From: an uncultured bacterium
GTDB taxonomy: Bacteria; Chlamydiota; Chlamydiia; Chlamydiales; FEN-1388
DNA: 64,000 bases
NCBI GenBank assembly: GCA_964577935.1
Contig: CAZOAJ010000002.1
Location: 92,598-156,597 of the forward strand
Direction of reading: 5' to 3'
This document shows, piece by piece, positions 1 through 64,000 of this stretch. The notes under the pieces were generated by a model. The model was not told where the DNA came from, searched no databases, and was given only the letters and a program-made list of their open reading frames with translations. The position numbers were made by a program, and so were the translations under genes. Positions within the stretch are counted from its first letter, which is position 1. Each line of letters starts with the position of its first letter.

Positions 1-729
1 TTGAAACTTTTCAGAATGAATGAGAGATGTAACCTCTTGAAGCTCTTTCAACAAGGAGTCTTTACCTACTTGAACTCCATCAATTCTTGTACGTGTTGTT
101 TGCAGCTGAACACAACATTTTTTCTCTCTATCACGGCAAGAAGCATCGATAGACAAATCTTCATTTAACTTATCGATATCAAGCGTATCGAATTTCCTCA
201 GCCCCTCAAATCGGTCTTTCCGAAATGCTTTTACTGTTGAAGTAATTTCAGAATCTACTCCGCCTAAATCTTCATTCAAGCTCTCTAATTTTGTAGACAA
301 TTGTTTGAATGCTGTTGTCAGGCATGATTTCAAGTAATCCTTAGGCTCACCTGTTTCCTTCCACTGATTCAAATTCTCCAGATCATTTTCAGATAATATT
401 TGCTTCCCGCCTAAACGCAGTTGAAGCGCGGAATTTACCTCTCTTTGACGGACAGTGTATTCGAGAGATTTTATGGTTCCTTTACTAAAAAGAAGGTGAA
501 ACCAATTGCGAATTGCTCCAAGTCTTTTCGACTTATGCGCCGACTTGAATTTGTTAAGTATATCTTTTAACTGAGTGACACTAAGCTCTGGATGTTCCTC
601 TTTGAGTACTGCCCGTGCAATCTCGCCAATCCTGATTTTGATTACGTCAGAGCTGCTCTTGATTTCTATCTTGTTGTTTTCGATAGAGTAATAGTTTTTT
701 GATTGTTGAGGAGGAACTTGTAAGCTCAT
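1..729 (-). CDS. hypothetical protein, N-terminal 243 codons; ORF runs off the left edge of the window
   Basis: Own translation of the minus strand. ATG at 729..727 (MSLQVPPQQSKNYYSIENNK...) stays open in frame to position 1. It is absent from the supplied track because there is no stop inside the window. Lys/Glu-rich, no recognisable domain. Confidence 0.5.
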   Translation of the reverse strand, partial: MSLQVPPQQSKNYYSIENNKIEIKSSSDVIKIRIGEIARAVLKEEHPELSVTQLKDILNKFKSAHKSKRLGAIRNWFHLLFSKGTIKSLEYTVRQREVNSALQLRLGGKQILSENDLENLNQWKETGEPKDYLKSCLTTAFKQLSTKLESLNEDLGGVDSEITSTVKAFRKDRFEGLRKFDTLDIDKLNEDLSIDASCRDREKKCCVQLQTTRTRIDGVQVGKDSLLKELQEVTSLIHSEKFQ

Positions 730-907
730 CTGGTATCCGATGTCGAAATGTAACCAGAAATTAACAAGCAAAATATTTATTTTATAGATATTTACATATA
801 TGGGCAGTTGGACTTCAGTCCTAGCAGATTAAGGAGAGCAAATAATCGCTAGTAGTTTCACTGACTGAAGCCCACAAATTACATGAACCAAATTATATGA
901 ATTCAAA

Positions 908-1828
908 TCACATGCGTTGAAGCACCCTGAACTTGGCGCTTCTTGAACGAGGGTTTGATCTCATTTCCTCATGAGACGGGACGAGTGGCTTTTTGTAAAG
1001 GAGGGAAAACTCATCGTTTTTGGTTAACTCTTTAAAGAGCTGCTTAACAATACGGTCTTCGCCGCTATGGAAAGTGATAATCGCAAAAAGACCGCCCGGA
1101 GCGAGAAGCTGAGAGAGATGCAAAATTCCATTTTTGAGGACATCTAACTCGTGATTTACCTCCATACGGATCGCCTGAAACGTTTTGGTAGCGGGGTGAA
1201 TCTTGCCCCGACGAGGAACCACCGACTCGACAATCTCGGCCAATTCATGGGTGGTCATAATCCGCTTTTTCTTTCGATACTCGAAGATCTTTAATGCAAT
1301 TTTTCGTGATGCTCGCTCCTCTCCATACTCATAAATGATACGAGCAAGCTCGTCTTTGGGGTAGGAATTTACTACCTCTTCAGCAGTCAGCCACTCTTCC
1401 TGGTTCATTCTCATATCAAGGGGAGCATCAAAGCGGAAAGAAAAACCGCGATCTGGAGAGTCAATCTGCATCGAAGAGACTCCTATATCAAGGAGAATAT
1501 AATCGAATGGACCGATAACGCCTTCACCTTTTTCATCAGAATACGTATTGAGAGCGCAAAAATTGGACCGCACAAAACGCACTTTATCTGTAAAGGCAGC
1601 AAGCCTTGATCCCGCGATTGCAAGCGCCGTTTCATCTTGATCTGACGCAACAAGTTCTCGAATCTCAGAATGAGCCTCAAGCAAAGCTATGCTATGCCCC
1701 CCCGCTCCACACGTTCCATCCAAAACCCGACTGATTTTTTTCCCTTCAATCGATGCTAAAACCTCAGTTAGCATCACTGAAATATGCAGATTTTCCACTT
1801 CACCAACTTCACTTTCTATCTTTGACAT
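908..1828 (-). CDS. rsmH: 16S rRNA (cytosine1402-N4)-methyltransferase RsmH (MraW)
   Basis: 306 aa. SAM-binding DGTCGAGGHS motif. Full-length resemblance to the RsmH/MraW family (LLDIGVSSMQID, ITFHSGEDRIVK). Confidence 0.95.
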   Translation of the reverse strand: MSKIESEVGEVENLHISVMLTEVLASIEGKKISRVLDGTCGAGGHSIALLEAHSEIRELVASDQDETALAIAGSRLAAFTDKVRFVRSNFCALNTYSDEKGEGVIGPFDYILLDIGVSSMQIDSPDRGFSFRFDAPLDMRMNQEEWLTAEEVVNSYPKDELARIIYEYGEERASRKIALKIFEYRKKKRIMTTHELAEIVESVVPRRGKIHPATKTFQAIRMEVNHELDVLKNGILHLSQLLAPGGLFAIITFHSGEDRIVKQLFKELTKNDEFSLLYKKPLVPSHEEMRSNPRSRSAKFRVLQRM

Positions 1829-1882
1829 GCGAATTAAATTCCCTGATAGAATAAATATAGATGGAAAGACGAGTTAGAAGCC

Positions 1883-2338
1883 ATGCCTGCTGTAACAATT
1901 GATAAGCTTGATGTAAGTATTTACATCCAATATGCCCGGCGAACACAGCTCATCGAGCAGGTTCAACAGCAGTATAGCTTAAGAGAAGCCGTCAATGTTC
2001 CTGCCCAAGCTCTTATTGTCGACCTGTATCCGAAACTCAAAGAGCTTGATATCCTCCTCGGTGTAGCTACCACAATTGCGCCATGGGCCTATTTTTACCC
2101 GCCAAAAAGTTACTCCAATCAAAGGAGATCTCCCTTTACCTTTCATCGTATTATTCCAATTCTCGGAGAAACTGGAGATGAAGAGGAGTGCGAAAAAAAA
2201 CTGGATGCTCTCGTCGTTGAATCCGAAGAAGAAGAGGATGAAAAGGGAGCAATCAAAAGATGCTTAGGCCAAATAAAAAAACTTAATTCCTTGATGAAGT
2301 ATATCGGTGGAAGGATAGGTCAATTTCTTCAAGGATAA
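1883..2338 (+). CDS. small acidic hypothetical protein (position equivalent to the chlamydial ORF between mraW and the TPR chaperone)
   Basis: 151-aa ORF with an acidic tract (ESEEEEDEKG). Divergent from rsmH and 30 nt upstream of the TPR chaperone-like gene. No domain recognised. Confidence 0.55.
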   Translation: MPAVTIDKLDVSIYIQYARRTQLIEQVQQQYSLREAVNVPAQALIVDLYPKLKELDILLGVATTIAPWAYFYPPKSYSNQRRSPFTFHRIIPILGETGDEEECEKKLDALVVESEEEEDEKGAIKRCLGQIKKLNSLMKYIGGRIGQFLQG

Positions 2339-2368
2339 TTTCTTCAAGGTAACTCATTATCAAAAGAG

Positions 2369-2788
2369 ATGAAAAAGACAATGGCAAAAGTTAATTGGAT
2401 GAAAGAGCTTGGCTGGTCACAAGACCATCTCGATGAGATACGAAATACTGCCTACTCGTATGTCCGTCAAGGACAGTACCAGATAGCTCTTCCCCTCTTT
2501 GAGGCGCTCGCTATCTTATCAACCGATAATGCCTATGATCTACAAACGCTCGGTGCTATCTACGTTCAAATTAACCAGCCTCTAAAGGCCATACAAGTTC
2601 TAGATAAAGCGTTACAACTTGACTCAGACCATTCCGCAACACTTTTGAACCTGACTAAAGCATTTTTCATGTCCGGAAAGGTCGAAGATGGATTACGGCT
2701 TGCAAAACTTCTTGAAAAAGACCGTAATCCCTACGTATCAGGCGCCGCCTCGGCTCTCGTTTTAAGCTATAGCAAACCCATCAAGTAA
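2369..2788 (+). CDS. TPR protein, SycD/LcrH-like class II type III secretion chaperone candidate
   Basis: 139 aa, about three TPR units (GQYQIALPLFEALAILSTDNAYDLQTLGAIYVQINQPLKAIQVLDKALQLD...). Size and repeat layout are typical of LcrH/SycD-family chaperones. Confidence 0.7.
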   Translation: MKKTMAKVNWMKELGWSQDHLDEIRNTAYSYVRQGQYQIALPLFEALAILSTDNAYDLQTLGAIYVQINQPLKAIQVLDKALQLDSDHSATLLNLTKAFFMSGKVEDGLRLAKLLEKDRNPYVSGAASALVLSYSKPIK

Positions 2789-2800
2789 TTCAGGCAAACA

Positions 2801-4009
2801 CTATAGCCTGAAGAGAAATGCCTGCATCTTTTCACACAGGACATCCACCATCTCCTCATCAAGCTCAACATGCAGAGGTAGACTTATTGCTGTCTCAAAG
2901 TAACGCTCCATATTGAGATGGTTTTGTATCTCAACATGAAGTTTCTTCCCAAAAATAGAATGACGGTACATGGGAACATAATGCAGCTGCGTTCCAAATC
3001 CCCATTCTTTCAGCTGATTCATAAATTGAGTGCGTGTAATTCCAAATCTTTCAAAGTCAATTTGCACAACAAAAAGATGGTAAGCAGAGTATTGATCCCA
3101 AGCATCTGAAAAAAGAGAAACTCCAGGAAGGCCCTGAAGTCGTAATCGGTAGCGTGCAACTAATTCGCGACGTTTTTTAATAAACGAATCGATGCGAGAT
3201 AATTGAGAAATCCCTAATGCCGCCTGAAATTCAGTCATGTTTGCCTGGCAAAAGCATTCATGAACTTCGTAATACCAAGCTTCAGGGTGGTTCAAATGGT
3301 CAAGAGCGTCACGTTCAATGCCGCTATTTCGAAGCATGAGAAGTCTCTTATACAACTCCTCATTCTTTGTGGTGACCATTCCTCCTTCACCTGAGGTTAT
3401 CGTTTTAACAGGATGAAAACTGAATACGGTCATATCTGAATAAGAGCAGCTTCCAACCATCTCACCTGAAGGATACTTACTGCCAAGAGCATGAGCTGCA
3501 TCTTCGATAGTAATCCAATTAGGATTTGTTATGGATTGCTCAAGCTTTCTCATATCGACCGGAATTCCTGCAAAGTGAACAGGAGCAATCACAAAACGCC
3601 CTTGCGTCTTATTCAAGCCAATTTTTTCCTTGAGCAGATCAAGATCCATATTTCCTGACTGCAGATCGATGTCCACAAATTCAACCTGAGCAGAAACACG
3701 AGATGCATACGAGGCTGTGGATACAAAAGTGTTAGGACTCGTGATTACCGTATCGCGTGAAGAAAGCTTTATTGCAGCATAGGCCGCCCATAAAGCCTGG
3801 GATCCATTTGAAAAAGCAACTGCAAATGGAGCATCGACATAAGATGCGATAGCATCCTCAAAGGCCTTGACCTGTTGACCCCTGGTGATTACAGATTGAG
3901 TTAACGCTTTTGCCACTTCTTCAATATCACCTTGGGATATCGACTGCTTCCCGTAGGGGGTTACCATCTTCATGATCCTTCTGTATCGGAGACTACGCTT
4001 TTTCAGCAT
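2801..4009 (-). CDS. DegT/DnrJ/EryC1/StrS-family PLP-dependent sugar aminotransferase
   Basis: Typical family N-terminus (PYGKQSISQGDIEEVAKAL) and an FHPVK segment containing the PLP-lysine context. The true start is probably the internal Met at 3973 (MKMVTPYGK). Confidence 0.88.
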   Translation of the reverse strand: MLKKRSLRYRRIMKMVTPYGKQSISQGDIEEVAKALTQSVITRGQQVKAFEDAIASYVDAPFAVAFSNGSQALWAAYAAIKLSSRDTVITSPNTFVSTASYASRVSAQVEFVDIDLQSGNMDLDLLKEKIGLNKTQGRFVIAPVHFAGIPVDMRKLEQSITNPNWITIEDAAHALGSKYPSGEMVGSCSYSDMTVFSFHPVKTITSGEGGMVTTKNEELYKRLLMLRNSGIERDALDHLNHPEAWYYEVHECFCQANMTEFQAALGISQLSRIDSFIKKRRELVARYRLRLQGLPGVSLFSDAWDQYSAYHLFVVQIDFERFGITRTQFMNQLKEWGFGTQLHYVPMYRHSIFGKKLHVEIQNHLNMERYFETAISLPLHVELDEEMVDVLCEKMQAFLFRL

Positions 4010-4226
4010 AAATACTTTGAAAGCACTATCAAAATGCAGTATACGAATTCATGTTGTTGATGCCCAGATGGAATTCAGTTCGAAATACATCCTATCGCAA
4101 TGCAAAAATGAAATGGGTATCGACTATGCTCCTCTCTTCAAATGAAGCATTGAGCAATTCTTAATTTACTTTAAGGAGTGGGTCGATCTATTTTCTACTT
4201 TCTAGGGTTTGAAATAAGCGACTATA

Positions 4227-5438
4227 ATGGAGTTTGAATCTATGAACACACGTCAAGAAAGCCTTCTTGACCCCATCGGATCATTAGAAGCATTAGACCA
4301 ACAACGTCGTGCCTTTTCTCAGCTCAAGACAGAACTCCTCTCTCGATACCTCCAGAGCGAAAGAAGTGAAAAGAAAAACTCAACTCTTCTTATACTCAAT
4401 GGTTGGGGAGATTATTCAGACCTCTTTCTGGAAACAATGAATGGAGCAAAACTCGGCAGTGCAGGATTCAACAGCGCAAAGCTTGCGACTCGCTCGATCG
4501 CGCCTCTTGTGAATAAAAAGCATGACATTTCACTTGAGGGGGGATACTTTTTTCATCTGAATGGAAATGGCATCGTATTGAATCCAGGACCCGGTTTTTT
4601 GGCTCGTTTTCACTCAGAAGGTCGGCATCTTTGGGATATACACCATGTCATCGTCACAAACTCATCTCCATTAACATCTCATGACATTTATGAAATTTAT
4701 TCACTTAATAAAGAATTGAATGCGCAGCTGAGAAGCTATGAACTTCCTCCTCATGTGATTCGTTTTTATCTTCATCCTGATGCCTTCAAAACATACGCGC
4801 CTCTCCTCAAACCATCACTCAGACAAGAACGCGGATCTGTCACAGCTCTTGAAATTTTTCAAGACTCCCAAGGGGTTGAGGAATTAGCACTCTCTGATTC
4901 GGTCACGCTCGCCTATTGCAACTCAAACCATGATATTCATCACAGTCTCTCCATCAAGCTCATCACTCTAGAAGGTGACAGGCAAATCCGCATCGGTTAT
5001 GCATCGCAATCAGAAGCAACTCCCGATATCTCATCATTTCTATCGGATTGTGATGTCGTTATAGTAGGTGTCGGCGATGTCCAGTTTGAAGAAATTGCAA
5101 AAATGCAAAAGAGACAAGAGTGTCCAGGATATGTTGGAACATGTGAGATAATTAAAGAGTTGCAGAAAGCAAAACTTGTGATTATTTCTGAACAAAGCAT
5201 GCTCGAAGGCGATATTCGTCTTGAACTTGTTCGTCAAATCCGAATCGATACCGCATCAAAAGCGAATGCGATCCCCTCAATTTTTCCGTCAGAGATTGGA
5301 ATCGAGGTAGAGCTCGAAGCATCCACACTCTCGACCCCATTTGGCCTTTCAAATACCCCATTAGACCAGGTGCGAGTTGTAAGGACTCGAGGCCAATTCA
5401 GCCGCCTTGCCTTCATCAATCAAAGCTCTATTCTCTAA
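4227..5438 (+). CDS. hypothetical protein, possibly a degenerate metallo-beta-lactamase-fold protein
   Basis: 403 aa. The segment GNGIVLNPGPGFLARF...IHHVIVTNSSPLTSHD resembles the first strands of the MBL fold, but the HxHxDH metal motif is not intact. Confidence 0.4.
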   Translation: MEFESMNTRQESLLDPIGSLEALDQQRRAFSQLKTELLSRYLQSERSEKKNSTLLILNGWGDYSDLFLETMNGAKLGSAGFNSAKLATRSIAPLVNKKHDISLEGGYFFHLNGNGIVLNPGPGFLARFHSEGRHLWDIHHVIVTNSSPLTSHDIYEIYSLNKELNAQLRSYELPPHVIRFYLHPDAFKTYAPLLKPSLRQERGSVTALEIFQDSQGVEELALSDSVTLAYCNSNHDIHHSLSIKLITLEGDRQIRIGYASQSEATPDISSFLSDCDVVIVGVGDVQFEEIAKMQKRQECPGYVGTCEIIKELQKAKLVIISEQSMLEGDIRLELVRQIRIDTASKANAIPSIFPSEIGIEVELEASTLSTPFGLSNTPLDQVRVVRTRGQFSRLAFINQSSIL

Positions 5439-5536
5439 CTTTAGAGATATCTATCCGGCAATACTCCTGAGAAGGATTTTATTGCCGGCGACACCCTTTT
5501 AGCATATGAGTACGCCTCCGGTGGATTATATTTTCA

Positions 5537-6481
5537 ATGCATACAACATATTCAACACCTTCTCAGCAAAGCTCTAAAATTCTAGAGAACAAAATTCAAG
5601 CCTATATTTGTTCTAACCATATTTCTTCTACTTGTTGTTTATCTCTTTCTTCATCCCTGACTCAACATGGAGTGCAGCTTGCAAGATTAGGCGGATACAA
5701 CAACTTTAACTACAGACTCTATATAGAAAAGAAAAGCTACTTCCTTAAAATTGCAAACACCCATGCTGACATTCTGGGATCCTCACTAGAAAACGATGTC
5801 TATTGCCGCTCTCAAGCATGCGCTTATGGACTTAGCCCAAAAATTATTGATTTTTCTCCCCTCGATGGAATCTTACTGACAGATTTCATTGAAACAAGGA
5901 CTGGAGGTCTCGATTTCAAAGAGCCGAACGCAATCGAGCGCTACGTAGAACTTTTGGATAAGGTACATTCTCTTCCAATTGAATTTCCTCGTAAGTTCTG
6001 TCCTATTGATGCAATACAAGAATATATACTTCATGCGCAAAACAGAGGTGTTAAGCTGCCTCAAGCTCTCTTTGAAAAGGCAGTTCCAATCATTCTCTCA
6101 TTTTCAAAAGAAGATCTTTTTCGCAAGAGCGTCCCCTGCCACTTAGATCCCCAAGTTGATAACGTCCTAGATACAGGAAACGAACTTTATCTGATTGACT
6201 GGGAATTTGCTGGGATGTGCGACCCCTACTTTGATCTTGCAAGCATGTGCGCTTCTGAGCAGTTTACAGATGGTGAAATGAAAGATCTCTTGACCCACTA
6301 CTTGAAAAAAGCGCCATCAAACGACGAGTACTCACGCTTATATCGAATGCGAATTTTGGCTGATCTCCGCTGGGCACTCTTCTGCTTTCTCTACACAACG
6401 CTATCCATTTCAAACACCTCAATGTATCAAGACTTTGCCGAAGGATTTTTTGAAAGAGCTCTGCAAAGACTTGAGATCTAA
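5537..6481 (+). CDS. choline/ethanolamine kinase-family (APH-fold) phosphotransferase
   Basis: Brenner motif HLDPQVDN and choline-kinase motif LIDWEFAGMCDPYFDLA are both present. Confidence 0.8.
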   Translation: MHTTYSTPSQQSSKILENKIQAYICSNHISSTCCLSLSSSLTQHGVQLARLGGYNNFNYRLYIEKKSYFLKIANTHADILGSSLENDVYCRSQACAYGLSPKIIDFSPLDGILLTDFIETRTGGLDFKEPNAIERYVELLDKVHSLPIEFPRKFCPIDAIQEYILHAQNRGVKLPQALFEKAVPIILSFSKEDLFRKSVPCHLDPQVDNVLDTGNELYLIDWEFAGMCDPYFDLASMCASEQFTDGEMKDLLTHYLKKAPSNDEYSRLYRMRILADLRWALFCFLYTTLSISNTSMYQDFAEGFFERALQRLEI

Positions 6482-6492
6482 CTTGAGATCTA
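6469..6492 (+). repeat. perfect 12-bp tandem duplication (ACTTGAGATCTA x2) spanning the stop codon of the kinase gene
   Basis: Read directly: 6469..6480 and 6481..6492 are identical. The TAA stop lies at 6479..6481. Confidence 0.95.
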
Positions 6493-6584
6493 ACGCAATC
6501 AAGTGGGTGATTTTCATCCAATCGGTTTGATTTGATCATTGAAATAAGAAAATTGTCGACCATCAAGGATGTGATCGACGAATA

Positions 6585-6593
6585 ATATCCACA
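6585..6593 (+). promoter_or_regulatory. DnaA-box-like 9-mer ATATCCACA (8/9 match to TTATCCACA) in the dnaA upstream region
   Basis: Single near-consensus box about 300 nt upstream of dnaA. A weaker reverse-orientation candidate, TGTGAGAAA, lies at about 6882..6890. TGTCGA(C/A) motifs recur at about 6554, 6699 and 6811. Confidence 0.3.
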
Positions 6594-6893
6594 ACATAAC
6601 CCGTTGATTTACAATGAGTTAAGAATAAAAAAAATACCGTTGACGACTTTTGTCCAACCTCTAGGTATATTATTCAGCCAATTCAGATTATGAACATTTG
6701 TCGACAACTCTTCGTTACATTGATAACGAATTGAAAATCAATGGGTTAAGTCATCTGATTGACTGTCTTTACTCAAATAAGTTGCGATAGGGAAATTAAG
6801 ATTGTTAGTCTGTCGAACGTTCAAAGAGCTAGTAGATTGGATTTTTGATCGCTCTTGAGCGCATCATTAGTTTTATAAAGTTGTGAGAAAATT

Positions 6894-8270
6894 GTGATGG
6901 GAACCATGCAGACCTGCGAAGCAGAAAAGGTTTGGAGTCAGTTTGTTGAATATGCAAAAGCACGCTGCTCCTTATCAGCCTTTCAGAACTGGATAAGTCC
7001 TATCGAGTTTATTGAAGGAAACCAAGAGCAGATCACATTAAAGGTCCCAAATGTCTTTGTAAAAGAATATCTTCTTACAAACTTTAAAAAAGACCTTCTC
7101 GCATTTTTACCCGTATCTCACAGCGGTGAGCCGGCAATCTCCTTCATCATCGAAAAACAAGAACGAAAGCCCAAGCCCATCTCCTTAATTCAGCAAACGG
7201 TAAAAGTTGAAGAAGAACCAAAAGTTGTAGAGGGTGAGATCTCTTTTGAGTTCCAGCTCAATGAAAACTATCGATTTACCAATTTTATTGAAGGTGCAGC
7301 CAATCAGTTTGTCAAGTCTGCCGCTATGGGTGTTGCAAACCGTCCAGGTCAATCGTACAATCCATTATATATTCATGGTGGCGTAGGCCTAGGAAAGACC
7401 CATCTACTGCATAGCATTGGGCATCACATCAAAGAGCATCATAAGAAGCTACGTGTCCAATGCATTACTACTGAAGCTTTCATCAATCAAATCGTCGACT
7501 CGCTCAGAAATAAATCTATCGATAAGCTGAAGAAATATTACCGATCAAATATCGATGTGCTTCTCGTTGATGACATCCAATTTCTCCAAAATAGAACAAA
7601 CTTCGAAGAAGAGTTTTGCAACACTTTCGAAACACTTATCAACCAAAAAAAGCAGATTGTCATCACAAGCGACAAACCTCCAACACAACTCAAACTTTCA
7701 GAACGCATTGTTGCACGTATGGAATGGGGTCTAGTAGCTCATGTTGGGATGCCAGATATTGAAACTCGTGTAGCTATATTGCTCTATAAAGCCGAGCAAA
7801 AAGGACTTCAACTATCCCATCACGTCGCATTTCATATTGCCGAACATATACAAAATAACATCCGACAACTTGAGGGAGCTCTCAACCGTCTTTCTGCTTA
7901 TTCCCGCCTCATGAATGCTCCAATCACAGAAGAGCTCGTCGAAAAAACACTTAGAGATATGTTTCACCTTGTTCCAAAAGAAAAGGTCACTGTCGACACA
8001 ATCCTAAAAGGAGTCGCTGCTGTTTTCCAAGTTCGAGTAAGCGACTTAAAAGGTGAAGGACGAACAAAAGATATAGCGATGCCTCGCCAAGTAGCCATGT
8101 TTCTTGCAAAAGAAATGATCAATGAGTCGCTTGTTATGATTGGCGCCTCTTTTGGGAAAACACACTCCACAATCCTCCACGCATGTAAGACAATACAAGA
8201 AAAGGTATCTGCTGATGAACAACTCAAACGACAAATTGAACTTGTCCGCAGAAATCTCTCCGCGTTCTAA
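6894..8270 (+). CDS. dnaA: chromosomal replication initiator protein DnaA
   Basis: 458 aa. AAA+ Walker [12 protein letters not shown], Walker B LLVDDIQF, and a C-terminal DnaA-box-binding helix-turn-helix ([19 protein letters not shown]). GTG at 6894 is followed by ATG at 6897. Confidence 0.97.
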
Positions 8271-9174
8271 AACAGAGGCTGCCTTAAAGTTTGGCATGGC
8301 CCTTTCACTTGTAGCAGGAGTTGTTCTTCTAGGTGTTAAGGTATATGCGTATATCCTAACAGGTTCCCTCGCGATTTTTTCAGATGCTTCTGAATCAATT
8401 GTTCATCTCTTAGCGGTGGCGTTTTCTGCCTACTCCCTCTATTTGAGTTTAAAGCCGGCTGATGAAAATCATCCCTATGGGCACGATCGAATTGCTTTTT
8501 TTTCAGCGGGTTTTGAGGGTGCTGCGATTATCTTAGCTGCCTGCATGATCATCTATGAGTCTTTAAAGAAATGGTTTATAGGTCTCGAGCTTGAGCATAT
8601 AGATGATGGTATCTTATTTATCGCTGCAGCAGTACTCATAAATGGAGGTCTTGGACTCTACCTGATACGCCTCGGCAAACGATCACACTCACTTATAATT
8701 AAAGCCAATGGGATGCACCTTCTGACAGACTGCTGGACGAGTATTGCTGTGTTGATAGCTCTTTTCCTAGTCCATATTACTGGTATACTAATCTTTGATC
8801 CAATCGTTGCTCTTTTAGCTGCCGGCAATATCTTATGGACCGGATCAAAACTTATTAAAAGCAGCGTCTTTGGACTTATGGACACACAAGATCAGCTTCT
8901 TCATTCCTCACTGAGGACAACCCTTGATAAGATCACTCCAACGCTTAATGTCAGCTATCACGCTCTTAGACATAGAATGACAGGATCTCGTGTACTGATT
9001 GAATTTCATCTGCTATTTCCTGAAAAAACATCTCTATCCGACGCACACGAAAAGGCGACGGAAATTGAAAGCGCTATCAAAGAGACTCTTTCAATACCTT
9101 GTGAAATCCTTACGCACCTTGAACCTTCAGAATCTCATGATGTGATTCATCAACGGTACAGGACAGGATATTAG
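8215..9174 (+). CDS. cation diffusion facilitator (CDF) family divalent-metal efflux transporter
   Basis: TM1-TM2 signature ([21 protein letters not shown]), a HLLTDCW motif in TM5 and a C-terminal cytoplasmic domain. The track ORF opens at 8140 inside dnaA. The ATG at 8215 keeps the conserved N-terminal segment, but the start is uncertain (next ATG at 8296). Confidence 0.88.
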
Positions 9175-9298
9175 ACGTGTAGAGATAGAAAAACGAGCGA
9201 AAAGTCCTGGAAATAATTGCCTGCATAAAATAATAAAGACCCGATATGCCTTACTCCAATGTACTCCTCACTTAAAAAATTTAACAAAAATAGCCTCT

Positions 9299-10321
9299 AT
9301 GTTGGTTAATAAATCAAATCAAGCTCTTCAAAGTCCAGATTTCGATGAGAGCGAAATCGATCAACTTTCAGAACATCAATCACAGGCGAGCCAAATCCCC
9401 TCTTCAACTCAAAAAACGATAGATCTGCTCGAAATACACCCACTTTCATCACTGGATCTTATTGATTTTTTACCACAAGAACTACGTCAGAAGCCATTTG
9501 CCCGCCCACTCAACAGTGACTTATTAAATCACGTTGATGACTCAAGAAATCTCTCACCTCAGCTTGATTCATCTTATAACCATTTCAATAGAAACTCTTT
9601 ACAGCAACAACCACCAATAGAACGTAAAATTACACCTGTTTCCACACAGATCAAGGAAACATTAGCCTGCCTCATCGAGCATCAGAAAAATCCAAAGGAA
9701 TGTGTAAACATTCTTAAGGAGCGGTTTCCAATGGACTTAAGAGTTGATAAAATAGTACAGAAAGCATTCCAGAATCATTTCATCTCTCGCCTAAAGAATA
9801 CAGTTCAGCCTTCTCATAAAAAGTGGAATGATCAAGAAATTAAAAGAATGCACGAGCTTGCACAGCAAGGATATAACGATAAAACGATTGCTCTCATTTT
9901 AAGCTCTGAATTTGAAATGAGATTCAGTAAGGCAATGGTAGAATATAGAATGACTAAAGAGGCAAGCTCGAAAAGTCCGGTTCATCAATCACCTCTTAAT
10001 AAACTGATAAACAGATGCATTAAATCATTAATGACCCCTGAAGAGTGTCTAGATCAGGTTAAAATGCACTACAACCCTCTTGAGGCTGAAGAAATTGTCA
10101 CAAATGAATTTTCAAAACACTATGCCGAGTTGAAAAAAGAAATAATCGAAAAACCAGTACACAATGACTGGACGGAAGAAGAATTGGCCTATCTTTTCTA
10201 TCTTAAAGAGCAAGGGTACAGCGATAAGCTTGCGTCTATACTCCTAACTCACCGCTTCGATTTGTTTTTTACCCGAGAGAGCGTAACTCATCAATTGAAA
10301 ATAACAAGTTCTGACTCATAA
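9299..10321 (+). CDS. hypothetical protein with an internally duplicated ~105-aa module, each copy ending in a Myb/SANT-like W-x3-E...G...IA.IL unit
   Basis: Module A spans about aa 118-222 and module B about aa 232-335. Paired segments: LACLIEHQKNPKECVNILK / LINRCIKSLMTPEECLDQVK, and WNDQEIKRMHELAQQGYNDKTIALILSSEF / WTEEELAYLFYLKEQGYSDKLASILLTHRF. Confidence 0.6.
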   Translation: MLVNKSNQALQSPDFDESEIDQLSEHQSQASQIPSSTQKTIDLLEIHPLSSLDLIDFLPQELRQKPFARPLNSDLLNHVDDSRNLSPQLDSSYNHFNRNSLQQQPPIERKITPVSTQIKETLACLIEHQKNPKECVNILKERFPMDLRVDKIVQKAFQNHFISRLKNTVQPSHKKWNDQEIKRMHELAQQGYNDKTIALILSSEFEMRFSKAMVEYRMTKEASSKSPVHQSPLNKLINRCIKSLMTPEECLDQVKMHYNPLEAEEIVTNEFSKHYAELKKEIIEKPVHNDWTEEELAYLFYLKEQGYSDKLASILLTHRFDLFFTRESVTHQLKITSSDS

Positions 10322-10336
10322 GAGAACCTACTCGAT

Positions 10337-10360
10337 CAAAAATTCTGACAAAAATTCTGA
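10337..10360 (+). repeat. perfect 12-bp tandem duplication (CAAAAATTCTGA x2) just after the stop of 9299..10321
   Basis: Read directly: 10337..10348 is identical to 10349..10360. Confidence 0.95.
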
Positions 10361-10396
10361 GCTTGTCTAAACCCAAAAGTGTCTGTTAAAGGTGTT

Positions 10397-11116
10397 TTAC
10401 TCAGATTTTTGATCGATTTCGCTTTTAAGGCTATTTGAACCCGACATATCAATAGTCGCCGCACTTCCACTTGGACGAGATATGTTTATACCTGTAAAGC
10501 CCATAAAGGCCATAGACATAATGCCCGTCATAAAGAAGGTAATAGCCATCCCATTCATCCCTTTGGGAAGATTTGAATAAGCCAATTTCTCTCGAATCGC
10601 AGCCATAAGAGCAATTGCAAGCCACCAGCCCATTCCAGAACCAAACACATACACAACATTTGGAACAAATGGATATTCACGCATAACCGCAAAAAGGCAT
10701 GCGCCAAGAATCGCACAGTTTACAGCTATCAGAGGAAGATAGATCCCCAATGCTCTATATAGGCTTGGAGAGACTTTTTCGACGACTATCTCAGTCATCT
10801 GAGTAAAGGCAGCGATAACAGAGATAAAAAGTAAAAATTCTAAAAAGCCAAGATTAATACCTGATGCATCAATACCAAAAGCTTCAAGCCATGATAATGC
10901 TGAAGGTCCGGTAATATAATTATGAACTAACCAATTAAGAATCCCTGAAATCGTCAATATAAAAACAACAGCAACTCCAAGCCCATTTGCCGTTTTGAGC
11001 TTTGTTGAGCAAGCTAAGTAGGTACACATACCCAAAAAATTCGCCAACAAAAAGTTCTCTATAAACACAGCTTGAATTAAGAGTCCTAAAAGATTTACAG
11101 GCTCATACAGCCCCAT
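10397..11116 (-). CDS. nqrE: Na+-translocating NADH:quinone oxidoreductase subunit E
   Basis: Family signature AVFIENFLLANFLGMCTYLACS and polytopic membrane profile. The ATG at 11116 (MGLYEPVN) is chosen because the longer track ORF (to 11194) would overlap nqrD. Confidence 0.92.
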   Translation of the reverse strand: MGLYEPVNLLGLLIQAVFIENFLLANFLGMCTYLACSTKLKTANGLGVAVVFILTISGILNWLVHNYITGPSALSWLEAFGIDASGINLGFLEFLLFISVIAAFTQMTEIVVEKVSPSLYRALGIYLPLIAVNCAILGACLFAVMREYPFVPNVVYVFGSGMGWWLAIALMAAIREKLAYSNLPKGMNGMAITFFMTGIMSMAFMGFTGINISRPSGSAATIDMSGSNSLKSEIDQKSE

Positions 11117-11144
11117 CCAAAGTCCAGAGCTCACAAAAAAACCC

Positions 11145-11786
11145 TCATTTCTGTTGAGACTTTCTATAATTGACAATCCACACAAGGCAACCAATAATAA
11201 AAAAGGCGGCCGGAGGAGTTACCATAAGACCAAAGTTCTGATATCCATCAGGATTGGAAGCTGAAGCATAAAAGCTTAATGGAATGACGCGCATACCCAA
11301 TATCTCACCAAAACCAAAAAGCTCTCGGATTACACCAATAATAGCTAGAACAATCGCATAACCAAGTCCTGCGCCTATCCCATCTAAAAATGCAGGAAGT
11401 GGAGAAACACTTTTAGCCATACCTTCCGCACGTCCCATAACAATACAGTTGGTAATAATTAGACCAACAAAAACACTCAGTTTCTTAGAGATATCAAAAA
11501 AATAGGCTTGAAGAAATTGATCAATGATAATCACGAAGAGAGAAATGATTGCCAACTGCGTAATCATTCGTACGCTATCAGGTGTTTTTTTCCTCAATAT
11601 CGAAACAAACAGCGAACTAAACCCTGTCACAAATGTAACAGAAAGGCCCATTGTCAGGGCAATAGAGAGTCTATTTGTAACACCTAAGGCGGAACAAATT
11701 CCAAGAACTGCAACCAATACTTGATTCTGGTCAAATACTTGATTCGTTAAATAGCTGTAGGTAGGAACCCCCTGCTGCTGATTCAT
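11145..11786 (-). CDS. nqrD: Na+-translocating NADH:quinone oxidoreductase subunit D
   Basis: 213 aa, NqrD/RnfE-family profile ([17 protein letters not shown]...). Sits between nqrC and nqrE. Confidence 0.94.
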
Positions 11787-12731
11787 CTATCTTTTCCCTC
11801 CAGCTGAAGGCTTTTCTGATGCAAGTATTTCAAAAAAATTTCTATATGACTCTAAAGTGTCTTTATAAGCACGTGTTACACCATTTCCAGTCAAGGTAGC
11901 ACCTGCCATACCATCAACGGATGATAAAGCTTTTGGGCTTGAGCCTAACACATCTGAAACCTTCCCTCGAACAACAGTAATACCAATCTGGGCACGGCTC
12001 ATATCGATTTGACCAGTAGAATCGGCTAAAAAGATTTGCTTACCAGGAAATTGGCTCTGCCAATCAGCCTCAGCAATATTTGCACCGAGACCTGGTGTCT
12101 CCTTTTGCTCATACCATGAAATTCCAATAACAGTCTTTCCATCGGGCTTTATAGCCAAATAACCGCCTATAAAATCCCAAAGACCATATCCTGAGATAGG
12201 AATTACATATCCTTCTGGTTTTACAGAAGGCGGCTGAAGCCCCTCAGGAGTTGGATTTGGAAGAATAAAGAAAATTGGCAGCCAATCCTGTTGAGAAAAA
12301 CCGGTTTTTTTATGTTCTGTGAGATATGTGTCTACTTCCAAATGCTGCTCTTCGTAGGTAGAAATGGCACCTTGTTTATTCACAAGCATTGGACGGACAC
12401 GGGCTCTGTATACAGCTAAAATATCCGCTTGTGATGCAATAATTTCGTCTTTTGTGGGCTCCAAATATCCATTTGCAACCTGTTTTGCAGGCTCCACTTT
12501 ACCATCTACGTTAAGCTGCAGATAGCCTTTATAGTTAAATATTTGTGCAGAGAGCAAAAGTTGCTTACTGCGATCAAGCTCTCTAGCAGACTCTTGCGGC
12601 TTTTGTAATGCACTGGAAAGAATTGCCAAAATTGATGCAGAAACAATACTTAAAACAATTACAAACAGGATGGTTGCTCTATCTGAAAACCCTTTAGATA
12701 TAGGCTGATCGGGCACTGGCTGATTAGGCAT
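11787..12731 (-). CDS. nqrC: Na+-translocating NADH:quinone oxidoreductase subunit C (FMN-binding)
   Basis: N-terminal TM anchor plus the covalent-FMN threonine motif context DGMAGATLTGNGV. The ATG at 12731 overlaps the nqrB stop by 8 nt. The longer track ORF (to 12830) lies inside nqrB. Confidence 0.9.
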   Translation of the reverse strand: MPNQPVPDQPISKGFSDRATILFVIVLSIVSASILAILSSALQKPQESARELDRSKQLLLSAQIFNYKGYLQLNVDGKVEPAKQVANGYLEPTKDEIIASQADILAVYRARVRPMLVNKQGAISTYEEQHLEVDTYLTEHKKTGFSQQDWLPIFFILPNPTPEGLQPPSVKPEGYVIPISGYGLWDFIGGYLAIKPDGKTVIGISWYEQKETPGLGANIAEADWQSQFPGKQIFLADSTGQIDMSRAQIGITVVRGKVSDVLGSSPKALSSVDGMAGATLTGNGVTRAYKDTLESYRNFFEILASEKPSAGGKR

Positions 12732-14259
12732 ATGAAAGTGCACGCCTCCTGTAAAACAATGCGGCATAATGATCAATAAATGGAGCAAATACATTGCCGG
12801 TAATGGTTGCAAGCATGACAGCTTCAGCATAGGCAGGATTTATTGAACGAATAACCACAACAAGCATTCCTATCATAAATCCATAGATCCAGCGACCAGC
12901 TCGTAAAGCCGGAGATGAAACAGGGTCTGTAGCCATAAAGACTGCACCAAACACTAAGCTCCCCATCAAAAGGTGCTTATAAGGAGGGAATGTAAACACA
13001 GCAGGAGACCAAATACCCCCTTCAGAACCAAAAAACTGAGTACAAATTTTAAAGGTCCATGCTGTAATAAAGGCACCGAGAATCATACCGGCCATCGTTC
13101 TCCATGATCCAACACCTGCAAATATAAGGATAAAAGCCCCTAAAAGACATGCGAGGATAGATGTTTCTCCAAAGCTTCCAAGCTTATTTCCCAAGAACAG
13201 ATTCCAGTTTGTCTGCATTCCCACTTCATATTCTAAAGTTGCAAAGCGGTAGGCACTTTCAAAATTTTCAGGAGATAAACCAAGCCCTTGCTGCGAAATG
13301 GGATCTGTCAGATAATTCTTCAATGTATCTCTGGACACGGAATGCAAAGGCTTTGTTATATTATTTTTTTGTGCCCAAGCATCAAACTTTGAATCAAGAA
13401 CTTGCTTTTTCGTTACATTTCCTGAATCGCCATCCAAACTCGCTCCGATCGTATCTACATGAATACGCTTGATATCTAACCCTATATTAAATTTAGCAAG
13501 AGATGTTGCTTGAGTATATCCATCTATGGTGGAGAGTCCTGCATCTTTATTCATTTTGATAAGGCTTTCACGGACAACAACTGGATTCGTCCCTGCCCAT
13601 ACATCACCAGACATTTGCCCAGGGAATGTAAAAAACAATAAGAGGCGACAGGTCATTGCAGGGTTTACAATGTTCATCCCCGTCCCGCCAAAAATTTCCT
13701 TTGAAAGAATGATGCCAGCAATAACACCTAACGCGACCATCCAATAGGGAATAGTAGGAGGAAGAATCAAAGCAAATAGCATACCTGAAACTAAAAATCC
13801 CTCAGCTATTTCATGCTTCCGAACACATGCACAAATACCTTCTGCTATACCTCCAGCCATATATGAAATGATCATAACAGGGATAAAAGAGGAAAGGCCA
13901 TACTCGAGAATTGTCTGCCATCGACCATCTTTCATACAAAATGAAAAATAGCCTGAAAGGGAATGAGAGCTTGAAATAAACTCATTCATAAGCTTGTAAT
14001 CACCCGATACATAGACAAGCTTTTGAATGCCTGAATTCCATACAGACATAAGGATGCAAGGGACAAGAGCAAAGACTACGATCATCATCCAGCGTTTCAA
14101 GTCAACCGCATCTCGAATATGAGGAGCACTTTTGGTACGAATAGATGGCTCGAAGAAAAACGAATCTAGGGCTGATACAAGCGGCCTCATTCTTTCTAGA
14201 GGCTTTCCTTTCGCAACAAGAGCAAGTTGTGCGTCAAGAAACCGCCGAATAATCTGCAT
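12724..14259 (-). CDS. nqrB: Na+-translocating NADH:quinone oxidoreductase subunit B
   Basis: 511 aa, NqrB/RnfD family (FMATDPVSSP, polytopic). Long form, as in chlamydial NqrB. Confidence 0.94.
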   Translation of the reverse strand: MQIIRRFLDAQLALVAKGKPLERMRPLVSALDSFFFEPSIRTKSAPHIRDAVDLKRWMMIVVFALVPCILMSVWNSGIQKLVYVSGDYKLMNEFISSSHSLSGYFSFCMKDGRWQTILEYGLSSFIPVMIISYMAGGIAEGICACVRKHEIAEGFLVSGMLFALILPPTIPYWMVALGVIAGIILSKEIFGGTGMNIVNPAMTCRLLLFFTFPGQMSGDVWAGTNPVVVRESLIKMNKDAGLSTIDGYTQATSLAKFNIGLDIKRIHVDTIGASLDGDSGNVTKKQVLDSKFDAWAQKNNITKPLHSVSRDTLKNYLTDPISQQGLGLSPENFESAYRFATLEYEVGMQTNWNLFLGNKLGSFGETSILACLLGAFILIFAGVGSWRTMAGMILGAFITAWTFKICTQFFGSEGGIWSPAVFTFPPYKHLLMGSLVFGAVFMATDPVSSPALRAGRWIYGFMIGMLVVVIRSINPAYAEAVMLATITGNVFAPFIDHYAALFYRRRALSYA

Positions 14260-14289
14260 ATCTAGACAAACCTCTTTCGAAATATTGAT

Positions 14290-14970
14290 GTGAAGGTACC
14301 ATATCTTTATGAAATGTCAATAGAACAATGTATATGCCCTATGAATCAATCTAAATTACTCAATTTCATTTTTCCTCATCTCTGTTTTCATTGCAAAGAG
14401 TCTCTTCCTCAAGACAGATTAAGACTCTGTGCTCATTGCTTTGATGAGCTTCATCTCGTTAATCCGATCGGAAGATGCCCTTTCTGTTTTGAAGAGGTCG
14501 ATTCATGTTCAAACAGCTCATGTGGTTGTAAAAAGCAAAGCGATCTGCCCTTTTATTTTGCCACCTGTTTTGAACCATTGACTGTCCCTAAATGGTTTTC
14601 AAATGAACTCCGAAAGGGATCTGATGATATGTTTAAAGCGATATCAGCGTTTCTTCTCCTTCAACTCCAAGAGCTGTGCTGGGACAAAATCGATATAGTA
14701 CTCCCCTATTCCGGAGTAAGTACATCAAGCGCTCGAGCCATAGCTTGCTGTGTAGGCAAAAGTCTCAATACGCAAGTATACTCTCCCTTTTTCTTCTACG
14801 ATGAACGATTTCCGCTATTTAAATTTGCTGCTCGAAAAAATATTCAGGATAGATCGATCCTTGTTCTTTGCCCATTCACATCCTCTCGATCAGAGCTTAT
14901 TCCTCTTGTTGAGAATCTCATGAGTTTGTATCCAAGACAAATACGAGCTTTGGGAATTCATCACACATGA
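14290..14970 (+). CDS. ComF-family protein (double zinc-ribbon N-terminus plus degenerate phosphoribosyltransferase fold)
   Basis: CxxC...CxxC...CxxC pattern (CFHCKESL..CAHCFDEL..CPFCFEE). The C-terminal ILVLCPFTSSRSE sits where ComF/PRTases carry VLLVDDVxTTGxT. Start uncertain: GTG 14290, ATG 14314 or ATG 14341. Confidence 0.6.
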   Translation: MKVPYLYEMSIEQCICPMNQSKLLNFIFPHLCFHCKESLPQDRLRLCAHCFDELHLVNPIGRCPFCFEEVDSCSNSSCGCKKQSDLPFYFATCFEPLTVPKWFSNELRKGSDDMFKAISAFLLLQLQELCWDKIDIVLPYSGVSTSSARAIACCVGKSLNTQVYSPFFFYDERFPLFKFAARKNIQDRSILVLCPFTSSRSELIPLVENLMSLYPRQIRALGIHHT

Positions 14971-15449
14971 CTAAATTGCTTTTGTTTATGAGACACGCAG
15001 AACCTGGGGAAATACCTCCTGAAGGAGATCAGTACTGTCCTATATCTGAAAGAGGAAAAATAATACAAAAATCTATTGCAAGAGAGCTTAGCCAATACGT
15101 TCAGAAAATCGATACCCTCTACAGCTCCCCTCTTGTTCGAGCAAAACAAACAGCCGACATTATTGCACAACATTTTTCATGCCCATGTCTTGTGCTCAAT
15201 GCACTTGGAATACCGTTTCATAAAGAAGAAATACTAGCACTCATCTCAATGCTCCCTGAAAAATCGATCACAGGCTTTGTAGGACATGGACCATCTCTTA
15301 CCTGGACTTTGAATAGACTCGGGATCAGCCTCCCAAGCGGTGAACTTGGACGAAGCTGCATAGCTGGAGTAGAGGTTGACACCTCTCAAGGCACTTTAAA
15401 TTTTCATCTACAGCCCAAAAACATGAACCGATTTACAGGGCTCACCTAG
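14967..15449 (+). CDS. sixA: SixA-like histidine phosphatase (phosphoglycerate-mutase superfamily branch 1)
   Basis: LLLFMRHAEPGE (RHx catalytic motif) and a later GHGPSL motif. 160 aa. The start overlaps the upstream stop by 4 nt (ATGA). Confidence 0.78.
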   Translation: MTKLLLFMRHAEPGEIPPEGDQYCPISERGKIIQKSIARELSQYVQKIDTLYSSPLVRAKQTADIIAQHFSCPCLVLNALGIPFHKEEILALISMLPEKSITGFVGHGPSLTWTLNRLGISLPSGELGRSCIAGVEVDTSQGTLNFHLQPKNMNRFTGLT

Positions 15450-15450
15450 T

Positions 15451-17577
15451 ATGGATATCCACAATGCGTCACATAGACTAAATTTCATCCTGAAGGACTT
15501 GAGCATAAACACTCAAGAACCTCCTCAATCTAAAAAAGATAAGGCTGACGAAAATTATGCACGTGTCGTTAAAGATCAACTACAACTTATCCAGCAAGAT
15601 CTTTTACAACCAACAAGCGTTCTTCTTCAAAAAATTTCTCCCTCTACCTTACACAATGTTCTCTCAAAAGTTACAGAGATCTCGAACCAACTTCAAGAAT
15701 TAGAAAAGACTCAAGGGATTAAAAATAGGATCGAGGCTACAACTCTTAACGAAATTGCATTTCTTGCGCGCCAAACCATAAGCACAATAAATATTGCCGA
15801 AACTTCACTAAAAACATTTTTAGAAGAAAGAAAATCAATAAATCAACCTCAATCGTGGTTCAGCACACTTGCAGAGTTTGCCTGTACATGTTTTGCAAGT
15901 CCTGCATTTGGATACCTTATAGAACCCAAAGTTCTTGATAATCTTAATGCATCGTATGACAAGAGCAAAGAGCGGCTCTTTTCAGCCTCTGAAAGCGATG
16001 AGCCCGCTAAATGTATTGAAGCCCTCTCTGAATATGCTATCGCCTATCTTTCGGATCAGATACTTCATATCGAAAAGTATGAACCTGAACTCAGAGCCCC
16101 ATTTCTTAGGGACCTTTTCGATGATATCACTATCGGAAATCCTAAACCGACAGCAAAGGGGGTTGCCCTCATAAAGGTTCTTGAAAACCATCCGACGGTT
16201 ATCAGTAAACTTATTTCCGTGAATATCATGAACGGCGCAGCGACAGCCTATGAAAAAATTGGAATCATACCTTCCGACTTCCTCGTTGAATTCTTGAATA
16301 CGTGCTTTACAGAATCGATTAATGACATCTCTGAAAAAGCTCATATCGATAGCAACCCGACTCTTGGGGAAAAATTTGGGCTAGAGGTCCGAAAAAATTT
16401 ACTTCAAGGAACTACACAGAAATTACTTTCTGAAGCACTTCTAGGACTCGCATTCCCCAATGAGAAAGATGACTTGATAATGGGTACTGAAAATTTTCTT
16501 CACATTGTAGACGATGTAAATGCTCAGCAGTTGTTATGGAACCTCCTAACGACTATTCTCCAAGAACAATTTACATCTGCGTTTAGAGGATTTAGCGAAA
16601 ATGATGATTTAACAACTATTCTTCTTATTAATGGCTTTGAAAGCACACAGGCCATTATGAGCGGAAGTAATGATTCACAAAGGGCAGATTTAAATATCCA
16701 CACGCTCCTCACTACGCCTCAACACGGTATTGGCATGGTTGGCATTGTCTTTGTATTCTTTAAAGTTATATTTTCGAGCCTCGGCGAAGCAATAGCCAAA
16801 TTCCGCCCATTTTTTGGATATGATGAACAAGTTGATCGAGAAGTAGACCTTACGCTTGCTCCTCAAATTGAAAACTTCCTCAAAATGATTCAAAAAGAAT
16901 CAGGATCCCTTGTATTAAAGGCTTTTCTCTACTTCAAAGGACGAGATCTTGCCCGTTCACTGAGCCCAGCAATTATTAAAAGTATTAAAGGCATTGAAGG
17001 CGATGAAAAGACAAAGGGAGTTAACCTAAAAAACCTTGTCACACAGCAGTTTAAAGGCTTGATTATGGCAACGGGAGCGACAGAGGAGCATGAAGGACAT
17101 ATTCGGTTTACGACTCCTTCGTTTCCAAAAACAAAACAAGAGCTTTTGGATTTAAAAAATAAAAAGGATGAAGAGCGAAAGAAACTTGACGATCGCTTAA
17201 AAGAGGCCAAAAACAATTTAGGAACTCAATTGGAGGGACTCATTGACAGCATCCATAGCACAGTTAAATTCAACGATGTTACCTTATCTCCATCTGCAAG
17301 CGATATTGAGGGATTCCTTTCAACTCTTCAATCATTCTTTATCGGCTTTGCCAACGCATGCACAAGAAAGCTGATATCTCTCGTTCTTTGGCTTTTCAAT
17401 GCTCAAAAAGTCATTCAAAACGTTGGAGGAATCGCCCAAAAGAAGGCCTATGATATTGAACAAGATTCATTCCTCCTCAGACTCTCGGAATTTGCTGCGA
17501 AAGAGCTTGCCCCATACAAACATAAGACTCTCCCTAAGGAACCAATAAATGCAGTACCAAACGATGGAACAGGATGA
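15451..17577 (+). CDS. large hypothetical protein with one strongly hydrophobic segment (lineage-specific)
   Basis: 708-aa ORF that starts 2 nt after the sixA stop. Hydrophobic stretch GIGMVGIVFVFFKVIFSSLG and a coiled-coil-like C-terminal third. No domain recognised. Confidence 0.6.
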   Translation: MDIHNASHRLNFILKDLSINTQEPPQSKKDKADENYARVVKDQLQLIQQDLLQPTSVLLQKISPSTLHNVLSKVTEISNQLQELEKTQGIKNRIEATTLNEIAFLARQTISTINIAETSLKTFLEERKSINQPQSWFSTLAEFACTCFASPAFGYLIEPKVLDNLNASYDKSKERLFSASESDEPAKCIEALSEYAIAYLSDQILHIEKYEPELRAPFLRDLFDDITIGNPKPTAKGVALIKVLENHPTVISKLISVNIMNGAATAYEKIGIIPSDFLVEFLNTCFTESINDISEKAHIDSNPTLGEKFGLEVRKNLLQGTTQKLLSEALLGLAFPNEKDDLIMGTENFLHIVDDVNAQQLLWNLLTTILQEQFTSAFRGFSENDDLTTILLINGFESTQAIMSGSNDSQRADLNIHTLLTTPQHGIGMVGIVFVFFKVIFSSLGEAIAKFRPFFGYDEQVDREVDLTLAPQIENFLKMIQKESGSLVLKAFLYFKGRDLARSLSPAIIKSIKGIEGDEKTKGVNLKNLVTQQFKGLIMATGATEEHEGHIRFTTPSFPKTKQELLDLKNKKDEERKKLDDRLKEAKNNLGTQLEGLIDSIHSTVKFNDVTLSPSASDIEGFLSTLQSFFIGFANACTRKLISLVLWLFNAQKVIQNVGGIAQKKAYDIEQDSFLLRLSEFAAKELAPYKHKTLPKEPINAVPNDGTG

Positions 17578-18371
17578 TTCTAAAAGCTCTATATATATCG
17601 CTTTCCCTTAGCGTGCTTGGTTGTTGCAACCTCTTCTCAGCTCTTCCCCTTTATTATTGGGAAAACACACCTCCAGAAAATAACTTCGGAGACATTCTCT
17701 CAATAAAACTTATTGAAAAAATGACAAACCTTCCGATACGAAAAGCTGACCTTCATGAGAGAAAAGTTCTGGCAATTGGTTCTATTCTTCAATTTGCAAA
17801 GGACCACGATGTGATTTGGGGATCGGGGATCAATGGAAATTGTCTCGATATAGGACAGTACCAATATAGAAAGCTTGATGTTCGAGCTGTCCGAGGCCCT
17901 CTTACAAAAAGATTTCTTGAACAGCTTGGGGTAAAGTGCCCTGAAATTTATGGCGATCCGGCCCTCCTTATCCCTCGTTTTTTTCCTGAATTTCGTCCAA
18001 ACCCAAAGCGCAGCTACCTAGTTATTCCTCATATTTCTGAACGAAACCGTATGCCGCAATCGGATGTGGTAATCTATCCTACAGAACCATGGGAAGTAAT
18101 TGTGAGAAAAATTGTCGAATCGAGATTTGTCATTTCAAGCTCTCTTCATGGAATTATAGTCGCAGAGGCCTTTGGAATACCTGCTCGTCTTCTTCGAATC
18201 AGTGAAAATGAATCTATATTGAAATATCAAGACTATTATCTTGGCACGGGACGTAAGAGTTTTAGATATGCTCGTTCGGTTGAAGAGGCCTTAAGAATGG
18301 GAGGAGAAGTTCCAGCACAGTGCAATATCGACAAACTTCAAAGCTGTTTTCCCTATGAGGTGTTCAGATAA
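17574..18371 (+). CDS. polysaccharide pyruvyl transferase family protein (ExoV-like)
   Basis: NFGDILS...GSILQ...VIWGSGING...RAVRGPLT...YGDPALLIP...SSSLHGIIVAEAFGIPA matches the ExoV/CsaB-type pyruvyl transferase pattern. There is a 4-nt ATGA overlap with the upstream ORF. Confidence 0.8.
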   Translation: MILKALYISLSLSVLGCCNLFSALPLYYWENTPPENNFGDILSIKLIEKMTNLPIRKADLHERKVLAIGSILQFAKDHDVIWGSGINGNCLDIGQYQYRKLDVRAVRGPLTKRFLEQLGVKCPEIYGDPALLIPRFFPEFRPNPKRSYLVIPHISERNRMPQSDVVIYPTEPWEVIVRKIVESRFVISSSLHGIIVAEAFGIPARLLRISENESILKYQDYYLGTGRKSFRYARSVEEALRMGGEVPAQCNIDKLQSCFPYEVFR

Positions 18372-18425
18372 CTTCAGTTAATTAAGGCGCCTCACGAGAT
18401 AAGGCGCCTCTAGAGCATCAAGCGT

Positions 18426-26879: not shown

Positions 26880-27275
26880 CTACGAAAGCTCCATTTTAAT
26901 CACATTCTCTTTTGAATCATAAAATATTTTCACTACAAAAAATTTCTCCTCATCCATGCATGCTTCTACAGGTGTTCCAACAACTTCCCAAACTCCAAGA
27001 GTACATACATCAAGTGCCCCATGCATCAATGCGCGAGCGGCAGAACCTTTTTCCTTTTTAAACTGATAGGTCTCAACGAGCTCACCGGTAGACAATTTTT
27101 CTGTACTGATAATGGTAGGCCCATATGACAAAACTTGTCCGCGACTTCGAGAAGCTTGAACCTTGTCGATACTTGTACCTGATTTATTAGCTGCCATAAC
27201 TACAGAACAGGAAGTAAAGATCGACATAAAAGCACTTAAAGAGATTATTCCGTTAAACATGAATTTAAATTTCAT
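26880..27275 (-). CDS. small secreted (possibly lipo-) protein, unknown function
   Basis: Signal peptide MKFKFMFNGIISLSAFMSIFTSC. The start is taken at the Met at 27275 rather than the track start at 27305. Confidence 0.5.
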   Translation of the reverse strand: MKFKFMFNGIISLSAFMSIFTSCSVVMAANKSGTSIDKVQASRSRGQVLSYGPTIISTEKLSTGELVETYQFKKEKGSAARALMHGALDVCTLGVWEVVGTPVEACMDEEKFFVVKIFYDSKENVIKMELS

Positions 27276-27480
27276 TTTTTGTCCTTTTTTGTGAGAATTA
27301 TGCAATTATAATTTCCGATTTTGCAACTAAAAATTATTAATAAATATCTAGTAGCCTTAAATACTTTATATTGTAAATCGCTTGGTATCCTGTAAGGACT
27401 GTGTTTCGTAACTCCCAATAAGCGAAGGACCTAATTAGGTTAACAACCTATTAAAATTTAAAATCAAAAAGAAGAAAAAC

Positions 27481-27492
27481 GGGGGGGGGGGG
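27481..27492 (+). repeat. poly-G homopolymer (about 12 G) inside the IS relic, just upstream of the first recognisable transposase codons
   Basis: Read directly from the sequence (aaaaac GGGGGGGGGGGG caatttt). Confidence 0.9.
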
Positions 27493-28349
27493 CAATTTTA
27501 TCGCTACAACAAAAAAACCATCTCTGGATCATGTAAAACGCAACTGAAAAAAATATAATCGAGCTCTTATCAATCGTGGAATCATAACTTTTTGGTTTTC
27601 AGAAGATATCCTAAAAAATTGGACCCCAGAAAGGAGGCCCTCAGATTTTCTCTAAATCAGGCCATCATTACCATCTGTACTATCTGTATTTTACGGGGCA
27701 CCTTTTCTATCCGTTTTCGCATGACAGAAGGATTGTCAAGATCTGTACTTCTTCTATTAAAGGCTAACACACCCACACCTAGTTATACATGTATCTCTCG
27801 CCGAATGAAAAACCTTGATCTTTCTCATCTAAAATCAAAACGACGACCAGAGATGTCATATTCGATTCGATAGGCTTGAAAATATAAAAGAAAAATCTCC
27901 ATATTGCACTATGTCCGAGTAGCCAAGAGATTATTGTTAGCAAGCTTACTTCTGAAAAAGAAGCTGATTATAAGGTGCTTCCAGAACTATTAATTCAATG
28001 CCCTCAATCGATTAAGCGCGCCTACGGTGATGGTGAATATGACACAACCGGGTGCAGAGAAACGCTTCAATCAAATGAGATTGAGGAGATTATTCCTCCT
28101 AAGCGAAAGGCTAAATCTCACTTTACAGATAAAACAAAAGCTCGTGATGAGACCCTTTTTATTATAGAAGACTTTAGAGAAAATGAAACTGGAAGGTGTA
28201 TTTGGAAAAAAGCATCGAATTATCATAGAAGATCTTTGGCAGAAACAGCATGCTCACGCTGGAAGAGATTGCCCAGAGCTGTTCTTCGCAATCGTCTCAT
28301 CAGCTCGCAAGCCCCTGAAGTGTCAATAAAATCTTATATTTTAAACTAA
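27491..28349 (+). pseudogene. IS5-family DDE transposase pseudogene
   Basis: Recognisable segments: VKRN*KKYNRALINRGIITFWF (TGA at 27545..27547 where the family has Trp), FS..AI...RMTEGL...PSYTCISRR, DSIGLKI*, and AYGDGEYDT...WKKASNYHRRSLAETACSRWK. There are at least 2 frameshifts (about 27625 and about 27845), 2 in-frame stops, and an internal deletion of the segment that normally follows GLKV. Confidence 0.8.
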
Positions 28350-28537
28350 ATGCTGAAAGTCACGATCTAGTGCAGAAGTTTAATCAATAATAAAAGGCTT
28401 TCTCGAAACGAAACCCACGCATTTACGCCACACAGCCCAATAAAGCCCTAAACTACGTTTAGAAATTAATAAACAAACTGGATGAGAAGAGAAATCTCGC
28501 ATATCATCAACAAAAAAATGAACACCTGAAAACATCC

Positions 28538-29188
28538 ATGAAAACAACAAGCACTTGCAGAAGCTTCTTATTTATCCTCCTCCTTTCCTCTTCAATAGCA
28601 GCCAAAATCAACGCCGCCATGAGCACAACGGATCAGGTCAAAGAACTTTCTCATCGCGCTCAAAAAAATGGATTCATCTGGTTTTCGGATAGCGAACCAG
28701 ATGAAGTGACCGCCTTCTTAAGCAATTTTTACAGTCATCAAATGCTCTATAATAACTTTTCTTTTTCATGTGCCGAATCGGCGTATCAAGCACAAAAATT
28801 TGTCCATATTCCTCATATTTTTTATAGATTTCTTTCACTGACTGGTAAAGAGGCATGGCTTGAAGCTGAAGCCAATTTAAACAATCGTAGAGCAGACTGG
28901 CCATCAGCCCATACAAACACGATGTATGTGATTCTCTTAGAAAAGTTTCAGTCTAATAAGGCTCTTGCGAAAAAACTTCTTGCCACAGGGAATGCATATA
29001 TTGTGGAACATTCATCACGGGATTATTACTGGGCCGATGGAGGTGATGGACGCGGGTTTAATAAGCTCGGCCAAATGCTGATGTACGTTCGCCAAAAGCT
29101 CAATGGCAAAAAACCAAAACAACAAAAAATCCCGCAAAGCTACATCGATTTCATACGAGCGAAAAATAAGATAAGCCAAAACAGATAG
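28538..29188 (+). CDS. NADAR (YbiA/DUF1768) domain protein with N-terminal signal peptide
   Basis: FLSNFYSH...FSCAESAYQAQKF...LLEKFQSNKALAKKLLATGNAYIVEHSSRDYYWADGGDGRGFNKLGQMLMYVRQKL matches the NADAR family pattern. The N-terminus MKTTSTCRSFLFILLLSSSIAAKINA looks like a Sec signal. Confidence 0.82.
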   Translation: MKTTSTCRSFLFILLLSSSIAAKINAAMSTTDQVKELSHRAQKNGFIWFSDSEPDEVTAFLSNFYSHQMLYNNFSFSCAESAYQAQKFVHIPHIFYRFLSLTGKEAWLEAEANLNNRRADWPSAHTNTMYVILLEKFQSNKALAKKLLATGNAYIVEHSSRDYYWADGGDGRGFNKLGQMLMYVRQKLNGKKPKQQKIPQSYIDFIRAKNKISQNR

Positions 29189-29212
29189 AATCGATATACC
29201 TCAGCAGTCTGG

Positions 29213-29899
29213 TCATAGAGAAATAACAGTTACTTCGAAAATAAGGACTGAATTTGGAGGTACAAGTCCCCCTCTTTTGTAAGCAAGGTTCGGGTGCACG
29301 TAGATTCGACGTTTTTCTGAAACTCTCATCCCTTGGACACCTTTGGAAAAACCAGCGATAGACTCTAGGATATGGATTCGCAAAGGATTACCGGAATACG
29401 TATCAGCTATTTCGATTCCTTCAAACGTTTTTGCAGAATAATGCAAAAGTGGTTCTGAAGTCATTTCTATTGTTGCAGCCCCTTCTCCTTCTTGCATTTT
29501 TTCTATATACAGCTCTTTTTCGATAACCTTGGTCATCAATGGGTTATTGGCAAGATCATCAAAAAATTGCTTCGTCTTCAGTAAATTTTCAGCAGCTTTT
29601 TTTTCGAAAATTTCTTCTTGAATTTCCAGAACAACTGCCATTTCGTCCTGTATCCCACTTGACTTCAGCTTTTCAGAAGCTTTGTACTTTTCGATTCCCC
29701 TGATAATTGCATCGGTATTGTAATTTAGTTTCATCATATCAAGCTGAGTACCAAGCGTATATCCGATCCATTCAGAAAAAAGATCAATCTTCTCTTCAGA
29801 GCTCATTTGTTGGACGCTTTGTTCTGCATGGAGCGAGAATATGATCGGCAGCAAAAGCATGAAACGCATATTCATGAAGCTCATACTCATGAAACTCAT
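29213..29899 (-). CDS. mip: Mip-like FKBP-type peptidyl-prolyl cis-trans isomerase
   Basis: FKBP_N-like dimerisation helix region followed by the FKBP domain (GFSKGVQGMRVSEKRRIYVHPNLAYKRGGLVPPNSVLIFEVTVISL). The functional start is probably an internal Met (MRFMLLLPIIFSLHA, a signal peptide). Confidence 0.85.
   Translation of the reverse strand: MSFMSMSFMNMRFMLLLPIIFSLHAEQSVQQMSSEEKIDLFSEWIGYTLGTQLDMMKLNYNTDAIIRGIEKYKASEKLKSSGIQDEMAVVLEIQEEIFEKKAAENLLKTKQFFDDLANNPLMTKVIEKELYIEKMQEGEGAATIEMTSEPLLHYSAKTFEGIEIADTYSGNPLRIHILESIAGFSKGVQGMRVSEKRRIYVHPNLAYKRGGLVPPNSVLIFEVTVISL
29855..29899 (-). repeat. three tandem degenerate 15-nt units at the 5' end of mip (ATGAGTTTCATGAGT / ATGAGCTTCATGAAT / ATGCGTTTCATGCTT)
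   Basis: Read on the minus strand. The repeat produces the N-terminus MSFMS MSFMN MRFML, with six in-frame ATGs. Confidence 0.85.
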
Positions 29900-29900
29900 A

Positions 29901-30887
29901 CTACAGTTCTCCTGTTAGCTTCTTCAACGTAAGTTCTAAAAAATCACCAGCATCGTAAAACTCAACAAGATTCTTTCTTGTGTTTGAATATGTATTCATA
30001 AGTTTGATGATTTCCTCGTCTTCGGCATCAAAAATAAGAAATTGAGGAATATCGAAACGAGAGAGCGGCTGTTTAAAAGGCCGTAGATTAGCACCGAGTC
30101 GGCATTTTTTTCTGAGTAACAAGTATTCTTCGATAATCGACCCAATTTTCGGTTTCACCAAATGCGATTCCTTATCTTCCGGAATCAACCTCCACCGCCT
30201 ATTCGAAAACACTTCAACCAATTCTTGTTTAGAAAAAGATGTAAGATCTTGATCTATCCACGGCGGGGGCAGCGGTCGAAAAATATCGTTATATACTTCA
30301 ATATACCTCTGATAAAGCATCGAATTTTGTGTGCCGAAACCAAGAAGCACTCCCTCGATAACAACATTGTTATTGATCTCTATATCCCAATCGGCATCCT
30401 GTCTTGTGATCGATTCAAGAAAGCTCTCGGGAGATGTTATTTCAAGGATTTGTCTGAAAATAGGCAAATTTACCAAAACCGTCTTAAGAAAAGCAGGCTT
30501 ATGCACAAGAACCACATTTAGAATGTTTTTTTTCTTATGAAAATTAAGTGCATAATTTTTTAGGCGAATATCACTTTCATATTTTTTCCATACCTTTTCA
30601 GCCCTCCAAATAAATAACGACGTAAGATCTGTCGTAAATATTTCTGGTCCACAAGGAGGAGCTATAAAAGCATTCTCAAATGAGACTGGTTTAACCCCCA
30701 TTAAAGTATAACCAAAACAGTTTCGCTCCATCAATGCTGCAAAAAAATCAGATAAGATGCGCTTATCCTCTTGCGGCATTTTCTTAAGCAAATATTCAAC
30801 ATTGGATTTCTCGGGAACTCGAGATACTTTTATGGCGGCTATTACGACACCAATCGAGATGAGAATCGAGGCAAGTAATTTAAACAC
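29901..30887 (-). CDS. membrane-anchored hypothetical protein
   Basis: 328 aa with an N-terminal TM (LLASILISIGVVIAAI). The stop is 1 nt from the mip start, suggesting an operon. No domain recognised. Confidence 0.55.
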   Translation of the reverse strand: MFKLLASILISIGVVIAAIKVSRVPEKSNVEYLLKKMPQEDKRILSDFFAALMERNCFGYTLMGVKPVSFENAFIAPPCGPEIFTTDLTSLFIWRAEKVWKKYESDIRLKNYALNFHKKKNILNVVLVHKPAFLKTVLVNLPIFRQILEITSPESFLESITRQDADWDIEINNNVVIEGVLLGFGTQNSMLYQRYIEVYNDIFRPLPPPWIDQDLTSFSKQELVEVFSNRRWRLIPEDKESHLVKPKIGSIIEEYLLLRKKCRLGANLRPFKQPLSRFDIPQFLIFDAEDEEIIKLMNTYSNTRKNLVEFYDAGDFLELTLKKLTGEL

Positions 30888-31003
30888 AGGTCAAATACAA
30901 ATTTTATTGGCAAGATTTTAACACATGAACTAGGATCCTCAAAAGAAAAATTACCCCATGTGTCAAATCAGTGATTTCCATCATTAATTTTAATGAGAAT
31001 ACA

Positions 31004-31318
31004 ATGAAGAAATTTTTAACTTTAACTTTTTTTGGTCTATCTTTGCTTGTTTCTTCGACTGCCTTCGCACAGACCCATAAACGTATAAAAAAACAATATG
31101 TTGATTATAAATCTATTCAAATTACCGAATCCGGAATCTTTATTGTGAAAGACGGGAAACAAATACAAGTCTCCGCATTATTCAACGATGCCAATGGTCC
31201 ATACATAAAAAAGGAATATTGTGTTAGGCATGACAATTGGAACTTTGCAGGATATCCAGAGTGCCGGGGATGCAAAGCAGACAGAGAAGCAAGAGAAGAA
31301 AATAATAGAGGAAAATAA
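31004..31318 (+). CDS. small secreted Cys-containing hypothetical protein
   Basis: Signal peptide MKKFLTLTFFGLSLLVSSTAFA. The track ORF opens at a GTG at 30971; the ATG at 31004 is preferred. Confidence 0.5.
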   Translation: MKKFLTLTFFGLSLLVSSTAFAQTHKRIKKQYVDYKSIQITESGIFIVKDGKQIQVSALFNDANGPYIKKEYCVRHDNWNFAGYPECRGCKADREAREENNRGK

Positions 31319-31380
31319 GTAGATAACAGCCACTAAACCTGAGAATACACAGTCCAAAAGATTGGGCTTTTAAACTCATC

Positions 31381-31424
31381 AAAATCAAGACTCCAGCACT
31401 TGCTGCAAGTGCTGGAGTCTTGAT
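31381..31424 (-). terminator. strong rho-independent terminator (19-bp perfect stem) after the wHTH regulator gene
   Basis: ATCAAGACTCCAGCACTTGC / GCAAGTGCTGGAGTCTTGAT (31384..31424), followed on the minus strand by TTTT (complement of 31381..31384). Lies between convergent genes. Confidence 0.78.
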
Positions 31425-31457
31425 AATCCTCAACATTAAAGATCGCATCAACACTTC

Positions 31458-32255
31458 TTAGCTGTAAAAATAGGTCATTTCTTCGTTTTTGTTGGGGCCA
31501 ATAACTCTCCAATGAAGCCTAAGGGCTGACGAATTGATAAACAACTGGGCAAAGTAGGCATCCTCGGTACACATATGTGAATCTATTGATGATAAGTTAT
31601 TTGAGCTCACTGGAATCAAATGAACGAGGAATGTAGCGTTATTTACACCGTATCGAAGATGTTCAAGCCCAATAACTCCAGCCTCCTTATCAAGCGTCCA
31701 GCGGTATATATTTGTAAAATCTAGTCGTTCAGAAGGATCTCCTTCGCCTTTTACTTGCCAGCTACCTCGCTCTTGAAAAACAATTGAGGTCTCATCAGGA
31801 CGCGTGACAACAACGTCTCCTTTTCCCTTTCCTTCCCATCCTGAATTCGCTTTGAGCTTGGTCTTTGCAATATAAGAGAAAGATGAAACATTAATTAAGC
31901 GATTCCAAATATGACTAAGCAGATTTTGTGTTTCAAGATAGTTCAGACCTCCAACATCTTTATTAACGTAGTAAAGAGCTTTTTCATGTACTGAAAGCAG
32001 CGAGTAGGCTTTTTGAAGAAACTGTTCTAGCTCAGTCAAAAGCGGAAATGAAGGGTTGAACTGATAAATACGTGTCTTACCCTCATAATAACTTATTATT
32101 ATTCCCCCATCTTCAAGTCGTTGAAGAGCCATTTGAATTGGTGTTAGAGGGATCTTTAAATGATGATGAAGTTGTGAACCATAGCACTTTGAATTGACAA
32201 GCAGAAAAAATAAAATTCTTTCAATATTCTTATTCCCAAAAAGAGATGTCAACAT
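31458..32255 (-). CDS. winged-helix (ArsR/MarR-like) DNA-binding domain fused to an uncharacterised C-terminal beta-rich domain
   Basis: The N-terminal 80 aa (ILFFLLVNSKCYGSQLHHHLKIPLTPIQMALQRLEDGGIIISYYEGKTRIYQFN) has a wHTH layout. The C-terminal 170 aa is not recognised. Confidence 0.55.
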   Translation of the reverse strand: MLTSLFGNKNIERILFFLLVNSKCYGSQLHHHLKIPLTPIQMALQRLEDGGIIISYYEGKTRIYQFNPSFPLLTELEQFLQKAYSLLSVHEKALYYVNKDVGGLNYLETQNLLSHIWNRLINVSSFSYIAKTKLKANSGWEGKGKGDVVVTRPDETSIVFQERGSWQVKGEGDPSERLDFTNIYRWTLDKEAGVIGLEHLRYGVNNATFLVHLIPVSSNNLSSIDSHMCTEDAYFAQLFINSSALRLHWRVIGPNKNEEMTYFYS

Positions 32256-32505
32256 CGTTCAAATGATTCCTAATAGGTAAAAATAGAACTTAGGTCTGTA
32301 ATTAAGGAATCGAATATCCCATCAAATCCCAATTTAGTTCTATGAGAGTTTTCATCAACTATTTTCTAGTTTAACCAAAACTTCTGAATCTTTTCCCTTA
32401 GAACAAACCTCCTGTAAGGAACATTCAATATCAATTCTATTGGATTCAATAGAGGGCTGCGAGTAATTTTATGCACAATGATTATTTCGAGGAGATCTTC
32501 TGAGC

Positions 32506-33300
32506 ATGAAGAAAATACTCATATACAATGATTCTGGTGCTCATCCACGAGGAGTAGAACTCCTTGTGAGATCTCTCAAAGAAGAGTTAATCGACTCAAT
32601 TTCTCAGATTGATTTTATCGACCGGCACGACCTGATTGGAGAAAAATGGCAAGACTCCTGCCAAGTCCTTATTTTCCCGGGAGGGAGAGATATACCCTAT
32701 CAACAAGCACTCTACGGTCTTCCAAATCAGAACATACGAAAGTTTGTTGAGATGGGAGGATCATACCTTGGTCTATGTGCTGGAGCATATTATGCCTCAT
32801 GTGAAATTGAGTTTGAGTCAGGAACCCCTCTTGAAATTATTGAGTCTCGACAACTATCTCTATTCCCCGGTATTGCACGAGGACCCGCCTATGGTGTTGG
32901 ACGCTTTCGATATTCAAGCGAAGAAGGAGCTTTAATTGCAAAAATCCTTCTTACAATAGAAGCAGAGCAAGATCAAGACAGCGACATCATCCCACACAAT
33001 CTTGCAGCTTCGTATTATAATGGAGGTTGCTCATTCATCAATGCTGAAACATATCCAAATACAACCGTTTTAGCTCGCTATGCAGATCTTAAAGATAAAC
33101 CTGCCGCTATTATTGAATGCAATGTTGGAGCAGGAAAGGCGATCCTTTCAGGAATTCATTTTGAATATCTTTTAACCGACGTGTACGCAACGCTATTCCG
33201 CTGCGGGCTCGCACCAAAAAACATTGAAGAACTCGAAATTCAAAGAAGAAAACTCTTCCGAAGAATTCTTCGCAGACTAAATCCATTTCTTTTAAGATAA
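32506..33300 (+). CDS. stand-alone biotin-protein-ligase N-terminal (BPL_N, GATase1-like) domain protein
   Basis: ILIYNDSGAHPRGVELLVRSL...VLIFPGGRDIPYQQAL...FVEMGGSYLGLCAGAYYAS.EIEFE...LSLFPGIARGPAY closely follows the N-terminal domain of eukaryotic (yeast-type) biotin-protein ligases. No BirA catalytic domain is attached. Confidence 0.75.
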   Translation: MKKILIYNDSGAHPRGVELLVRSLKEELIDSISQIDFIDRHDLIGEKWQDSCQVLIFPGGRDIPYQQALYGLPNQNIRKFVEMGGSYLGLCAGAYYASCEIEFESGTPLEIIESRQLSLFPGIARGPAYGVGRFRYSSEEGALIAKILLTIEAEQDQDSDIIPHNLAASYYNGGCSFINAETYPNTTVLARYADLKDKPAAIIECNVGAGKAILSGIHFEYLLTDVYATLFRCGLAPKNIEELEIQRRKLFRRILRRLNPFLLR

Positions 33301-33375
33301 AATTATTTTTATACATTTGACACTGGTTCTAAATAAGTCATCGTTCTATACCAGAGGTAAGAATGGAGACGAAAT

Positions 33376-33813
33376 ATGAATCATGCAGCAACCTGGATAC
33401 TAGTAGCAAACGCATCTCACGCAAAACTATTTCGCCTTGTCCAATTTCCAAAAATTGAACCGTTAGATTCTTTCGAACATCCAGAAAGCAGGCAAAAAGT
33501 ACAAGATTTCGAAACCTCTCGCCAAGGCCAGAACTATGATAGGGGTGGAATAACTCAACACTCCTACCAATCTCATACGAATCCTAAAGACATGGAAATG
33601 GATAAGTTTGCAAAATTAATTGGGAATCACCTCTCAAAATCGCATCAGAATAAGGGTTTTTCAAAACTTTACATTATAGCGAGCCCCTCTTTCCTAGGGC
33701 TTCTTAGACATCACCTCGATCCTAAAATGCATAATTGCATAGTTAAAGAAATAGCCAAAGACATGACGGAATATGATGCAGCGGCGATAGAGCGCTATCT
33801 ACAAGAAATTTGA
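33376..33813 (+). CDS. host-attachment protein family (Host_attach; release-factor-like baeRF fold)
   Basis: WILVANASHAKLF...FEHPESR...H.Y......K.....FAKLIGNHL....GFSKLYIIASPSFLGLLRHHL...IVKEIAKDMT matches the family pattern along its full 145 aa. Confidence 0.72.
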   Translation: MNHAATWILVANASHAKLFRLVQFPKIEPLDSFEHPESRQKVQDFETSRQGQNYDRGGITQHSYQSHTNPKDMEMDKFAKLIGNHLSKSHQNKGFSKLYIIASPSFLGLLRHHLDPKMHNCIVKEIAKDMTEYDAAAIERYLQEI

Positions 33814-33907
33814 AGACGCCAGCATCACTCGAACAGTTAAATTGATGGATTGAGTTCTCTTGATTTGCTATACTCGCGACAAAATTAACATTCATTGAAC
33901 TCATCTC

Positions 33908-35509
33908 ATGATTACTCTTTCTAATATTGCTAAGCATATCGGCAGCAGAACATTGTTTGAAAATGTCACCATAACCTTCTCTCCAGGAAGGCGCTATGGT
34001 CTTACAGGCCCAAACGGCGCAGGAAAATCAACACTCCTCAAAATGATTATGGGCGTAGAAGAGCCCACAAACGGAACGATTTCTCGCCCAAACAAAGTAG
34101 GCATACTCAGGCAAAACATATCAACATATGCTGATGAAAGAGTTCTCGACGTTGTCATCATGGGAAATACCCCATTATGGGCCGCTCTACAAGAACGAGA
34201 TCATCTCTATGGCCTTGAGATGGATGATGAAATTGGCCTGAGACTCGGAGAAGTTGAGGGAATCATCGCCGAAGAAGATGGATACTCAGCCGAATCTGAT
34301 GCAGAGGTTCTTCTTACCGGAATTGGAGTAACCGAAAACTACTTCCAAGCCAAGATGGGAGAGATTCCTCAAGACATGCAATTCCGAGTGCTCTTATGCC
34401 AAGCTATCTTCGGCAATCCTAAAGCACTCCTTCTAGATGAACCTACAAACCACCTTGACATGCAGTCAATTAGCTGGCTTGAAGACTTCCTTCAGTCTTA
34501 TAAAGGCACACTCATCGTTGTCAGCCATGACCGCCACTTCTTGAATGCTGTGACAACTCACATCGCGGACATCGATTATGAAACCGTCATCGTCTACACA
34601 GGAAATTACGATGATATGGTGCTTGCAAAATCGTCGATTCGTCAACGCACGGAGCTAGAAAATAAATCCAAAGAGAAAAAAATTGCCCAGCTTCAGGAAT
34701 TCGTTTCCAAATTTGGATCTGGAACTCGTGCAAGCCAAGCGCAATCTCGATTAAAAGAAATCGATAGACTCCAGCCCCAAGATCTCAAGCAATCTAATAT
34801 CCAAAGACCTTATATCCGTTTTGTCCCCTGCGAAAAGCAGCCCGGGAAAATAGTTTTGAAGATCGAAAGCATATCTAAATCCTATGATGGCAAACAGGTC
34901 ATTAAAGACTTCTCTCTCGAAGTCCACCGAGGCGATAAGATTGCAATCATCGGAAATAACGGCCAAGGGAAAAGTACCCTCATTAAAATGCTTGCAGGAG
35001 TTCTATCTCCGGAGACAGGCACCGTTGAGCGCGGACACAACGTCCTGGCCACCTACTTTCCTCAAAATCATGAAGACGTTATCGACAAAACATCAAATAA
35101 AAATCTTTTTGACTGGCTGAAAGAGCGAAAGCTTGGTGTATATGATCAAGAAGCAAGAAGTGTTTTAGGAAAAATGCTTTTTGCAGGAGATGACGCCTTC
35201 AAAAAGATATCGAACCTATCGGGAGGAGAAACTGCACGCCTTTTAATGGGTGGAATGATTCTCGAAGATCACAACCTGATTTTACTCGATGAACCAAACA
35301 ATCACCTAGACCTAGAAGCTGTATCAGCGCTAGGCTGGGCGCTTGACGAATATAAAGGTACGGCAATAGTCGTTTCCCACGATAGAGATCTTCTCGATAG
35401 ATTTGCCAAAAAAATTATCTCTATTGAAGACGGAAAGATTCGAGTCTACGATGGTCCACTTGAAGAATATTTAAAAGTGAAGGCTCAGGCAGCACCGAGT
35501 AAAAAATAA
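33908..35509 (+). CDS. ABC-F family ATPase (YbiT-like translation-associated ABC protein)
   Basis: Two ABC cassettes (GPNGAGKST / GNNGQGKST; LSGGE signatures; [11 protein letters not shown] / [10 protein letters not shown]), an inter-domain linker, and no TM domain. 533 aa. Confidence 0.93.
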
Positions 35510-35544
35510 TCACCTTTCGAGACAACCCTTTTGAGGTGGAATAT

Positions 35545-36300
35545 ATGAAGCGCCGTTTTTCATTTCATGAAAAAGCCTTCAAAGAACTTTCCAGCAGACA
35601 GCAGCATAAGAAATGTGCTGAAGTCATCCGGGAGCTCTATACCACCTCAAATGAAATCTTATGGATCGAATACAACAAACTACTTGGGTGGATGGAGCCT
35701 CGGATTGATCTTCCACAGATCTCTCTTTATTCAAAAGAAACTCTCTCAGACCTTTATCATAAACATCTTAAGATCGCTGAAATCTCACTGCAAGAGGCCG
35801 ACTTCCTCCCTAAAGTGCAGATAATAGATAAACTCGAGGCATCCCCCTGGCTTGGAATCACGACATTGCTCGATAGAATTCGCTCTCTTCATAATATCGG
35901 AAGCATTATGAGAACAATCGAAGCATTTCGGCTTGGGCCCATGGTACTGTCAGACGAATCATTCGATATTGATATTAAGCGTTTAAATAAGAGTGCAATG
36001 GGATCAGAATCGGAAGTGAGATTCGTAAAACAATCTGACTGCTCAGAAGAAATCCTCAAAACACCTTTGATTGCCTTAGAAACTATAGAGAATGCAACTC
36101 CCTATTATTCCTTTTCATTTCCTGAGGAGTGCACTATAATTGTTGGAAATGAAGAAAGCGGGATAAGCGAAAAACTTCTTAAAAAAGCAGATCATTGCAT
36201 CTCAATTCCACTTCGCGGTAAAAAAAACTCCCTAAATGTCGCCAATGCCTTTGCAATAGTCGCTGCAGAAATTGCGGCACAAAGGACACGCCATAAATAA
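35545..36300 (+). CDS. SpoU/TrmH-family RNA 2'-O-methyltransferase
   Basis: SPOUT motifs: NIGSIMRTIEAF, IIVGNEESGIS, SIPLRGKKNSLNVANAFAIVAAEI. The ATG at 35545 has a GAGG Shine-Dalgarno sequence upstream. The track ORF opens at a GTG at 35536. Confidence 0.85.
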   Translation: MKRRFSFHEKAFKELSSRQQHKKCAEVIRELYTTSNEILWIEYNKLLGWMEPRIDLPQISLYSKETLSDLYHKHLKIAEISLQEADFLPKVQIIDKLEASPWLGITTLLDRIRSLHNIGSIMRTIEAFRLGPMVLSDESFDIDIKRLNKSAMGSESEVRFVKQSDCSEEILKTPLIALETIENATPYYSFSFPEECTIIVGNEESGISEKLLKKADHCISIPLRGKKNSLNVANAFAIVAAEIAAQRTRHK

Positions 36301-36329
36301 GCCTTCTCTACATAAGGACTATTGCTTGT

Positions 36330-37007
36330 ATGACCTCTAAGAAAGATGAAGCCCTCAGAATAAAAGCTGCCAAGACCCAATTCCCCTCTCCCATACTTCC
36401 ATCAAATCTTACAGATGAAGAAAAAATTACAGCAATTGCAGCACATTTTCAAGAGATCATGTCGATTTTAGGACTGGATCTTAATGATCACTCTCTCCAG
36501 CAAACACCTACTCGCGTTGCCCGAATGTATGTACAAGAGGTGTTTAAAGGAATCTCTCTCGATGCATTTCCAGAAATCTCTCTTTTCAGAGAAGATATGT
36601 CAGAGAGCAATTACCAAGGTGTTGTTGTAACTAAAGCTCGATTTACAAGCTTTTGTGAACACCACTTCGTTCCCATGATTGGGGTCGCCTGCGTCGGCTA
36701 TATTCCCAGAGGCAAAGTGATAGGCCTTTCAAAGATCTCTCGTATTGTACGCTATTTTTCTGCCCGTCCTCAACTTCAGGAACGACTTTCAGCACAGATT
36801 GCAGACTGCCTTTCAATCTTGCTCGGCCATGAAGATGTTGCTGTAACCATCCAAGCACAGCACACATGCGTAATGTCTCGAGGAGCCAAAGATGAAAGCG
36901 GGCTCACTTCAACATCATACACCCGTGGCGTTTTTCACAGCGACGCAAACATACGTCGCGATTTTTACTCTCTTGTTGACCAGATGCTTTCGCAAGAGAA
37001 AAATTAG
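36330..37007 (+). CDS. folE: GTP cyclohydrolase I (type 1)
   Basis: FTSFCEHHFVPMIGVACVGYIP.GKVIGLSKISRIV..FSARPQLQERL and QAQHTCVMSRG motifs. Confidence 0.95.
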   Translation: MTSKKDEALRIKAAKTQFPSPILPSNLTDEEKITAIAAHFQEIMSILGLDLNDHSLQQTPTRVARMYVQEVFKGISLDAFPEISLFREDMSESNYQGVVVTKARFTSFCEHHFVPMIGVACVGYIPRGKVIGLSKISRIVRYFSARPQLQERLSAQIADCLSILLGHEDVAVTIQAQHTCVMSRGAKDESGLTSTSYTRGVFHSDANIRRDFYSLVDQMLSQEKN

Positions 37008-37049
37008 ATAGGTACGAGCCGCGCGAAACTTAATGAATTTTCCCGCTTT

Positions 37050-38063
37050 TTATTCTGATTCAAAAATTTTGAGAATATCCTCAGAAAGGTCACGTTCATC
37101 TATATGATCAAGTAGAGCAGGCAGATTTGATTGGTTTGATCTTTTTTTCGAATCATCTTCGAGGATGAGGTTTTTTCGAGCTTGAAGGTTTGATTGAATT
37201 TCTTCATCGGCAATATCCAGTGTCAAATCTGGGCCTATTAGATGCACCACTCTAGCTTTGTTGAGTAAATCTAATTTTTTCCATTCAAGCTTCTGTTGAT
37301 CTTTTAACTCAGGAGTAAAACCAAATTTTATATAGGTAACTAAAGCGCTGGGATTAAAAGTAGACTCGAGACTTACTTTTACACAATTATGTTTTGTAAT
37401 ATCACTCAAAGCGGTCGTTAAAAGAATGTTTCCATATCCTTTATTATGAGATTCACTTCGTACCGCGAATAAGAGAATTTCACCTGTTGATTCGGAGCCT
37501 TGTTTGTTTTTATTGATAGAATAATGGACGGTTCCTTCTATTTGCCCAGAGTTCACATTTTCGAGAACTATACACCGGAAAAGTTGATTGATTATCCTAG
37601 CACGACCTTCGAGTTCGCATAAAATATCGACATCATTTTCACAATGATATAGAGGTTTAAACCATATTTTCGAGGTATTTTCATGCTCATTCCAAAACTC
37701 TATTTGAATCGGATCAGGATCCTCCTTTAGCAAGACAAAATCCGAAACATACCCACCATTACCTAAAGCAAAAATCTCTCCTAATTGCTTATTATCCTCA
37801 AGGGACGGATATCGAAGCACAAGCCCTCTTTTTCTAAGCGCAGAAGTAATTCTATCGTCGACCCCCAAAAGAGGGTTCGTTTCCAAAGACTCTGAAGGCT
37901 GCATATCATCGATAAATCCGCTCAAATTTTGAAAATATCGAGGGACAAACAAATCATTCTCTGCATTAGAAAGACTATCATTATGAATGAGAGGCTCTAC
38001 ACCTGGAAAATCGAAAGCTTTCAGAGAAGAACATCCGCAGATGTCTGAATAATAATTGTACAT
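37050..38063 (-). CDS. GNAT-family N-acetyltransferase with an unrecognised ~170-aa N-terminal domain
   Basis: The C-terminal half has the GNAT motif A context (LLFAVRSESHNKGYGNILLTTAL...VSLES..NPSALVTYIKFGF). The upstream region is AT-rich. Confidence 0.6.
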   Translation of the reverse strand: MYNYYSDICGCSSLKAFDFPGVEPLIHNDSLSNAENDLFVPRYFQNLSGFIDDMQPSESLETNPLLGVDDRITSALRKRGLVLRYPSLEDNKQLGEIFALGNGGYVSDFVLLKEDPDPIQIEFWNEHENTSKIWFKPLYHCENDVDILCELEGRARIINQLFRCIVLENVNSGQIEGTVHYSINKNKQGSESTGEILLFAVRSESHNKGYGNILLTTALSDITKHNCVKVSLESTFNPSALVTYIKFGFTPELKDQQKLEWKKLDLLNKARVVHLIGPDLTLDIADEEIQSNLQARKNLILEDDSKKRSNQSNLPALLDHIDERDLSEDILKIFESE

Positions 38064-38204
38064 TATTTTTGAATTATTTTTTGATAATTATAATAAATTA
38101 AAAATTAATACAAAATAAAATCTTGCGATTAAAAGTTATACACTCTGAAAGTATGTGGCGCGAATGGCGGATTCACGTACACTACCCACCGAAGAGCACT
38201 ACTT

Positions 38205-39420
38205 ATGACTGAATTGAATGCTAAAGATCTAAAATTTGCGCGAAGACTACGCCGTTATCCAGATATTCGACGCTTTGTGTAAGAGATGCCTGATACGGCT
38301 GAATTAAGGAATAATTCAGTCGAAACAACAGATGATGCTGAAGATGCCTTCAGCATGGGAAAAGCCAGACCGCATCAAAAAAAAACATCAGGTGATATAC
38401 ACATCCCTCGTGCCAATCTCAATTGAAGAACAAGGCTTCCTAAAACAAGGACGTAGAGTACATCCTTTCATTCAAAAAATACCATATATCTAACAAAAGC
38501 TACTCCAGGCGACTTTCTCGAATCATTGTGGATTTTGGATCAGGGCCTCTATTTGGACAAGCTGTTAAGAGGATTAAAGAACATTACGATGTCCAAGTTC
38601 CGGTTAGCAGAAAAAAAATCTCACTGAGAACGTGGCTAAAAAAGCAAAAAAATAATCCGCAGCGATGCAATCAGGACATATCAACGACTTGAAAAAAGCG
38701 ATCAGTTCATTTCAGATGCTGATGGAGGTATGGATCCCTATTGTTGAACATGACCAAACAGTCAAAGACAAACGAAAGAAGAAAAATGCCCTATGGAAAG
38801 CGGTTCGTATGGGAGTGCAGAGGAATAAGGAGGTCGAATGAAAATATTCTGCGGCTTACCCTATAGAAGATTTATGCGTAGCCAAGGTTCTTGGCATTGC
38901 AGACGAAACTAAAGTCCATGTTGTAGGCAACGGGACACCTTGCATCAAAGATTTTTTTAATCGACTGTATGGCAATCGGGCTCCATATCTTGTGGACTTT
39001 TTCCACATAGCAGAATGCCTCACTCTCGCCTCTGATCTATCTAGCGAGCAAGAAGATCTGGTTTCAAGACGCGAAAGAACAAATGAAGACGGGCAAGCTG
39101 GCTGGAGTATTGAAAGACCTCTCAGCAGCTCATTTGATAGGCCCAAACCATAAGGGAATTGCGGATTGCCTGCGGCATATCAATAATAGCAATGGGCAGT
39201 TTGCCTATAAAACGCAATCGATAAAAAGCTTCCAATAGGTTCAGGCAAAGTAGAGAGCTCTCATCAAACCCTCATTCAGTCAAGGCTGAAATTGGCAGAA
39301 AGTTGGTGGCTGGAAGAAAATGCAGAGGGCATGGCCCATTTACGAGCAAATGGGAGGTCGGCGTTATTATGGAATGATCAAAACTGCAATAAACTTACCG
39401 AATTAAAGATGGCTGGATGA
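38205..39420 (+). pseudogene. ISKra4-like transposase pseudogene (multiple frameshifts and stops)
   Basis: Segments recognised in shifting frames: IVDFGSGPLFGQAVKRIKEHYDVQVPVS; DADGGM then (+1) IPIVEHDQTVKDKRKKKNALWKAVRMG; VHVVGNGTPCIKDFFNRLYGNRAPYLVDFFHIAE; LPIGSGKVESSHQTLIQSRLKLAESWWLEENAEGMAHLRANG (39229..39420). Element ends were not identified. Confidence 0.7.
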
Positions 39421-39511
39421 GAGAGCACAACTTTTAATCACATCCAATATAAAGCTACATACTTGTGAGTTAAAATTTTTTCTTCGAAAAATATGTTTTT
39501 ACTTGGTGCTA

Positions 39512-40573
39512 TTACTCGCTTCTTTCTTGCTCTAATTTATTCGTCATAACGCATCTAAATCCCAAGTGATTTAAACTGGTATCAGGACATGTTTTCATGC
39601 GCGCTGAAATTCTATATCCCTTGCAATAGCTATCATGACACAAAAAAGAGCCTCCCTTATGAACTCTTTTTACTGCATATGGCTCTTCTGGATCAAAACT
39701 CACCTGAGGACCCATAGGATTTATTGAAATGCCATTTTGAGCTTTTTGCGCATAATAATTCGCATGGTAAAAATCAGAACACCACTCCCAAACATTCCCC
39801 GACATGTCATAGAGGCCATAGGGATTTGGGGGAAAAGATTTCACTTTTGTAGTCCCAAATGAACCATCTAGTTTAGTACTTTCATGTGGGAATGTTCCAT
39901 GCCATATATTCGCCATTGGAGCTTTCTCTGAATATTCGTCATTTCCCCAAGGATATTTAACCCGATCAATACCCCCACAAGCAGCAAACTCCCACTCAGC
40001 TTCGGTAGGAAGACGTTTTCCAGCCCAGCTTGCATAAGCATTCGCATCAAACCAAGAGATGTGAACGACAGGATGCTCTTCCTTCCCCTCTATTGAGCTT
40101 TTAGGCCCCAGTGGATGTTTCCAATCAGCACCTGGCTCCCAGCTCCACCATGACCTATTGGAATTCAGAGAAATAGGCCCCGTTGGCGGCATAAATACCA
40201 AAGATGCTGCAACCAATAACTCAGGAGCCGGAGGAGCTGTTCCCTTTGGAACCTGGCTCATAATTTCGTCGAGTGTTGGGGCTTTTTCGGCAGTCGTGAT
40301 ATACCCTGTAGCATCTACAAATGCTTTGAAGTCTCTATTTGTTACCGGAGTAGCATCCATCCAAAACCCATCGACTCGAACTCGATGGAGAGGCTTTTCG
40401 TCAAATTGCGCTTCAGCGGCATCAGATCCCATAGTAAATTCACCACCAGGAATCCAGACCATGCCAATCTCTTCTTTCTTTGGGGTCTTTTCTGATGGAA
40501 GGGGCGAGCTACAACTAGTTGTAAAACTTGAAGTTATCATAAAACATAGAAGAACTAAGCAGAATCGCTTCAT
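39512..40573 (-). CDS. formylglycine-generating enzyme (FGE/SUMF1) family protein, exported
   Basis: MVWIPGGEFTMGSD, HRVRVDGFWMD..PVTN, GNVWEWCSDFY, and the catalytic cysteine pair context GGSFLCHDSYCKGYR. N-terminal signal sequence or possible lipobox (SFTTSC). Confidence 0.9.
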   Translation of the reverse strand: MKRFCLVLLCFMITSSFTTSCSSPLPSEKTPKKEEIGMVWIPGGEFTMGSDAAEAQFDEKPLHRVRVDGFWMDATPVTNRDFKAFVDATGYITTAEKAPTLDEIMSQVPKGTAPPAPELLVAASLVFMPPTGPISLNSNRSWWSWEPGADWKHPLGPKSSIEGKEEHPVVHISWFDANAYASWAGKRLPTEAEWEFAACGGIDRVKYPWGNDEYSEKAPMANIWHGTFPHESTKLDGSFGTTKVKSFPPNPYGLYDMSGNVWEWCSDFYHANYYAQKAQNGISINPMGPQVSFDPEEPYAVKRVHKGGSFLCHDSYCKGYRISARMKTCPDTSLNHLGFRCVMTNKLEQERSE

Positions 40574-40736
40574 GATGATGGAAGTCCCCCAAAACGGTTG
40601 CCCTTTGATATCACTTCAAATAGTTCATGATCAAATGTTTATTTGATCATGAACCACACGACTCCCACCGCCTAAAATTGGAATCCACTCTTTCCTTAGA
40701 AAAAAATAACAAGGAAAGAGTGGACCTAGATATCGA

Positions 40737-41915
40737 TTATGAGCTAAGAGGAGCTGCTTTTTTTAAGCACACAGCAAAGAAACCATCCATACCACCTGTT
40801 TTAGGCAGGCTTTTGAAAGGCACGCCTACAATCTCAAGATTATATTCTGAACAGAAACGAGCAACCTGCTCTTCATTTTCCTCAGGAAGGATACTACAAG
40901 TTGCATATACAACATGTCCTGATGGTTTCAAGAATCGTAAAGCTTCCCTCATTACCTCTTGCTGCAATTTGATACAGCCATCAAGGAATTCCTGATTAAA
41001 TCGCAACTTCATATCGGGATTACGTCGAAGCGTTCCAGTTCCTGTGCATGGAGCGTCAACAAATATCCAATCCATCCTTCCTGCAAGAATTCGCTTTTTC
41101 CTCTTATCCTCGAATGTCATGGTTTGACTATTCTGAATGCCCGCCCTTCTTAACCTCTGACGAGCACTTTCAAGAGCCTCTTTACGAATATCATGAAGAT
41201 ATACCTGACCCTTGCCAGCTAATTTATGAGCAAATGCCAAAGTTTTACCACCAGAACCTGCACAATAATCAAGAACCTCATCACCCGGTTTTATCTTCAT
41301 AAGATCGGCGATTAACTGAGATCCTTCGTCTTGCATCTCGAAAAAGCCATCTCGGAATGCTTGAAGTTGAAAGAGCTGCGCTCGTTGTTGAAGATGAAGC
41401 CCGTATGGAGAAAGCTCTGTAGGCTTCGCTTCGATTCCCTCTTTTTGTAAAAGCTCAATTAACTGGTCTCTATTGCACTTAAGAGGATTCACTCGAAGTG
41501 TTGTTGGAGCCTCTTGATTACATGAAAGCGCGATTTCGACAGCCTTTTCCTTACCATACGCTTTTTCAATAAGTGAGTACAAAAGCTCTGGAAAACTGAC
41601 ACGTTGCCAAGCAGGAAGCGACTCATCCTCTAAAAACTTCTTTGGATCAAAGTCTTTAAGGTAGTTAATAACATCTTGCCAGCACCAATCCCCTTCATGC
41701 TCCTTTTTGACCTGAGACAGAAGCAAGCCTTGCCAGCGAATAATTTGATAAATCCGTCTGCCTACATCTGCTCGATCTTTAGATCCAAGAGCAGGTGTAT
41801 GACGAAAATAATTAGACAAAAATAGGTCAAAAGGACCTTTTTTGGGATCAAATTCTCTTAGGATTTGAGCCAGATGCAGGTCCCGAAATTGTTCAGCTTT
41901 TGGCGAAATAGTCAT
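40737..41915 (-). CDS. rsmB: NOL1/NOP2/Sun-family RNA m5C methyltransferase (RsmB/RsmF-like)
   Basis: DYCAGSGGKT (SAM motif I), VDAPCTGTGTLRRNPD (motif IV Cys) and VYATCSILPEENE (motif VI Cys). Confidence 0.88.
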   Translation of the reverse strand: MTISPKAEQFRDLHLAQILREFDPKKGPFDLFLSNYFRHTPALGSKDRADVGRRIYQIIRWQGLLLSQVKKEHEGDWCWQDVINYLKDFDPKKFLEDESLPAWQRVSFPELLYSLIEKAYGKEKAVEIALSCNQEAPTTLRVNPLKCNRDQLIELLQKEGIEAKPTELSPYGLHLQQRAQLFQLQAFRDGFFEMQDEGSQLIADLMKIKPGDEVLDYCAGSGGKTLAFAHKLAGKGQVYLHDIRKEALESARQRLRRAGIQNSQTMTFEDKRKKRILAGRMDWIFVDAPCTGTGTLRRNPDMKLRFNQEFLDGCIKLQQEVMREALRFLKPSGHVVYATCSILPEENEEQVARFCSEYNLEIVGVPFKSLPKTGGMDGFFAVCLKKAAPLSS

Positions 41916-41978
41916 GAGTTACTTGTGTCTGAAGTGTAAATATGTCATACAGTATATCCTAATTATACCTATTAAGAC

Positions 41979-43550
41979 ATGTTCATTTCACTCTTCATTT
42001 CTTCGCTGCTTTTGGGATTTGGTATTCCCTCTTTTTCTCAGCCACTTGCACTCGCCGCCTCATTATTTGGGCTTGTACCGTTATTATATACGAATAGAAA
42101 TCTTTCATTTTCAAAGAGATTTTGGAGAGCAACTTGCACACTTTCAATCGCCTACGCCATTCAACTTTCTTGGTTTTGCTCACATCCTTATGCCTACATT
42201 TATCCTGCATGGATCCTTCTCAGTCTTTTTCTGGCGATGCAACTAGCGCTTCCACTCGCATTTCTATCGAATAAACATCTTGAGAGTCCAGCTTTCATTG
42301 GGTGGATTGCGCTTGCAATAGCTCTTATTGAATATGGAAGACATTTTGTTCTTTGCGGATTCAGTCTCTATCCACTGGGCTTAAGTCTAACCGCTTATTC
42401 CCCATCTCGACTTTCTCTCATCTACCTCGGAATGAATGGGTTGACCTTCATTTTGGTCTTTGCTCAAGGACTTCTCACAAGAGCCTATTCCTATAAAGTA
42501 GCCATAACTCCTGCCATCATCGCTGTGTTTCTTCCCTACTTTTTTGGAGCGGTTCTTCCCCTCCCTAAAACTGTAGACCAGGGACAATTACGGGTAGGCG
42601 TTATCGATACCAATGAACCTCCAGATATCGAACCGCAAATAAACACCCTTCTTAATGCAGCCCAGAATAATATGTACAGATTGATTCAGCTGACGGGAAG
42701 AGCAAAACAAAATGGCACTGAACTCCTTATAACGCCAGAAGTCTACATCCCCTTTTCTCCTGACAGCCAGCTCTATCCATTCAGCGAAATCCGAAAAATG
42801 ATGTCACAATCAGGACTTTCATTTGAGATCGAAAGAGAAACTAATAGCACAAACAAAGTCCTTACAACTCTTGAAGCCCTTTCAGAGGTTTCGAGAGCAT
42901 CTCAAATTACGCTGATCGTCGGACTTGAAGGGCGAGACACAAGTGATTCTGTTATTCGATGTTTTAACTCCGCTTACATATTCTATCCGACCCAAATTCC
43001 TTCTATTCGTTATGACAAACAGGCTCTTGTGCCTCTCGGCGAATATATTCCTTTTGACTTTCTGCAGCCGGCTCTATCTCAGTACGGCATTTTAGGAGCT
43101 TTCGAACATGGGAAAACAGCAACCATATTCCCGTTTAAACAATTCAAATTAGCCCCTACAATATGTTATGAAGAAACTTTTTCAACAATTGTTAAGAAAC
43201 AAAAGCGCTTGGGGGCAGACATCATTATTAATGTCACAAACGATAACTGGTTTCCAGATTCACGCTTGCAACGAGACCATTTTGAACATGCAAGAATCAT
43301 CTCTACAGAACTCGGAACAAGCCTTATACGAGCATGCAATATGGGCTTAAGCGCTATTACAGACGAAGATGGAAATGAAGTCCCTCTGAAAGAAGAAGCT
43401 CGAATAGGAACTACACGACTTCTTATAGCTCAAATGAATGTAAGAACAAGAACAACACCTTTTGAAATTATCGGGAATAAGGGATCCCTCCTCATTCTCT
43501 TGTGCTTCTGTATTTTTATGCAGCTTATCCCTTCAAAGCGCGCCAGGTAG
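41979..43550 (+). CDS. lnt: apolipoprotein N-acyltransferase
   Basis: Polytopic N-terminal half plus a CN-hydrolase domain (LLITPEV..., PTICYEETF catalytic Cys, NVTNDNWF). 523 aa. Confidence 0.9.
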   Translation: MFISLFISSLLLGFGIPSFSQPLALAASLFGLVPLLYTNRNLSFSKRFWRATCTLSIAYAIQLSWFCSHPYAYIYPAWILLSLFLAMQLALPLAFLSNKHLESPAFIGWIALAIALIEYGRHFVLCGFSLYPLGLSLTAYSPSRLSLIYLGMNGLTFILVFAQGLLTRAYSYKVAITPAIIAVFLPYFFGAVLPLPKTVDQGQLRVGVIDTNEPPDIEPQINTLLNAAQNNMYRLIQLTGRAKQNGTELLITPEVYIPFSPDSQLYPFSEIRKMMSQSGLSFEIERETNSTNKVLTTLEALSEVSRASQITLIVGLEGRDTSDSVIRCFNSAYIFYPTQIPSIRYDKQALVPLGEYIPFDFLQPALSQYGILGAFEHGKTATIFPFKQFKLAPTICYEETFSTIVKKQKRLGADIIINVTNDNWFPDSRLQRDHFEHARIISTELGTSLIRACNMGLSAITDEDGNEVPLKEEARIGTTRLLIAQMNVRTRTTPFEIIGNKGSLLILLCFCIFMQLIPSKRAR

Positions 43551-44343
43551 CTAGAAGCTTAAGAACCTGTTTCTCTGTAGCGGGTCTTAAAACAGTAAGT
43601 CCTGGTTTAATACCCTCTTCAGAAAGCTCAAAAGCTCTCATTGTATTGCATATACGACCATCAAGCCTCACTCCAACCCCTTTAATTCCTGCCATATTGC
43701 CCCAATCACCAAACATTTCAAGAGTCATCTCGCATGCTGTGATGAGAAAGATAATATTCTTTCCAGCATACTGCTCTATTGTTTCAAAAATTTTCTCGCC
43801 AATATAGTGGATGGTAGGAATCAGAAGAGGGACCGTATTCTCTTTTGGAAGTGTATGGATTGATTTCCCTATAAAACATTGCCTGCATATAGGATTTGAA
43901 AGATCTCGGACACACTTTGGTGTAAACCGACCTGAAGGACACTCATGGGGTTTTTCGCAATATGAAAAACCTACAACGAAAATCGTATTTTCTTGAGCCA
44001 TCTCCGCATAAAGTTCATCTAAGCTGGAGATGCCATATAAGAAAAAGTCATCTTCCCTTACGTAGCTTTTGCCCATGAAAAGAGATTTTAGATAGCGATA
44101 GGCATAACGTATTGGATGCTTGAGAATAAAGCGCGTAATTCGAAATCCCTCGTCCTTCTTGAGCATCCACTTGAAACTTTTCCATTTCAATCGATGTCGT
44201 GTGCGTTCTTCGATTCCGGGAATTTTTGGCAAAACCTTGAGCCCTTGAATGGGTTTCTTTTCAGCCGCATCAAGCGCTTCTTTGTCCCATTTCTCTTCAG
44301 CCTCTTCCCAAGACTTAAATGAATCCCAATACCTTTCTTCCAT
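43525..44343 (-). CDS. cysteine-rich conserved hypothetical protein (DUF116-like)
   Basis: CEKPHECPSGRFTPKCVRDLSNPICRQCFIGK cysteine cluster followed by an alpha/beta-looking C-terminal half. The 3' end overlaps lnt convergently by 26 nt. The family assignment is tentative. Confidence 0.4.
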   Translation of the reverse strand: MEERYWDSFKSWEEAEEKWDKEALDAAEKKPIQGLKVLPKIPGIEERTRHRLKWKSFKWMLKKDEGFRITRFILKHPIRYAYRYLKSLFMGKSYVREDDFFLYGISSLDELYAEMAQENTIFVVGFSYCEKPHECPSGRFTPKCVRDLSNPICRQCFIGKSIHTLPKENTVPLLIPTIHYIGEKIFETIEQYAGKNIIFLITACEMTLEMFGDWGNMAGIKGVGVRLDGRICNTMRAFELSEEGIKPGLTVLRPATEKQVLKLLATWRALKG

Positions 44344-44388
44344 ATCTCATCGAAAATAATGGGACGGATTATACTCTATTGTCACATT

Positions 44389-44483
44389 AAATAGGGTGCA
44401 CTAGAAATAGGCTGCACTAGACCTCAACGGATTTTTACCTAACGGTTCTTAAAGCATAGTTCTTAAAGCTCAGAGATCTCTGA
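44389..44483. repeat. cluster of intergenic repeats: tandem 16-mers, an 11-mer direct repeat and a perfect 14-bp palindrome
   Basis: AAATAGGGTGCACTAG (44389..44404) and AAATAGGCTGCACTAG (44405..44420). GTTCTTAAAGC at 44445..44455 and 44459..44469. TCAGAGATCTCTGA at 44470..44483. Located between divergent genes. Confidence 0.85.
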
Positions 44484-44615
44484 ACTCAAACATCCTACAG
44501 ACTCAAGTTAGAAAGTATCGTTTGAGAAAAATTGCCAACAATCAAATCTGCCCCTATCATCCTCGACATCTAGACCCTATATGATCGTTGATTTTATATA
44601 TCGTGAGGGAATGTA

Positions 44616-45005
44616 GTGCTGACACATGATGAATTAGAATTAGCTTGCGAATGTGGACAAGATGTTCCCTTTTCTTTAGCAGATATTTCTGAAAACAAGA
44701 CGATTGTTGCGTGCCCCAGCTGCGGTAAGAAATATGGGTTTCAAGAAGGCCCGCTCACCAAAAAAATTAAACTCTTTACAGACCTCTGCAAAACCATTCG
44801 AGAAAGTGAAGAAATACTTGGTGATACAAATGTTGCCGTCGATGTTGGCCCTCATCAAGCCAAGGTTCCCTTTAAACTCTTGTTAACAAGATTGCGCTCA
44901 ACTCTTGATTTGAAAATAGGAGACCGTACGCTTGTAATCTCCTATAGAACTGAGCCATCCCTTGTTGCTAAAGCATTAGAAACAAAGAAAAAAGGCTTAC
45001 GCTAA
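44616..45005 (+). CDS. small zinc-ribbon hypothetical protein
   Basis: GTG start with a GAGGGA Shine-Dalgarno sequence about 7 nt upstream. CECG...CPSCG four-Cys ribbon. 129 aa, directly upstream of tal. Confidence 0.5.
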   Translation: MLTHDELELACECGQDVPFSLADISENKTIVACPSCGKKYGFQEGPLTKKIKLFTDLCKTIRESEEILGDTNVAVDVGPHQAKVPFKLLLTRLRSTLDLKIGDRTLVISYRTEPSLVAKALETKKKGLR

Positions 45006-45019
45006 AAGGATTGTAACCT

Positions 45020-45976
45020 ATGGCAACAAATCAGCTTGATGCTCTTAAAGAATACACCGTGGTTGTTGCGGACACAGGTGATTTTGAATCAATACGCAAT
45101 TTTCACCCCCGGGATGCCACAACAAACCCAAGTTTGATACTACAAGCAAGCCAGAAGCCTGAATATCAACACCTCATAGATAAGGCGATAAAAGATACAG
45201 CTCACATCACCGAAAATAGAATGAATCAGTTGATTGATCAGCTCTTCGTTTTATTTGGCTTAGAAATTTTAAAAATTATACCTGGCCGCGTATCTACTGA
45301 AGTTGATGCTAAGCTCTCATTTGATGTCCAAGGAAGCATCGAGCGAGCACGAAGCCTCATTAAACTTTATGAAAAAGCAGGTGTTCCTCGTGAACGAATC
45401 CTTATTAAGCTTGCCTCAACCTGGGAAGGAATTCGCGCTGCAGAGATCTTAGAACTCGAAGGGATCCATTGCAATATGACCCTTCTCTTTAGCCTGCCTC
45501 AGGCTATTGCCTGTACTGAAGCACGAGCGACACTTGTTTCTCCTTTTGTAGGACGAATTTTAGACTGGTTTAAAAAGCAATATAACATCTTAAACTATCC
45601 TCCGGAAGAAGATCCTGGCGTAAAATCAGTTGCAAGCATCTACAACTACTTCAAGAAATTTGGTTACAAAACAGAGATCATGGGAGCGAGCTTCCGAAAC
45701 AAAGATCAGATCACTGAACTTGCAGGCTGCGACCTCCTCACGATTTCCCCAAAATTACTTGAAGAGCTTAAAAACTCAACTGCACCTCTGCCAAGAAAGC
45801 TTACTGTCGATGAAGCGAAGAAATCCGATATCGATAAAATGATTATTGATGAAAAAGCTTTCCGATATCTTCTCAATGAAGATGCTATGGCAACGGAAAA
45901 GTTGGCTGAGGGCATTCGATTATTCTCACAAGATCTGAACAAGCTCACTCAAGAAATTCAGAAACGAATAAAATAA
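45020..45976 (+). CDS. tal: transaldolase (TalB type)
   Basis: [28 protein letters not shown] (Schiff-base Lys), [10 protein letters not shown]. 318 aa. Confidence 0.95.
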
Positions 45977-46052
45977 GATATAAGATATTCATCACTACGG
46001 CAGGAATCACGCGAAAGCGCATTCCTGCCTTCTCTTAAAAAGAACTACCGAC

Positions 46053-48194
46053 TCAGGCTCTTTTTCTTGATGGGTATTTAACCCGAAAATGCCCAATAGT
46101 GAGAAGGGCTGCAATCATAGCATGCTTGACTCGCGTAAGCTCCTCAAAGGTAAGCAAACATTCATCAAACTGACCATCATCTAATCGTTCTCTAATAATT
46201 TGATCAATGAGTTTCAGGAGTGTCGTTTTATTAACTTCTTCTAACGAACGCGACGCAGCCTCAAAAGCATCAGCAATCATTATAATGACACACTCTTTAC
46301 TCTTAGGCTTTGGCCCTGAATAACGAAAAAGCCGTTCTTCCGTAGGAGGTATTCCGCCCTGAGCAACGAGTTCTTGTTGTTTGTGAAAGAAATAATAGAC
46401 CAAAGAAGTTCCGTGATGCTCTTTTATAACATCAATAAAGGGTTCTGGAAGGCCAGCCTTACGTGCTAAAGCAACGCCTTCGCTTATATGAGACATAATT
46501 ACTTTAGCTGATTCAACGGGAGTTAAGAGCTGATGAATATTAACCCCTTGTTGCTGATTCTCTGTAAAATATTGAGCTATAGAAACTTTTCCAATGTCAT
46601 GATAGAGAGACGCTACGCGACAAAACAGGCCATTAGCACCGATAGCTTGAGCCCCAGCCTCGGCAATTGTCCCCATAATCAAAGAGTGCTGGTAGGTTCC
46701 CGGAGCTTCGATCATGAGCCTTCTCAGCAACTCCTGATTTGGATCCATGTACTCCATAAGATTGATATCGGTCAGGATGTTAAAGCATGTTTCAAAGATA
46801 GGAAGAAGTCCTACAACAAGCACAGCCGTCATAAGCAAAAAGAGGCCCGAGCTGCCAATATCAGATAGAAGCCACACTCCCAATTTCGATTTATCATAGA
46901 GGTAGAGAGAAAAGATGAGAGCAACAGCCATGACCCACCCCTTCATGCAAACAGCTACAACTTCAGATCGTTTTCTAAAGCTTTTTGTAGCTAAAATCAT
47001 GAACATAGTCACGATGACATTCACCAAAAGAAATCCTTGGCGTTCAAATGCAAGCGTTGTATCCAAAAGGGTTGCGAAAAGCGCTGTCGTAAAAATAGCA
47101 AGCCCCGGCTGCAAGAGAGCTGCAACTAAAATACCGACAAAGGGCGCAAGAAGTGGGTAATGGACCAAGTCAACGAGGTTATGCGAGGTCTTTAGAAGGA
47201 AAAACTCGGTGATTTTTGAAAAAAGAAGCCCCATCACAATTGTTGATGTAAACAAAAGAAGCTTCCGATTGCTTTTCCACACATCCGTAGCAAAAGACCA
47301 AAGGTATAACCCTCCGGTCAACAACAGGATGCATGTAATAAAAAGACTTCCTAAAATCGTTCGTGGCTGGAATAGATTACGTTTATCGGTCAAGGCCTGC
47401 TTCATGGATTGAAGCATGGCGATATGGCGGGCCGTAACGCGCTCACCTTGATCAATGATTCTGCTTCCGACACTGACTTGTGTGTATTTTTCAGGTGTTT
47501 TTTCTTGAAGGACTTTTCTGATTTTCCGCGCCGTCGGATGATCTTCTTTGAGCAGCCATATTTTTTGTTTGAAAAAGTCGATTACGTAGTCAACAGTTGC
47601 GCCTTGATAGACTTGCTGAAAAAAAGCACGGTCACGAATCTGGAGCCAAAGCTTTTCAGGGATATAAATTCCATTTGAAATATCGACAGCAGGAAGCTCT
47701 AGCATAAGATGCGTGTCCATACTGAGCTGTTTCATTTTTTCAATTGTTCTGAGGTCCGCAAATCGGACTTCTAAAAGAGTTCTTTCAAGCAGTTCAACAG
47801 CGCGGCACATTTCATCAAAAGTGCTTTGCTTTGCCTCCTGTCGCCACGCTTGCTCATAAATCAATGAATTCTCAAATTCTACACGGCGTTTGACGATATC
47901 ATCTGCATCCAAAGCATATATGCGTCCTATATCAAGCAGAGCTTCCTGTCTCATAATAGCCGTAGCTTCTTCATCAACAAAAGCAAAGGGTATTTCGGAC
48001 ACAACATAATTAGGAGCTGCCGTTCCAAGCTCAAGTGTAACGGTACGAACTTCCCGTATATGAATAAAAAGGAATAAAGCTATCGCGAGCAAGGCAATAA
48101 TGGCATATCGTATCGAGTGGCTGGTATCAAAAAAACTTGTTTCACGAACTGAAGTTGAAACCTCAATTGGTTCATCTTCTCGCGTTTCCGGCAT
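46053..48194 (-). CDS. pgpH: 7TM-receptor HD-domain phosphohydrolase (PgpH/YqfF family, cyclic-di-AMP phosphodiesterase type)
   Basis: Extracytoplasmic N-terminal domain, 7 TM helices, and a C-terminal HD/HDIG domain (HSLIMGTIAE...LYHDIGK...EHHGTS). Confidence 0.88.
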   Translation of the reverse strand: MPETREDEPIEVSTSVRETSFFDTSHSIRYAIIALLAIALFLFIHIREVRTVTLELGTAAPNYVVSEIPFAFVDEEATAIMRQEALLDIGRIYALDADDIVKRRVEFENSLIYEQAWRQEAKQSTFDEMCRAVELLERTLLEVRFADLRTIEKMKQLSMDTHLMLELPAVDISNGIYIPEKLWLQIRDRAFFQQVYQGATVDYVIDFFKQKIWLLKEDHPTARKIRKVLQEKTPEKYTQVSVGSRIIDQGERVTARHIAMLQSMKQALTDKRNLFQPRTILGSLFITCILLLTGGLYLWSFATDVWKSNRKLLLFTSTIVMGLLFSKITEFFLLKTSHNLVDLVHYPLLAPFVGILVAALLQPGLAIFTTALFATLLDTTLAFERQGFLLVNVIVTMFMILATKSFRKRSEVVAVCMKGWVMAVALIFSLYLYDKSKLGVWLLSDIGSSGLFLLMTAVLVVGLLPIFETCFNILTDINLMEYMDPNQELLRRLMIEAPGTYQHSLIMGTIAEAGAQAIGANGLFCRVASLYHDIGKVSIAQYFTENQQQGVNIHQLLTPVESAKVIMSHISEGVALARKAGLPEPFIDVIKEHHGTSLVYYFFHKQQELVAQGGIPPTEERLFRYSGPKPKSKECVIIMIADAFEAASRSLEEVNKTTLLKLIDQIIRERLDDGQFDECLLTFEELTRVKHAMIAALLTIGHFRVKYPSRKRA

Positions 48195-48445
48195 ACATTT
48201 CCTACTTACTCAAAAACATTGAAATATGAGTTATCAGAGCAAAGCCTCAATCTAAAGCAAGCTCCCCCATAAATGTAACAAAAAAATATTCTTACACAAG
48301 GAACTCGGATCAGCAAGTATACATAGTGACCTATTTCTAAATTCAGCATACATAACATCTATTAATCAGGAATTGCATTTGCTGGCCAGATTCCTGACTT
48401 TTAAGTAGTATGGTCAGTAGATTATTCACATGAGCTGAGATTTTA

Positions 48446-50050
48446 ATGACCACGAATGACGGCAAAGAATCGACTTTTCAAGCCTCTTCAAGACGGTTTC
48501 GACCCAAATGTTTTAGCGATGTAATCGGTCAGCAGGCATGCGTTCGCACCCTGATCAACGCTTTACGAAAAAATCGACTTGCTCATGCTTACCTCTTTTC
48601 TGGTCCAAGAGGAACAGGAAAAACTACACTGGCAAGACTTTTTGCCAAAGCAATTAACTGTACAAGCCTTTCTCCTGAAGGTGAGCCGTGCAATCAATGC
48701 CGCTCATGTAAAGAGATTACCCAAGGAACATCTCTTGATGTGATAGAAATTGATGGAGCGTCTCATCGTGGAATTGACGACATCAGATCAATAACTGAAT
48801 CAGTTGGATATAGCCCGTCATCCGGCAAATTTAAAATCTACATCATCGATGAAGTCCACATGCTCACAAAAGAGGCTTTTAACGCTCTGTTAAAAACTCT
48901 GGAAGAGCCGCCTTCAACTGCAAAATTTTTCTTTGCAACAACTGAACCTCATAAAATACCGCAAACAATACTAAGCCGTTGCCAAAGATATAATGTACAG
49001 CGCCTGAGTAAAAATCAGATAACATCAAAACTTTTGTCTATTGCATCCGAGCTTGGCGTTCTTATTGACGACAAGGCCCTTCTTCGTCTCTCTGAATATG
49101 CAGAAGGAGGTCTACGTGATGCCGAATCCCTCTTTGACCAACTTATTGCCTTTGCCGATGAAAAAATAACAGAGGAAATGGTTGAAGAGGTTTTAGGACT
49201 TGTCCCTTTCTCTCTTTTTTCAAAGTTGGATATTGCCTACAGAGAGCATGATCTGCGAACCGCCATCGACATAAGCACCGCAATTTTTACTTCAGGAAAA
49301 GATATAGCTTATTTCTTAGATGATCTCACAAACCATTACCGCTACCTCCTCTACTTTCTTATTGGCTCACAGGACCTCTTAAAAGACCTCCCTGATGAAT
49401 ATAAAGCACATCTTAAAAAAAGCGCTTCATGGTATAATCAGGAGTCATGTCTTTCGATTCTTGACTTGATTATAAAAGCACATGAGACCCTCAAAGGACC
49501 AACTCTTGCTCGATATGCCTTAGAAGCTCTTCTACTCGATATTATCCAGATTCGCTTGAAAGTACCTCATGCTGCACTGACGCAAGCCCTTATCCAGCTA
49601 AAATCTCAAATAGATGGCCTGATTCAGGAAAACAACAATTCCCAGGCAGTGGAACCAGAGCCTTCTTCCATAAATTCTGAAAAGAATAAGGGTATTTTTC
49701 TTAGCCAAAAAAATGAAGAAAGTCTTGAGTCTGAAGCTCAGGAAGTTAAACATGAACAGGCTGACAACCAAATAAAGACGGACGAGCCAAAGCTTGTTCA
49801 AAGAGCCCCTGCTCAAGAACCCCTCATTCAAGCAAGTCCTATTACCACGCCTGCAGAAAAGAAGATTGAATCCAAAAGAAAGGAACCATCACAACCCAAA
49901 GCTTCTCCTCAATTAGGCACTCAATCCTCTATTCAAGATATCGAAAACCTCTCAGAATCGAAACAAAGAATTCGGGAAGAAAATTTGATGCAGTTCTCTT
50001 CAATTGAACTTGAAGGGCAGTTAATCAAACCTCAAACTAAACAACCTTAA
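48446..50050 (+). CDS. dnaX: DNA polymerase III subunit gamma/tau
   Basis: RPKCFSDVIGQ, HAYLFSGPRGTGKTT (Walker A), zinc module CNQCRSC, IIDEVHML, SRCQRY sensor. Low-complexity C-terminal extension. Confidence 0.95.
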   Translation: MTTNDGKESTFQASSRRFRPKCFSDVIGQQACVRTLINALRKNRLAHAYLFSGPRGTGKTTLARLFAKAINCTSLSPEGEPCNQCRSCKEITQGTSLDVIEIDGASHRGIDDIRSITESVGYSPSSGKFKIYIIDEVHMLTKEAFNALLKTLEEPPSTAKFFFATTEPHKIPQTILSRCQRYNVQRLSKNQITSKLLSIASELGVLIDDKALLRLSEYAEGGLRDAESLFDQLIAFADEKITEEMVEEVLGLVPFSLFSKLDIAYREHDLRTAIDISTAIFTSGKDIAYFLDDLTNHYRYLLYFLIGSQDLLKDLPDEYKAHLKKSASWYNQESCLSILDLIIKAHETLKGPTLARYALEALLLDIIQIRLKVPHAALTQALIQLKSQIDGLIQENNNSQAVEPEPSSINSEKNKGIFLSQKNEESLESEAQEVKHEQADNQIKTDEPKLVQRAPAQEPLIQASPITTPAEKKIESKRKEPSQPKASPQLGTQSSIQDIENLSESKQRIREENLMQFSSIELEGQLIKPQTKQP

Positions 50051-50072
50051 AACCAATTTAAGAAAGAAGACT

Positions 50073-50390
50073 ATGGGATCAGGATTTTTAAAAAAGAAAA
50101 AAGACGCTAAGAACCTTCAAAGTCAAATGATGCAACTTCAAAAATCACTCTCGGACCGTCTTGAGGATTTTGAAGCTATTGGCACAGCAGGAAATAACCT
50201 TGTCTCTGTTGTTTTAACAGGAAACGGTGAGCTGAAAAAAATCTCTATTAACCCGGAATGTGTTGATAAAGATGATATTGAAGGCCTTGAGACACTTATC
50301 AAAGCCGCTCATAAAGAAGCTATGATCAAAGTGCAAGAAGTGGCAGCATCAACTCCAGGTTTTGATTCATTGGCCGGACTTGGTTTCTAA
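50073..50390 (+). CDS. ybaB: YbaB/EbfC-family nucleoid-associated protein
   Basis: 105 aa directly after dnaX (the conserved dnaX-ybaB pairing), with a typical family profile (GTAGNNLVSVVLTGNGELKKISINPE). Confidence 0.9.
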   Translation: MGSGFLKKKKDAKNLQSQMMQLQKSLSDRLEDFEAIGTAGNNLVSVVLTGNGELKKISINPECVDKDDIEGLETLIKAAHKEAMIKVQEVAASTPGFDSLAGLGF

Positions 50391-50404
50391 CGACTAAACA
50401 TAGG

Positions 50405-50427
50405 AGCGCAACTATTAATGTTGCGCT
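50405..50427. terminator. short hairpin between convergent ybaB and ykgJ-like genes
   Basis: AGCGCAAC (50405..50412) pairs with GTTGCGCT (50420..50427), 7-nt loop. There is no clear U-tract, so support is weak. Confidence 0.3.
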
Positions 50428-50429
50428 TC

Positions 50430-50954
50430 CTACGAATTCAGCTTACGTTGAATCTCTTCAAAAGAAACAAGAGCTGAATCGTCACCTGATGCATCGACTT
50501 GAATTCCCTCACAGTATTTGGCAGCTTCTTTCCAAGATTCAGGTGTTGAAAGATTATGCTGCCACCAGGGGAAAGTTCTACACTGCTTGGGTCTAACGGG
50601 GTAGATTGAACAGCGCTTATCTTTAAGAAAAACGCAATCAAAATTCTTCTTCATTTCAACAAGAGCTTTACGTCCATAAGCAATTCGCACAAAGCGGCGT
50701 TGAAAAAGAATTGGATCCATGTCTAGGAAGTCTGCCATAGACTCAATTTCTTCATCGGTAACCCATACATATCCGGGTGAACCTGTGCAGCAAGCTCCGC
50801 ACTCAGTACAAGAAAATCGAAGTCCTGCCTGATACCATACTTTATCTTCTGCAGACACACCTTCTGTAACCGAGCATAAATGCATTTGTGTGGTTTTAGC
50901 GCAATCCTCTTGGAAACCCTCTATTTGGACGCTCTCTATTTCTTGATCATTCAC
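50430..50954 (-). CDS. YkgJ-family cysteine-cluster (CxxCxxCC) protein
   Basis: FSCTECGACCTG motif plus a second Cys cluster (CVFLKDKRCSIYPVRPKQCRTFPWW). Confidence 0.8.
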   Translation of the reverse strand: MNDQEIESVQIEGFQEDCAKTTQMHLCSVTEGVSAEDKVWYQAGLRFSCTECGACCTGSPGYVWVTDEEIESMADFLDMDPILFQRRFVRIAYGRKALVEMKKNFDCVFLKDKRCSIYPVRPKQCRTFPWWQHNLSTPESWKEAAKYCEGIQVDASGDDSALVSFEEIQRKLNS

Positions 50955-51075
50955 GTAATCGTTTACCTAAACATTCATGGGTTGAGATTATGTTTGAAAG
51001 AAAAGTATACTTTTTAATGAACTTAAAGATCTTTATATTTCTAATCACTTGCCGCCTAACCTTTAGGGACTCTAG

Positions 51076-52482
51076 ATGGATAAATCTCTGATTGACAAAT
51101 CTTTTGACAAACCCCGAGAACACTGGAGCTCGCGCTTAGGATTTATTATGGCAGCAGCAGGTTCAGCTATTGGACTTGGCACACTTTGGAAGTTTCCTTA
51201 TGTCGCAGGAGAAAATGGAGGCAGCGCCTTCATCTCGATATATATTCTCTGCACAGTTCTGATTGGGATCCCTGTCTTTATTGCCGAACTGCTTTTGGGA
51301 CGTGCAGCGCAAAGAAGTGCTGTTACCACATTTTCTGTTCTAGATCGTCCTAATTCCCCTTGGAGAGTTGGTGGCTGGCTTGGAGTTGCGGCTTCATTTC
51401 TTATCATGTCTTTTTACAGCGTACTCGCTGGGTGGGGTCTAAATTATGCTTTCATGTCCTTAAATAAATTTTGGATTGGGAAAAGCTCTGATGAGATCTT
51501 GGAGACCTTTGATATCCTTCAAAAATCGGCCGATATCACCCTCTTTTGGCACGCGCTCTTTACTGCTTTGACTGTATCTGTTGTTTATCGAGGCATCAAA
51601 AACGGGATTGAGCATTGGAGTAAAATCATGACCTCATCTCTTTTGGTCCTGCTTTTGCTGCTTGTCGGATATAACACAACCCTTTCAGGACTTGATCAAG
51701 CTATCAATTTTATATTTTCACCTGATTTTAGCAAATTGAAAGCCTCATCTATTCTTGAAGCATTAGGACTCTCTTTCTTTACCTTGAGCTTAGGTCAAGG
51801 AATTATGATTACCTATGGCAGCTATATGAGGCGAAGTGAAGACATTCCAAAAACTGCATGCATTATTGCTTCCATGGTCTTGGTTGTCTCGCAGCTTTGC
51901 GCATTGGCGATCTTTCCAATTGTCTTTACCTTTGGTCTCCCTCCACAAGGTGGATCTGGGCTTGTTTTTAAGACACTCCCCTTACTTTTTTCAAAACTCC
52001 CCTGCGCGCAAATTTTTGCAACGCTCTTCTTTACGCTCTTTGTCTTTACAGCACTTACTTCAGCAATTGCTCTTGTTGAGGTAGTCGTTGCAACATTAAT
52101 GGACTTAACAGGAAAGCCCAGAAAAAAACTTGCTCTCTATGTCGGCTTAAGTTCTTTTGTTTTTGGAGTTCCTAGCGCACTCGCGCATACTAACATCCTC
52201 TTCGGCAACTGGAATTTGCTCTACGGAAAGAATTTCTTTACTACCATCGACACCCTTGTATCCGTGTGGTTACTTCCGGTTGGAGGGCTCCTCGTGTGTC
52301 TCTTTACAGGGTGGATCGCAAAGCCTGATTTCTTGAAGCATGAATTTGCCTCCGGAACAAAGATGCTCGTTTTTTATAAAGTGTGGAAGTTCTTTATTCG
52401 CTGGCTCTGTCCATTAGCTATCATTATGATCATTCTTCAACAAAGTGGCCTATTCAATATCGATCAGATATTTGCAAAATAA
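51076..52482 (+). CDS. sodium:neurotransmitter symporter (SNF/NSS) family transporter
   Basis: WSSRLGFIMAAAGSAIGLGTLWKFPYVAGENGGSAF N-terminal signature and about 11-12 TM helices. Confidence 0.93.
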   Translation: MDKSLIDKSFDKPREHWSSRLGFIMAAAGSAIGLGTLWKFPYVAGENGGSAFISIYILCTVLIGIPVFIAELLLGRAAQRSAVTTFSVLDRPNSPWRVGGWLGVAASFLIMSFYSVLAGWGLNYAFMSLNKFWIGKSSDEILETFDILQKSADITLFWHALFTALTVSVVYRGIKNGIEHWSKIMTSSLLVLLLLLVGYNTTLSGLDQAINFIFSPDFSKLKASSILEALGLSFFTLSLGQGIMITYGSYMRRSEDIPKTACIIASMVLVVSQLCALAIFPIVFTFGLPPQGGSGLVFKTLPLLFSKLPCAQIFATLFFTLFVFTALTSAIALVEVVVATLMDLTGKPRKKLALYVGLSSFVFGVPSALAHTNILFGNWNLLYGKNFFTTIDTLVSVWLLPVGGLLVCLFTGWIAKPDFLKHEFASGTKMLVFYKVWKFFIRWLCPLAIIMIILQQSGLFNIDQIFAK

Positions 52483-52622
52483 CGTCCGCCCCATCGAAAA
52501 ATGAATATCAAACCCTCTCAGATCATCGCCAGGAACGAGGGGGTTAAATTTTATGCACTCACCTCTTGCCGAACTACTGGATTCCTGATATAGTCCTCAG
52601 CAACTTCCTATCCAACTCATAT

Positions 52623-52705
52623 GCTCGGGTGGTGAAATGGTAGACACTGGGGACTTAAAATCCCCTGGGAGCGATCCCGTGCCGGTTCGAGTCCGGCCTC
52701 GAGCA
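52623..52705 (+). tRNA. tRNA-Leu (anticodon UAA), class II with long variable arm, CCA not encoded
   Basis: Manually folded. Acceptor GCTCGGG/CTCGAGC (one G-U pair). Anticodon stem GGGGA/TCCCC with loop CT-TAA-AA. Variable arm TGGGAGCGATCCCGTG. T-arm GCCGG-TTCGAGT-CCGGC. Discriminator A. Confidence 0.9.
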
Positions 52706-52970
52706 TTCTATTATTTTATATCTCAGATCATTCACGTACGCCTGTTATCTCTATTCTTCTAAAGAACGTTGATTTCATTTTAATTGCTCATAGATCCACA
52801 TGGTAGTTTAAGCAAACAATTCGTGATCGCAAAAGCCCCTAAGGGAAATGTTTAGGACTAAAGAAATAACCCAGGGCAAGGCTCCGGAATCGTATATCTT
52901 CTACTATCTTGACCAAAAGTCTCTGCAACTCCTAGTGTCCACGGCCAGGACCATTTCAAACAGGTAAAAT

Positions 52971-53840
52971 ATGCCAATAATTTCCAATAAGATGAATTTA
53001 GCCCAAACGCTTCAAAAAGAACTACCCCCATTAATCCATGCACCGCATGATGAAAAAACTGGAACTTCACAGATGAATGAGGGGAACCACTTTGGATGGG
53101 TCGTTCAATTCAATCGAATGTTAAAAATTGAAAAATTATATTTAAATGATTCCAATCTGAATCTTGGACCAAAAATTATTTCTAAAATAGAGAATGTCTT
53201 TTATGCATTCATAAAGTCTATGACCTCTCTTGGATTTGACGTTAATAAAAACCTTGTATGGCAAGGCTATAAACCTTTGCATAACGCTGTATTAAATAAC
53301 TGTAAAGTGGTGGCAAATTGTTTAATTCGATTAGGCGCAGCAATAGATGATGACAACGGATCACGACAAACACCTCTTTATCTTGCAGCATGGAATAGTC
53401 AGCACGACATGGTAGATCTCCTCATAAAGAAAGGAGCAAACGTAAAAAAGGAAAATAATGCACTTTTAAGTTGTGACACACTCGCTTTACATATTGCAAC
53501 TTGCCCGAAAGTAATCCAGTCTCTCGTCTCAGCAGGCACCTCTGTCAACGCAACATCCAAAGACCTCTTACAGTATACAGCTCTTCATTGGGCAGCCCAT
53601 TGTGCCCGACCAGATGCAGTTGAAACGTTATTGAAGCTTGGCAGTATAGATATCAGAGACCAGGGAGGTCTGACAGCTTTGGATGTTGCTAAAAAAATAC
53701 AAAGCGGTGATTACAGCGTAATGATGGATGGTAAAGAGAACCCAGATGCTAAGACCGTTCAAAGTCGAATTGTTAAAACAATTGAACTTCTTGAGAGTCA
53801 TCATAAATCATACCCATCTCAAACTCAAAGCCTCAAGTAG
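52971..53840 (+). CDS. ankyrin-repeat protein (eukaryote-like, effector candidate)
   Basis: At least 4-5 ANK units (GYKPLHNAVLNNCKVVANCLIRLGAAID, QTPLYLAAWNSQHDMVDLLIKKGANV, YTALHWAAHCARPDAVETLLKLG, GLTALDVA). No signal peptide. Confidence 0.9.
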   Translation: MPIISNKMNLAQTLQKELPPLIHAPHDEKTGTSQMNEGNHFGWVVQFNRMLKIEKLYLNDSNLNLGPKIISKIENVFYAFIKSMTSLGFDVNKNLVWQGYKPLHNAVLNNCKVVANCLIRLGAAIDDDNGSRQTPLYLAAWNSQHDMVDLLIKKGANVKKENNALLSCDTLALHIATCPKVIQSLVSAGTSVNATSKDLLQYTALHWAAHCARPDAVETLLKLGSIDIRDQGGLTALDVAKKIQSGDYSVMMDGKENPDAKTVQSRIVKTIELLESHHKSYPSQTQSLK

Positions 53841-53862
53841 CGGCTGATGCAATGAAGTATCC

Positions 53863-53898
53863 CTAACTCCTGTAGCTTCACTAGAGGGGTTAGTTTTT
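53863..53898 (+). terminator. rho-independent terminator after the ankyrin gene
   Basis: Stem CTAACTCCT.GTAG / CTAC..AGGGGTTAG (53863..53893, one G-U pair and one mismatch, 5-nt loop) followed by TTTTT (53894..53898). Confidence 0.75.
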
Positions 53899-54015
53899 AC
53901 ATAAACCATCCTGATAAGGCAGTTTGAGTGCTGAAAAAAATCATAGCCATATTCAAACGATAAATAACCAACATAGCTTGATCTGCTTCAACTCATCGTA
54001 TGATATGAGCAAATC

Positions 54016-54759
54016 TTATCTGATTTGAAACCTTCCTATTGAAATTGGATAGATAGTACAACTCTTAAATTTAGCATTAGGACCTACACTCCACGTATAG
54101 CCCACGACATGCCCATTCCTATCCGTATAAAGTCGAATAACACCTCTGCCAACGCCATGCCGAAACTGAGCACGACCATCTTTATGCCCTATATAGCGCG
54201 TATCATCCGTGCCATGTCCAGATCCAGTGCAGTCGATGATTCTCACAGCCCATTGATGAGTTCCTTCAATGAGCGGAGGCGTATTCTCTCGAAGTTTTGG
54301 GAAATCGTCTATCATCATCATATGACCATTAGCTTTCGAACCTAGAGGAAATGCAACACCAATAATATCACCTGGAATGACATCCTGGATGATGGAAACT
54401 GTCTTAAAGCCTCGACCACTTGCAATATCTTGTTCCATGAAACGAGCGGTTGGACGCTCTTTTCCAATTAACTGACCAAATTGATAGGGCCTTAAGCAAT
54501 ATGAATACATAAGAAGGGAATCAATAAATCCGACGCAATCACTATGACAGATATACCTTCCTGATCCATCGCGATTTTTCCAGCGAACTACTCGATGCCT
54601 GAGGCTATAGCTATTATCTGAGGGTTGAATTCCTTTGACAAGACGCCGAGCATCAATCACATGTGGAGCAGGCCTAAGGGTGTCAGCAAAAGAAGAAGAT
54701 AAAGATGCCACAAGAAAAATACACAATAGACATCTTATCCGATAAGTTATCTTGGGCAT
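54016..54759 (-). CDS. secreted hypothetical protein, possibly an NlpC/P60- or CHAP-like papain-fold cysteine peptidase
   Basis: Signal peptide (LLCIFLVASLSSSFA). HSDCVGFIDSLL (candidate nucleophile Cys) and PGDIIGVAF......NGHMMMI (candidate His) have the spacing seen in NlpC/P60 enzymes. Tentative. Confidence 0.4.
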   Translation of the reverse strand: MPKITYRIRCLLCIFLVASLSSSFADTLRPAPHVIDARRLVKGIQPSDNSYSLRHRVVRWKNRDGSGRYICHSDCVGFIDSLLMYSYCLRPYQFGQLIGKERPTARFMEQDIASGRGFKTVSIIQDVIPGDIIGVAFPLGSKANGHMMMIDDFPKLRENTPPLIEGTHQWAVRIIDCTGSGHGTDDTRYIGHKDGRAQFRHGVGRGVIRLYTDRNGHVVGYTWSVGPNAKFKSCTIYPISIGRFQIR

Positions 54760-55083
54760 AAATTTACCCTCAGATGTGTGGTTTTTTTAAGGAACCCATA
54801 TCTAACTCCATGAATAAATGTATGCAAGAAATTTATTCAAAAAAGTAATTGATATAAATAACTCACCAACTCGTTATTCGATTTTGTTATATATTATTGA
54901 AATAGATTAGACTCGAAATCCCTTGGACCAATCCGATCCCCGTGCAAATCCAACACAGAAAAGTATTGACACCCACTTGCCCTCATGAGCCCTAGGAGTG
55001 ACAAAATACTATCCATAAAGCCCTCCAGCGTGTAATCATAATTATTTCAATCATTTTTATTAGTTTTATATCTTTATTGTTTT

Positions 55084-56046
55084 ATGTCGTTATTAATTGA
55101 TAAGCAACAATTGTGCCTCTATTCAGAACCTGAAATGAGTGAAGCTGAACATAAAAAGATGGCCGACAAAGCCATTGATTTTGTTCAAGAAATTGCAAAC
55201 AAGTCTTCTCTTGTAGTCGATCAGAAAATTGTGCAGGTTTGGGATACAGAATATAGGCTATGGATCAAGAGCTCCACAGGAATATGCAAGATAAAGGCTC
55301 AAGGACAATCAGGCGAGATCTCTACACTCTTCATAAATCAGGACTCCTATCGTTTAAATTCTGAAGGCATAGCACGCATAAAAAAGTGGTTTTCGGGAGA
55401 AGAGGGCCCTATTCTCCCTCTCAAAGGAAATGAGTCCGAATCTGTTTCATGGGAACGTATAAAACCTTTAAAGAATTCCTTTTGGGATTCCTGGAAAGAG
55501 ATTTCAAGTTTAAAAAAGCTATATGAACAAGAGATATATCCTCATGTGAAGCAATATATGCATCTTTTGATGGAGAAGGACGACTCCATATTAGAAGTAT
55601 GTGGCGGAGATGGAAAATTAGCGAGCGAAATTCTGGATGAATTGGGACATAAAGTTACAGAATATTACCTTGTCGACCGCAATGATGAGAGCCTAAAAAA
55701 GGCAAAAAGTGCATTACAACCGTTCATAACAAATAGAAAAGTGAAATTGGTTTCATGTGACCTTGAGAAAGAGACTCTTCATGAAATTAGAACGACTTTT
55801 AATTTTGTACTAGGGATCGGCGCGCTCACAACTGGGGTCTTGAAAAAGGAAGCGGCAAGAGACGTTTTTCGTGAGCTTGCGTCTATGACAAAACCTTCTG
55901 GGTACATTATACTCGCAGGAGCTAATAAACAATGGGTTGATTCGGAGATAATCAAAGCTGAAGGGTTTAGCATAAAAAACATGTCCTTACCTAATTCTGA
56001 ACAGCAATTTTATGTGGCTCAGAAGCTGCAAGTTTCAAAGCTTTAA
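55084..56046 (+). CDS. class I SAM-dependent methyltransferase with an unrecognised ~150-aa N-terminal domain
   Basis: Motif I ILEVCGGDGKLASEIL, acidic post-I residue (YLVDRN), and later FNFVLGIGAL and KPSGYIILAG motifs. Confidence 0.65.
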   Translation: MSLLIDKQQLCLYSEPEMSEAEHKKMADKAIDFVQEIANKSSLVVDQKIVQVWDTEYRLWIKSSTGICKIKAQGQSGEISTLFINQDSYRLNSEGIARIKKWFSGEEGPILPLKGNESESVSWERIKPLKNSFWDSWKEISSLKKLYEQEIYPHVKQYMHLLMEKDDSILEVCGGDGKLASEILDELGHKVTEYYLVDRNDESLKKAKSALQPFITNRKVKLVSCDLEKETLHEIRTTFNFVLGIGALTTGVLKKEAARDVFRELASMTKPSGYIILAGANKQWVDSEIIKAEGFSIKNMSLPNSEQQFYVAQKLQVSKL

Positions 56047-56118
56047 CCCCTAAAGATTTCTACGATCAAAAGAGCACATCGCCTATTCTACATATGGTTA
56101 TGCTTTATATGGTTATCC

Positions 56119-57102
56119 TTGATTATGTCTATTCTATCCGTCCGTTCACTCTATAAATCATACCGCACTCCAAAGCGTCGAGAAGGCTTTTTGGGCGGAT
56201 TCAAGGCTCTCTTATCCAGAGAGTATGAAACCAGAATTGCGCTTGACAGGATCTCTTTTGATCTTGGAGAGGGTGATCTTGTTGGTTACATCGGCCCGAA
56301 TGGTGCAGGCAAGAGCACTACGGTAAAAATTCTATCAGGCATCCTTGTCCCTGAAAGTGGTGAGGTTTCAGTTCTTGGAAAAATCCCCTGGCAGAATCGT
56401 ATAGAGACTGTGCGTCAAATAGGTGTGGTATTTGGCCAAAGAACTCAGCTTTGGTGGGATCTTCAGGTAATCGAGTCATTTGAACTCCTGAAGGCAATTT
56501 ATCATATCCCAGAAAATCAATATAAAAAAAAGCTTTCCGATCTCTCCGATGCACTCGATTTGTCTAAGCTCTTAACTGTTCCTGTAAGACTACTCAGTTT
56601 AGGCCAACGGATGCGCTGCGATCTTGCCGCTTCTCTTCTTCATTCTCCAAAAATTCTTTTTCTCGACGAACCAACCATCGGTCTTGACGCTGTAAGCAAA
56701 CTAGCTGTCCGTGATTTCATTCGACATCTTAATAGAGAGCATAAGGTAACGATTTTGCTCACAACACACGATATGGATGATATCGAAGCGCTCTGCCGTA
56801 GGGTTCTCATTTTGAATGAGGGAAAGATTTACTTTGACGGGTCTCTCGAGCAGTTGCGAAAAAAAATATTACCTGAGCGGCGCTTGATCATCGACCTACT
56901 CGAAGAAAACCCTTCAATGCAAGACCTGCCTGCCCAATTGATTCGGCAAGAAGGACATCGCATTTGGCTCAGCTTCAATCCTACTACCACCCCGGTACAA
57001 GAACTTATTGCCCGTGTGACAAATTCTCATGCGATTGCAGATTTGTTTGTGGAAAACCCACCTATTGAAGAACTTATTAGCAAATATTATAAAAATTTAT
57101 GA
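56119..57102 (+). CDS. ABC transporter ATP-binding protein (partner of the two ABC-2/DUF990 permeases)
   Basis: [33 protein letters not shown]. The track ORF opens at a TTG at 56119; the ATG at 56125 is the likelier start. Confidence 0.93.
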   Translation: MIMSILSVRSLYKSYRTPKRREGFLGGFKALLSREYETRIALDRISFDLGEGDLVGYIGPNGAGKSTTVKILSGILVPESGEVSVLGKIPWQNRIETVRQIGVVFGQRTQLWWDLQVIESFELLKAIYHIPENQYKKKLSDLSDALDLSKLLTVPVRLLSLGQRMRCDLAASLLHSPKILFLDEPTIGLDAVSKLAVRDFIRHLNREHKVTILLTTHDMDDIEALCRRVLILNEGKIYFDGSLEQLRKKILPERRLIIDLLEENPSMQDLPAQLIRQEGHRIWLSFNPTTTPVQELIARVTNSHAIADLFVENPPIEELISKYYKNL

Positions 57103-57890
57103 GCGCGTATCTTGCGATTCTAAAGATTCGAACGAAAGCATTCTTGCAATATCGATCTGCCGCTTTCGCTGCCGCCTGTGCGCAGACTTTTTGGGGAATC
57201 GTCACAGTAATGATTTATCGCGCTTTTTATGCAGAAACTGCTACTTCTGAACCAATTTCTTTGAATCAAGCAATTACTTTCATTTGGCTGGGACAAGCAC
57301 TCTTGCAGTTGATTCCTTGGTCGATTGATAAGGAAATCAAGGCACAAGTGAAAAATGGCAATGTTGCTTATGAATTGATCCGTCCTATCAATCTCTACAC
57401 ACTTTGGTTTGTTAGATCTTTTGCCCTGAGATCAGTTCCTACTTTGATGCGCTGTGTACCGGTTTTTGCAATTGGTGGTTGGCTATTTGGACTCTCTCCT
57501 CCTGTTTCGTGGGAAGCAGGTATTGTCTTTTGCCTTTCTGTGATATTTGCATTGCTCCTCTCGTCTGCTATTACAACCATAGTGCTGATTTCTCTTTTCT
57601 GGACGATATCGGGCGAAGGCATCGAGCGCCTGTTACCTCACCTAACTATCCTCTTATCTGGAATGGTCGTTCCGCTTCCGCTGTTTCCTTCATGGATCCA
57701 GCCATTTTTAAGCATCCAGCCCTTTCGAGGTGTCATGGATATTCCTTGCCGTCTCTATACCGGCGTAATCCCCGCTAAGGACGCATTCTACTGCTTTGGA
57801 TTTCAACTGGCCTGGATGCTCGCATTCATTCTGTTAGGAAAATGGTTGATCAATAGAGCGATGAAGAATTTTGTGATCCAAGGAGGATAA
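57099..57890 (+). CDS. ABC-2 family permease (DUF990 type), subunit 1
   Basis: 263 aa, 6 TM helices. 4-nt overlap with the ATPase gene. Confidence 0.82.
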   Translation: MSAYLAILKIRTKAFLQYRSAAFAAACAQTFWGIVTVMIYRAFYAETATSEPISLNQAITFIWLGQALLQLIPWSIDKEIKAQVKNGNVAYELIRPINLYTLWFVRSFALRSVPTLMRCVPVFAIGGWLFGLSPPVSWEAGIVFCLSVIFALLLSSAITTIVLISLFWTISGEGIERLLPHLTILLSGMVVPLPLFPSWIQPFLSIQPFRGVMDIPCRLYTGVIPAKDAFYCFGFQLAWMLAFILLGKWLINRAMKNFVIQGG

Positions 57891-58670
57891 ATGTTATTCT
57901 GGAAACTTATATCTGCATCGCTTCGGTCGCAAATGCAATACCCTGCATCCTTTCTGATGCTAAGTACGAGCCTCTTTATAGGATCTTTTGTAGATATTTT
58001 AGGGATATGGGTTTTATTTGATCGTTTCGAAATGGTTAAAGGATGGACGCTTCCAGAGATCGGGCTTATATATGGGACGATCAATATGGGATTCGCACTG
58101 GCAGAGCTTTTTTCCCGTGGATTCGACAAATTCACTGAAACACTCAAATATGGGGATTTCGACCGACTGCTACTTCGTCCCATCAGCCCATTATTTCAGA
58201 TCGCAGTCCATGAACTATATGCAATACGTATCGGACGATTTATCCAAGGCTTGACTGTACTCGTTTGGAGCTTATGCAGTCTCTCTTTCCCCATTACCTC
58301 AATTCATGTTTTTACCCTTCTATTTTCGATTTTTGGAACGACATGTCTCTTCTATGGGTTATTTATAATTCAAGCCACGATCGCATTTTGGACAATTGAA
58401 ACGCTTGAACTGATGAATATTGCAACTTACGGAGGTGTCCAAACTGGACAGTATCCAATGAGCATATATAACAAGACTTTCCGTCTTATCTTTACCTTAC
58501 TCATTCCAATTGCCTGCGTTGCCTACTACCCGATAGCGACTCTCTTACACCATGAATCAATTCCTTTATGGCTCGGGACTATCCTTCCTGCTGCGGGAGC
58601 TCTCTTTCTCTATATTGCCTGTCAATTTTGGCATTACGGTGTTCGCCATTATCGCTCCACTGGCAATTAA
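57891..58670 (+). CDS. ABC-2 family permease (DUF990 type), subunit 2
   Basis: 259 aa, 6 TM helices. The ATG immediately follows the upstream TAA. Confidence 0.82.
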   Translation: MLFWKLISASLRSQMQYPASFLMLSTSLFIGSFVDILGIWVLFDRFEMVKGWTLPEIGLIYGTINMGFALAELFSRGFDKFTETLKYGDFDRLLLRPISPLFQIAVHELYAIRIGRFIQGLTVLVWSLCSLSFPITSIHVFTLLFSIFGTTCLFYGLFIIQATIAFWTIETLELMNIATYGGVQTGQYPMSIYNKTFRLIFTLLIPIACVAYYPIATLLHHESIPLWLGTILPAAGALFLYIACQFWHYGVRHYRSTGN

Positions 58671-58847
58671 GCCACCTTAATAACTAGCATGTTGTAATTA
58701 GATACATAGACACAGAAGTGTAAAAAATAAATTTTATAGACTACCCTAATTTTCCCTATATTCATTATTTTGGCATGAAAGGTGGCCTATCTATTTTACG
58801 GATGTGAGATCAGCCATTAGATACTTGCCACAAATGAGGAATCCCTA

Positions 58848-59921
58848 ATGAATGTACTTAAGAAATGTCTACAAGCAACGCTTTGCATATTGAGCATTTC
58901 GACATCAAGCATTGTGATAGCAAAGACTTCAAACGACGCACATCATCACAAGACAAATCGTAAATACTATACTTTTAATTATCCTGAACAAGCCTCCGGG
59001 GGAGAAACCCTGCTTACAGGGATTCGAAAAGTTTCTGGAAAGCACAACAGCTACTACATAAGCGGCTTTTATAAGTATCCAAATGGAGCGTCCGTAATAT
59101 CATTTGTGTATAAGGGACCGTTGTCAGGCAATGGAACATGGAATACACTCAACTATCCATCCTCATCCGGTATCACAGTACTAGAAACCAATCTCTACGG
59201 TCCGAATAATGGGCCAAGATCTGAGATACAGGTCGTGGGCAACTACACCACCGAAGAAACAGGAGCATCAGCAATAGGCTGCCTATATGAAGGGCCTTTG
59301 GATGGCTCTGGAAAGTGGACCTCACTCATTCCTACTTCTTCATCTCAAGTCCTAGATACAATAGCCCATAGCACTATGGGAGGCCTTGTCGTAGGAAACT
59401 ACAACACGCAGCCTCATGTAAGTAAAGCATTTATCTATGATATTAAAAAAGGTGTGTACCACGATATCAAGAAACCTGAGGCAGTTGATATTACAGCATA
59501 CGGTATTTGGCACAATGGTGGTCATTCATATACCATTTGTGGTGGATATTCTAATGCCGACGTTATTTCTGGGCTCGATTCAGCATATTTAGTCGATTGG
59601 AATAATAAAAAACGTAGATTCAGTAATTGGAGAACATTTAGCTACAAGAACGATCCTCTCAAGGCAGTTGTCACACACTTCGATGGAATCACTTCAGATG
59701 GCAATGGCGGCTATAATCTCACAGGCGACTGGTCAGGAGTTGCCGATGGTCCACAATCTGGATTCTTCTGCAATGTACGCGGAAACAAAGCAACCTGGTC
59801 ATCAATATCATTCCCCCATCATAAACTTACTTCAGGCAATTCAGTCTCTCAAAAAATTGTGATCGGGGTATATCCATCAAACAAAACGAATTCCGTATAT
59901 GGGTACATCTCTATTCCTTAA
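58848..59921 (+). CDS. secreted hypothetical protein, probable beta-propeller
   Basis: Signal peptide (LQATLCILSISTSSIVIA). Recurring (V/I)xG(N/G)Y strand motifs about every 45-50 aa (YISGFY, QVVGNY, LVVGNY, ICGGYS, VIGVY). Confidence 0.55.
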   Translation: MNVLKKCLQATLCILSISTSSIVIAKTSNDAHHHKTNRKYYTFNYPEQASGGETLLTGIRKVSGKHNSYYISGFYKYPNGASVISFVYKGPLSGNGTWNTLNYPSSSGITVLETNLYGPNNGPRSEIQVVGNYTTEETGASAIGCLYEGPLDGSGKWTSLIPTSSSQVLDTIAHSTMGGLVVGNYNTQPHVSKAFIYDIKKGVYHDIKKPEAVDITAYGIWHNGGHSYTICGGYSNADVISGLDSAYLVDWNNKKRRFSNWRTFSYKNDPLKAVVTHFDGITSDGNGGYNLTGDWSGVADGPQSGFFCNVRGNKATWSSISFPHHKLTSGNSVSQKIVIGVYPSNKTNSVYGYISIP

Positions 59922-60067
59922 ACGATATCTGATTATAGACAGCAGAAAAAGTTGATAGATAAGTGCTTACAGGCTTTTTACAACTTTGAAAAAAAAAGAG
60001 CTCCCTATATACCTCAGTAAGGTGATATTTTTATTGAATCAATTACGATTGAAGTGATGACACACGA

Positions 60068-61612
60068 ATGAAACGCCCCCTTCTTTACATCAGCATAACT
60101 CTGCTTACAGCCGGCTGTAAAGTAGGCCCTGATTATCAAAAACCAGAAGCTCCCACTCAAATTGCCTATACTGAAGCCAAAGAAGAAAAAACCTTTGTTC
60201 CTAAAGACGAAGATCTCGTTACATGGTGGAAGGTCTTTAATGACCCTTTTCTTGATCAACTACTCAATGAAACCGTTTCTGGAAATTTTGATTATAGAAT
60301 TGCCTTAGAACACGTTTCTCAAGCAAGATCCCAATATTGGATGCAATTTACAGACATCCTTCCTGAGTTTGTTTTTGACGCTCAAACGTCCCGATACCGT
60401 GCAAGTCAAGCGTTTAGATCCTCGCAGCCTCCAACTACCTCATCCTCAACCACATCGACAACTACAACAGCAGCAACTCCACTAACACCTGCCAGCACAA
60501 CCACTACATCGACAAATTCTTCCATCTCAGGAGCCAAACTCTCTCCAACTCAAAGTTTCTTCCAACTTGGATTTGACGCTATCTGGGAAATTGATCTCTT
60601 TGGAAAATTACAAAGGTCCGCTGATGCAGCTCATGATACCTTAGAAGCAATGGATGAGACTTCAAGAGACGTCAAAATCACCGTCTTGAGCGAAGTTGCC
60701 AACACCTATTCTCTTATCTGTGTCCTACAAGAAAAAGTGGCTGTTGCAAGCCAAATAGTTGAGGCAGATGAAGAGTTACTCGCATTAGCAAATGATCGTT
60801 TTCGCTCAGGAATTGCAAACGAGCAAAGCGTCGAAAGCGCAATAGCAACACTAGAAATTGATAAGGCGAATTTAAAAGTTTTTCAAACTCAATTAAAAGA
60901 AAATATATATTCCTTATCTGTTCTTTTGGGGAGAGATCCAGAAACTCTGATTGAACCTTTTACAATTAAGCGCCCCATTCCAATGGCGCAAGGAAAAATA
61001 CCAGCAGGCATACCAGCAGATCTTTTGAAACGCAGACACGATGTGCGAGCCGCCGAAAGAACACTCGCATCAGCCACAGAACAAGTTGGAGTCGCTGTCG
61101 CTCAGCGCTATCCAACAATCTCGCTCACAGGATCAAGCAGCTCATTTGCTGCCAACCCTCTTCAAGGGGCAAATGCTGGATTCACATCGGATAAGGCAAA
61201 TAAATTGTTTAAAAACTCCGCTCGAATTTGGGGTATTGGAGCTCTGTTCACGGTCCCTGTCTTTGACTTCGGAAAGAGACTTGCCGGCGTCGAACTTCAA
61301 ATGGCAATTCAGCGAGAAGCATTGCTATCCTATCAAAAAACGGTTATTGCAGCGCTCCAAGAGGTAGAAATTTCCCTTGCCACCTATTTTAATGAAGAAG
61401 AAAGAGAATCCAGTTACAGCGCTGCAGCAATGGCTAACAAAAGAAACTATGACCTGACTTTGAATCTCTTTAAAGCGGGTCTCGTGGATTACTCATCGGT
61501 AAATGAGGCAAAAGAGATTTGGCTAAGAGATGTCGTGACATTAACTGATAGCAAACAATCCCTTACAAGCGCTCTCATTGCAGTCTATAAAAGCTTAGGC
61601 GGAGACTGGTAA
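60068..61612 (+). CDS. RND-efflux outer-membrane factor lipoprotein, NodT family
   Basis: Lipobox LTAGC followed by the family hallmark KVGPDYQKPE, then WW..F.DP.L..L and two OEP repeats. Carries an unusual Ser/Thr-rich insertion at aa 118-154. Confidence 0.92.
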   Translation: MKRPLLYISITLLTAGCKVGPDYQKPEAPTQIAYTEAKEEKTFVPKDEDLVTWWKVFNDPFLDQLLNETVSGNFDYRIALEHVSQARSQYWMQFTDILPEFVFDAQTSRYRASQAFRSSQPPTTSSSTTSTTTTAATPLTPASTTTTSTNSSISGAKLSPTQSFFQLGFDAIWEIDLFGKLQRSADAAHDTLEAMDETSRDVKITVLSEVANTYSLICVLQEKVAVASQIVEADEELLALANDRFRSGIANEQSVESAIATLEIDKANLKVFQTQLKENIYSLSVLLGRDPETLIEPFTIKRPIPMAQGKIPAGIPADLLKRRHDVRAAERTLASATEQVGVAVAQRYPTISLTGSSSSFAANPLQGANAGFTSDKANKLFKNSARIWGIGALFTVPVFDFGKRLAGVELQMAIQREALLSYQKTVIAALQEVEISLATYFNEEERESSYSAAAMANKRNYDLTLNLFKAGLVDYSSVNEAKEIWLRDVVTLTDSKQSLTSALIAVYKSLGGDW

Positions 61613-61754
61613 ATTTCGACCCTCCAGCTCCAACTTTCTACCCCGGACTCCCCTAGCACGGATACTTCACGAATAAAAAAACGATTCCTTAATTACTCAG
61701 CAATACAATAAAATTCTCTTTTATTAAAAATTCCACAATTTAAATAAGGCACCA

Positions 61755-63305
61755 ATGTCGTTATCCGCTATTGAATACACATCACGAACTCTTCCATACG
61801 ATGAAATCTCGAGGAACCCAGACTCTTCTACACATCCTCAAAATATCAATAGCGGACACTCCCAAAAAGCAATATCGATAATTGAAAAGACTTTGAACGA
61901 AACCGCCTTACGGTCTGTTTCCTGGACACAAGAAGCAAAAGATCGTTTTAAAAAACTTATCGACAATGGAACACCTCTACGTAAAGTATCGCATATATTA
62001 ACCGCTGAGTTACATCAGCCATTCACTTTTCGAGATGTAGCATTCTATAAAAACAAGCTTGGAGGATTAATTCCCTCGAATAAAAGGAATGAAAGCAGAC
62101 TTAAAAGATCTCCCTTGCCGGACAAACCGATCGATAAACATGCTTTTTGGACAGCAGATGAAAAAGAAACGTGCCAGAAGCTGCTTGACGAGAAAAAACT
62201 GCTTACAAGGAATAAAAAAAGTTTATCTTATAAAAAAATAGCCGAAATTCTCACAAAAAAATTTCGGGTAAAATTTACCACTGGAATGATTCAGTACTAT
62301 TCTGATCGTTATGCGTCATATCAAAACTCAAAAGTTACCAGATCAAGCCAAGATAATGTATACATAATCCCTCCCAAACATCCCGTATGGAAGTCGATTA
62401 AATTAAATAAATCTTACACATCTATAGAAAGGAGAACGATCTCTCCTCTAAACTACGTTGGGAATAAAAATGCGCTCACACCACTTATTTGGAATTTACT
62501 CCCAAATGCCGTGGTTCAAAATAAAATGACCGTAGTAAGCCCATTTGCTGGATCAATGCCGGTTGAGTTAACGCTCGCAATGAAAAATATAAAAGTAATC
62601 GCTGGAGATGCATTTAAGGAGCTCTGTAATTTCTGGAAGTGCCTTTTTGAAGACAAAGTTAAACTGGCTAGAAATGTTCAATCCTGGATAAAGAAGAATC
62701 CAAATCTTGTACCCACCCAAGAAAAATATAATGAGCTACGAAACCTTTGCACAACGCTTCTTCAAGATTCAAACATGCCTGATTCAAACAGGTTTCTCAG
62801 CGCTACTTATTTTTTTATCTTGAATAAAGTATCCCTTAATGCTTTGGGACTCGCTACACAAAGTGGTTTAAGCAAAAATAAATTGGAAGAATTTTCCAAA
62901 TCCGAACCTGCAGCATTGATCCAGTCATTTCGAAACAGCTTAAAGAAAAATATCTCTATTGAAGAGATCGACTACAAACAGCTTATTGGAAGCAATCCTG
63001 AGGCATTTTTATTTTTAGATCCTCCCTACTGGTACAACACACCTAGAGAAAATCGATTGTATGGAGTAGATGGAGAATTACATAAAAACTTTAAACATGA
63101 AGATCTCCATAACATCATAAAGACCAGAAATAATTGGCTTTTATGCTACAACGACTGTCCAAAAGTACGAGACTTATACAAAGGATTTACTTTTGTTCAA
63201 ATCCCCTGTAAGCGATCTCATAGAATGAGTGAATTGCTCATCTTAAGCCATGACCTTGCAAAAGAGCGCACGCAAAAGCTTAAGGAGCTCAAACAAGAAA
63301 TTTAA
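61755..63305 (+). CDS. Dam-class (D12, alpha-type) N6-adenine DNA methyltransferase with N-terminal tandem Myb/SANT-like repeats
   Basis: MTase motifs: NYVGNK (aa 233-238), PFAGS (aa 263-267), DPPY (aa 422-425, nt 63018..63029). N-terminal repeats: WTQEAKDRFKKLIDNGTPLRKVSHILTAELHQPFTFRDVAFYKNKL and WTADEKETCQKLL...SYKKIAEILTKKFRVKFTTGMIQYYSDRY (nt 61923..62312). Confidence 0.8.
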   Translation: MSLSAIEYTSRTLPYDEISRNPDSSTHPQNINSGHSQKAISIIEKTLNETALRSVSWTQEAKDRFKKLIDNGTPLRKVSHILTAELHQPFTFRDVAFYKNKLGGLIPSNKRNESRLKRSPLPDKPIDKHAFWTADEKETCQKLLDEKKLLTRNKKSLSYKKIAEILTKKFRVKFTTGMIQYYSDRYASYQNSKVTRSSQDNVYIIPPKHPVWKSIKLNKSYTSIERRTISPLNYVGNKNALTPLIWNLLPNAVVQNKMTVVSPFAGSMPVELTLAMKNIKVIAGDAFKELCNFWKCLFEDKVKLARNVQSWIKKNPNLVPTQEKYNELRNLCTTLLQDSNMPDSNRFLSATYFFILNKVSLNALGLATQSGLSKNKLEEFSKSEPAALIQSFRNSLKKNISIEEIDYKQLIGSNPEAFLFLDPPYWYNTPRENRLYGVDGELHKNFKHEDLHNIIKTRNNWLLCYNDCPKVRDLYKGFTFVQIPCKRSHRMSELLILSHDLAKERTQKLKELKQEI

Positions 63306-63656
63306 AGATGACCTCTCGATAGAAATCAAAATTATTTTTCTTTTCCTCTCTATTTTTGTGTAGTCATCAATTTTGAATTTTCTCCATAAATGATGACTCA
63401 TACTATGTAGAAGATTGCTAATTTATTTTGTGATTCTGACTAACGCAAAACATGAGCCTGGGTTGCCCCTATTGGAGCGTCAAAGCTATTTATTAGAGGC
63501 AACCAAGCGCATAAGTTCGTTAGACAAAAGGTCAAAAGATATGACTCGATTTTGCGTAAGGTGAGCAATAATTCAAGATGGATTAGCAATCCACAGCACA
63601 AGACAAATTGACAAGACCACTTGAGCCACGTGAATATCAGATCGAGGAGAAAATCT

Positions 63657-64000: not shown

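Follow-up and report, generated by a model that had tools for sequence, protein, structure and literature searches.

The 64,000-nucleotide stretch of DNA analysed here (the window) encodes a protein in which two tandem modules of predicted helix-turn-helix (HTH) fold precede a DNA amino-methyltransferase domain. Our favoured reading, to which we assign a probability of about 0.55, is that an environmental Chlamydiota bacterium uses this solitary methylase to modify its own DNA, and that the HTH pair gives the enzyme an additional hold on that DNA. A first-pass annotation of the same DNA had offered such a chromosomal methylase with an additional targeting module as the alternative to a host-directed effector, and it is this alternative that fits the evidence best. 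The combination of tandem HTHs with a D12 methylase appears to be one that is not found elsewhere, the protein being otherwise a known kind of enzyme.

The layout of the gene is given in Table 1. The open reading frame starts with ATG, with AAGG 5 nt 5' of it on direct reading, and the identical protein (P0001) occurs a single time in the protein collection. In-frame alternative starts are present at codons 47, 121, 178, 253, 258 and 268, and because none of these gives an intact stand-alone methylase we regard the N-terminal extension as part of the protein. Its leader is mostly below pLDDT 50 in the AlphaFold2 (AF2) model over residues 1-35, followed by a predicted helix at 35-51, and serine accounts for 11 of 56 residues at the N-terminus, a bias that is not specific to secretion.

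Table 1. Features of the methylase gene and the adjoining intergenic region, in window coordinates
Feature	Position	Strand	Basis
Shine-Dalgarno-like AAGG	61746..61749	+	direct reading, 5 nt before ATG
CDS, HTH-HTH-methyltransferase fusion, 516 aa (stop codon included)	61755..63305	+	ORF list
aa 1-52, Ser/Thr/Asn-rich leader, mostly low-confidence/disordered, one predicted helix	61755..61910	+	AF2, composition
aa 53-105, repeat 1, predicted three-helix HTH bundle, SWTQE start	61911..62069	+	AF2, Foldseek; charge +5
aa 106-130, basic Pro-rich linker, predicted disordered	62070..62144	+	pLDDT <50 for aa 105-124; charge +4
aa 131-195, repeat 2, predicted three-helix HTH bundle, FWTAD start	62145..62339	+	repeat alignment, AF2; charge +8
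aa 196-228, basic linker to catalytic domain, predicted disordered	62340..62438	+	pLDDT <50 for aa 193-225
aa 229-500, alpha-class amino-methyltransferase domain (Pfam D12, M.CbeI/DmtB-related family)	62439..63254	+	Pfam, PADLOC, PDB 7m6b, family alignment
Motif X, NYVGNK (family consensus RYPGGK), aa 233-238	62451..62468	+	family alignment
Motif I, PFAGS(MP) (family consensus PFxGGGS), aa 263-267	62541..62555	+	alignment; second Gly and Ser replaced
Presumed target-recognition hairpin, ILNKVSLNALGLATQSGLSKNKLEEFSK	62817..62900	+	alignment; diverges from consensus NRxSFSGTxxSGGxS...RFT
Motif IV, DPPY, catalytic, aa 422-425	63018..63029	+	alignment
aa 501-516, short charged C-terminal tail	63255..63302	+	translation
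Intergenic region, 353 nt, short imperfect inverted repeats	63306..63658		sequence scan

Residues 234-483 match PF02086 (MethyltransfD12) in Pfam with E=7.9e-23, scoring 81.9 bits where the cut-off is 22, the match spanning profile positions 1-247 of 253, and the D12 assignment of the first-pass annotation is herewith confirmed by profile. The motifs follow the alpha order, with NYVGNK at residue 233, PFAGS at 263, GDAF at 284, NFW at 292, the recognition region at ~345-400 and DPPY at 422; the coordinates at which NYVGNK, PFAGS and DPPY (63018..63029) had been read are correct. At the strongly conserved family columns the protein keeps 41 of 49 and deviates at eight, which places it within the family range (deviations among the same 49 columns: M.CbeI 10, P0012 9, P0028 14). 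DPPY and 41 of 49 conserved columns being kept, the methylase domain is therefore probably catalytically competent. Motif I reads F-A-G-S-M against the canonical FxGxG, with Met at the second Gly position, where relatives carry Gly, Ser or Ala, and then Pro for Ser, while the hairpin NKVSLNALGLATQSGLSKNKLEEFSKSEPAAL departs from the NRxSFSGTxxSGGxS...RFTxSSIERL of the M.CbeI/DmtB group. Activity and specificity are uncertain to the extent that motif I is atypical and that changes affect both the recognition hairpin and a conserved Arg, and since the hairpin diverges, the methylation site may differ from GGCC.

These same departures bear on whether the domain transfers methyl groups at all. A methylase fold that has lost catalysis and serves, together with the HTH pair, to bind DNA or to regulate would be in keeping with the deviation of motif I at two nearly invariant positions (G267S and S269P, with Met in place of the usual Gly, Ser or Ala), with R358K, the missing conserved Arg before FT and the shortened C-terminal loop, and with the long branch of the protein in the family tree. 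We nevertheless judge it very improbable, in view of the retention of DPPY, the motif II Asp (GDAF), NFW, LYG..G.H..F.H and 41 of the 49 conserved columns, and of the larger number of these columns at which active M.CbeI deviates. In T4 Dam, moreover, this motif I position is likewise occupied by a bulky residue.

As to the base that is modified, the label of Dam-class adenine methyltransferase that had been attached to the protein is not secure. The score against TIGR00571 (dam family, NCBIfam) is 61.4 bits, below the cut-off of 114.85, and the closest solved relative is the N4-cytosine enzyme M.CbeI: direct phmmer against the PDB returns 7m6b at E=1.2e-20 (~33% identity over 224 columns), other matches at E<=1 being chance-level, with no match to Dam, DpnM or T4 Dam at E<=1. 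With the family profile as query the PDB yields M.CbeI at 3.9e-78, DpnM at 3.6e-25 and EcoDam at ~1e-20, a preference for M.CbeI of more than 50 orders of magnitude, and the family tree puts the protein, on its long branch, in the sister clade to M.CbeI. These comparisons place the catalytic half in the group around M.CbeI and DmtB (the latter a solitary enzyme), outside Dam proper. M.CbeI is an N4-cytosine methylase at GGCC that bears DPPY and belongs to the CbeI system, and a homologue, DmtB of Anabaena, forms m4C at GGCC (PMC3425538). Because M.CbeI makes m4C with DPPY, the motif does not tell m4C from m6A (PMC3425538). A further relative (P0008) adjoins a PF09556 RE_HaeIII gene and, considering this HaeIII-type endonuclease together with the sub-cut-off dam score and the M.CbeI match, the enzyme may modify either N4-cytosine, like M.CbeI and DmtB at GGCC, or N6-adenine. 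More generally, annotations as 'DNA adenine methylase' derived from DPPY and D12 may hide N4-cytosine enzymes, and for this reason a 6mA effector story cannot rest on the motif alone.

The gene is preceded by a co-directional gene for an OEP-family outer-membrane lipoprotein and followed, after 353 nt of non-coding DNA (first estimated at ~350 nt) with no terminator-like site on the + strand of 63306..63658, by an ORF with a signal-peptide-like N-terminus; the first-pass annotation had called it a peptidase gene, but its 114 aa in the window give no Pfam match. An ankyrin-repeat protein gene is located 8 kb upstream of the methylase. Codon usage and GC3 of the methylase gene are typical for the window, its GC1 being the lowest in the window, and on account of the former two the gene looks resident; a recent arrival by horizontal transfer from a donor of different composition was rejected on composition and codon usage. 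The first-pass annotation had seen no restriction endonuclease flanking the gene, and neither neighbour is indeed a nuclease, the window including ~700 nt downstream. A HaeIII-type endonuclease was also not found in the 64-kb window, the best tblastn match with the RE_HaeIII of a related locus (L084) having E 0.42. Such a partner is not required of members of the M.CbeI/DmtB group, DmtB being solitary.

This context weighs on the proposal that the protein serves as modification subunit in a restriction-modification (R-M) or other defence system, with its nuclease off the window or unlinked and the HTH pair as a fused C-protein-like controller timing expression. We consider this unlikely: beyond the non-nuclease neighbours and the lack of a HaeIII-like homologue in 64 kb, no inverted-repeat operator was found in 61560..61960, and palindromes show no avoidance in the window (GATC 0.90, GGCC 0.88), CTAG alone being depleted among 4-mer palindromes. 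It is, moreover, uncommon for the R and M genes of Type II systems to be unlinked. The proposal draws its strength from the best PADLOC models, which are Type II R-M methylases (MTase_II, E=7.8e-32) and PD-Lambda-5_B, from the endonuclease gene beside P0008, from the CbeI system of which M.CbeI is part (PMC3425538), and from M.SsoII and M.Ecl18kI, whose N-terminal HTH can regulate an R-M operon (PMC3978073, PMC2760811).

The N-terminal half contains, as had been noticed from the letters alone, a unit in two copies. Repeats 1 and 2 align with E=1e-5 in BLASTP and with a Smith-Waterman score of 57 against 22.9 +/- 4.3 for shuffled sequences (z=7.9, 0 of 5000 as high), so that by sequence comparison they are a genuine internal duplication, repeat 2 carrying a 9-aa insertion after helix 1. 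Single-sequence AlphaFold2 predicts helices at 59-70, 75-86 and 92-102 for repeat 1 and at 134-151, 159-170 and 176-193 for repeat 2, with pLDDT ~85-90 (82 for repeat 1 modelled alone), and the net charges of repeats and linkers range from +4 to +8. In Foldseek, the repeat 1 model retrieves the N-terminal HTH of a phage small terminase (G20c, 4XVN; probability 0.98, TMq 0.77, rmsd 1.5 Å) and the DNA-binding domain of GcrA (PDB 5YIU; probability 0.96, TMt 0.77, 26% identity over 50 columns), matches that are statistically weak, since all E-values for the single-repeat model exceed 0.5 and these two lie at 0.5-0.6. The 230-aa model, in which the two domains are oriented arbitrarily to each other, gives nothing below E=0.2 in the PDB and nothing below E=0.026 in BFVD, where a phage 'GcrA' protein is rank 2 in the fold search. 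The best, still weak, matches of the modelled repeats are accordingly with bacterial or phage DNA-binding HTHs.

The first-pass annotation had called the repeats Myb/SANT-like. What survives of this is the modelled three-helix bundle with its helix-turn-helix, a feature common to very many HTH families, and the fold search does bring up HTH-type neighbours first (terminase 0.98, GcrA 0.96), with Myb-like domains at ranks 9 to 16 and probabilities of 0.23-0.41 for the single-repeat model and a GT-1 trihelix at TMt 0.56 for the two-repeat model. At the sequence level no Pfam family whatever matches one of the repeats at E<=10 or residues 1-222 at E<=1, the PDB search with the two-repeat profile contains no Myb chain, and hhalign with Myb repeats reaches 4.9% over 17 columns. 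From the spaced core Trp series each repeat has the first only (W57, W132), the later equivalents being Leu, Val, Phe or Tyr. Myb/SANT identity is thus not supported, there being no Pfam, NCBIfam or PDB sequence match, one in three Trp, the hhalign value and weak fold ranks.

GcrA was considered likewise. In BLASTP a 25-aa stretch of repeat 1 matches GcrA at E=0.002, and none of repeat 2 does; hhalign of the repeat gives 39.8% over 19 columns, confined to helix 1, against a GcrA profile that is shallow, because the family search returned only 84-100% identical sequences. The N-terminal repeats have no Pfam match to PF07750 (GcrA), and the protein does not have the C-terminal CCCH zinc domain through which GcrA interacts with sigma-70. 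In GcrA m6A is read by R33, I37 and G38 (PMC5887438), and a hand alignment of TRNAVIGKVHRLG with TFRDVAFYKNKLG finds these residues not conserved. Membership was rejected as unproven on the missing Pfam match, the short alignments and the unconserved m6A-reading residues. A reader-writer arrangement, in which GcrA-like HTHs would recognise methylated DNA and direct maintenance methylation, is quite improbable even when taken jointly with the type III effector discussed below.

Searches for relatives of the extension were negative throughout. With phmmer the N-terminal 230 aa find only themselves among 1.84 billion representative proteins, with no eukaryotic homologue; Pfam, NCBIfam and PHROGs give no match to the region, and the PDB searched with the two-repeat profile gives chance matches only (eS7 and phosphomannomutase, E>0.6). 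The extension is absent from 29 database relatives and 80 viral relatives of the methylase family, tblastn found no paralogue of it in the window and 80 related loci, and a search of genome contigs with the protein gave no match. The architecture, which the first-pass annotation did not recognise as a described family, was accordingly not found elsewhere. A 244-aa C-terminal extension at one viral locus (L094) was rejected, a stop codon there splitting off a second gene. In the syntenic region of related Chlamydiota MAGs the ABC-transporter operon alone is conserved, a 357-aa ORF, the OEP gene and the methylase all being missing. A conserved housekeeping epigenetic role is unlikely, because the gene is absent from these syntenic regions and no close relative was found anywhere. 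Sequence comparison and modelling together characterise the N-terminal half as a lineage-specific add-on, composed of the leader and two duplicated, positively charged modules of predicted HTH fold with basic flexible linkers.

Lineage specificity would also suit a secreted protein. We regard it as distinctly unlikely that the protein is a nucleomodulin that enters the amoeba nucleus and methylates host DNA under guidance of the HTH pair, and the host-chromatin effector first proposed loses its footing where the repeats are not demonstrably Myb/SANT or eukaryote-like and no eukaryotic homologue is found among 1.84 billion representatives. By regex test there is no bipartite NLS, and the sole K[KR]x[KR] match, KKFR at residue 168, falls within a stretch predicted as helix. 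Among bacteria, solitary methylases mostly modify the DNA of their own cell. For a secreted protein speak the chlamydial source, the low-confidence, Ser/Thr-rich N-terminus of a lineage-specific protein, a property typical of, not specific to, chlamydial type III substrates, and the ankyrin-repeat protein encoded 8 kb upstream. There is also precedent in the host-directed bacterial DNA methylases HsdM, Rv2966c and Mhy1-3 and in the secreted chlamydial histone methylase NUE (PMC10117894), all of enzyme families different from the present one. The version in which a type III-secreted effector docks on amoeba chromatin through its HTH pair and its M.CbeI-like domain writes m4C or m6A on host DNA is as improbable as the reader-writer arrangement; if true, it would be a chlamydial DNA-level nucleomodulin.

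We thus return to the solitary methylase acting on self DNA. The enzyme would methylate the bacterium's own chromosome, and the HTH pair, as an extra anchor, could bias methylation toward particular loci or strengthen DNA binding in general, in the manner of the accessory domain of CcrM. A third option is specific operator binding with autoregulation, as in M.SsoII and M.Ecl18kI, known HTH-methylase autoregulators (PMC3978073, PMC2760811). The role could be epigenetic or regulatory, or could be to protect DNA, by methylating it, from the restriction enzymes of viruses and bacteria that share the amoeba, protective orphan methylases having been proposed for amoeba-associated giant viruses (PMC7253447). 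If targeting of the enzyme by the HTH pair is real, an obligate intracellular bacterium would here offer a natural case of a DNA methylase that a distinct DNA-binding module, present in duplicate, programs, in a chlamydial lineage in which few methylases have been studied. The gene is a singleton in one uncultured chlamydia, and its value is as a candidate for heterologous methylome work.

Compared with known systems, the protein shares the D12 fold, alpha order and DPPY with M.CbeI (Caldicellulosiruptor bescii, PDB 7M6B) and DmtB, but M.CbeI is without the 228-aa N-terminal extension, and its system has a HaeIII-type partner where the window holds none. Pfam family, DPPY and alpha motif order are likewise common to Dam, DpnM and T4 Dam, whereas nothing points to the GATC specificity of Dam. 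Its repeats resemble those of Myb/SANT proteins (c-Myb R1-R3, TRF1/2, CDC5L, ZZZ3) in being ~50-aa three-helix bundles in tandem with a 'WTxE' start, and GcrA in the start 'SWTxE...LKKL'. Within the methylase family, some giant-virus MAG members (L151, L154, L158) bear a C2H2-like finger at the N-terminus (Pfam E=1.3e-4, below cut-off), that is, a small DNA-binding-type add-on in agents that also replicate inside eukaryotic cells, although this is a single finger with no sequence similarity to the N-terminus described here. M.SsoII and M.Ecl18kI are C5-cytosine enzymes with a single ~70-aa region, a divergent endonuclease gene and a defined operator, in contrast to the two duplicated modules, the lack of a nuclease neighbour and the lack of an operator-like repeat found here; with their order of N-terminal HTH-type module, flexible linker and methylase domain they are the nearest functional analogue of the add-on (PMC3978073, PMC2760811).

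The frame encoding the fusion begins at an ATG with AAGG 5 nt ahead of it, as read from the sequence, and the methylase motifs named in the first-pass annotation all lie where it had placed them (see the table). Pfam MethyltransfD12 covers aa 234-483 over nearly its whole profile length (E = 7.9e-23), bearing out a D12 methylase domain in the C-terminal part, and the PADLOC Type II methylase models and PHROG 56 concur. The two copies of one unit noted near the N-terminus, repeat 1 (aa 53-105) and repeat 2 (aa 131-195), are a genuine duplication, with a BLASTP E-value of 1e-5 between them and a Smith-Waterman score of 57 that none of 5000 shuffles exceeded (z = 7.9). The extension that carries them cannot be an annotation artefact, since the only alternative in-frame starts (codons 47, 121, 178, 253, 258 and 268) would each truncate a repeat or lose motif X.

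Coordinates of the methylase fusion, its motifs and other features of the window
Feature	Position	Strand	Basis or remark
7TM receptor with intracellular HD hydrolase	46053-48194	-	7TMR-HDED, 7TM-7TMR_HD, HD domains
tRNA, 83 nt	52623-52705	+	sole Rfam match in window
Ankyrin-repeat protein, 289 aa	52971-53840	+	several Ank repeats, Pfam E = 4.5e-20
357-aa ORF	58848-59921	+	signal-peptide-like N-terminus; no Pfam match
OEP/NodT-type outer-membrane lipoprotein	60068-61612	+	odd Ser/Thr-rich low-complexity insert, ~aa 115-165 (SSQPPTTSSSTTSTTTTAATPLTPASTTTTSTNSS)
HTH-HTH-methylase CDS, 516 aa	61755..63305	+	ORF list
NYVGNK	aa 233-238	+	sequence reading
PFAGS	aa 263-267	+	sequence reading
DPPY	aa 422-425, nt 63018..63029	+	sequence reading
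Intergenic, 353 nt	63306-63658		three imperfect inverted repeats (14-16 nt, 81-86% complementary); no terminator-like site found on + strand; no Rfam match

The assignment of the enzyme as a Dam-class adenine methylase was not borne out. Against TIGR00571 (dam) it reaches 61 bits, short of the cut-off of 115. When all PDB sequences were searched directly, a single real relative came back, 7M6B (E = 1.2e-20), and none of Dam, DpnM and T4 Dam; the methylase family profile finds 7M6B at 3.9e-78, DpnM at 3.6e-25 and EcoDam at ~1e-20. The sub-cut-off score and this preference for 7M6B argue against Dam proper. The 7M6B protein is M.CbeI, an N4-cytosine methylase of the alpha class from Caldicellulosiruptor bescii (PMC8616854). 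M.CbeI makes m4C in GGCC, has DPPY and had been labeled an adenine methylase in GenBank; it shares 57% identity with Anabaena DmtB, likewise a GGCC m4C enzyme (PMC3425538). Because both have DPPY yet make m4C, this motif together with D12 membership does not tell m6A from m4C. In a neighbor-joining tree the window protein forms a long branch inside the group of P0008, an Ekhidna MAG protein (a relative at ~34% identity) encoded immediately upstream of a PF09556 RE_HaeIII gene, with M.CbeI in the sister group, and the family prior leans towards GGCC and m4C. Both groups share a well-conserved presumed recognition hairpin (consensus NRxSFSGTxxSGGxS...RFTxSSIERL), rewritten as NKVSLNALGLATQSGLSKNKLEEFSKSEPAAL in the window protein, whose site may therefore differ. 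The Ekhidna methylase and RE_HaeIII genes form a two-gene R-M module (locus L084, 2839-4595; Ekhidna sp. MAG JAPPDO010000032.1) within an atp operon, flanked by the ATP synthase alpha and gamma genes.

Of the 49 family columns with conservation of 85% or more, the window protein retains 41; it deviates at 8, and active M.CbeI, compared over a partial sequence, at 10. Motif I is atypical (FAGSMP). Judged by this conservation the methylase is likely to be catalytically competent, and a catalytically dead DNA-binding protein appears very unlikely.

Residues 1-230 match nothing in Pfam, NCBIfam or PHROG, and phmmer against 1.84 billion representative proteins recovered only the protein itself. AlphaFold2, run on the single sequence, predicts two confident three-helix units (pLDDT ~85-90; 82 for repeat 1 modelled alone), with low-confidence basic linkers between them and a ~50-aa low-confidence leader in front; repeats and linkers carry a net charge of +4 to +8, as expected of DNA binding. 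For repeat 1, where every Foldseek E-value exceeded 0.5, the phage G20c small terminase N-terminal HTH (probability 0.98, TMq 0.77, rmsd 1.5 Å) and the Caulobacter GcrA DNA-binding domain (0.96, TMt 0.77, 26% identity) ranked above Myb-like domains (ZZZ3, CDC5L and CASP8AP2; 0.23-0.41, 9th to 16th), with homeodomains lower in both rank and probability. The two-repeat model likewise returned tandem-HTH DNA binders: TnsB, MuA, SETMAR, POU, a phage 'GcrA' protein and a Pax paired domain. Profile-profile comparison, with GcrA and c-Myb sequences checked against the PDB, gave 39.8% for GcrA and 4.9% for Myb repeats, helix 1 alone being aligned in both; its 'WTxE..L..L' start is common to the repeats, GcrA and Myb. 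By hand alignment, R33, I37 and G38, with which GcrA reads m6A (PMC5887438), are not kept in the repeats. The predicted fold is three-helix, as proposed, and HTH-like, but the Myb/SANT identity, although the general shape fits, failed every membership test run. By these models each repeat is a copy of one generic three-helix HTH module that belongs to no assigned family and is predicted to bind DNA, and nothing marks either repeat as eukaryotic in derivation.

As annotated at first, the upstream neighbor is an outer-membrane factor (an OEP-family lipoprotein by Pfam), some 350 nt of non-coding DNA (exactly 353) follow the methylase, and neither flanking gene encodes a nuclease. The ORF beyond the gap has a signal-peptide-like start and no Pfam match was found in its 114 available aa, which leaves its 'peptidase' label without support. 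No HaeIII-type nuclease homologue was found anywhere in the 64-kb window, and neither GGCC (0.88) nor GATC (0.90) is depleted there; that the protein belongs to an R-M system, carrying a controller domain fused to it and served by a nuclease encoded at an unlinked site, seems unlikely. The gene is ordinary for the window in GC (0.368), GC3 (0.343) and codon usage and so does not resemble a recent import. The neighboring ABC-transporter ATPase shares 81-72% identity with Chlamydiae and Parachlamydiaceae MAG proteins, which assigns the window to an environmental chlamydia. Synteny with related chlamydial MAGs is limited to the ABC operon: the methylase, the OEP lipoprotein gene and the secreted-type 357-aa ORF are missing from the syntenic region, and from the absence of this ORF the region 3' of the operon appears lineage-specific. 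The window also encodes an ankyrin-repeat protein; in intracellular bacteria such proteins are often candidate host-interaction factors.

We favor, at a probability of roughly 0.55, a solitary, probably active amino-methyltransferase that would modify the bacterium's own chromosome, yielding m4C or m6A, while the flexible, basic tandem-HTH arm would help it to anchor on DNA, to reach particular loci or to bind an operator. Its role could be regulatory, or it could lie in protection from restriction enzymes produced by microbes and viruses that share the amoeba, as already proposed for giant-virus orphan methylases (PMC7253447). The first-pass annotation had put first a host-chromatin-directed effector, its secretion putative, with a methylase acting on the bacterial chromosome as the alternative. 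For the effector, host-directed precedents exist among other enzymes (Mhy1-3, Rv2966c, HsdM and chlamydial NUE; PMC10117894), but the protein has no eukaryote-like domain and, in a motif scan, no classical NLS, making this distinctly unlikely. What survives of that annotation is a real, apparently unique fusion, and not its 'Dam-class adenine', 'Myb/SANT' and 'host-chromatin-directed' wording.

None of 29 protein-database relatives has an N-terminal extension of this kind. Of the 80 relatives on viral contigs nearly all are stand-alone proteins (260-300 aa), and none shows any likeness to the window N-terminus; the tandem-HTH add-on was encountered in the window protein alone, in keeping with the first-pass annotation, which had not recognized the architecture as a described family. 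Family methylases on three IMG/VR giant-virus MAG contigs (L154, L151 and L158) bear 74-115 aa N-terminal extensions at the ORF start, small add-ons that differ from the tandem HTH and are of C2H2-like zinc-finger type; in L154 and L151 the finger itself (CxxC-x12-H-x3-H) opens the extension, its Pfam zf-C2H2 match (E = 1.3e-4) narrowly missing the cut-off. Overall, no relative found is closer to the methylase domain than P0002 (33-37% identity), in which Asn-rich low-complexity insertions occur N-terminally, as an extension, and inside the domain; its locus (L001, 244-1401; Logan SRR31375410) lies on a 23% GC contig densely packed with genes for Asn-rich proteins, which suggests a giant virus or other very AT-rich amoeba-associated genome. 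From the giant-virus fingers and the P0002 extension, add-ons on this methylase family recur in agents living inside eukaryotic cells. The novelty is one of domain architecture on a known enzyme family, a singleton in one uncultured chlamydia; HTH-methylase fusion per se is well known from M.SsoII and M.Ecl18kI, where the N-terminal region controls both genes, repressing that of the methylase and activating that of the nuclease (PMC3978073, PMC2760811).
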